From: Minisyncoccota bacterium
Lineage (GTDB): Bacteria > Patescibacteriota > Minisyncoccia > Minisyncoccales > Minisyncoccaceae
Reading direction: 5' to 3'
Assembly: GCA_028717005.1 (NCBI GenBank)
Contig: JAQUOQ010000001.1
Location: 1 to 34,151 of the forward strand
DNA: 34,151 bases
Position numbers and translations under genes: made by a program. The notes under the pieces are model-generated. The model had not been told where the DNA came from. It saw nothing but the letters and a program-made list of their open reading frames with translations, and made no database searches. Below, one piece after another: positions 1-34,151 of the stretch (its first letter is position 1; each line of letters begins with the position of its first letter).

Positions 1-356
1 CCACCCCTTCCTCGGTTCGAGTCCGGCCTTCAGAAAATTATTATGCTTTATGTTAAGTTTTGCGGGCCCGACGGACGCTCACGCTCCCTTCGGGCTTTTA
101 AAAACCCTCGGTTTTTAATATTTTCCTAAACGGGAAACCCAGGTTTCCCGACCCTTTCCTCGGTTCGAGTCCGGCCTTCAGAAAATTATTATGCTTTATG
201 TTAAGTTTTGCGGGCCCGACGGACGCTCACGCGCCCTTCGGGCTTTAAAAAACCCTCGGTTTTTAATATTTTCCTAAACGGGAAACCCAGGTTTCCCGAC
301 CCCTTCCTCGGTTCGAGTCCGGTCATCAAGAAATTATTATGCTTTATGTTAAGTTT
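1..356. repeat. Tandem repeat array with an exact 148-nt register, about 2.4 units, truncated by the left window edge. Each unit begins with a copy of the last ~16 nt of tRNA-Asp.
   Basis: TGCGGGCCCGAC occurs at 61, 209 and 357 (148-nt steps). Units 61-208 and 209-356 are both 148 nt and differ at 7 positions by hand alignment, and 1-60 matches 149-208. Each unit carries a pseudo tRNA 3' end TGCGGGCCCGAC-GGAC (1-nt deletion relative to the real gene), the hairpin CGGGAAACC-CA-GGTTTCCCG, and GGTTCGAGTCCGG in the opposite orientation. Confidence 0.9.
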
Positions 357-358
357 TG

Positions 359-432
359 CGGGCCCGACCGGACTCGAACCGGCAGTCTCCTCCGTGACAG
401 GGAGGCGCGATGACCAATTTCGCTACGAGCCC
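359..432 (-). tRNA. tRNA-Asp (anticodon GTC)
   Basis: The reverse complement reads GGGCTCG TA GCGA AATTGGTCA TCGC G CCTCC CTGTCAC GGAGG AGACT GCCGG TTCGAGT CCGGT CGGGCCC G. This is a canonical cloverleaf with a 7-bp acceptor stem and a GG-containing D loop. The TTCGAGT T loop is also canonical. CCA is not encoded. Confidence 0.9.
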
Positions 433-491
433 ATTGTAAAAAATTGTTGCCCCGCTTCGTTCATCCTCACTTTCAGCTTCCTCTATTTATG

Positions 492-695
492 CTGTGCTTG
501 CACCGCATAGCTCTTAAAGAGCGACGTGGTGCCTGAGGTGAGGATCGCCTTCGTGTCATCTTCTGCTGAAGCTGCACTCCGGTACTGGCTCGGCGCCGTC
601 GCGCCTCCGCCTTCGATCCCACCACGTTTCTCATCAACACTGTGCTTGCACCGCATAGCTCTTAAAGAGCGACGTGGTGCCTGAGGTGAGGATCG
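492..695. repeat. 56-nt perfect direct repeat pair (492-547 and 640-695), offset by exactly 148 nt and flanking a 92-nt GC-rich insert (548-639)
   Basis: Both copies read CTGTGCTTGCACCGCATAGCTCTTAAAGAGCGACGTGGTGCCTGAGGTGAGGATCG. The repeat consists of the last 21 nt of the CAT tRNA (CCA, acceptor 3' strand, T stem, part of the T loop) plus 35 nt of its 3' flank. Identity stops abruptly at 491/639 and at 548/696. Confidence 0.92.
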
Positions 696-749
696 AACTC
701 ACGACTTCTCGCTTATGAAACGAGTGCTCTACCACTGAGCTACTCAGGC
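675..749 (-). tRNA. tRNA with anticodon CAT (elongator Met or lysidine-dependent Ile2), CCA encoded
   Basis: The reverse complement reads GCCTGAG TA GCTC AGTGGTA GAGC A CTCGT TTCATAA GCGAG AAGTC GTGAG TTCGATC CTCAC CTCAGGC A CCA. The 1:72 pair is G:C and there is no GGG/CCC in the anticodon stem, so it is not an initiator tRNA. Confidence 0.88.
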
Positions 750-781
750 TTTATTAGAAGCGAGGACAATCAAAAAAATGT

Positions 782-850
782 TGCGGTTCCTGGAATTGCA
801 CCAGGGTCTCCAGCTTATGAGACTGGCGAGGTACTACTCCTCTAAACCGC
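782..850 (-). tRNA. tRNA-like gene with a CAT anticodon loop and non-canonical D and T loops (possible unusual tRNA or pseudogene)
   Basis: The reverse complement reads GCGGTTT A GAGG AGTAGTA CCTC G CCAGT CTCATAA GCTGG AGAC CCTGG TGCAATT CCAGG AACCGC A. It is only 69 nt. The D loop lacks GG, the T loop is TGCAATT instead of TTCxAxx, and the acceptor pairs over only 6 bp. Confidence 0.5.
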
Positions 851-863
851 TATGAACTTTATC

Positions 864-891
864 ATTCTACCAAAAAATGGCAGAAAATCAA
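864..891 (-). promoter_or_regulatory. Candidate promoter for the tRNA cluster (TTGATT-N16-TAGAAT with a TGn extension)
   Basis: The minus strand reads TTGATT ttctgccattttttgg TAGAAT. The -10 element ends about 13 nt upstream of the first tRNA-like gene, just downstream of the stop codon of the 895-1416 ORF. Confidence 0.4.
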
Positions 892-894
892 GGG

Positions 895-1416
895 TTAGAC
901 GATTTTTAAGCGGGCAACCACTTCCCTAACGCCCGCCAATAAATATTCCGCTTTTTCCGGATCTAATTTATAAACAGGATCGGCTTTAATTTTGTGCGAT
1001 AAATCAATAAGCGCGTTTAAAACTTCCGGATTTTCGACAAGCCCTTTATCAACTGCCTGGGGAATAAGTTCTTTTAATTCTTTTCCCTCGTATTTCAATG
1101 ACCGGAAAAGGTCAAAAAGCAATCCTTCGGAATTCATTATAGCCAGTTTATAGTTTATTTCGTCCTTTGTGGCCGCCACTTTTTCTATTTCTTTCCATCG
1201 GTTAAAGAGATAGCTATAGGAATTAAAATCCTGCTTGCCGAAAAAATCCTGGAACATTCTTTTTCTCTCGTTTATCATCAAAACCTGCTTTATTATGTAA
1301 TAACCGATTAAATATAAAAAAGCGGCGGACGCGATTATAAAAACTATTTTCAATGGTAATAAATAGCTTGTCAGTTCCGGCGAAATAAAAAAATTGTTAA
1401 TTTGTTCTAAACTCAT
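895..1416 (-). CDS. Hypothetical membrane-anchored protein (one N-terminal TM helix, helical C-terminal part)
   Basis: 173-aa ORF. Its start overlaps the gatA stop as ATGA (1413-1416), suggesting translational coupling. The hydrophobic segment is LLPLKIVFIIASAAFLYLIGYYII. I recognise no family motif. Confidence 0.6.
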   Translation of the reverse strand: MSLEQINNFFISPELTSYLLPLKIVFIIASAAFLYLIGYYIIKQVLMINERKRMFQDFFGKQDFNSYSYLFNRWKEIEKVAATKDEINYKLAIMNSEGLLFDLFRSLKYEGKELKELIPQAVDKGLVENPEVLNALIDLSHKIKADPVYKLDPEKAEYLLAGVREVVARLKIV

Positions 1417-2840
1417 ATTTTATAATTTTTCTCAAAATAATCAGAAACATTAAAGAGAGTTGATTCCTCAAATTGGGGCGCAATAATCTGCAATCCGATC
1501 GGCAGATTCTGGTGGGCGCCGCAAGACAGAGAAATGCCGGGCAAACCCGCCAGGTTTACGGACACGGTATAAACGTCAGCCAAGTACATCTCCAAAGGAT
1601 TGTCCATTTTTTCTCCGATCTTAAAAGGCAGGCAAGGCGACGTCGGGCCCATAATAACGTCCGCCTCTTGAAATGCTTTTTCAAAATCATTTTTTATCAA
1701 AGTCCGTACCTTCAGCGCTTTTTTATAATAAGCATCGTAATATCCGGCGGACAGCGTATACGTGCCGAGCATTATTCTTTTTTTAACTTCGGCTCCAAAG
1801 CCGGCCTGCCGGTTCTGCAGATAAAAAGCTATTACATTATCGGCAAGTTCCGGTTTTACCATTTCATTGTATCTGATGCCGTCAAATCTTGCCAGATTAG
1901 CGCTCGCCTCGGACGGAGCGATTATATAATAGCACGGCAATGCATAATCAGTGCGCGGCAGGCTGATTTCTTTTATTTCCGCTCCACTTTTTTCAAAAAA
2001 TTTAATCGCCTCCCGGACTGATTTTTCCACATTAGGGTCAAGCCCCTTTCCGAAATATTCTTTGGGCAAACCAATCCTCAATTTCTTAATATCAAAATCT
2101 TTGTTAACAAAAGTATCAACCGTGGTGGAATCCATTTTGTCCCTGCCTTTGATCGCATCAAAAATAATCCGGCAGTCTTCGGAGTTTTTCGCCAATGGCC
2201 CGATTTGGTCCAAAGATGAAGCAAAAGCGATCAGGCCGTAGCGGGAAACGGCTCCGTAAGTCGGTTTTAATCCTGCAACGCCGCAGAAAGAAGCGGGCTG
2301 CCTTATCGAACCGCCTGTATCCGAACCGAGGGCAAAAACGCACATATCAGCGGCAACGGCAGCGGCTGAACCGCCGGAAGAACCGCCCGGAACCCGATCC
2401 AGATCCTGCGGATTTTTTGTCGGGAAATAAGCTGATTTTTCGCAGGAAGAGCCCATCGCGAATTCGTCCATATTTGTTTTTCCCAAAAAAATCGCTCCCT
2501 CGTTCCTTAATTTTTCTATAACCGTAGCCTCGTAAGGCGCTGTATATTTTTCCAAAAATTTAGAACCGGCAGTGCATCGTTCGCCTTTTATCATCAGATT
2601 GTCTTTTATGGCGCAGGGTATGCCGGTCAGCAGCTTTGTTTTCCCACTCGCAATCATTTTATCGGCTCCGGCTGCCTGTTTCATCGCCAGCTCTTCGGTT
2701 AAGGACAAATATGCCCGTATTTTCGGATCTTCATTTTTTATTTTTTTAAAAAAAGATTCTGCCAGCTCTTTAGCCGAAAAATCCTGCCTATCTAAAGCTT
2801 TTCTCGCTTTTTTAACGGTTAATTTGTTTAAATCAATCAT
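1413..2840 (-). CDS. gatA: Glutamyl/aspartyl-tRNA amidotransferase subunit A
   Basis: 475 aa with the amidase signature GGSSGGSAAAVA and the motif GSDTGGSIRQPA. It lies directly downstream of gatC with an 8-nt overlap. Confidence 0.93.
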   Translation of the reverse strand: MIDLNKLTVKKARKALDRQDFSAKELAESFFKKIKNEDPKIRAYLSLTEELAMKQAAGADKMIASGKTKLLTGIPCAIKDNLMIKGERCTAGSKFLEKYTAPYEATVIEKLRNEGAIFLGKTNMDEFAMGSSCEKSAYFPTKNPQDLDRVPGGSSGGSAAAVAADMCVFALGSDTGGSIRQPASFCGVAGLKPTYGAVSRYGLIAFASSLDQIGPLAKNSEDCRIIFDAIKGRDKMDSTTVDTFVNKDFDIKKLRIGLPKEYFGKGLDPNVEKSVREAIKFFEKSGAEIKEISLPRTDYALPCYYIIAPSEASANLARFDGIRYNEMVKPELADNVIAFYLQNRQAGFGAEVKKRIMLGTYTLSAGYYDAYYKKALKVRTLIKNDFEKAFQEADVIMGPTSPCLPFKIGEKMDNPLEMYLADVYTVSVNLAGLPGISLSCGAHQNLPIGLQIIAPQFEESTLFNVSDYFEKNYKI

Positions 2841-3120
2841 TGTCGAGTGTTTTCTTAACTTCTAAGTAGCCATTTCTTGTGTGCGGCATCAATTTTAAGA
2901 TATCTGCGTTGCTTTTCCTCTCTGGTTCGTCTTTTCGGAACACATTTTTTTCCTGCGACAAATTTGCAGTTTCCAAAATCTTTGCTGCGTCAATTTCCGA
3001 AAGCTTGTTCACATAATCCAAAATAGAGGAAAAATCCTCCTGCATTTTTTTTATCTCAGCTTCGTCAAGCTTTAAATACGAAAGCTTTGCTATATCCCTT
3101 ACTTCTTTTTCCGAAATCAT
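2833..3120 (-). CDS. gatC: Glutamyl/aspartyl-tRNA amidotransferase subunit C
   Basis: 95 aa, a typical GatC size. The N-terminus reads EVRDIAKLSYLKLDEAEI...FSSILDYV, and the gene overlaps the gatA start. Confidence 0.85.
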   Translation of the reverse strand: MISEKEVRDIAKLSYLKLDEAEIKKMQEDFSSILDYVNKLSEIDAAKILETANLSQEKNVFRKDEPERKSNADILKLMPHTRNGYLEVKKTLDND

Positions 3121-3134
3121 ATTTATAATATATC

Positions 3135-3503
3135 TTACCCGTTATTATTAGGCAAATCCATATTTTCGCTTTTTTTGCCGAAAAATTGGCTTATGAATTG
3201 CCAGGCTTCTTTAACAAAATTCCATATTTCTCCGGGTAATTCTTTGATTTCCTTTTCAAATTCTGTTTTGGCTGCCGGCGCGTAAACATTAAGGCAATCA
3301 CCTGCTTTTTTAATGAAATTATTATATCCATCAGCTACGTTTTGCTGCCAATTTTCCGGTACGTTGGCCGAAAAACGCTCGATGAGGGCATTAAGCTGGT
3401 TTTCGTTATCGTGGATGTTATTTGTCGTAGCCAAAACCGGCACTACGCCCCAAAAAAGGAAAAAAACGAGGAAAGCAGGCAATATTATATTTTTGATTTC
3501 CAT
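3135..3503 (-). CDS. Small secreted or membrane-anchored hypothetical protein
   Basis: 122 aa with an N-terminal signal/anchor segment IILPAFLVFFLFWGVVPVLA. It starts 1 nt after the gltX stop. Confidence 0.55.
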   Translation of the reverse strand: MEIKNIILPAFLVFFLFWGVVPVLATTNNIHDNENQLNALIERFSANVPENWQQNVADGYNNFIKKAGDCLNVYAPAAKTEFEKEIKELPGEIWNFVKEAWQFISQFFGKKSENMDLPNNNG

Positions 3504-3504
3504 A

Positions 3505-5064
3505 TTAAGAAAATAAACTTAAAGCTTTTTTTATCCTTTCGGCTGATTTTTCTTTTCCCAATGCCTCGGCTATTTCCGCCGGACCGGCGGACGTTTTTTT
3601 GCCGGTTAGCGCCGCCCGCAACGGCCATAGGAGATTGCCCCGATTGGCCATTTTTTCCGCCTCGGCCATCAGGATTTTTTCCAAATTGCTTTTGTTAAAA
3701 TCTTTTTCCGTCAAGCCCATAATTATGCTCAGCGATTCTTTTAGCGATTCCGCAACTTCCGCATCCGCCATTTGTTTCCAGCGCAAAAGCTCTTTTTCGT
3801 AAATTAGATTTTTTTTGAAGAATAAATCGGTAAACTCGATTATCTCGGACAATTTTTTCAGCCTTTCCTGATAAAGCGCGGCTATCTTTTCCAATTTCTC
3901 AAATTCGATTTCTTCACCGGTTTCTTTAACTGAATAAATATTAAATGATTTTTTCTCGATAAATCCGGCCTCTTCCCAATACGGAAGCAAAAGCTCGGTC
4001 AGTTCTTTTAAGGTTTTTTTGCGGATGTAAAAGCCGTTTATCCACATTAATTTTTCGATATTAAATATGGCGCCGGCTTTTTGTATTTTTTCCATGGAAA
4101 AATCGCTTACCAATTCCGCTAAAGAATAGATTTCCTTGTCCGTGCCCGGATTCCAGCCGAGGAAGGCGATAAAATTAATAAGCGCTTCGGGCAGATATCC
4201 TTCCTTTTTGTATTGCGCGACCGAAGTTTCGCCCGTCCGCTTGGAAAGTTTTTTCTTGTCCGTGCCGAGTATAAGCGGCAAATGGGCGTACTGCGGCACG
4301 CGAAACCCCAGCGCTTCAATCAAAAGCAATTGTTTGGGCGTGTTCGACAAATGCTCTTCGCCGCGGATAACGTGGCTTATTTCCATTTCATCGTCATCAA
4401 CTACAACCACAAAATTATAAAGCGGATTTTCCATATCTTTGGCGATTACAAAATCGCCCATTATATCCGAATTAAATTCGACTCGCCCGCGGATCAAATC
4501 ATCAAAAGCCAGTTTGCGGTTTACCGGACAGCGGAATCTTATAACCGAATCTTTGCCTTGTTTGAGGCATTCTTCCGCTTCCTTTTTGGTTAGGTCCCGG
4601 CATTTCCCGCGGTAAACGGGCGGTTCGCCGATGGACATTAAATATTCTTTTTGGGCCTCAACATCTTCTTTGGTGCAAAAACAATAATAAGCCTTGCCTT
4701 GGTCCAGCAACTCCTGCAAATATTTTTTGTAAAGCTCTTTCCGTTCGCTTTGCCGGTAAGGGGCGTGCTGCCCCAGATAAGCCGGCTTGTAATTTTTAAA
4801 ATCAATCTCTCCTCCCTCGGGCAAAACCGGCCCTTCGTCCCAGGCGATTTGGAGCCACTCAAAATTTTTAATCAAATCATATTCCCACTCCTTTTTTGAC
4901 CGCTCCATGTCCGTATCTTCTATCCGCAATACAAAATCCCCCTTATTTTTTTTGCTGAAAAGGTAATTAAAAAGGGCTGTGCGGACTCCGCCGATATGCA
5001 AAGGACCCGTCGGCGACGGAGCGAATCTTGTCCGGACTTTTAAATTTTCTTTTTTTTCGGTCAT
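3505..5064 (-). CDS. gltX: Glutamyl-tRNA synthetase
   Basis: 519 aa with a class I HIGH motif (PTGPLHIGGVRTALFNY) and a KMSKS motif (KLSKR). Confidence 0.93.
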   Translation of the reverse strand: MTEKKENLKVRTRFAPSPTGPLHIGGVRTALFNYLFSKKNKGDFVLRIEDTDMERSKKEWEYDLIKNFEWLQIAWDEGPVLPEGGEIDFKNYKPAYLGQHAPYRQSERKELYKKYLQELLDQGKAYYCFCTKEDVEAQKEYLMSIGEPPVYRGKCRDLTKKEAEECLKQGKDSVIRFRCPVNRKLAFDDLIRGRVEFNSDIMGDFVIAKDMENPLYNFVVVVDDDEMEISHVIRGEEHLSNTPKQLLLIEALGFRVPQYAHLPLILGTDKKKLSKRTGETSVAQYKKEGYLPEALINFIAFLGWNPGTDKEIYSLAELVSDFSMEKIQKAGAIFNIEKLMWINGFYIRKKTLKELTELLLPYWEEAGFIEKKSFNIYSVKETGEEIEFEKLEKIAALYQERLKKLSEIIEFTDLFFKKNLIYEKELLRWKQMADAEVAESLKESLSIIMGLTEKDFNKSNLEKILMAEAEKMANRGNLLWPLRAALTGKKTSAGPAEIAEALGKEKSAERIKKALSLFS

Positions 5065-6173
5065 TTTAATATAAATAGCGCTATGTCTCGCGCGGCGTTA
5101 ACTTTGCCGAAAGAGGCAGCTACCGTGCTCATTGCCAATAATTTTTTGCCATTGAACAAATCAAGCACTTTTTCCAGGAAAAAATTTGGCATCAAATTGC
5201 TTTCTTCAATTACGATCGCGGCGCCGGAAGCGGCATAAGCATACGCGTTCTTGCTTTGGTGGTTTTGGGCAGCCTCGGGCAGCGGAATTAAAATGCTTGG
5301 CCTGGCGAAAGCTGCTATTTCCGCTATCGTGCCGGCGCCGGCGCGCGCGATAATGCACGAAGCAGCGGACATGGCTGATTTTAATTGCTGTTCCTCCAAA
5401 AAGGAAAACGGATGGTAATTAGGCTGCAGATCCGCCGGCACAAAAGCTTTAACTCCGCTTTTTATGTTTTCAAAATCTGATTTTCCGGTTTGATGGATTA
5501 TTTCGAAATATTTAAGCATTTGCGGCAAAGTTTCTAAAATAAATTCATTTATCCGCGCGCTGCCCTGCGATCCGCCGAGAATCAGAATAACCGGTTTTTG
5601 GGATGCCAGGCCAAGCGTTTCTTTTATTTTAGACTGGTCAACATCCAGAAGTTCCTGCCGGACGGGGTTTCCGAGAAACTCGAGCTTTAACTTAGAAAAT
5701 CCTTCTATCTGGTTTATGGGAAAAGAAACAATTATTTTCTGGCTTAATCCTCCCAATATTTTATTAGCCAAACCGGGGGAAACATCCGATTCGTGCAGAT
5801 AAACCGGTATGCCTAATAGCGTTCCTGCTATAACCGCAGGGACGGAACCATAGCCTCCTTTGCTGAATATTACATCCGGAGCGGCAAAAAATAAAATCAA
5901 AAAAGACTGGATAATTCCCAACGGCGTAAGGATAAACAAATCTATAATGTTCTGAAAAAGAGCCAGCCCGAAATACCTCCTGATTTTTCCGGCCAATATA
6001 AAATAGGTTTTTATCCCCTCTTTAAAAAAATTTTTAGAAGCGAATTCGTCCGATGGCCCGATATAAGAAAGCTCTAACTCCCCGGCTGGACTGATTTTTT
6101 TCATCTCCCGCGCGACAGCGATAATCGGAAATATGTGGCCGCCCGTTCCGCCTCCCGTAAACATTACTTTCAT
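5061..6173 (-). CDS. murG: UDP-GlcNAc:lipid I N-acetylglucosaminyltransferase
   Basis: 370 aa with the N-terminal loop FTGGGTGGHIFPIIAVA and the motif LILGGSQGS. It sits next to ftsW and overlaps the gltX start as ATGA. Confidence 0.92.
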   Translation of the reverse strand: MKVMFTGGGTGGHIFPIIAVAREMKKISPAGELELSYIGPSDEFASKNFFKEGIKTYFILAGKIRRYFGLALFQNIIDLFILTPLGIIQSFLILFFAAPDVIFSKGGYGSVPAVIAGTLLGIPVYLHESDVSPGLANKILGGLSQKIIVSFPINQIEGFSKLKLEFLGNPVRQELLDVDQSKIKETLGLASQKPVILILGGSQGSARINEFILETLPQMLKYFEIIHQTGKSDFENIKSGVKAFVPADLQPNYHPFSFLEEQQLKSAMSAASCIIARAGAGTIAEIAAFARPSILIPLPEAAQNHQSKNAYAYAASGAAIVIEESNLMPNFFLEKVLDLFNGKKLLAMSTVAASFGKVNAARDIALFILK

Positions 6174-6231
6174 TGTTTTTGTCTTTTAGTTTAATATAGT
6201 ATTTTTTGGCGGTTTTAACAAGGCGTTTTTC

Positions 6232-7332
6232 CTATGCGTCTTTAGCGCTTGCAGAGATATTAAGCAAAATTCCGCAAGCTATAAGTTCAAAAACCAAATG
6301 CGAGCTGCCATAAGTGATAAAAGGCAGCGGCGTGCCGGAGAGAGGCAACAGGCCGGTCATAGCGCCGATATTAACGAAAGCCTGTATGCTTATCCACGAA
6401 CCGATGCCTATGGCGACAAGCTTGCTGAAATTGTCGGTTACTTTCCGTGCCAGAAAAAATGCGGTTGCCGCGAAAACGACAAAAGCGGCGATAAGGAAAA
6501 AGCATCCGATAAATCCGGTCTCTTCCGCGTAAATGGCAAAAATGGAATCCGAGGTTGATTCCGGCAGGAATCCGAATTTTTGCGAACTGAACCCGAGCCC
6601 CGAACCGATAAGCCCGCCTGAACCGATAGCGATCAAGGCCTGTTTTAACTGGTAGCCGATGCCGAGAGGATCGGTAGCTGAATTTAAAAAGACGCTTATC
6701 CGTTTAAACCGATAAGGTTCTAACGCAAGAACGGCAAAGAGCAGCAATCCCGCCGCCCAAACTCCGATATTATAAATCCACGGCGTACTGGCGCAGAAAA
6801 AAACAATCCCTGCAACGGCTGATATGATAACAAGCGTGCTTAAATTTGATTGCAAAATCAGGGATACGGCGATAAGCGCCAGAGCAAAAAGAAAAGCAAC
6901 AAACTTTTTTTTATTCGGGCGGTTGCTGCTTAATATCGCGGCAAGATAAATTATTGTCGCCAATTTTAGAAACTCGGACGGCTGAAAGCTGAGATAGCCA
7001 AGATTAAGCCATCGCGTTGCCCCGCCTTCGGTTTTGGAGAACGCCGGAATAAATACGGCAACCATCAGGATAAAGGCGATAACAAAAATAATCAATCCTT
7101 TTTCTTTATAAAAGCGCAGGGGGATTTTAAAAGCGATAAAACCCAAAAGCAGGCCGGGCAAAAGGCCGTACAATACTTGGTGGAATAAATAATAGCTAGG
7201 GCTGGCGCCGGCTTTAATTGATGCCGGGGTTGTTGCCGTGGCAAGAGCCAGAAAACCCAAAAAAACCAGCACGGAAATGGCGATGGCGAGAGTGATATTG
7301 GGCCGTGTATTATTTTTTGCCCTGTTTGCCAT
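6232..7332 (-). CDS. ftsW: SEDS-family peptidoglycan polymerase / lipid II flippase
   Basis: 366 aa and polytopic. The FtsW/RodA-type C-terminal motifs LPESTSDSIF and GLLPLSGTPLPFITYGSS are present. I call it FtsW rather than RodA because it lies between murD and murG. Confidence 0.85.
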   Translation of the reverse strand: MANRAKNNTRPNITLAIAISVLVFLGFLALATATTPASIKAGASPSYYLFHQVLYGLLPGLLLGFIAFKIPLRFYKEKGLIIFVIAFILMVAVFIPAFSKTEGGATRWLNLGYLSFQPSEFLKLATIIYLAAILSSNRPNKKKFVAFLFALALIAVSLILQSNLSTLVIISAVAGIVFFCASTPWIYNIGVWAAGLLLFAVLALEPYRFKRISVFLNSATDPLGIGYQLKQALIAIGSGGLIGSGLGFSSQKFGFLPESTSDSIFAIYAEETGFIGCFFLIAAFVVFAATAFFLARKVTDNFSKLVAIGIGSWISIQAFVNIGAMTGLLPLSGTPLPFITYGSSHLVFELIACGILLNISASAKDA

Positions 7333-8671
7333 ACAAAATAACGTATTTTTTAAATTGTTCGCCCCGATCTTTATAATCCTTAAACAAGCCGAAACTCGGC
7401 GAAGCCGGGGATAAAAGGCAGATTCTACCCGGAGTTGTTTTCGCGAAAGCTGTTTTAACCGCTGATTCCATATCTTTCACGGAATATTTATTTAAGCGGC
7501 TTTTTTCTTTTTTATTTATTCCCTGCCAGATTTTATTTCCGGAAGCGGGAAATAATATCAGATTTTTAATGTTTTTATTCCTGGAAATTTCTTTTGAAAT
7601 TTTTTTAAAATCAATTCCCCTGTCCAAACCGCCGAGAATCATTGTCTCCACGCTTTCGCCGAGAGAATTCATGGCAAAAATGGCAGCCTCGGGTATAGTG
7701 GCTATGGAATCGTCATAGAACTTTATTTTTTTAAACTCTCCGACAAGCTCCAAACGGTGCGGCAGCTTTTTAAACGATTTAATCCCCCTGATAATCCGCT
7801 GTTCTGTTAATTTAAAAATTTTTCCGGCTTCTATTGCGGCTGTTAAATTATCCTCGTGCGTTATCTGCGCCAATTCCGGATTCTGCCCGAATAATTTTGA
7901 ATATTTTTTCGGCTCAATCGAAATCTTTTTTGATTTTGCTTTCCGCGCTAAATTTTTAATTTCTCTAAACTTCGGATTGAAAATAAAATAATCGCTTTTA
8001 CTCTGATACAAGGCAATATTTTCCTTCGCCTTAAAATATTCATTGAAATTCTTATAATAATCCAGATGTTCCGGATAAATATTCAAAAACACGGCTATAT
8101 GCGGGCTTGTCCTTAAAAACTGCAGCTGGTGCGAAGATAATTCATATACGATAACATCGGTTTTTTTTATTTTCAGGAGATGCGATAAGGACGGGTTCTC
8201 TATATTGCCAAGCAAATACGCGGAAAAGCCGTTCTTTTTAAGGATGGCGTAAATCAGGCTGGCGGTGGTGCTTTTGCCTTTGGTGCCGGTAATGCCGATT
8301 ATTTTTGCCGGACAATTATCAAAAAACAGCTCGGTCTGGCTTGTTAAAATTACTCCTTTCTTGAGATATTTTTTAATTTTTCCAAATTGTATACCGGGCG
8401 ATTTTACGACAATATCAAAATTTTTAAGAGATTTAAGATAGTTTTTCCCTCCATAATATTTAATGTAACTATCTTTGCCGAGCGATTTTTCGGTATTAAT
8501 ATCCAATTCGGAAACATCTTTCTCGTCGGCAATCGCAATAACTTTTTTAGGGAATAGTTTCCTCAAAAAATAAAAAGAATCCAGCCCTTCCCGGCCAATT
8601 CCAAGAATAACCAAATTCTTTTTTTCCAGCTCTTTTATCTTCATTAGGTATAATTTATCATATTTAAACAA
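7310..8671 (-). CDS. murD: UDP-N-acetylmuramoyl-L-alanine--glutamate ligase
   Basis: 453 aa with the Mur ligase P-loop GITGTKGKSTT and an N-terminal Rossmann-like segment LVILGIGREG, in dcw context. The true start may be the internal MKIKEL. Whether it adds D-Glu or L-Glu cannot be read from the sequence. Confidence 0.88.
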   Translation of the reverse strand: MFKYDKLYLMKIKELEKKNLVILGIGREGLDSFYFLRKLFPKKVIAIADEKDVSELDINTEKSLGKDSYIKYYGGKNYLKSLKNFDIVVKSPGIQFGKIKKYLKKGVILTSQTELFFDNCPAKIIGITGTKGKSTTASLIYAILKKNGFSAYLLGNIENPSLSHLLKIKKTDVIVYELSSHQLQFLRTSPHIAVFLNIYPEHLDYYKNFNEYFKAKENIALYQSKSDYFIFNPKFREIKNLARKAKSKKISIEPKKYSKLFGQNPELAQITHEDNLTAAIEAGKIFKLTEQRIIRGIKSFKKLPHRLELVGEFKKIKFYDDSIATIPEAAIFAMNSLGESVETMILGGLDRGIDFKKISKEISRNKNIKNLILFPASGNKIWQGINKKEKSRLNKYSVKDMESAVKTAFAKTTPGRICLLSPASPSFGLFKDYKDRGEQFKKYVILYGKQGKK

Positions 8672-8695
8672 TAAAAAAAAGACCTTTATTTATTT

Positions 8696-9397
8696 TTAAG
8701 AACTCGCGGTCTCTGTTTTTACGAGTTCTTTTTTAACTATTTTTACGATTTCCGGAATGGCGCTTGTAGCAGCTTTCTCGGGATTTCGAGGAATGAGATG
8801 ATGGTCGCAATCAACAACCCTGGCCGTACCGAATGGATCGGCCGATTCCCGCGAAACAGTGCTGTCCCGGGAGCCTACGATATAGTAGGCGTTTTTAGCC
8901 GGCAGTTCATTCAACACCTTCAGGAATTTACTTCCCTTAAGAAGTTGAAAGAAAACTGGCACATTGCATAACGGCCGGGTAGCAAGCAGCTCGACGACGG
9001 GCAACGCCACTATTCCAAATGGGCCGCCGAGAGTCCGGTAATCAATGCCATGGTTCGGTGCTGCGACAAGAATCAAATCCTTGTCGCTAATCTCGGAAAT
9101 CGTCCGGTGTAAATACCTGGCGATAACCCCACCGAGACTGTGTCCAACAAGAATGATCCGCGCGTTTGGATATTCGCGCCGGACATTATCATAAGCTTGG
9201 CGAATGACAATGGCGTATTCGTGGACTTTTTTGTGCGATCGGAATTTCGTAAACTTTCCGGTCGCGTCCAGGTATTCGGGTATTAAAACCTTAACGCCTG
9301 GTATGTTCTCAAGTTCTTTCCTCGCAAGGCTGAAATTTCTTGCCGCCTTGCTTTCCGACCATCCTTGGATGGCGATAACCACTATCTTTGGGTCCAA
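8696..9397 (-). CDS. Alpha/beta hydrolase (lipase/esterase-like) with an intact Ser-Asp-His triad
   Basis: 233 aa with the nucleophile elbow VGHSLGG, a candidate acid residue in GSRDSTV and a candidate His in DCDHHLIP. It has a TTG start preceded by GGAG at 9-nt spacing, and its own consensus promoter. Confidence 0.75.
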   Translation of the reverse strand: MDPKIVVIAIQGWSESKAARNFSLARKELENIPGVKVLIPEYLDATGKFTKFRSHKKVHEYAIVIRQAYDNVRREYPNARIILVGHSLGGVIARYLHRTISEISDKDLILVAAPNHGIDYRTLGGPFGIVALPVVELLATRPLCNVPVFFQLLKGSKFLKVLNELPAKNAYYIVGSRDSTVSRESADPFGTARVVDCDHHLIPRNPEKAATSAIPEIVKIVKKELVKTETASS

Positions 9398-9443
9398 TCA
9401 GTTCAACTCCTATAAGCCTTATGTAATTGTAAATGATAAGTTT

Positions 9444-9472
9444 ATTATAAACTATAATATATTATCTGTCAA
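9444..9472 (-). promoter_or_regulatory. Perfect sigma-70 consensus promoter (TTGACA-N17-TATAAT) for the hydrolase gene
   Basis: The minus strand reads TTGACA (9472-9467), then gataatatattatagtt (17 nt), then TATAAT (9449-9444). It lies about 45 nt upstream of the TTG start at 9397. Confidence 0.6.
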
Positions 9473-9505
9473 TATACCTTCTCCCCTACCCAAAGCTGTT
9501 ATTTA

Positions 9506-9532
9506 ATGTTTGGGGACTTTGTCCCCAAACAT
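9506..9532. repeat. REP-like hairpin, family ATGTTTGG...CCAAACAT (copy 1)
   Basis: ATGTTTGGGGAC ttt GTCCCCAAACAT forms a perfect 12-bp stem. It is intergenic, downstream of the 9599 ORF. Confidence 0.85.
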
Positions 9533-9598
9533 CTTAATTTCTCATTATTTCAATAATTTTTTCGCTTAAATAAAAAGAAGGAGAACCAATTGATCCTC

Positions 9599-9898
9599 CT
9601 ATAGTCTTCTAGGCGGTATGTCGCCTGTAATGGCTGCTATCTCGGCCTGACTGATGCCGTTCTCTGTCATTGCCTTGACGTAGCATTCTACTGTTTTCGA
9701 ATGATATTCCGGCATGGCGCCTACGAATGCGGCGAGGAAATCGCGGCCTTCTTGCGGCTTGTTCTGCTCTATTAATTGAGCAAAACAATTGCCGAGCATT
9801 TCGCTGAAGACTTTTTCCAGGCCTTGGCGTTCGTGGTCGTAGGTCAGCTGCTTGACTCTCGCCCGAATACTGCTTTGCACATCCTTCACGAATTTCAT
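9599..9898 (-). CDS. Orphan hypothetical protein. It is 99 aa from the ATG at 9898, but is probably about 174 aa from a non-canonical start near 10123.
   Basis: The frame stays open from 9599 up to 10156 with no in-frame ATG, GTG or TTG upstream of 9898. AGGAGG (10136-10131) lies 7 nt before an in-frame ATA (10123-10121), and a consensus promoter sits at 10169-10197. The C-terminus GISQAEIAAITG looks HTH-like. Confidence 0.6.
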   Translation of the reverse strand: MKFVKDVQSSIRARVKQLTYDHERQGLEKVFSEMLGNCFAQLIEQNKPQEGRDFLAAFVGAMPEYHSKTVECYVKAMTENGISQAEIAAITGDIPPRRL

Positions 9899-10168
9899 CG
9901 ACTGGCTGAAATCAGCATCACGCTTCTGGTAAAAATCGTCCAGGACGAGATGAACCAGATAAAGCGAAGCCTCTTCGATGAAAAAGCCTCGCAGGCCGAT
10001 TCTTTGGCACGGTTTGTACCGCTTGTCGTCGATGTGTTCAAGTGCCAGACCAATACCATCTACGCATCTTTGGCAGCGAATGCTTGCGCGGATGATTTCT
10101 TTTGCACGTTCTGTTCGTGGTATAACAATTCCTCCTGCGGTTTTAAATTTGAAAGATTACTGGTTATA

Positions 10169-10197
10169 ATTATAAAATTATATACAATAAATGTCAA
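10169..10197 (-). promoter_or_regulatory. Perfect sigma-70 consensus promoter (TTGACA-N17-TATAAT) for the orphan ORF
   Basis: The minus strand reads TTGACA (10197-10192), then tttattgtatataattt (17 nt), then TATAAT (10174-10169). AGGAGG follows about 33 nt downstream. Confidence 0.6.
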
Positions 10198-10250
10198 TAA
10201 TCTTATCCACCGACAATTAACTGCACTAACTGCCGCGCACCAGTAAAAAA

Positions 10251-10292
10251 ATGTTGGGGGGTCCGCCAGCTGGCGGATAGAAACTCAAACAT
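10251..10292. repeat. Degenerate or composite member of the ATGTTTGG hairpin family, containing the inner palindrome TCCGCCAG/CTGGCGGA
   Basis: The sequence is ATGTTGGGGGG TCCGCCAGCTGGCGGA tagaaactc AAACAT. The left arm resembles the other copies, the right arm is only AAACAT, and the same AAACATTGC tail is seen at copy 26459. On the minus strand the GC palindrome is followed by a T run. Confidence 0.55.
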
Positions 10293-10324
10293 TGCTTTTT
10301 AATCTATCGACCTTGCTTGCTCTA

Positions 10325-10361
10325 CGAAGTCTTGGCGAAGTTGGCACGAAATGGGCGAAGT
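10325..10361. promoter_or_regulatory. Four phased direct repeats of CGAAGT (one is CGAAAT) at 11, 11 and 9-nt spacing
   Basis: CGAAGT occurs at 10325, 10336 and 10356, and CGAAAT at 10347. Each is followed by a G-rich triplet (unit about GCGAAGTtGG). The site is intergenic, between the PP-loop gene stop and the orphan-gene promoter. Confidence 0.35.
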
Positions 10362-10406
10362 GGGATTGGTTCTTTATTCCTAATTCTTTATTCTTTATTC
10401 TCTATT

Positions 10407-11798
10407 TTATATGTCTTTCCGGAAATCGAACTTTTTCGGCAGATTATTTTTATTATCCCAATTGCCTAATATTTTTTCTGATTCTTTTTCCCAATTCCTT
10501 TCTTTTGGCATTATTTTTTCCTCAAAATATTTAAGCAGTTCCGGCTGCCCTAATCCTTTTAGCGCGTTTTTTTTCCAGCCAAGATACAGGGCGATTAAAG
10601 ATTCCTTTTTGGTGCCAACGCACTCCAAAGGCTTAATGTTTTTCTCGCCGATCAGTTCCAGCAAAAGCGGCAGCAAATTTTTATTAGCATACAAATCCGT
10701 GGCAAATATTTTTTTTAATTCACCGGCTTTCAGAAAAGGATACATCGCCATATAAACAAAAAGGCACTTGGCGCAGCTCTCGCACCATTTGCCTGTTTTT
10801 TTTGCCGTTCCGGAATAAGTTTTTTCCGCTTCGTTGCAGCTCAAAAAAATGGGAAAATAAATTGGACATTTCGAAAAAATCCTAGCAATTTGTAATTCAT
10901 ATAGCGGCCGCATCAGGCTAAAACAATCTATGCTTGAAGCGAGGTAACTATCAAGATATTCGCGGAACCGGTTTTCAAATTCAAAAGTTTTGCTGTATTG
11001 GTGGTTTATTTCCTCTTTCAGATAAATTACATTGCCCTCGTTGCTGCTTTTCTCGTTGGAAAAAACAACATATTTTTTGTTGAAAAGCGCGGCGACAAAA
11101 ACACTCAAGAACGACAGATATGCGACAAACGGCGTGTGGCCGTTCAAAAACCCTTGTCGGTTCAATTCCAGAAGCTTCGGGCTTATAACCCGCTCACAGA
11201 TAATTATCTCGCGGCAGCCGCTTACTTCCGCAATTTTTTTCGCCGATGGCGATGGATTTAATAAAAGGCAGGTGCTTTTTATCTTTTTTTCTTTAGTTAT
11301 CTGCAAAGACACGGCAGAATCTTTCCCGCCGCTAACCAAAACCAAAGCGGATTTTTTATCCAAAGCCACTCGCGCCGGCTTGAACTCGCTTTGTTTCTCG
11401 CTAGTGATGGAAATAAAATTCTTGGTCTTGAAATTAATTTTGTTTTCATAAAAATACTGGCCCATTCCGCTTATCAAGGTTTTTTCCCACCATTTTATCT
11501 GTGATTTATCCATTCCGCCGGCGAGAACAGTTATTTTCGGCGAACAAAAAGCCTTCCAATAACTCAGCATTTCCATCAACCCGAGATTAAAAACGAAATT
11601 TGAGATTACTTTTCCATCCAATTTTAACGCTGTTTTGGGCACGCTTTTAATAGTAACTGCCGGCGAAAAAGAATATCTGCCGCATTTAAAATAAAAATGA
11701 GCTTTTAAATCGCCCTTTTTAATTTCCCATTTATACGACTCGTAGATAAATTCCGGAAATTGCCGGCGCAATTGTTTTAATGTTTTTTTCGCGGCCAT
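10407..11798 (-). CDS. PP-loop (SGGxDS) ATP pyrophosphatase-family protein embedded in the dcw cluster; possible MurL-like enzyme
   Basis: 463 aa with the PP-loop LVLVSGGKDSAVS in the middle of the protein and the Cys motif CESCAKC. It starts 5 nt after the mraY stop. Confidence 0.7.
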   Translation of the reverse strand: MAAKKTLKQLRRQFPEFIYESYKWEIKKGDLKAHFYFKCGRYSFSPAVTIKSVPKTALKLDGKVISNFVFNLGLMEMLSYWKAFCSPKITVLAGGMDKSQIKWWEKTLISGMGQYFYENKINFKTKNFISITSEKQSEFKPARVALDKKSALVLVSGGKDSAVSLQITKEKKIKSTCLLLNPSPSAKKIAEVSGCREIIICERVISPKLLELNRQGFLNGHTPFVAYLSFLSVFVAALFNKKYVVFSNEKSSNEGNVIYLKEEINHQYSKTFEFENRFREYLDSYLASSIDCFSLMRPLYELQIARIFSKCPIYFPIFLSCNEAEKTYSGTAKKTGKWCESCAKCLFVYMAMYPFLKAGELKKIFATDLYANKNLLPLLLELIGEKNIKPLECVGTKKESLIALYLGWKKNALKGLGQPELLKYFEEKIMPKERNWEKESEKILGNWDNKNNLPKKFDFRKDI

Positions 11799-11803
11799 TG
11801 ATT

Positions 11804-12886
11804 TTAAGTTAAAAGTTTAATCGAAACGCCCAGAATGGCGAATATAATGCTTATAATCCAAAATCGCATTGTTATCTGCTGGGGCTGCCAGCCGATTGCC
11901 TCAAGATGATGGTGAATGGGTGTGGAAAGCCAGATTTTTTTGCCGGTGATTTTTTTCGATATAAGCTGAATAATTACCGAGCCGGTTTCAATCACCAAAA
12001 CTCCGGCAATAATCGGCAGAACAGCCACCGAATCGGTAAGAAAGGCAACCGCGGTCATGGTCATTGTCAGCCCGAGGATGCCGGTTTCGCCCATATAAAA
12101 TTTCGCGGGCGGAATATTAAACCACAGGAAGCTGAACAGCGCGCCCAATATTATAGCGCAAAAAGCAGCCATGTCCACGCTTCCCTGCGCAAAAGCGATA
12201 ATCGTGAAAGCGCCGAATATGGAACCGAACACTCCGCCGGCCAAACCATCCAACCCGTCCACAACCCCCGAAGACCAGGAAGCCAGGCTGACAACAACAT
12301 AAAGAAAAATATACCAAAGCCCTAAGGGCACGTCTATTCCTTCGGGAAAATTAAACAGCAGCGGAATTCTGATTGTGCTTAAACCCAACTTAAAATAAAG
12401 CCACAACCCCCCGATCAGCCCGATCAAAATAACCAGGATTAATCTGGTTCGGAATTTCAAACCTCCGCCAATATATTTACCCCTGCCGTAAACCACCAAA
12501 ATATCGTCAATTAATCCGATTATGGAGGCGGACACAAGCGCAAAAAGCGGTATCCATGTTTGTTCCCGCGAAAGAAAATTAAATTTTTTGAGCCACCAGA
12601 TATCGGTGAAATTGGAAAGAAGCAAACAAATGCCCAATAAAATAATAACTGTTGCCCAAATTACGATACCGCCCCCGCGGGGCACGGTCGTTTCTCTTTC
12701 CTTGTGCATGCTTAAAAATACCGAAGCTTCCCGCCCGTCAATTGTTTTCGCGCGGGCTTCTTTTTTCCAGAATTTTATGCGGTACAGAAATTTAATCAGG
12801 TATTTAGCGACAAAAAAGGAAATCAGCCAAGACAAAAAGGCTAAAATAAAAATTTTAATGATTCCGAAAGTTAAATTTGAAATCAT
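11804..12886 (-). CDS. mraY: Phospho-N-acetylmuramoyl-pentapeptide transferase
   Basis: 360 aa and polytopic, with the motifs GLIDDILVV and PIHHHLEAIGW (MraY HHH motif). Confidence 0.9.
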   Translation of the reverse strand: MISNLTFGIIKIFILAFLSWLISFFVAKYLIKFLYRIKFWKKEARAKTIDGREASVFLSMHKERETTVPRGGGIVIWATVIILLGICLLLSNFTDIWWLKKFNFLSREQTWIPLFALVSASIIGLIDDILVVYGRGKYIGGGLKFRTRLILVILIGLIGGLWLYFKLGLSTIRIPLLFNFPEGIDVPLGLWYIFLYVVVSLASWSSGVVDGLDGLAGGVFGSIFGAFTIIAFAQGSVDMAAFCAIILGALFSFLWFNIPPAKFYMGETGILGLTMTMTAVAFLTDSVAVLPIIAGVLVIETGSVIIQLISKKITGKKIWLSTPIHHHLEAIGWQPQQITMRFWIISIIFAILGVSIKLLT

Positions 12887-12895
12887 AGATAATAA

Positions 12896-13867
12896 TTACC
12901 AAACAAATGATTTTTCCACCCAGCTTTTTAATCTTGCGGCCTCTTCAAACCGGCCAGCCTTGCCTTCGGCTCCCATTATCACGGTAACCACATATTCCCT
13001 TTCCGCCAGGCCCGAAAACGGCGCTTTTGATATTAAGATAATACACCCGTTCGCCTCTTTTGTATATCCTGTTTTGCCCCAAATATAATCCCCGTCCTCT
13101 TCCAATAAAACATCCGTGCTTTTCATTTTGTGGTGGAATTTGCCCTGAACATATAAATCTTTTTCCTGTGTCGAGCAAATTTCGGCTATTAGCGGATAAT
13201 CTTTCATTATATATACGGCTATTTTTTTTAGGTCTTCGGGCGACGAAATATTTGTAAATCCGCTGCCAATATCAAGTCCGGTAGGATTGTAAAAACGCGT
13301 GTCGGTAAGCCCAAGGGCAACAGCCTTTTTATTCATTAAGTTGATAAATTTATCCCGGCCGGCTTTGCCCGCCAGCGCTTCAGCAGCGCTATTGCTTGAT
13401 TCTATAAGCATGCTGGAAAGCAAATCTTGAACAGTCCAATATTCGCCGGCGGAAAGATTGCCGGCAGTGCCGATTTCCGGATCTCTATCCAAATCTCCTG
13501 CGCTTATCACGATATTGTCGCTAAGTTCGTAATTTTCCATCGCTACAATAGCCGTCATCAATTTAGTAATCGAAGCTACCGGAGCAGAAAGGTTTTTTTG
13601 GTTTTGAAAAAGATACCTTTCCGTATTTTTGTCCAAATTTACGAAAACCGCGAGCGCTCGATCAGCACTGATCGCGGGAGGCAGGATATTTTTTTTCCCC
13701 AGCGGGCGAAACAGCCCGTTTTCCGAATATGCCAAAAACGAACCGGGATTTTTCCCGGCTTCAAATCCGCTTTTTCCCGCGAGGGCTGCCGGCGATAATA
13801 AAACTAAAACGGCCAGCACGGAAAAAAAAATCAAGTTGTTGTTCTTGCCCCTTTTTTTCTTTACCAT
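12896..13867 (-). CDS. Serine-type D-Ala-D-Ala carboxypeptidase (PBP5/S11-like)
   Basis: 323 aa with an N-terminal signal anchor and the motifs SxxK (SITK), SxN (SSN) and KTG (GKTGYT). Confidence 0.85.
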   Translation of the reverse strand: MVKKKRGKNNNLIFFSVLAVLVLLSPAALAGKSGFEAGKNPGSFLAYSENGLFRPLGKKNILPPAISADRALAVFVNLDKNTERYLFQNQKNLSAPVASITKLMTAIVAMENYELSDNIVISAGDLDRDPEIGTAGNLSAGEYWTVQDLLSSMLIESSNSAAEALAGKAGRDKFINLMNKKAVALGLTDTRFYNPTGLDIGSGFTNISSPEDLKKIAVYIMKDYPLIAEICSTQEKDLYVQGKFHHKMKSTDVLLEEDGDYIWGKTGYTKEANGCIILISKAPFSGLAEREYVVTVIMGAEGKAGRFEEAARLKSWVEKSFVW

Positions 13868-13876
13868 GGAAATAAA

Positions 13877-15052
13877 CTATTTTTCGCTTATCCGGGCTTC
13901 CATCTCTTTCAGCCTGTTTTTCAGCTCCACCATTTTATTTTCCCTATTTATAAAAATATTGCTGAAATCCTGCAGCTCCGTAATTTTTTCCTCTAATTCC
14001 TGCGTTCTTTTCTTCAATTCTTTAGTGCGGGCGCTTACCTGGATTTCCAGGCTGCTATTTGCCTGCTCAAGCTCCTTGGTCCGCTCTTTAACCATTGTTT
14101 CTAAAATCGCGTTTGATTTCTCTAATTCTTTTTTCGCCGCCATAAGCTGCGCGGTATTATCTTCAAGCTCCTTGGTCCGCTCTTTAACCATTTCCTCAAA
14201 TTCCGCTTTTTGGTTTTTTATCCGGTTCATATAACGGAACAAAATAAAAGATATAAAAGTAATTACAACAAATATGGCAAGCCTTGCCATCTGAGTTAAT
14301 TCTATCTGCGGAAAAATAATCATGGCGGCAAAAAACGCCAAAACCGCGGTGATGAGAATATCTGTGGTAATAACTGACGCAAGCGGATTTTTTTCGATAA
14401 TAACGTATCCAAGAATTAAAGAATAAACCGGCAAGGTGAGGTAAAATATCGGGTAAATCTGGACCCCCATTCTCGGAAGGAAAAAAATAAAAGCAATGCT
14501 AAAAACCGCGAATAAAAGAAAAAACGATAATACCAGATTTTGCTTTTCTTTTTCCTGAGATTTTTTATTAAGCCAAGCATAGAAAAAATTGTATAAAGTC
14601 ATCGCGAGGAGAATAGCGGAAAAAATAATAAAAGCGTAATAAATATAACCCGGCTGGCTTGTCCCCAATTTCGAAAAAAACAACTCAGTAATCATTGTTT
14701 GCGGATCGCTTATTCCGATAAAACCGATCGAAACTAAATACGCAAGCAGTAAAAATAGCTTTTGTTTTGCGGCAGCGCAAAATTCCACGGAAAAGTGATA
14801 CAACAAAACCGGAATCATAAAGAATGCGGCGGCAAAAACCTTGCTTATCAAATCTATTTTGGGCTCTAGTCCCACGGAATAAGATTCCCACAATATAAAA
14901 GTGCCAACTGTCCAAAACAGCTGAATCAAGCCTACTGCCATAAATATCGTAGTCGCCTGGCTTTTTTTCTTAACAAAAAGAAACAAGCTGATAAAAGCAA
15001 TAAAAATACTGCTGGGCAACAAAAAATAAATTGTTAACGGGGCTGAGATCAT
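13877..15052 (-). CDS. Kinase-less 7TM sensor paralogue with a C-terminal coiled coil of three ERTKEL/ARTKEL heptad modules
   Basis: 391 aa. The TM region aligns by eye with the N-terminal region of the histidine kinase at 15478-17085. There is no H box or HATPase motif. A 30-nt perfect intragenic repeat (14067-14096 and 14163-14192) encodes MVKERTKELE twice. Confidence 0.7.
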   Translation of the reverse strand: MISAPLTIYFLLPSSIFIAFISLFLFVKKKSQATTIFMAVGLIQLFWTVGTFILWESYSVGLEPKIDLISKVFAAAFFMIPVLLYHFSVEFCAAAKQKLFLLLAYLVSIGFIGISDPQTMITELFFSKLGTSQPGYIYYAFIIFSAILLAMTLYNFFYAWLNKKSQEKEKQNLVLSFFLLFAVFSIAFIFFLPRMGVQIYPIFYLTLPVYSLILGYVIIEKNPLASVITTDILITAVLAFFAAMIIFPQIELTQMARLAIFVVITFISFILFRYMNRIKNQKAEFEEMVKERTKELEDNTAQLMAAKKELEKSNAILETMVKERTKELEQANSSLEIQVSARTKELKKRTQELEEKITELQDFSNIFINRENKMVELKNRLKEMEARISEK

Positions 15053-15098
15053 TTTTCTATTATTTTATAGCAATAATCCGATTAAAGCAACCAAAAAG

Positions 15099-15461
15099 CT
15101 AAAGAAATGTGCTGATTTTTTCTAGTATTTCTTTAGGGTTAAAGTTTGATTTAATCAAATACTCTTTCGCTCCCAGGGCAAATGCCTTATTTTTGGTTTC
15201 GGCATCGTCAAAATTAGAAAGAATAATAACCGGAACATCCTCCAAGCCCTTGATATCTTTCCTTTTTTCCAGGAAATAAATACCGTTTCGCTTAGGCAAA
15301 AGAATATCCAAAATTATTAAATCGGGCTTTTCTTTCTCAGCGATTTTAAGCCCATCATCAACATCCATTGCATTAAAAACCTCATAGCCTTCCTTCGCGA
15401 ATTTAAACCTATACATTTCGGAAAGTATCTTTTCGTCTTCAATAATAAGTATTTTTTTCAT
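15099..15461 (-). CDS. Stand-alone response regulator receiver domain (CheY-like, no output domain)
   Basis: 120 aa with the acidic pocket IIEDE, a phospho-acceptor context LIILDILLP, and a conserved Lys in EYLIKS. Confidence 0.88.
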   Translation of the reverse strand: MKKILIIEDEKILSEMYRFKFAKEGYEVFNAMDVDDGLKIAEKEKPDLIILDILLPKRNGIYFLEKRKDIKGLEDVPVIILSNFDDAETKNKAFALGAKEYLIKSNFNPKEILEKISTFL

Positions 15462-15477
15462 ATTTTTAAATTTATTT

Positions 15478-17085
15478 TTATTTTAGATTATCGGCAAGAA
15501 CAAAATCCTGCCGAGGTTGTAATTCGGTTTTAATAGGAAGTTCTATATAAAAAGTACTGCCTTTGTTTTTACCATCGGAATCGGCCCAGATTTTTCCGTT
15601 GTGCATTTCAATAAAATTCCTCGCAACATATAATCCGAGCCCGGTTCCTTGTGTATATATTTCACTCGCTCCCTTGCCGCGCGAAAAACTTTTAAATATC
15701 TTGCTGAAATCTTCTTTATCAAGGCCAACGCCCGTATCCGTAATTTGAATAAGGATATTTGCAGGCATTTTCTTTGTTTCAATTGTTACTCCGCCCTTTA
15801 AAGTATAATGTACGGCATTATTAATAAGATTGTTTAATGCTTGTTTAATCTTTTCGGGATCTCCTTTTATTGATGGCAGTTTAGCCCTTGATTTTTTGTA
15901 CTTTATGTAAAGCCCCTTATCTTTCGCTAATATTTCGATATCCTTTATGCACTCTTCGAGAAGACTATCCACGGAAACATCCTGCATTTTTAATTCTATC
16001 TGCCCCTTTTCTAGCCTGCTTACGGAAAGGAGACTGTTTACCAATTTAATCATATTAACGCTGGCCTCGTATATATAATCAACAGCAACTTCCGCCTGAT
16101 CCGGGAATTCGCCATAATCACCGTCTTTAAGCATTGAGGCATATCCTCGAATCGCAGCTAATGGGGTCCGCAATTGGTGAGAAGCAATGGAGATAAACTC
16201 GGTTTTAAGTTTGCTTATTCTTTCTGCCTCTTCTTTTCTCTCAATCTCTTCACGCGTAGCTTTAACCAAATAATAACCAAATACTAAAAATAAAATAAAT
16301 ATCGTAATCGTTAAAACCTTTAAATCTTCTGTCGGCATAACAAAGGGCAAAATCAATAAAATTATACCCATTATTTCTACAAGCAATTCAGTCAATAACA
16401 ACCTAATATTAAATAGATGGTATTTAATGGCGGCCATTCCTGAAAAATAGTAAAATAAAACAACCGCTATTTGTCCAAGTATAAGGACTAGTGGAAAAAT
16501 TCCAAAACCAAACATAAAAGGAAAATTAAAAGCTCCGCCAAGAAAACCAAAAACCGTTCCCAGAACAAGATAATTAATTTGATGGTTTTTTTCTATATCA
16601 GCATTTTTTCGCGCTTTTAATAATTCGTAAACGCCATAACCGGTCAAACCGAAATAACCAAATATTAAGAAAAGCACATAAAGTGGACCGGCTTGCGGCC
16701 AATAAGGAAATGATAATACCTGTTTAACTGAAGTAATATAAAGAGGAGTGAAACTAAACAAACAAAACAAGATTGTAATCGAATATCCGAAAAATAATAT
16801 TTTTTTCTTTTCTTTAACTATATTCAAAATACTTAATACACAGTGAAGATAAAAAATCGGGATAATGGTGGCTCCTAAATTAAGCACTTTTGACCAAAAA
16901 AGAGCATCTGACTCTGTTCCCGCGATCATCCATCGAGCGTATGCAAAACTCCAAAGCGAAACACCTACGCCCATCAAGAAAAAATTTCTATTTGTTGAAT
17001 TTTTCCGATCTTTAAGAAAAACGAACAAGCCAAAGAGGATTGAAACACTGCCATTTATAAGATTAACTAAAACGTAATAATTCAT
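15478..17085 (-). CDS. Sensor histidine kinase with an N-terminal 7TM-type membrane domain
   Basis: 535 aa with the H box SIASHQLRTPL, N box NLINNAVHYT, G1 DTGVGL and G2 GTGLGLYV. The first ~270 aa are polytopic. Confidence 0.9.
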   Translation of the reverse strand: MNYYVLVNLINGSVSILFGLFVFLKDRKNSTNRNFFLMGVGVSLWSFAYARWMIAGTESDALFWSKVLNLGATIIPIFYLHCVLSILNIVKEKKKILFFGYSITILFCLFSFTPLYITSVKQVLSFPYWPQAGPLYVLFLIFGYFGLTGYGVYELLKARKNADIEKNHQINYLVLGTVFGFLGGAFNFPFMFGFGIFPLVLILGQIAVVLFYYFSGMAAIKYHLFNIRLLLTELLVEIMGIILLILPFVMPTEDLKVLTITIFILFLVFGYYLVKATREEIERKEEAERISKLKTEFISIASHQLRTPLAAIRGYASMLKDGDYGEFPDQAEVAVDYIYEASVNMIKLVNSLLSVSRLEKGQIELKMQDVSVDSLLEECIKDIEILAKDKGLYIKYKKSRAKLPSIKGDPEKIKQALNNLINNAVHYTLKGGVTIETKKMPANILIQITDTGVGLDKEDFSKIFKSFSRGKGASEIYTQGTGLGLYVARNFIEMHNGKIWADSDGKNKGSTFYIELPIKTELQPRQDFVLADNLK

Positions 17086-17107
17086 AAAAAATTGGGGAAA
17101 TAATTAT

Positions 17108-18028
17108 TTAAATCCCTATCCCCATGTTATGAAAACCATATTCATCGGTAAAGTTTTGTTGCCACTTTAATCCGGATTTTCTAAAAATATTTTTAAGCAA
17201 TTCCTCCTCCTTAAAAATTAATTTCCAATTAAGAATTTTTTCCATGAGAAAATAGGTGAACGGATCGTCCTCGAGCATTTTTGGAGTAACGTTGCTTGCC
17301 ATAATGCAACCGCCTCTCGCTAACATTCTTTTGGTGTTTTTTAATACCAAAACGCATGTTTCAGACGGCAGTCCGCAAAGCACGCCCACTAAAAGTATAA
17401 TATCAAATTTCTTTTTGGGCTTATGCTTCATAAAATTAATACCCAAAAAATCTATTTTATTTTCAACATTGCCGATCTTAGCCAATAATTTGCCTCTTTT
17501 TATTGAAAAGCCATCCCTATCTATACTTACAGCATCAATATTATCATTATCAACATAATATTTGGAAAAAACATCCGAAATGTCCCGACTGGGTCCACCC
17601 CCCACATTACCTATTAAAACTTTTTCATTTTTCTCAAAATACTTTTCGATTAAAGAATGAATATTTTCTTCCACTTTTTCTATTCGCGACCGTATCGCTT
17701 TTCCGCTTTTAGATGCTAAAAAATATTTGTCGATAGGATGGTTAAGATTAGGTCTCACATAGAGAAGCTCTGTGACGATTGAAGTGGCGGGATTAGCCAT
17801 CGTGGCCGCACTAAAAACGCTGTTATTTATAAAATACTCAAGTACATATTCTTCGGTATTGGCGGGTAGCGATGCTCCCAAGTATTTAGTAATTAAAAAA
17901 TCTTTGACTTTTTTATTGTCTTTTTCAATAAATTTTAACAGATCAAAAACGCATTCATCGAAATTAAGCTTCTCGACAAATTCTTTAACAGAATAATTTT
18001 TACTATCTATATCGATGGATTTTGGCAT
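17108..18028 (-). CDS. Putative class I SAM-dependent methyltransferase
   Basis: 306 aa with a glycine-rich motif I-like segment VLIGNVGGGPSRD, an acidic residue after beta-2 (AVSIDRD), and FDIILLVGVLCGL followed by MLARGGCIMASN. The substrate is unknown. Confidence 0.5.
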   Translation of the reverse strand: MPKSIDIDSKNYSVKEFVEKLNFDECVFDLLKFIEKDNKKVKDFLITKYLGASLPANTEEYVLEYFINNSVFSAATMANPATSIVTELLYVRPNLNHPIDKYFLASKSGKAIRSRIEKVEENIHSLIEKYFEKNEKVLIGNVGGGPSRDISDVFSKYYVDNDNIDAVSIDRDGFSIKRGKLLAKIGNVENKIDFLGINFMKHKPKKKFDIILLVGVLCGLPSETCVLVLKNTKRMLARGGCIMASNVTPKMLEDDPFTYFLMEKILNWKLIFKEEELLKNIFRKSGLKWQQNFTDEYGFHNMGIGI

Positions 18029-18108
18029 CTAATCTTGATTCCACTTTGCTAATATCTAATATTATACAGAATTAACCGGGTGCCTGCAATACAACAAACT
18101 CCGATTAG

Positions 18109-19443
18109 TTAGTCGGCACAGGCGCCGAGATATTTGGATTTAATCTCCTGGCTTAGATTATAAATATTGCCCGCGCCCATCATAATCACAACCTCCTTTC
18201 CGGAAAAATATTCTTCCAATTTAGTACTGTCGGACAAGTAAATGCATTTCTCCCCGATTTTTTCCGCCAATATTTTAGAATTATAATTTTTGGCAATATC
18301 CCCGCCCTCCCGACCGATTACATCATATACATCTAGGAGAATTAAATCATCCACCCATTTTTCGGCCAATGCTTTTTTAAAAACATTAATAAAATCCGAC
18401 CACAGAAATTGCGTTCGCTGGTATTGGTGGGGCTGGAAAACGCATAATATTTTTTTATCTTTGTATTTTTCGCGTGCCGACGCAAGCATTGCCCCTATTT
18501 CCGTGGGATGATGGGCATAATCATCTATCAGGGTAAAGCCAGGCAAATCTATCGTATCAAACCGGCGCCAAGAACCATAAAATTGTGATAGCGCCATCAA
18601 AGATACCTCGTCCGAAATATTCAAAAGCCTTGCCACGCCAAGCGCGGCCAACCCGTTTAAAATATTATAGTCTCCGGGAACTTTCAAAATGGCTTTAATC
18701 TTTTGCGCATCTTCTTTATTTTCTTCCAAAGAAAAATTACTGATTTTCGCCTTTGTTTCTATTTGCGCATTTCTGCCTTTAATCACAAATCCGTCTTCCG
18801 GTACTTGCCCTGCAAATTCATTAAATGCGCGCTTAATATTCTCCAATGTTTTGTAGTAATCAAGATGATCTCCCTCGATATTCGTGATAACCGCTATTTG
18901 CGGCCGGTAATTAAGAAAAGATTCCTCGTGTTCGCACGCCTCGATAACAAAATATTTTGACTTGCCCATCCGAAAATTAGAATTGCCGAATTCTTTTAGT
19001 TTTGTCCCGACAACAACAGTCGGATCCAATCCGGCCTTGATTAATATCAGCGCGACCATTGCGGTCGTAGTGCTTTTTCCATGGGTGCCGGCAATGGCTA
19101 TTGTATATTTTTCTTTTGTCATTTCGCCCAGTGCCTCGGGATAACTTAAGCACTTTATCCCCCTGCCTTTCGCTTCCATCAATTCCGGATTGTCATTTTT
19201 AACCGCCGGGCTGTAAATTACCAAATCATACTGCGCCTCACTGGAACTGGCGAAAGCGGGGTTCGCCGAAATATTTTCTTTTTTTTGCGGCCCAATCACG
19301 ATATTAGCGCCTAATTTCGAAAGCATTTCTGTCATTTCCGACGCATACGCATCAGAACCGAAAACTTTATCGCCTTTTTGAAGGTAATATTGCGCCAAAG
19401 CAGAAACTCCGATTCCCCCAATGCCAATAAAATATATTTTCAT
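18109..19443 (-). CDS. murC: UDP-N-acetylmuramate--L-alanine ligase
   Basis: 444 aa with N-terminal IYFIGIGGIGVSALAQYYL and the Mur ligase P-loop GTHGKSTTT. Confidence 0.92.
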   Translation of the reverse strand: MKIYFIGIGGIGVSALAQYYLQKGDKVFGSDAYASEMTEMLSKLGANIVIGPQKKENISANPAFASSSEAQYDLVIYSPAVKNDNPELMEAKGRGIKCLSYPEALGEMTKEKYTIAIAGTHGKSTTTAMVALILIKAGLDPTVVVGTKLKEFGNSNFRMGKSKYFVIEACEHEESFLNYRPQIAVITNIEGDHLDYYKTLENIKRAFNEFAGQVPEDGFVIKGRNAQIETKAKISNFSLEENKEDAQKIKAILKVPGDYNILNGLAALGVARLLNISDEVSLMALSQFYGSWRRFDTIDLPGFTLIDDYAHHPTEIGAMLASAREKYKDKKILCVFQPHQYQRTQFLWSDFINVFKKALAEKWVDDLILLDVYDVIGREGGDIAKNYNSKILAEKIGEKCIYLSDSTKLEEYFSGKEVVIMMGAGNIYNLSQEIKSKYLGACAD

Positions 19444-19445
19444 TT

Positions 19446-20036
19446 TTATTTAAGGTTAAAAGATTTTAAAATAGTATATTCTGCTCCGCCTTTTTTAAGC
19501 TCGCTTTCCATCACCTCTATAGTTCTAACGCCAAATACATGCGGAAAATCTTTGTTTAGCTCGGTTATCTCCTCGGGATTTATCCTCGCCCACTGCCATT
19601 GTACAATCCGGCCTAAGGTTATGTGCGGAATAAAGCCGCTGTTTTCTCTTTCCAAATTTATGTTTGGATGTTCCAAGAGGCTAGCCTCCAGTTTTTGCTG
19701 CAAATTGCCGAGTTCCGTTGATTTTTCTCCGTTTATCCATACCATTTTAGGCGGAATTTTTCCCGGAGGGGCGTAATCAATATTTTTTAACTTTAAATCA
19801 AAAGCGTCGGTATCATCAGCCACATTTTGGACTATATTAAACACCTGGGCCAGATCGTCCAGTTCAAGATAGCCGACAAAAAATAAGGTAACATGCAAAT
19901 TATTTTTTTTGGTCCACTTTATCGGAGAAGCGCCGGTAAAATAAGCAAAGGAGCTGTCCACCTCCTGCTGGATTTCATACGCCCTCTCTTTTACCTTATC
20001 CGGCAAATTAATCGCTATAAAAATCCTTTTTTTCAT
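19446..20036 (-). CDS. thpR: RNA 2',3'-cyclic phosphodiesterase (2H family, LigT/ThpR)
   Basis: 196 aa with two HxT motifs, LHVTLFF and PHITLGR, at the spacing typical of 2H phosphoesterases. Confidence 0.8.
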   Translation of the reverse strand: MKKRIFIAINLPDKVKERAYEIQQEVDSSFAYFTGASPIKWTKKNNLHVTLFFVGYLELDDLAQVFNIVQNVADDTDAFDLKLKNIDYAPPGKIPPKMVWINGEKSTELGNLQQKLEASLLEHPNINLERENSGFIPHITLGRIVQWQWARINPEEITELNKDFPHVFGVRTIEVMESELKKGGAEYTILKSFNLK

Positions 20037-20072
20037 GGTTTTAGGATAGCAGATTTTTGTCCTGCCTTCAAC

Positions 20073-20099
20073 AAAAAAAGACGGGTTTTAAGCGTCTTT
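20073..20099 (-). terminator. Weak intrinsic terminator downstream of the 72-aa ORF
   Basis: The minus strand reads AAAGACG cttaaaacc CGTCTTT followed by TTTTTT. Confidence 0.4.
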
Positions 20100-20102
20100 A
20101 TT

Positions 20103-20321
20103 TTAAATGTGAATCGCCTGAGCGGCCGGCGGGCTGAATTGAGTAAGAACTGCTTCCATGATTTTTGGGGTGGCGCATTGGACTAGCGTTATCCTGGTTC
20201 CGTCACCTTTCTTAAGATGTTTAATCTTTTTCGGAGACACTCCCAAATTGACGAGGCCCTTGCTGGTTATGATAACATCTCGGTACTCGAGTGTGGCATA
20301 GATAGGCATTTTCTTATTCAT
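20103..20321 (-). CDS. Small hypothetical protein (72 aa)
   Basis: The ORF has GGATG 8 nt upstream of its ATG and a terminator-like hairpin downstream. I cannot assign a family with confidence. Confidence 0.45.
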   Translation of the reverse strand: MNKKMPIYATLEYRDVIITSKGLVNLGVSPKKIKHLKKGDGTRITLVQCATPKIMEAVLTQFSPPAAQAIHI

Positions 20322-20440
20322 TTTTTCACATCCTTTGTACTGTTTATCAGTATAGTCGAATCTGCCTTTTTGTCAAAATATTTTTCCGGCGAAACCCTTA
20401 TCTTGTTTTAAAAATACAACAGTATATAATAAAATATACT

Positions 20441-21103
20441 ATGAAAATCGATCTGCATTGCCACAGCTATTATTCGTGGGACGGATCATCGTCTCCGCGC
20501 GAAATCATTAAACAAGCCCTAAACGCCGGGCTTGATGGCGTTGCCATAACCGATCACGAAACCGCGGCAGCTTGGACGGAAGCAGCTGCGATTGGTAGCG
20601 AACTTAACGCAAAAATAATTTTCGGCGAAGAAATAAAGACAAACAAGGGAGATATTTTGGGATTATTTTTAAACAAACAAATAGACGGAAAAGGCAAAGA
20701 TCCCGTCTGGGTTATAAACGAAATCAAAAAGCAAGGCGGCGTAGCAATAATTCCCCATCCCTGCCATGGCACGGAGAGATTTAAAGATGATTTATCAAAA
20801 TACTTGAATATCATTGATGGTATAGAGGTTTTCAACGGGCGGCTGCCTTTTTCGATGCCCGACAGAATGGCGCGCGAATTCGCCGAAAAAAATAATTTAG
20901 CTATGACCGGCGGCAGCGATGCCCATTACCATAAAGGGATCGGCACTGTCTATACGGAATGCGCCGCCCAAACTCTTGATGAATTTAAAAACTGCCTTTT
21001 AAACAGAAAATCTGCTGTGCATGGAAAAAAAGCCCCGCTTTTTTACGCAGCATTTCCATTTTTGAGAAAAATTGGCCTGCTAAAAGGTGCAAAAATTATC
21101 TGA
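20441..21103 (+). CDS. PHP-domain metal-dependent phosphoesterase
   Basis: 220 aa with the N-terminal motif DLHCHSYYSWDG, then AITDHET, IPHPCH and GGSDAHY. Confidence 0.85.
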   Translation: MKIDLHCHSYYSWDGSSSPREIIKQALNAGLDGVAITDHETAAAWTEAAAIGSELNAKIIFGEEIKTNKGDILGLFLNKQIDGKGKDPVWVINEIKKQGGVAIIPHPCHGTERFKDDLSKYLNIIDGIEVFNGRLPFSMPDRMAREFAEKNNLAMTGGSDAHYHKGIGTVYTECAAQTLDEFKNCLLNRKSAVHGKKAPLFYAAFPFLRKIGLLKGAKII

Positions 21104-21752
21104 AAAAATCAACTAAATCTTTAAGCGAAGTTAAAACTTTGTCGGCTTTATCAAAATTGTGGCTATTCGAAAATTCGTGCGGCACCACAAAACAATAGGC
21201 ACCGGCTCTCTTGGCTGCTTCAAGGCCATGTTCTGTGTCCTCTATCACCAAACATTGGTTTGGCGAAAGGTTTAACTCCTGCATCGCTTTCAAATAAATA
21301 TCGGGAAACGGTTTCGCTTTTTCAACATCTGTTTTTGTTATCACAACAGAAAAATATCTGGCAAAGCCATTTCTCTCCAGTTTTACCTCCATCTCTTCTT
21401 TGTTGCCATTTGTGCACAACGCTATTTTAAATCTCGGATTATTGTGAAAATACTCCACAGCTTCTCGCGCGCAAGGCATCAGCTCCAAATTGTCTTTGCC
21501 ATATAATTTTAGCATCAACTCGTCTTTCCTTTTTACTAGCGATCCCTTTTCGATTTTCAAATTATTTTTTTTGGCAATCATTTCCTCTATTTCTTCGCTT
21601 GTTTTTCCGGCGTAAAGGAAATAATCTTCCGGCTGAATGGAAAGATTATACTCAGCTAAAATCTCGTCCCATGCTTTTGCCTGGCGATATTCGCTACGGA
21701 ACAATGTTCCGTCAGAATCAAACAATATTCCTTGTATATCTTCTTTGTTCAT
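21096..21752 (-). CDS. HAD-superfamily hydrolase, subfamily IA (beta-phosphoglucomutase/phosphatase-like)
   Basis: 218 aa with motif I LFDSDGTL and motif IV VIEDTEHGLEAAKRAG. It converges on the PHP gene with an 8-nt overlap. Confidence 0.85.
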   Translation of the reverse strand: MNKEDIQGILFDSDGTLFRSEYRQAKAWDEILAEYNLSIQPEDYFLYAGKTSEEIEEMIAKKNNLKIEKGSLVKRKDELMLKLYGKDNLELMPCAREAVEYFHNNPRFKIALCTNGNKEEMEVKLERNGFARYFSVVITKTDVEKAKPFPDIYLKAMQELNLSPNQCLVIEDTEHGLEAAKRAGAYCFVVPHEFSNSHNFDKADKVLTSLKDLVDFFR

Positions 21753-21792
21753 CTTCGCGATAAAATATTTACATTTAAATAATAATCTTAAA

Positions 21793-21829
21793 TAAAAAAA
21801 AGCGCAAGGATTTTATAACTTTACTTGCG
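21793..21829 (-). terminator. Intrinsic terminator of the 231-aa ORF
   Basis: The minus strand reads GCGCAAG (15-nt loop containing the stop codon) CTTGCGC followed by TTTTTTTT. Confidence 0.55.
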
Positions 21830-22508
21830 CGATTACATCGAGCTTTTCCAAAATTTTGGAAATGTTCGAATAATTAACCTGGCCGATCACATCTTTAACG
21901 CCCCGCGCCAAAAAAAGATTTTTCCGTTTCGGAGTCGATGCGACGCCTATCGGCACTAATTCATTACCGTTTGGTAGGGGCAATCGGAAAGGCGAACCGC
22001 TAACATAAATTAATCTTGCCGCGATAAGGCCGCCCTTGAGATCGCTTACTTTCTCCATGTTACATCCGAACACTGCTTTCATCGTATCTTGCAATCCTCT
22101 GCGGCGCGCCCATATAATCGCCAAATTCGCTTCCATTGGAGCAACAATCATTTGCGAGATATCCGGATATTGTTTATCTAATCGATATATCGCTTCCATG
22201 GCGGTTTTTGCGATAGGCGGGTCCTCATGCACTTTATTTATTTCTTGTTTGTAAAAATCGATAGTGCATTTCATCCGCTTACAGATTTCCGCTTCTGGAA
22301 CTAACTTCGCCAACAATTCTTTAGGCGAAACATAGTCTTCCGCTGAACACTGCAAGAGCACTTCTTCTTGCCTAAGCTTGAAATGCCTGCTGATGCATTC
22401 CGCCGCGATGCGGGCTCGGATTTTGTCTACTGCGACAATGGCCGTATAATCCCATATAACAGCTCTTTTACCATCAAATTTTTCACGATTTAAAGCCAAT
22501 TTAGTCAC
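21813..22508 (-). CDS. Hypothetical protein, stand-alone transcription unit
   Basis: 231 aa with a GTG start as given in the track (a TTG three codons downstream has better spacing from GAGGGG). It has its own promoter-like element and terminator. I recognise no catalytic motif. Confidence 0.55.
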   Translation of the reverse strand: MTKLALNREKFDGKRAVIWDYTAIVAVDKIRARIAAECISRHFKLRQEEVLLQCSAEDYVSPKELLAKLVPEAEICKRMKCTIDFYKQEINKVHEDPPIAKTAMEAIYRLDKQYPDISQMIVAPMEANLAIIWARRRGLQDTMKAVFGCNMEKVSDLKGGLIAARLIYVSGSPFRLPLPNGNELVPIGVASTPKRKNLFLARGVKDVIGQVNYSNISKILEKLDVIAQVKL

Positions 22509-22534
22509 CCCTCTTTTAAAAAATGACTATTTTA

Positions 22535-22562
22535 AGTATAACCTGTTTGCAGATTTTGTCAA
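22535..22562 (-). promoter_or_regulatory. Near-consensus promoter TTGACA-N16-TATACT for the 231-aa ORF
   Basis: On the minus strand TTGACA is at 22562-22557 and TATACT at 22540-22535. Confidence 0.45.
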
Positions 22563-22618
22563 AAACAATAAAAAAGGCGTAAAATTTTTACCTTACACCC
22601 CCAAAAATCAACTTTCTT

Positions 22619-23266
22619 TTAGAATGTTTTATTTTTATTGATGTTAATGGCGGACCATACTCGCTGGATTGCCGTAAAATTTGCCAGTAACGCCATAATA
22701 AATATAACAGCTGATGCGTAATGATAGTCCGGGTACAAAGCAGCAAAAATCAGTGCGACGAAAAGAAGTATCAATCTCTCCGCGCGAGACAATAAGCCAT
22801 CTTTTAATTCCTGATTAACAAGATCTTTTTCCCTAGCCGCCGCCTTCGCGTAGGTAGTGACGATCGAACCGAACATAGTTAAATATATCCAAACATAGCC
22901 CGGCACGAAAAATATAGCGGGCAAATTAACGAAAAGAAAGCCTAATAAAATTATGCCCTCTACATATCTGTCAAAAATCGTATCAAGATATGCGCCGACC
23001 TTGGTGCTTATATTTTTTTGCCTGGCCACAGCTCCGTCGATAAAATCCAGAAACGAAGCGATTAGAAAAAATAAAATCGCCCACCAGAATAATTCCTTTG
23101 CTATTAGGGATGCGCCAACTATAGCTACTGCCCCAGACAAAAGCGTATATTGGTTCGGCGTAAGAGGTAAAACTCCAAACATTTTACCAATAATTACTTC
23201 CACATCTTTAAACCAGCTTCTTTTTGTATCCAACATATTAAAATATATTGTTTTAAAACAACCCAT
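22619..23266 (-). CDS. CDP-alcohol phosphatidyltransferase (size and context fit a phosphatidylinositol-phosphate synthase-type enzyme)
   Basis: 215 aa and polytopic, with the complete signature D-G-x2-A-R-x8-G-x3-D-x3-D in DFIDGAVARQKNISTKVGAYLDTIFDR. Confidence 0.85.
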   Translation of the reverse strand: MGCFKTIYFNMLDTKRSWFKDVEVIIGKMFGVLPLTPNQYTLLSGAVAIVGASLIAKELFWWAILFFLIASFLDFIDGAVARQKNISTKVGAYLDTIFDRYVEGIILLGFLFVNLPAIFFVPGYVWIYLTMFGSIVTTYAKAAAREKDLVNQELKDGLLSRAERLILLFVALIFAALYPDYHYASAVIFIMALLANFTAIQRVWSAININKNKTF

Positions 23267-23287
23267 AGGTTGCTTAAAATATCATTA

Positions 23288-23587
23288 TCAAATTTTGAGC
23301 AATAAATTTTGGCAAAAATTTTTCGTGTTTTCCAATTCTTTTATTCCTTTATCCGTAGTCTTGTAAGCTTTTTCGCTTTTAAGTTTTTCCTTGCTGATAT
23401 ATCCATCGTTCTTAAGGCGGAATAAAACAGTTCGAACCATCAGCTCATTCGGCAGAAAGCCAAATTTTTCAAATATCAGGCGCGATGTCTCTTTTTGCTG
23501 AACCTCTTGTTCTTTGCCGAGAGAAAGGATGTAAATCCAGAGATTACCATCGGTAACAGAACTTATAAATCTTTTGTTTGGTTCCAT
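23288..23587 (-). CDS. PadR-like winged-helix transcriptional regulator
   Basis: 99 aa. NLWIYILSL ... RTVLFRLKNDGYIS ... KAYKTTDKGIKEL matches the PadR layout. It is a paralogue of 24899-25213. Confidence 0.7.
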   Translation of the reverse strand: MEPNKRFISSVTDGNLWIYILSLGKEQEVQQKETSRLIFEKFGFLPNELMVRTVLFRLKNDGYISKEKLKSEKAYKTTDKGIKELENTKNFCQNLLLKI

Positions 23588-23624
23588 GCTTATAATATTA
23601 TAATTATAATTTATTTTTAATATA

Positions 23625-24791
23625 CTATCTTTCTCTTTTGCCGTCTATAAATTCTTCGATCATCTCCCGCGCTTTTTCATCAGTAAACTGCTGTATCGGA
23701 TGTTTCATAAAATAGGCGGACGAAGAAATAAGAGACCCGCCCACGCCCCGATCCAAACCGATTTTTAGCAGCCTGATGGCTTCAATTACGCAGCCAGCGG
23801 AATTCGGAGAATCTTCCACCGACAATCGCAATTCCAATTCAATCGGCACATTTCCGAATTTCCTCCCCTCCATCCTGATGAAGCAAACTTTATTGTCTTT
23901 TAAAAACGGGACATAATCCGACGGGCCGATATGCAAATTATCGTAGCTAAGCCTTTTTGCCAATTGGGATTCGACTGCCTCGGTTTTTGATACCTTTTTT
24001 GTTTTTAGCCGCGCCCTTTCTCCGTACATATTTAGGAAATCCGTATTGCCGCCGACATTCAACTGGTAAGACCGATCGATAGTAACGCCTCTCTCCGCGA
24101 ATAAATGCGACAAAATACGATGCGTTATAGTGGCGCCGATTTGCGACTTGATGTCATCGCCGATGCAGGGTAATCCTCTATCCCGGAATTTCTTTTCCCA
24201 TTTTTCGTCGGAACAGATAAACACGGGCATGCAATTAATAAAACCTACGCCGGCATCCAATGCGGCTTGCGCGTAATGTTCGGTAGCTTTTTGCGAACCA
24301 ACGGGCATATAGCTTACAAGGATATCTGCTCCCGATTTTTTTAATTCTTCCGCGATGTTAACAGGCTTCTTGTCTGCCGGCAGAAAGGTTTGGTCGTCCG
24401 GATAATTTTTCATATGGTCTGCCACGCCGTCCAAAATCGGGCCCATTTTTACGGTTACGCCTATTTTGGGAATGTTGCTGCAAAATATTTTTGTGCAGTT
24501 AGGTTTTTCAAATATAGCTTCGCTCACGTCTTTGCCCACCTTCCGCTTATCAACGTCGAAAACCGCCACAATCTTTATGTCGGAAATTTTATAACCGCCG
24601 AGAATGTTGTGCATCAATCCGGGCACTAATTCGTCGTCATCTTTCACATCCTTGTAATAATAGATGCCCTGGACTAACGAGCTGGCGCAATTGCCCAAAC
24701 CGGCAATAGCCAATTTAATTTCTCCGCCCTTTTTCTTTGCCGGAACTGCGGCTGCCTTCTTTAGCGATTTTTTAGCTGTTTTCTTTGCCAT
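23625..24791 (-). CDS. ino1: myo-Inositol-3-phosphate synthase
   Basis: 388 aa. The N-terminal Rossmann segment IAGLGNCASSLVQGIYYY is the hallmark bacterial/archaeal MIPS motif. Confidence 0.85.
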   Translation of the reverse strand: MAKKTAKKSLKKAAAVPAKKKGGEIKLAIAGLGNCASSLVQGIYYYKDVKDDDELVPGLMHNILGGYKISDIKIVAVFDVDKRKVGKDVSEAIFEKPNCTKIFCSNIPKIGVTVKMGPILDGVADHMKNYPDDQTFLPADKKPVNIAEELKKSGADILVSYMPVGSQKATEHYAQAALDAGVGFINCMPVFICSDEKWEKKFRDRGLPCIGDDIKSQIGATITHRILSHLFAERGVTIDRSYQLNVGGNTDFLNMYGERARLKTKKVSKTEAVESQLAKRLSYDNLHIGPSDYVPFLKDNKVCFIRMEGRKFGNVPIELELRLSVEDSPNSAGCVIEAIRLLKIGLDRGVGGSLISSSAYFMKHPIQQFTDEKAREMIEEFIDGKRER

Positions 24792-24848
24792 ATCTTTAAA
24801 AAAATATTATAATGTTTTTAGTTATTATTGCCTTATTTTAGGCTTAAT

Positions 24849-24879
24849 ACTATTTTACAGCCGTAAAATAGTTTGTCAA
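24849..24879. promoter_or_regulatory. Perfect 10-bp inverted repeat (operator candidate) overlapping a TTGACA-N16-TAAAAT promoter that reads toward ino1
   Basis: The palindrome is ACTATTTTAC agcc GTAAAATAGT (24849-24872). On the minus strand the -35 TTGACA is at 24879-24874 and the -10 TAAAAT is at 24857-24852, inside the left arm. The site lies in the divergent region between ino1 and the second padR-like gene. Confidence 0.5.
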
Positions 24880-24898
24880 TATAACCCTGTGGAATATT

Positions 24899-25213
24899 AT
24901 GGAACCATACGCCCGATTGGAAAAATCGAACACAAAAGAAAATCTTTGGATTTACATATTAACCGCCCTGAAAAAGCGGCCAAATTACGCTTGGGAACTG
25001 CCGCTGGTTATTGAAAAAGAATTTGGCTTCCGCCCGGGAAACATTACCCCCTATCGGGCACTGTACCGCCTGGAAGACCAGGGATTTGTTAAAAGCGAAT
25101 TGCAAGAAAGGCGGCGGATTTACAAAATTACCGGCAGCGGAGAGAAAGAACTGGAAAAAGTGAAACAATTTTATAGTTCCGTGCTGGAAAAATTAAACCA
25201 ATATGAAGACTAA
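24899..25213 (+). CDS. PadR-like winged-helix transcriptional regulator
   Basis: 104 aa. NLWIYILTAL ... YRALYRLEDQGFVKSE ... RRIYKITGSGEKEL. It overlaps the next ORF by 11 nt. Confidence 0.75.
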   Translation: MEPYARLEKSNTKENLWIYILTALKKRPNYAWELPLVIEKEFGFRPGNITPYRALYRLEDQGFVKSELQERRRIYKITGSGEKELEKVKQFYSSVLEKLNQYED

Positions 25214-25682
25214 ACCTAAACAAGCCGAAAAAAAAGCGGAAAAGAAAAAGGCTGACCAAAAGAAAGAGACTGATATTCAGGAAGTGGTAAACTATTACTT
25301 TGCCACCAAAGGGCTTACTTTGGATGAAGTGAAAGAAAGCGCGAAAAAAAGGAAAATAATTTATTCCAGATTTACGCGTCCGGCAAAAGAATTGATAGAA
25401 TTAGCGGGCTCGACAAAAAAAGCAAAATCGGCTATTAGTATAGTAGCCGAATGGGCAAAATCACGAAATCTGGATTACACGATTGAAACGGTCTTCAAAA
25501 AATGGCTGGAACTGGATCGCTTGAAACCAAAAGAGGTGATAAAAAAACCATATTACGACAAACAGCCGATGGTGTGGTCGCAAGCACGGAAAAAATGGTT
25601 TGTTATTGACGATGGCGGCGAATGGCTGGAATTCGCGGGTGACGAAAAAGATATCGAATGGCGCATTCACCCTGTTAATTAG
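25203..25682 (+). CDS. Hypothetical protein with a lysine-rich N-terminal tail
   Basis: 159 aa, apparently translationally coupled to the upstream PadR-like gene. The N-terminus is KPKQAEKKAEKKKADQKKE. I recognise no family. Confidence 0.55.
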   Translation: MKTKPKQAEKKAEKKKADQKKETDIQEVVNYYFATKGLTLDEVKESAKKRKIIYSRFTRPAKELIELAGSTKKAKSAISIVAEWAKSRNLDYTIETVFKKWLELDRLKPKEVIKKPYYDKQPMVWSQARKKWFVIDDGGEWLEFAGDEKDIEWRIHPVN

Positions 25683-25711
25683 AATTTAAGCGGTGGCTTA
25701 AATTCTATTTT
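25682..25711 (+). terminator. Intrinsic terminator after the 159-aa ORF
   Basis: GAATTTAAGC ggtg GCTTAAATTC forms a 10-bp perfect stem followed by TATTTT. Confidence 0.6.
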
Positions 25712-25779
25712 GCGAAGCAAAATTATTTAACAGGGCAGGAAAAATAACATTGCAAACAATAAAAACAACGCATTAACAC

Positions 25780-25806
25780 ATGTTTGGCAGCCAGGCTGCC
25801 AAACAT
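25780..25806. repeat. REP-like hairpin, family ATGTTTGG...CCAAACAT (copy 3)
   Basis: ATGTTTGGCAGCC a GGCTGCCAAACAT forms a perfect 13-bp stem, 27 nt upstream of the efp start. Confidence 0.85.
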
Positions 25807-25832
25807 TCTTATTATTAAATTAAAACACTAAA

Positions 25833-26399
25833 ATGCTATCTTATTCAGAACTAACCAGAGGAAAAATAGTAATCGTAAACGACCAGCCCTACGAAATCGT
25901 GGAGGCGGAAAATACTTTTAAGGGCCGGGGCCATTCTTATTTGCAAATGAAATTACGAAATCTCGTCTCTGGCGCGGTAATATCAAGGAGCGCCCAGCCC
26001 AGGGATTCTTTTGAGGAAGCTGATATCGAAAAAAGCGAAGCCAAATTTATCTTCCAAAACAAAGGCAGATATACTTTTTCCGAAGTAAACAACCCTTCCA
26101 AAAGGTTTGAACTGGACGAAGAAAAAATCGGCGATTCGGCAAAATTTTTAAAACCGAACGAAGTGGTTACGACCATTCTGTTTAACGGGAAAATTATAAA
26201 TGTTTCTCTGCCGATAAAAGTGAAATTAAAAGTTACCGAAGTGCCGCCGGGAGTAAAGGGCGACCGCGCCCAATCGGGAAACAAAGTTGTCACACTGGAA
26301 ACCGGAGCAAAAATTGCCGCCCCCTTATTCATAAACGAAGGCGACATACTGGAGATAAACACCGAAAGCGGAGAATACACAAGGCGCGCTAATGAATAA
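25833..26399 (+). CDS. efp: Translation elongation factor P
   Basis: 188 aa with an EF-P-like N-terminal KOW region and C-terminal GVKGDRAQSGNKVVTLETG. The loop tip reads F-K-G-R32-G-H. Confidence 0.9.
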   Translation: MLSYSELTRGKIVIVNDQPYEIVEAENTFKGRGHSYLQMKLRNLVSGAVISRSAQPRDSFEEADIEKSEAKFIFQNKGRYTFSEVNNPSKRFELDEEKIGDSAKFLKPNEVVTTILFNGKIINVSLPIKVKLKVTEVPPGVKGDRAQSGNKVVTLETGAKIAAPLFINEGDILEINTESGEYTRRANE

Positions 26400-26431
26400 T
26401 CCGCATAAACAATAAATAAATTAGGCAAACA

Positions 26432-26456
26432 AAATCGCCCATCTGGGCGATTTTTT
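26432..26456 (+). terminator. Intrinsic terminator of efp (probably bidirectional)
   Basis: AAATCGCCCA tc TGGGCGATTT is followed by TTT. The opposite strand also has a T-rich tail. Confidence 0.75.
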
Positions 26457-26458
26457 AA

Positions 26459-26485
26459 ATGTTTGGGGACCTCGCTCCCAAACAT
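26459..26485. repeat. REP-like hairpin, family ATGTTTGG...CCAAACAT (copy 4)
   Basis: ATGTTTGGG gacctcgct CCCAAACAT has 9-bp outer arms. It lies immediately after the efp terminator and 13 nt from the stop of the convergent FTR-like gene. Confidence 0.8.
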
Positions 26486-26497
26486 TGCTCTTTACTG

Positions 26498-26779
26498 CTA
26501 TTTCACGAATAGATTGCAATAACAATGCCCTTCTTTTTCGATCTCTTCTTTGTGGTAAGCGCAAGGGCAGATTATTTTTTTGTTCGCTTTTTTGTCATTC
26601 CCCAGTTTCCGGCACGGGCAGTATTTCGCGCCGAACGCCTCGTTTTTCATTATCAATGCCCGGACAACTCCTTCCACGATTTTGCGGTTCGGATTTAATT
26701 TGAAACCGTTTTCTTTAGCGTATTTTTCGTAAAAGGAAATAAGTTCGGCAGTTTTTTGTTTAAGTTCTTTTTCTTCCAT
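26498..26779 (-). CDS. Ferredoxin-thioredoxin reductase catalytic-subunit-like protein
   Basis: 93 aa with a six-Cys pattern CPC-x14-CPC-x12-CYC followed by NLF. It lies directly downstream of a thioredoxin gene. Confidence 0.65.
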   Translation of the reverse strand: MEEKELKQKTAELISFYEKYAKENGFKLNPNRKIVEGVVRALIMKNEAFGAKYCPCRKLGNDKKANKKIICPCAYHKEEIEKEGHCYCNLFVK

Positions 26780-26786
26780 GCTTTTA

Positions 26787-27101
26787 TTATATTAAATCAT
26801 CTACCCAGGCTTTAATATCTTCCTTGGGCCGAAACCCGACGAAAGCATCAACCATTTCGTTATTTTTAAATAAAATTACCGTCGGTATCCGGTCTATCTC
26901 GTATTTATTTCCGGTTATCGGGCACAAATCCAAATCCATTTTTGCCACAATAATCTTCTCGGCATATTCTTCCGCTACCTTTTCCATAACCGGCGAAAGC
27001 ATTTTGCAAGGCGGGCACCAGGCAGTAAACACGTCAACTAAAACCGGCTTTTTGGCCTTTTTTAAAAACTCTTCAAAATTTTCGTCTGTTAAAGTTGTCA
27101 T
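26787..27101 (-). CDS. Thioredoxin (active site WCPPC)
   Basis: 104 aa. The active-site region is VDVFTAWCPPCKML, and IPTVILF provides the cis-Pro loop. Confidence 0.88.
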   Translation of the reverse strand: MTTLTDENFEEFLKKAKKPVLVDVFTAWCPPCKMLSPVMEKVAEEYAEKIIVAKMDLDLCPITGNKYEIDRIPTVILFKNNEMVDAFVGFRPKEDIKAWVDDLI

Positions 27102-27169
27102 ATTTCTGTTTTGTATTTATTACCCCCTAATTATATAACGGAACAAAAAAAGAGGCAATTAAATTAAAT

Positions 27170-27646
27170 TTAACGCCCCAATATCTGGTTTATCATATTC
27201 TTCATGGCATCTATGGGAACCAGCTTGTTCCGCAGTTTTATCATCAAGACTTTCCTGTCTAGCTTTTTTAACCTTAAGAAACCATCAAAACAAATTTTCT
27301 CAAGCTCTGCGTCGCTAAAATCTCTCCCTCCGCTGGACTGAAATAAGGCGTTGACTTCAGCGTAACTCTTTGCGAAAAGCTTAAGAATAATAGCCTCCAT
27401 TCTCGATACGTTACTCTCAAGCCTTGGATGGCATTTACTACACACCTTTATAGTATAGTCGTTCGATCCCCACACCGCCTTTTTAAGCGGATGATGCCTT
27501 GTTCTTTGGCGATTTCCATTGCCATTACCACTACCGTTTTCTCCGTTACTGTCTTCGGTTTCCTCGCCACAAATCGGGCAAATAAATATTTTTTTCTTGT
27601 TGTTATTTCCGTTGTTTTCTTCCGTCAGACTATCACCCAATCGCAA
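27170..27646 (-). CDS. HNH-like zinc-ribbon protein with a low-complexity G/N insert and an unknown C-terminal helical domain
   Basis: 158 aa with a TTG start 4 nt after GGAG. The pattern CPICG-x(23)-HHP-x7-GSND-x5-VCSKCH follows the CxxC...HH...N...CxxCH layout of HNH nucleases. The insert is NGENGSGNGNGN. Confidence 0.5.
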   Translation of the reverse strand: MRLGDSLTEENNGNNNKKKIFICPICGEETEDSNGENGSGNGNGNRQRTRHHPLKKAVWGSNDYTIKVCSKCHPRLESNVSRMEAIILKLFAKSYAEVNALFQSSGGRDFSDAELEKICFDGFLRLKKLDRKVLMIKLRNKLVPIDAMKNMINQILGR

Positions 27647-27751
27647 ACATCTCCTTCAAGTAGACGATGATAAACATAAATGGTTCCTGATTTTAAAGGA
27701 TACCATATATAATTTACCTTTTTTAAAGAATTATTGCAAATGTGCGGCAAC

Positions 27752-27955
27752 CTAGTCCCTTTCCAGCTCTTTTTTTATTTCTTCAAACTGGTTCTCGGCC
27801 GCCTTAAGCCCCTTTTTCGTTTCCTTGATTATTTCGGCAGCCTCTTTTATTTTTTCCAATCCCTCTTCCACGTCAATCTCTTCCTGATTTTCAAACCATT
27901 CGGCTATTTTTGTTAATTTTTTTAGGTTTTGCCCTAAATTTTTATCTTTCGCCAT
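27752..27955 (-). CDS. xseB: Exodeoxyribonuclease VII small subunit
   Basis: 67 aa, an acidic helical hairpin (LKKLTKIAEWFENQEEIDVEEGLEKIKEA), directly downstream of xseA. Confidence 0.8.
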   Translation of the reverse strand: MAKDKNLGQNLKKLTKIAEWFENQEEIDVEEGLEKIKEAAEIIKETKKGLKAAENQFEEIKKELERD

Positions 27956-27974
27956 ATTTTTTATCTTATTTTTA

Positions 27975-28002
27975 ATGTTTGGGGGACGAAGTCCCCAAAC
28001 AT
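27975..28002. repeat. REP-like hairpin, family ATGTTTGG...CCAAACAT (copy 5)
   Basis: ATGTTTGGGGGAC gaa GTCCCCAAACAT forms a 12-bp stem with one bulged G. It fills almost the whole xseA-xseB spacer. Confidence 0.85.
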
Positions 28003-28005
28003 GCG

Positions 28006-29226
28006 CTATTTGCGGGTTAATTTTTTTATCTCGCTATTGATTGTACCATCAAAAACCTGAATGTCTAATTTATTGCCGATGCTAACGTCGCTAACTTTCC
28101 TCACTATTTTGTCGCCTTTCCTCGCAAGGCAATAACCTAATTTCAAATTCCTTTCCGGATTATTCTGATTAATCATCTTTTCGGTTAATTCGATTTGCTG
28201 CCTGAACTGCGCCAGCCGATTTTCCAAAATTTTAGGCAATACCTGTTTTATTTTGTATTCCAAAGCGCCGTACTCTTTTAAGGCTTTGCGCAAATATGTT
28301 TCCATGCGGGAGAAAAGATTTCTAATTTTATGCTTGTCGTCAGACAAGGCTTGGGCGAAAAAATTTAAAATAATATTTTGCTGTTCTTTGATTTTAAAAT
28401 TAAGCGTTTGCCAGCCGGCGCTTAAAATATTGGCGGCGGCCGTGGGGGTGGAAACCATCTTGTCTGCCGCCAGCGCCAGCAGCGGCACATCTTTATCATG
28501 GCCGATCGCGGCTATAACCGGCACGGGAAAATCAGCAATTTCGCGCACCAAAATTTCATTGTTGAAGGCAAGGAATGATTCCAGCGATCCGCCTCCGCGC
28601 ATTACAACCAAAACATCTATTTTGTGTTTGCGGATTGATTTAACCGCGGCCAACAGATCTTTTGTGGCTTCTTCCCCTTCAACGCGGGAATCAATCATCT
28701 TTATTTTAAATCCGAAGCAGCCTAAATTGTTTAAAAAATCATTAATAACCGCTCCTTGTTTGCTCGTAATAACGCCTATGGTTTCCGGAAATTCCGGTAT
28801 TTCCCTCTTTTTTTCTTCGGCGAATATTCCTTCGGCTTCAAGCTTTTGTTTTAACAATTCGTATTGCTTTTTCAGTTCGCCCTCGCCCACAAGCCTGATA
28901 GTTTTCGCCTTAAAACTCAATCGCCCGGTCGGCTTATAAATATCCGGCAATCCTGTAGCGATTATTTCCATTCCATCTTTCAGCTCCAAACCCGAAATCC
29001 GGTAGTCGTAATTCCAGATAACGCAATTAAGGACGCTGCCGTCCTTTTTATCTTTCAACGAAAAATAAACATGGCCGCTGCTCCATTTTTTTACCTCGCT
29101 GACTTCGCCTTTTACCTTTGCTTCGCAAGAATTGAGAATGCTGTTTAAAACCGTCAGATATGCCGAAACGGTAAAGACATTACTCTCTAAAAGATTTTTG
29201 ATGTATGATTTGCTCTTTTCCTCCAT
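28006..29226 (-). CDS. xseA: Exodeoxyribonuclease VII large subunit
   Basis: 406 aa with an OB-fold N-terminus (VKGEVSEVKKWSSGHVYFSLKD) and a catalytic core MRGGGSLESFLAFNNE ... AIGHDKD ... STPTAAA. Confidence 0.9.
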   Translation of the reverse strand: MEEKSKSYIKNLLESNVFTVSAYLTVLNSILNSCEAKVKGEVSEVKKWSSGHVYFSLKDKKDGSVLNCVIWNYDYRISGLELKDGMEIIATGLPDIYKPTGRLSFKAKTIRLVGEGELKKQYELLKQKLEAEGIFAEEKKREIPEFPETIGVITSKQGAVINDFLNNLGCFGFKIKMIDSRVEGEEATKDLLAAVKSIRKHKIDVLVVMRGGGSLESFLAFNNEILVREIADFPVPVIAAIGHDKDVPLLALAADKMVSTPTAAANILSAGWQTLNFKIKEQQNIILNFFAQALSDDKHKIRNLFSRMETYLRKALKEYGALEYKIKQVLPKILENRLAQFRQQIELTEKMINQNNPERNLKLGYCLARKGDKIVRKVSDVSIGNKLDIQVFDGTINSEIKKLTRK

Positions 29227-29235
29227 AACGCCTGA

Positions 29236-29997
29236 TTATTTCTTTTCGTGTTTTATTTTTTCCATCACCGCGTTTTTCCGGTAATTGCAGTAATCGCAAT
29301 TTTCGTCCATTTCGGGAATGTCTTCGCTCATCAGGCATTTTTTGATATTGGACAAAGATTTTTCTATCCAGGAATCGGTTCCGGTATAGGGCAAAATCTT
29401 TATGTCAAATTCCAGCTTTTTGTCGAAGTAGGGCTTGCCCGTATCTCCGTTGCAATAAACGAAATATCCGGTCTCCGCAACCTTAAATCCGTTTTTCCTG
29501 AAAAGCCATTGGTAAATCTCCATCTGCCTTTTGTATCCTCTCTGCCAATCGGCATCAAGACTGACCTCGCTGGCTTTGGACGTGGCCTTGTAATCAACAA
29601 TCAATAAATCGCCCAGCGAATTAATCCAAACGTCGTCAATCGCTCCGGTAATCAAAAGGTTGGTTGGTTCGTGGAGATATTCGATTCCTTTCAGGGTATT
29701 GCGCCAAATATCCATTTTTTCGTGGCTGTAGGGAATTGCGTCAATCCCAAATTCTTCTATCAAAGGATGGGGCGTCGCATCTTTCCGGTGCAAATCAAAC
29801 TCTTTTTTTAAGAGAGTATCTACCGCGCTGTTCAAGCTGAAAGGAAAGCCCGGGGGCCGTCCCACGCCAAGCCGCCTGTCCAGATAAAAACATTGCGGAC
29901 ACTCCATAAACAAATCTATTTTTGACCGGCTCAGCTTAAACGGCTCTGTTGATTTCGGATCAAAAAGCCTGGTTGATTTTTTATAATATTGGGACAT
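29236..29997 (-). CDS. PD-(D/E)XK nuclease with terminal Cys clusters (Cas4/RecB-like fold)
   Basis: 253 aa. The N-terminus has CPQC. The core reads GAIDDV ... LLIVDYKATSK (D...D/ExK). The C-terminus has C-x15-CDYC. Confidence 0.6.
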   Translation of the reverse strand: MSQYYKKSTRLFDPKSTEPFKLSRSKIDLFMECPQCFYLDRRLGVGRPPGFPFSLNSAVDTLLKKEFDLHRKDATPHPLIEEFGIDAIPYSHEKMDIWRNTLKGIEYLHEPTNLLITGAIDDVWINSLGDLLIVDYKATSKASEVSLDADWQRGYKRQMEIYQWLFRKNGFKVAETGYFVYCNGDTGKPYFDKKLEFDIKILPYTGTDSWIEKSLSNIKKCLMSEDIPEMDENCDYCNYRKNAVMEKIKHEKK

Positions 29998-30038
29998 AAA
30001 TTTCTTTAATTAACGAAACTACTATAACACATCTCCGA

Positions 30039-31028
30039 TTATTTCAAAACATCGGGCGTTATCTTTTTCCTTATATAAAAGAAGCTGTAGCCGGCTGCTA
30101 TGATCAGCAATCCGGCAACAAGCAATGCCAATGGCCAGCCAAGGCTGCGGGAAAAATATTCGCTGGTTATCTTAAAAATATAACCCACCAGATAAAGCGA
30201 TCCGAAAACCAGAAAAGAATTGCTTTTAAGGTATACGCTCAGCAAAAGAACAGCGACAATAAGAAAAGGATAAATTAGTTCCCAAACAATGTTCTGGTTC
30301 GGCCGCCAGCCGCCCAAAACAAGGGCAATACCCAGGAAAGCAAATATTCCCACGCCGTACAAAAAACTGCGCAATCCTTTTTTGCCGATATTTGAGAAAT
30401 AATATCCCAAAAAAAGATAAGACAGGGCTGCCAATAAAACCCTGTATTGCATAAATTTATCGCCAAACAAAGCTTTGCCGGCAACAATGAAATCGGTAAG
30501 GGCAAAGAAAAGCCAAGTGCCGAATATTATGCTGAATAATAAAAAGATGTCTTCTTTCGCCAAAAAATAAGAAAGCAGATAAAAAGACAAAAGAATTGCC
30601 GATATCAAAGATTGGATGCCGGCCGACGCAATATTAAATCCGGCCAGATTAAAAATCACACCCAGCCCGACTGGCATTAAAATAGCGGATATAAAATACG
30701 AAACCGATTTTAAAATATTAAGCTTTTTATCCCTTGAGAAAAACAGCCCGAGAAAATAAGCGAGAATGCTGATGCCCAGGGTAGAGATTATTTTTACAAG
30801 AGAACCAAGGGCGTTCCAATTTTCGCCGATTAAGATCGCCACTCCCAGAAAAACTATTCCCCCGCCGACATAAAAAAGAATGTTCGCTATTCTGGATCTT
30901 TTGCTATCCGAAATTTCCGGAACACCGGAACGCGCCCCTTCGTCATAAGCCAAATCCAATTCTTCCTTGCCGATAATCCGGCTGGCACCTATTTTTTTAA
31001 CAATATCTACGGCTTGCTGTTTGTCCAT
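30039..31028 (-). CDS. Polytopic integral membrane protein of unknown function
   Basis: 329 aa with a soluble N-terminal ~45 aa followed by about 9 hydrophobic helices. Confidence 0.6.
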   Translation of the reverse strand: MDKQQAVDIVKKIGASRIIGKEELDLAYDEGARSGVPEISDSKRSRIANILFYVGGGIVFLGVAILIGENWNALGSLVKIISTLGISILAYFLGLFFSRDKKLNILKSVSYFISAILMPVGLGVIFNLAGFNIASAGIQSLISAILLSFYLLSYFLAKEDIFLLFSIIFGTWLFFALTDFIVAGKALFGDKFMQYRVLLAALSYLFLGYYFSNIGKKGLRSFLYGVGIFAFLGIALVLGGWRPNQNIVWELIYPFLIVAVLLLSVYLKSNSFLVFGSLYLVGYIFKITSEYFSRSLGWPLALLVAGLLIIAAGYSFFYIRKKITPDVLK

Positions 31029-31029
31029 T

Positions 31030-31542
31030 TTATTTTATCCACCCGAGAAAAACTAAATTGCCGTAAAAATTATTCCCGATTGCGTGGATATTAAGTTTTT
31101 TATTTAATCCGTGGCCGACTATAAAAAGCGAATTGCGGTCGATTTGGTAATTATTAAAAAATAATCCAGGGCTGTTCTCTCCGTTAATGATTTCGTAGCC
31201 GTCCGGAGACTTTTGCGAATCATATAAACTCAGCATTTGCGCCTGTTCGAATGTTATTTCTGTTTCCTTATCTTCTTTAGTGTCATAAACAAAAAATCTC
31301 GCGGGTAGCGTGGATGTGCCGCCGGAAGGGACAGGCTTTGGGGGCACGTTAAGGTCCTGATAAACAATCTTGCCGTTCCGGACTATGTAAGACTGGTAGT
31401 AATCGTAAGATTCTATGTAAACAAAACTGTATTGAGGATGATTGGTGTACCTGGGAATATAAATTAAAGCGATAATCACTGCGATGGTCAGTATCGGCAA
31501 AACTAATCCCAAAATCAATGTTATGTTTTCTTTTATTCTCAT
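31030..31542 (-). CDS. Hypothetical protein with a single N-terminal TM anchor
   Basis: 170 aa with the anchor ITLILGLVLPILTIAVIIALIYI. It ends 1 nt before the start of the downstream 329-aa membrane-protein ORF. Confidence 0.55.
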   Translation of the reverse strand: MRIKENITLILGLVLPILTIAVIIALIYIPRYTNHPQYSFVYIESYDYYQSYIVRNGKIVYQDLNVPPKPVPSGGTSTLPARFFVYDTKEDKETEITFEQAQMLSLYDSQKSPDGYEIINGENSPGLFFNNYQIDRNSLFIVGHGLNKKLNIHAIGNNFYGNLVFLGWIK

Positions 31543-31572
31543 ATTTTATTATAATTATTTTTTTAAATAAAA

Positions 31573-32283
31573 TCAGCTCACCAGAGTGCCGAAACTTTCT
31601 CCCCGCAAGGCTTTCCCGATATTCAAAATATCTTTGACGTTAAAAACGATTATCGGCTTTTTGTTTTCGCGGCAAAGCACGAAAGCGGTGCCGTCCATCA
31701 CTTTCAGCTTTTTATCGATCGCTTCTTCGTATGATAGCTGTTTATAAAGTTTCGCATCCGCATTCTCATCCGGGTCTTTATCATAAACTCCGTCAACATT
31801 TGTTGCTTTCATTATTAAATCGCAATCCAGCTCGCAAGCCCTTAATGCCGCCGCGCTGTCCGTGGTAAAAAACGGGTTGCCGGTGCCTCCCGCGAAAATA
31901 AGCACCTTGCCCTCCGCTAAATATTCTGCGGCCTTTGCCTTATTAAACATTTCTATATTTCCGATTTTTATCGCGGCCATCATTTTCGCCGGACAACCGG
32001 CGTTATTCAGCGCTTCTTCCAAACCTAAGCCGTTAATTGTTGTGGCAACCATTCCCATATTATCGCCGACAACCCGGTCAAAATTTTCTTCGCCAATTTC
32101 ACGGCCGCGAAAAATATTGCCGCCGCCGATTACAATGCTCAATTCTATATTATTTTCCGTTTTTATCTTTACTATCTTTTCGGCAAGTTCGCGGTACGCG
32201 GAAACAGACACGCCCCTGCTGTTCTCTTTTAAAAAGATTTCTCCGCCGATTTTTAATAATATTTTTTTATATTTTTGTTGCAT
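31573..32283 (-). CDS. pyrH: UMP kinase
   Basis: 236 aa with the motifs ILLKIGGE, IVIGGGNIFRG and VLIFAGGTGNPFFTTDSAAALRA. Confidence 0.92.
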   Translation of the reverse strand: MQQKYKKILLKIGGEIFLKENSRGVSVSAYRELAEKIVKIKTENNIELSIVIGGGNIFRGREIGEENFDRVVGDNMGMVATTINGLGLEEALNNAGCPAKMMAAIKIGNIEMFNKAKAAEYLAEGKVLIFAGGTGNPFFTTDSAAALRACELDCDLIMKATNVDGVYDKDPDENADAKLYKQLSYEEAIDKKLKVMDGTAFVLCRENKKPIIVFNVKDILNIGKALRGESFGTLVS

Positions 32284-32333
32284 CTTTTTTAGATTTTACC
32301 ATTTTTAAGCTAATGTGGCGAGTCTCACAAAGA

Positions 32334-33341
32334 TTATTTATTCTTCGCAGCCAGCTGCCCGCAAGCCGCTTTGATGCTCCTCCCAAACTCATACCGCTGG
32401 GTCGTAAATATTCCCCGCCTTTCCAGATATGTTTTGAAAAGTTTTATCGTTTTATTATCCGTGGCTTTAAATTGCCCGGTCGGATTATAAGCTATCAGAT
32501 TTACCATATACAAAGGCTTGTCCATTATTTTCGACAATTGTTCGGCATTTTCCATGGTATCATTAACGCCTTTTATCATCAGATATTCAAACATCACCTT
32601 CCGCGAAGTTTTAGCGATGTAATCGTCAACTGCTTTTAAAATTTTCTTCAAAGGATATTTTTTCGCGACCGGCATAATCTCCTGCCTCAATTCGTCCGTT
32701 GGCGCGTGCAAAGAAATAGACAAATTAACCTGCAGCTTTTCGTCCGCCATTTTTTTTATGCCTTCCGTTATTCCGGAAGTAGAAACCGATATTTTGCGGG
32801 CGCCGATATTAAAAGAATCTTTATCGTTGATTAAGCCGATTGCCCGCCACACGTTTTCGTAGTTTAAAAACGGCTCCCCCATTCCCATAAAAACCACGTT
32901 TGTTACCGTCCGCGCCGGTTTGTAGTTATTTTTTAAATAGCGGCAAAAAAGCAAAACCTGTTCTGCGATTTCCCCATCCGTAAGGCTCCTTTTAAAACCC
33001 ATTTGTCCGGTGGCGCAGAATACGCAGCCAAGCGGGCAGCCGATTTGCGAGGAAACGCAAACAGTGGAGCGCCGGCCTGTATGGAGCATTAAAACAGTTT
33101 CTATTTTGTTGTCGTCTTCAAGCTCTATCAAAGCTTTGATGGTGTCGCCGCTCGGATCTTTAAATAATTTATGGTTTATTTTCAACGGACAGTTCTTTTT
33201 CAATTTTTTTCGCATATCCAAAGACAAATTGGTGGCACTGTCCCAATCCTCAATCAATTCATGAAAAACCGCTCTTTTCGCCTGCTTAAGCCGGAAGGGC
33301 GGTTCTTTGGCTAATATTTTTTCCAGTTTTTCCAATATCAT
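32334..33341 (-). CDS. rlmN: Radical SAM 23S rRNA/tRNA adenine-C2 methyltransferase (RlmN/Cfr family)
   Basis: 335 aa with CVSSQIGCPLGCVFCATG (CxxxCxxC), GMGEPFLNY and a C-terminal catalytic Cys in IKAACGQL. Confidence 0.9.
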   Translation of the reverse strand: MILEKLEKILAKEPPFRLKQAKRAVFHELIEDWDSATNLSLDMRKKLKKNCPLKINHKLFKDPSGDTIKALIELEDDNKIETVLMLHTGRRSTVCVSSQIGCPLGCVFCATGQMGFKRSLTDGEIAEQVLLFCRYLKNNYKPARTVTNVVFMGMGEPFLNYENVWRAIGLINDKDSFNIGARKISVSTSGITEGIKKMADEKLQVNLSISLHAPTDELRQEIMPVAKKYPLKKILKAVDDYIAKTSRKVMFEYLMIKGVNDTMENAEQLSKIMDKPLYMVNLIAYNPTGQFKATDNKTIKLFKTYLERRGIFTTQRYEFGRSIKAACGQLAAKNK

Positions 33342-34150
33342 TGTTCTTCGGAATCATTGCTAAGCATAGTGTTTTCACTAGCCTCGCCCTTTATTTTCTC
33401 CACGATACCGGTTAATTTTTTCGTCCGGGTTACGGAAACTTTATCGAACTGGTCTGACGCCGATTTCAATCGGCTTCCTAAAACATCAACCTCCAGGTTA
33501 TATTTCTCGTATTCCTGCTCAAACATTTTTATAAGCTTTATTATTTCGTAAAGATTTTCCTGGTATTTAAAATTCCTATACGATTGGTAAATCATCCTTA
33601 ATATCGCGATAAAACTGAACGGACCGGCAAGGATTACTTTTTTAGCCATAGCCTCGTTCCACACCTCGGGCAGATTTTCGTAAATAAAACTGAATATCAT
33701 TTCGTTCGGAACGAACAAAATGACAAAATCAACCGTTTTCTCTTCAGGATTGATATAATCGCGGGTGCAAACTTCTTTTATCTTTTGTTTAATGTCCTGG
33801 GCGAAATCTTTAAGATGTTTTTCCTTGTTCGCCTTATCTTCGGACTCGATATATTTTATCAATGATTGGTAGGGAAATTTCACATCAATATTAACTTTTG
33901 TCTTGTCGGGCAGGAAAACGGTGAAATCAGGCCTGGTCGCGGCATTTTCCTGGGCAGTATTGCTTATGTAATTTTCGCCTTCCACAAACCCCACGCTTTT
34001 TAATAAATTATCGGCTATCTCCTCGCCAAACGCGCCTCTCATCGGGTTGTTTGATAAAATATTTTTCAGGTTTTCCGTAGACTGCTTTAACTCGCCGGTA
34101 ATATTTTTATGCTCTTCCAAAACGGTTTTTAGCGCGTTAAACTCGCCCAC
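33338..34150 (-). CDS. rmuC: DNA recombination protein RmuC (N-terminus lies beyond the right window edge)
   Basis: The ORF is open at the window end. RGAFGEEIADNLL, PDFTVFLPDKTKVNIDVKFP and DFVILFVPNEMIF are typical of the RmuC nuclease-like C-terminal region. It has a 4-nt overlap with the rlmN start. Confidence 0.8.
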   Translation of the reverse strand: MGEFNALKTVLEEHKNITGELKQSTENLKNILSNNPMRGAFGEEIADNLLKSVGFVEGENYISNTAQENAATRPDFTVFLPDKTKVNIDVKFPYQSLIKYIESEDKANKEKHLKDFAQDIKQKIKEVCTRDYINPEEKTVDFVILFVPNEMIFSFIYENLPEVWNEAMAKKVILAGPFSFIAILRMIYQSYRNFKYQENLYEIIKLIKMFEQEYEKYNLEVDVLGSRLKSASDQFDKVSVTRTKKLTGIVEKIKGEASENTMLSNDSEEQ

Positions 34151-34151
34151 C

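Follow-up and report, generated by a model that had tools for sequence, protein, structure and literature searches.

Why should two genes that do not belong to cell-wall synthesis lie within a dcw cluster, a gene order usually counted among the most rigid in bacteria? The question is raised by the murL–murD interval of a contig from a Minisyncoccota bacterium, whose 34,151 nt, analysed as a whole, are here called the window. From the letters alone the two genes had been taken for a candidate accessory cassette, a hydrolase effector with a partner or regulator, splitting the cluster. Much of the detail of that sequence-only reading holds up; the cassette does not, and there is no new two-gene system at 8696-10292.

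The locus and its borders

The genes all lie on the minus strand, in the order S11 carboxypeptidase, mraY, a gene at first labelled ‘PP-loop’, a second ORF, the hydrolase, murD, ftsW and murG. Those relevant here are:

12896-13867, minus strand: S11 carboxypeptidase
11804-12886, minus strand: mraY
10407..11798, minus strand: murL (the ‘PP-loop’ gene), upstream border of the slot; NCBIfam NF041275
9599..10123, minus strand: helical-repeat protein gene (the ‘orphan’), 174 aa, ATA start, TAG stop at 9601-9599; open frame, homologues, AF2 model
8696..9397, minus strand: Ser-Asp-His alpha/beta-hydrolase gene, 233 aa, TTG start; Pfam, 14 homologues, triad
7310..8671, minus strand: murD, downstream border of the slot; TIGR01087, E 2.6e-91

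The neighbouring dcw genes are packed as tightly as had been described (gaps of 9, 5, -23 and -4 nt). The ‘PP-loop’ label has to be replaced. The product matches NF041275 with E 8.7e-73 over residues 16-455 (profile positions 9-437 of 447), at a score of 245 bits, below the equivalog cut-off of 700 for what is a Xanthomonadales model; its orthologues carry the Pfam domains MurL_N and MurL_epimerase_C. A full-length model match together with an adjoining MurD-type ligase (murD is downstream in 71 loci) marks the gene as murL. An Rfam search of 8500-10600 gave no match.

The murL|murD junction in related genomes

For comparison 80 MurL loci from GTDB genomes were pooled with loci fetched earlier, the flanks being of 5 kb or less from draft MAGs and the genes called by simple ORF and tblastn rules. 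This gave 71 non-redundant loci in which murD lies 3' of murL on one strand. In 34 of them murL adjoins murD (gap of at most 162 nt) and in the remaining 37 the gap exceeds 250 nt and holds varied cargo: DJ-1/PfpI, pilin-like proteins, PGI, a TFIIB-like protein, a SAM methyltransferase, GH130 plus GT1, an IS1595 transposase, a GTPase, divergent hydrolases and proteins with no match. The hydrolase of the window has its counterpart between murL and murD in L001, L002/3, L004/5, L006, L007, L100 and L101; hydrolase copies are truncated in L026 and L084, and L017 bears a deletion scar. Cargo is also exchanged between near-identical genomes, L002 and L013 having DNA flanks that are 98% and 96% identical around hydrolases that are 29% identical.

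Both genes are accessory, as had been supposed, since many close relatives lack them, some copies are decayed and cargo has been swapped. Conservation of the two at this position across the whole lineage, with clear housekeeping annotations, had been named as the outcome that would speak against a cassette. Each gene does recur at the site, but in a subset of lineages only and with no housekeeping annotation.

Predicted promoters and ribosome binding sites

Each gene had been credited with an exact promoter and a Shine-Dalgarno (SD) sequence, and both are confirmed:

10169..10197, minus strand: promoter of the helical-repeat gene, sigma-70-type TTGACA-N17-TATAAT, exact match; near-identical in L009
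10131..10136, minus strand: SD of the helical-repeat gene, AGGAGG, 7 nt before ATA (in L034, AGGAGG 8 nt before ATG)
9444..9472, minus strand: promoter of the hydrolase gene, sigma-70-type TTGACA-N17-TATAAT, exact match; conserved in relatives
9407..9411, minus strand: SD of the hydrolase gene, AGGAG, 9 nt before the TTG start

Both promoters agree with the sigma-70 consensus at 12 of 12 positions (-35 TTGACA, 17-nt spacer, -10 TATAAT), and they are the only perfect sites of this kind on either strand of the window, for which local shuffles that preserve composition give a chance expectation of 0.046 on average and P(>=2) = 0.001. The core of the helical-gene promoter, ATTGACA through TATAACCAG, is near-identical before the orthologous gene of L009, and TTGACA-N17-TATAAT or TATAGT stands upstream of the hydrolase in L001, L002, L004, L006, L007, L100 and L101, and before the decayed copy in L084. 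This conservation argues that the promoters are real and probably strong, in line with the strong autonomous expression first proposed; the two genes are probably autonomous units with predicted consensus-strength promoters.

The feature extends to the junction at large. On the slot strand of the surveyed loci there are 13 perfect promoters within the slots (45.8 kb) versus one in the other 700 kb, and of the 17 found on either strand of 877 kb, 13 are slot promoters. Cargo genes very often have a perfect promoter within ~70 nt 3' of the murL stop.

The hydrolase

Assignment of the 233-aa product to the Ser-Asp-His alpha/beta hydrolases probably stands. The triad S87, D178 and H199 is invariant in 14 homologues (44-54% identity) and in the order Ser-Asp-His, as is the nucleophile elbow G-x-S-x-G (GHSLGG, residues 85-90). 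Twelve Pfam alpha/beta-hydrolase and lipase families match, each just below its cut-off, the best being Hydrolase_4 (24.8 bits, cut-off 27), with Abhydrolase_6 at 25.2 (cut-off 26.3), and NCBIfam matches fall far under theirs. With the curated thresholds missed, membership of the alpha/beta-hydrolase superfamily is likely and no subfamily can be assigned. PDB profile matches are weak, to monoglyceride lipases, and limited to the region around the nucleophile. No signal peptide is evident, and the enzyme is apparently cytoplasmic and esterase/lipase-like.

The family was found in Paceibacteria only and there in the murL-murD slot only; a search of viral contigs returned just generic matches to the GHSLGG region. 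Its tree does not discriminate between an ancient transfer and vertical inheritance with repeated losses.

The helical-repeat protein

The second gene had been called an orphan, which is not borne out. An exhaustive HMMER search recovered two distant homologues, P0017 and P0018, and a profile search found the same three lineages and no more, although a word-seeded search of a 5.8-billion-protein database gave no match. In all three lineages the gene lies directly 3' of murL, and its position and promoter are kept across lineages whose MurL proteins are just 61% identical. Viral contigs and plasmids hold no relative, and Pfam, NCBIfam and PHROGs nothing credible. P0019, a repeat protein of 752 aa, was set aside; it matches only ~40 C-terminal residues.

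An AF2 model built from the three sequences (pLDDT 85.6) has eight helices; it has no PDB match below E 0.04, the hits being designed helical repeats and ARM/TPR proteins. The model from a single sequence was of poor quality (pLDDT 57), and Foldseek returned nothing but noise for it.

Where does translation start? Minus-strand frame 0 is the sole frame open throughout and is that of the homologues; an alternative 54-aa frame (10059..9895) and an antisense ORF of 156 aa (9776..10246) were rejected. Codons 1-86 of the open frame, 10156..9599, include neither ATG nor GTG nor TTG, and the database call on this contig is just a 93-aa C-terminal fragment that begins at GTG 9880. From the homologue alignment the start is placed at ATA 10123, 7 nt 3' of the SD, which aligns with the ATG of P0017 in L034. 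ATA can serve as a start codon, with low-efficiency initiation. That the gene is dead or dying here, the change from ATG to ATA having abolished efficient initiation while promoter and frame persist for now, is a possibility we take seriously but doubt: the 86 codons without a standard start, the aligned ATG of L034 and the shortened database call are what it would predict, but the 174 codons are intact without exception, promoter, SD, SD spacing and terminator show no flaw, and the ATA could be a single-base assembly error or a population variant.

Palindromes, putative terminator and edges of the two units

10293..10406, minus strand: spacer 3' of the murL stop, A-rich then with CTTCGCC-like repeats, specific to the window by locus comparison
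10251..10292, no strand assigned: degenerate palindrome enclosing a CCGCCAGCTGGCGG palindrome; either a decayed copy from the ATGTTTGG..CCAAACAT family or of doubtful membership; z = -1.5
9570..9600, minus strand: terminator-like hairpin and U-tract at the 3' end of the helical-repeat gene; -11.5 kcal/mol, z = -3.1
9506..9532, no strand assigned: REP-like palindrome ATGTTTGGGGAC-N3-GTCCCCAAACAT, a clean member of the hairpin family; z = -6.7
9481..9491, minus strand: G-rich motif GGGTAGGGGAG, conserved with the hydrolase in relatives

The claim that two hairpins of one family bracket the ‘orphan’ is half true. The copy at 9506-9532 is clean; that at 10251-10292 keeps the arms ATGTT...AACAT but folds no better than shuffles, 16 of 200 of which fold as well. 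Further members in the window lie at 25780-25806, 26459-26485 and 27975-28002, so that the 34 kb hold four clean copies, all intergenic and with z from -4.0 to -6.7, as expected of REP-like elements, and 906 kb of related loci hold none. They are intergenic palindromes of a family specific to this genome, and not cassette ends.

The terminator-like hairpin (9600-9579) lies between the two genes, which by this layout of separate perfect promoters with a terminator-like hairpin in between would not be co-transcribed. In hydrolase-bearing relatives the equivalent of GGGTAGGGGAG is directly 3' of the murL stop, which suggests that the hydrolase unit ancestrally had its 5' edge at this motif.

The upstream region of murD

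8673..8684, minus strand: GGTC-T8 element 3' of the slot cargo, conserved across loci
8652..8660, minus strand: TGATAAATT, an extended -10-like motif (conserved TGnTAAATT), 7 nt 5' of the probable murD ATG at 8644-8642

GGTC-T8 is present whatever the cargo, in the window and in L001, L002, L007, L013, L016, L017, L022, L026 and L035, with one-base variants in L004 and L084; it probably belongs either to the tail of a terminator or, as an upstream element, to the promoter of murD. TGnTAAATT occurs in 19 of the 71 loci, in 16 of them 7-8 nt upstream of the murD ATG and with the empty slots of L012 and L017 included, and it is out of frame in L009 and L034, which marks it as an element acting at the DNA level. 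The true murD start is probably the ATG at 8644, and since no SD precedes it murD may be leaderless. With a conserved element of this kind in front of murD, the murL|murD junction looks like an operon boundary.

A probable variable slot and its alternatives

Taken together, we consider it probable that 8696-10292 represents, in its filled state, a variable gene slot which many Paceibacteria (Patescibacteria/CPR), very small and uncultured bacteria, have in their dcw clusters at the murL|murD junction. Transcription of PBP-mraY-murL would end at the junction and murD-ftsW-murG would be served by a promoter-like element of their own, the TGnTAAATT immediately upstream of the ATG; if the junction is an operon boundary, genes could be gained, lost or exchanged there while the expression of the cell-wall genes is spared. 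In the window the slot would hold two units, the helical-repeat gene, inherited within a small clade and equipped with a perfect promoter, an AGGAGG SD, an ATA start and its own terminator, and the serine alpha/beta-hydrolase gene with its own perfect promoter and SD. Expression from such consensus promoters would be high, and cargo may turn over as the conserved flanks, murL and murD, recombine homologously. The substrate of the hydrolase may be a small ester or lipid and the helical protein may be a protein-binding scaffold. The kept position and promoter of the latter and the invariant triad of the former point to selected functions, and a tie to cell-wall synthesis could be conceived.

Could the two genes still be one functional cassette, of effector plus partner, immunity protein or regulator? 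They are adjacent on one strand and have a common promoter architecture and elevated GC (~49%) in the window, but the window is the only place where they co-occur: at least seven lineages have the hydrolase without the helical-repeat gene and two of the three helical-family lineages have the latter without the hydrolase, each at the same site, and here the two are parted by a predicted terminator and a separate promoter. PADLOC returned no credible defence-system match, its sole hit (Csm2, E 1.8e-4, 20 bits) being to one of three family members and treated as chance similarity between helical proteins. A cassette is scarcely credible, since the finding of each gene without the other, in the sequences compared, has already gone most of the way to refuting it; judged by that distribution these are two independent accessory genes and not a two-gene system. 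Hardly better placed, and very improbable, is a recent mobile or foreign insertion of the helical-gene unit (~10406-9495) with the hairpins as bounds. It would account for palindromes close to both ends of the unit, for an extra 170-nt spacer missing in L009 (the promoter starts 213 nt after the murL match in the window versus 41 nt in that sister locus) and for a GC of 49% against a window mean of 40.7% and the lowest codon-usage score in the window. However, L009, a sister lineage, and L034 share gene, promoter and position by orthology, the upstream ‘hairpin’ has no significant fold, clean copies sit in unrelated intergenic regions of the window and in none of the relatives, viral contigs and plasmids lack a relative, and no recombinase is found among the ORFs from mraY to murG. 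As for composition, the sequence-only reading had estimated ~50% GC over 9601-9720, close to the ~49% found for both genes, and had judged this not clearly different from murG or ftsW; it is in fact the highest among 20 genes compared, and the codon scores of both genes are the lowest in the window. Its caution that composition leaves origin unsettled was apt, GC3 of both being within the range of the other genes.

Two further proposals give the position a meaning of its own. Both genes may serve peptidoglycan precursor synthesis as accessory factors dedicated to its MurD2/MurL branch, in which case the slot position would be functional and not incidental; the hydrolase could, for example, hydrolyse or proofread a UDP-MurNAc-dipeptide intermediate in adenylated or cyclised form, with the helical protein as a possible scaffold for Mur enzymes. 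Each gene is always between murL and murD, their position, promoters and catalytic residues are conserved, and the MurL mechanism involves adenylation followed by epimerisation and hydrolysis (PMC8788868). We nevertheless think this rather unlikely. About half of the MurL-MurD loci have an empty slot, others carry unrelated DJ-1, pilin-like proteins, PGI, transposase or methyltransferase, in L026 and L084 the hydrolase has been cut short, between near-identical genomes a paralogue of 29% identity has taken its place, and Xanthomonas MurL is active in vitro without any such partner (PMC8788868). Slightly less unlikely, though speculative, is a dedicated expression platform at murL|murD in Paceibacteria, which would serve minimal-genome episymbionts as a ‘contingency locus’ for host interaction or the cell envelope. 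A consensus-strength promoter 3' of murL, and GGTC-T8 with TGnTAAATT before murD, would frame the slot, and homologous recombination would swap fast-evolving, strongly expressed genes (diversified serine hydrolases, helical-repeat and pilin-like proteins) within it; in a stronger version the hydrolase and helical proteins may act directly on the MurD2/MurL pathway.

Comparison with known systems

Several known systems resemble parts of the slot. Integron gene cassettes are likewise small single-gene units that share an orientation, occupy a fixed site and have palindromes close to them. Their ORFs, however, are promoterless and followed by attC, whereas in the window each gene comes with a promoter and a terminator, the palindromes are REP-like hairpins of perfect symmetry rather than attC sites and occur also at unrelated intergenic sites, no integrase is close by and the slots of relatives lack such hairpins. 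With REP elements the hairpins share a short GC-cored palindrome, conserved outer arms (ATGTTTGG/CCAAACAT here), covarying inner stems and a multi-copy, intergenic, genome-specific occurrence; they differ in that no RAYT transposase was identified, in a copy number taken from a 34 kb window and in a sequence unrelated to enterobacterial REPs.

The best sequence matches of the hydrolase are to small bacterial lipases and esterases (Lipase_2, Hydrolase_4, Abhydrolase_6, PGAP1-like; monoglyceride lipases in the PDB), with which it has in common the GHSLGG elbow, the Ser-Asp-His order, a length of ~230 aa and the lack of a lid-sized insertion, but its Pfam scores are sub-cut-off, its PDB matches near the nucleophile only and its family limited to the Paceibacteria slot. 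Two uncharacterised and probably highly expressed families are flagged, this slot-restricted serine hydrolase and a helical-repeat protein without known fold relative. As in the Xanthomonas MurD2/MurL pathway (Feng et al. 2017; PMC8788868), a MurL homologue is beside a MurD-type ligase, but in Paceibacteria the pair is embedded as mraY-murL-murD-ftsW. MurL is widespread in this class, beyond the taxa listed in a review, which are some Gamma- and Alphaproteobacteria and rare actinobacteria (PMC8788868); a literature search found no account of a variable dcw slot, nor of MurL in Patescibacteria.

Chromosomal integration hot spots are flexible gene slots between conserved core genes. The murL|murD slot has the same conserved flanks, presence/absence polymorphism, unrelated cargo per lineage and replacement of cargo between near-identical genomes. 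Unlike them it is inside the normally rigid dcw cluster, its cargo is usually one small gene with neither integrase nor tRNA, and that cargo very often has a perfect consensus promoter ~70 nt or less after the murL stop. The dcw cluster of a large CPR class thus has a recurrent break point and gene-exchange slot, whose genes have the strongest predicted promoters of their neighbourhoods, and which offers a defined, comparable locus for accessory gene gain and loss in reduced-genome symbionts.

The slot and its two occupants

Between murL and murD lies a variable slot, found lineage-wide, at a probable operon boundary; in the window this slot is occupied and holds two independent accessory genes. 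Every gene from 5 to 15 kb is on the minus strand, in the following order.

Genes and signals around the murL-murD slot
12896-13867, minus: S11 D-Ala-D-Ala carboxypeptidase, first in gene order
11804-12886, minus: mraY
10407-11798, minus: murL ('PP-loop' gene), 463 aa, NCBIfam NF041275
10197..10169, minus: exact TTGACA-N17-TATAAT of the helical-protein gene (promoter scan)
10136-10131, minus: its Shine-Dalgarno site (SD), AGGAGG
10123..9599, minus: helical-protein gene, 174 aa, an unannotated open frame
9472..9444, minus: exact TTGACA-N17-TATAAT of the hydrolase gene (promoter scan)
9411-9407, minus: its SD, AGGAG
8696-9397, minus: alpha/beta-hydrolase, 233 aa
7310-8671, minus: murD, directly after the hydrolase
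then, minus: ftsW, murG and gltX, in that order

The murL product matches NF041275 over its full length (E 8.7e-73), and Pfam MurL_N and MurL_epimerase_C are present in its orthologues. ORFs, promoter scan, SD sites and the abutting or overlapping dcw genes on either side bear out the sequence-only reading of two non-cell-wall genes, each with a perfect promoter and SD, in a tightly packed cluster.

Chance falls far short of explaining the two promoters, which are conserved as well. No other perfect TTGACA-N17-TATAAT site occurs in the window's 34 kb on either strand; shuffling in 100 nt blocks gave a mean of 0.046, with a probability of 0.001 for at least two. That of the helical-protein gene is near-identical to its counterpart in the related locus L009 from ATTGACA through TATAACCAG. 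In 71 related loci, 13 perfect promoters and 29 with at most one mismatch fall inside the slots (45.8 kb), as against one and 36 on the same strand of the remaining 700 kb; both strands of 877 kb hold 17 perfect sites in total.

The hydrolase

A dozen alpha/beta-hydrolase and lipase families of Pfam match the hydrolase, each just below cut-off, and PDB profiles match weakly and only in the nucleophile region, monoglyceride lipases being best (E 2e-4). In its 14 homologues (44-54% identity; the named ones from Candidatus Pacebacteria) S87 (in GHSLGG), D178 and H199 are invariant; our best guess is that the enzyme works in the cytoplasm as an esterase or lipase, on a substrate that is a small ester or lipid. 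Every relative with readable context (L001, L002/3, L004/5, L006, L007, L100 and L101) has the hydrolase between murL and murD, with TTGACA-N17-TATAAT or TATAGT a few tens of nt past the murL stop and often a GGGTGGGGA-type motif 5' of that promoter (window copy at 9491-9481). None of these loci has the helical-protein gene; L006 has in its place a SAM methyltransferase with its own near-consensus promoter.

The helical protein

The second frame is open from 10156 to 9599, with no ATG, GTG or TTG until codon 87; the database gene call for the contig retains just 93 aa, from GTG 9880 onwards. We take the start codon to be ATA at 10123, because it is there that the window aligns with the N-terminus of the homologue P0017 (MPNTEHAKE versus (ATA)-PRTERAKE) and with the SD-start spacing of locus L034 (AGGAGG, 8 nt, ATG CCA versus AGGAGG, 7 nt, ATA CCA). 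This ATA may initiate inefficiently, have arisen recently from ATG or reflect a base error, and the protein may be poorly translated in this genome. The gene ends in a terminator-like hairpin at 9600-9579 with a U-tract behind it. A 156 aa ORF on the plus strand (9776-10246) overlaps the gene; this ORF mirrors the coding frame with a similar codon score, the mirrored frame has two stops over the gene span, and it is not itself a gene.

The supposed 'orphan' turns out to have relatives. A word-seeded protein search gave no match; exhaustive HMMER over 1.8 billion representatives returned P0016, which is the window's own gene call in truncated form, P0017 and P0018, two homologues that are full-length and 38% identical, and a repeat protein that matches only marginally. 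The last ~40 residues of the window protein weakly match P0019 (E 5.6e-5), whose 752 aa have tandem repeats of roughly 30-40 aa with the consensus ...HHQVV.AYLKAVNESGLSP.EKVALFKAE... With no further lineage from a profile search and metagenome scan, the family comprises three known lineages, each with the gene directly 3' of murL; in two (L009/L010/L092 and L034/L008/L091) it is the sole gene between murL and murD.

From a three-sequence alignment AF2 gave a confident eight-helix model (pLDDT 85.6, pTM 0.83), for which the only PDB matches in Foldseek, none better than E 0.05, were ARM/TPR proteins and designed helical repeats. Pfam, NCBIfam, PHROGs, plasmids and viral contigs gave nothing, and a PADLOC Csm2 match, present in one family member only, was treated as chance. 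A protein-binding scaffold is our best guess.

Turnover of slot contents

Scanning GTDB species genomes with a MurL profile yielded 80 loci of 568 tblastn-confirmed MurL stretches, mostly from Paceibacterota, Parcubacteria and Minisyncoccales (cultured Minisyncoccus archaeiphilus among them). With loci fetched earlier this gave the 71 non-redundant loci in which murL precedes murD on the same strand; the gap is at most 162 nt in 34 and exceeds 250 nt in 37.

Other slot cargo
L011: DJ-1/PfpI
L013, L035: divergent Ser-Asp-His hydrolases (HMM E about 1e-14 to 1e-15)
L020 6397-7662, L024 6399-7661, L028 3033-4331: ~420 aa pilin-like proteins with an N-terminal prepilin methylation motif (N_methyl), in a clade including Minisyncoccus relatives
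L036, L040: phosphoglucose isomerase, opposite strand
L038 4764-5579: TFIIB-repeat protein, 271 aa (PF00382, E 1.7e-9), Parcubacteria MAG DG_74_3; we read this as unexpected in a bacterium
L040: GH130 and GT1
L047 7586-8494: IS1595-family transposase, complete Nealsonbacteria genome
L078: Obg-like GTPase
Several loci: proteins without match

The transposase shows that mobile DNA also lands at the murL-murD junction. Loci L002 and L013 have murL and murD DNA flanks 98% and 96% identical and slot hydrolases just 29% identical: L002 (5887-7055) encodes a 236 aa GHSLGG hydrolase and a 108 aa membrane ORF, L013 (6360-7072) a divergent hydrolase of 202 aa whose elbow reads YSMGN. The comparison points to cargo replacement, presumably by recombination. 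Hydrolase copies are truncated in L026 and L084, and the empty slot of L017 resembles the scar of a deletion: at about 6350-6385 the slot promoter's -35 TTTGAC runs straight into GGGTCTTTTTTTT, an element normally 3' of the cargo gene.

That the pair is a two-gene cassette, as had been proposed, does not survive these comparisons: relatives have the hydrolase without the helical-protein gene, and the latter stands alone in two of its three lineages. We likewise reject a recent foreign insert. Composition leaves origin unsettled, as the sequence-only reading had allowed: GC is ~49% in both genes against a window mean of 40.7%, their codon-usage scores are the lowest of 20 genes compared, and their GC3 (0.52-0.53) is inside the range of other genes. 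A direct role for either gene in the MurD2/MurL pathway is made less likely by slot contents that are varied and dispensable. In a neighbour-joining tree of MraY, MurL and MurD the window is sister to L009, and across the neighbouring clade the occurrence of the hydrolase is patchy; either both ancestral occupants were kept or one was gained.

Hairpins and spacer

The hairpins said to bracket the helical-protein gene fare unequally. That at 9506-9532 is one of four clean intergenic copies (the others at 25780-25806, 26459-26485 and 27975-28002; z-scores -4.0 to -6.7) of a real family of perfect palindromes, in which the outer arms ATGTTTGG/CCAAACAT are conserved and the GC-rich inner stems covary, whereas the element at 10251-10292 folds no better than shuffles. 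The poor fold, the three copies in unrelated intergenic regions (that at 26459 after a separate terminator-like hairpin) and the lack of any copy in 906 kb of related loci dispose of the hairpins as cassette boundaries; the palindromes are genome-specific REP-like elements. The 114 nt following the murL stop (spacer 10293-10406), missing from the sister locus L009 and without an Rfam match, are A-rich and then carry three CTTCG(C/T)-type repeats, ACTTCGCCCA, ACTTCGCCAA and GACTTCGTAG.

The murD boundary

Upstream of murD in the window (8642-8684, minus), and equally placed in 18 related loci, is GGTC-T8, then TGnTAAATT. This arrangement is common to the window's clade, TGnTAAATT lying 7 nt from the ATG there and 7-8 nt 5' of it in 16 of these loci, and persists even in the empty slots of L012 and L017. 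No Shine-Dalgarno precedes the ATG. In L009 and L034 TGnTAAATT does not fall in frame, which makes it a DNA-level element; we read it as what looks like an extended -10 promoter for murD-ftsW-murG, whose mRNA would possibly be leaderless. ORF calling starts murD at TTG 8671; ATG 8644 is likelier. On this promoter reading the murL-murD junction would be a natural operon boundary tolerating insertions.

Relation to known MurL systems

Our literature search found no description of MurL in Patescibacteria or of a murL-murD slot. A 2021 review (PMC8788868) places the MurD2/MurL pathway only in some Proteobacteria and rare actinobacteria; in the order mraY-murL-murD-ftsW a MurL epimerase homologue adjoins a MurD-type ligase across Paceibacteria, Parcubacteria and Minisyncoccales.
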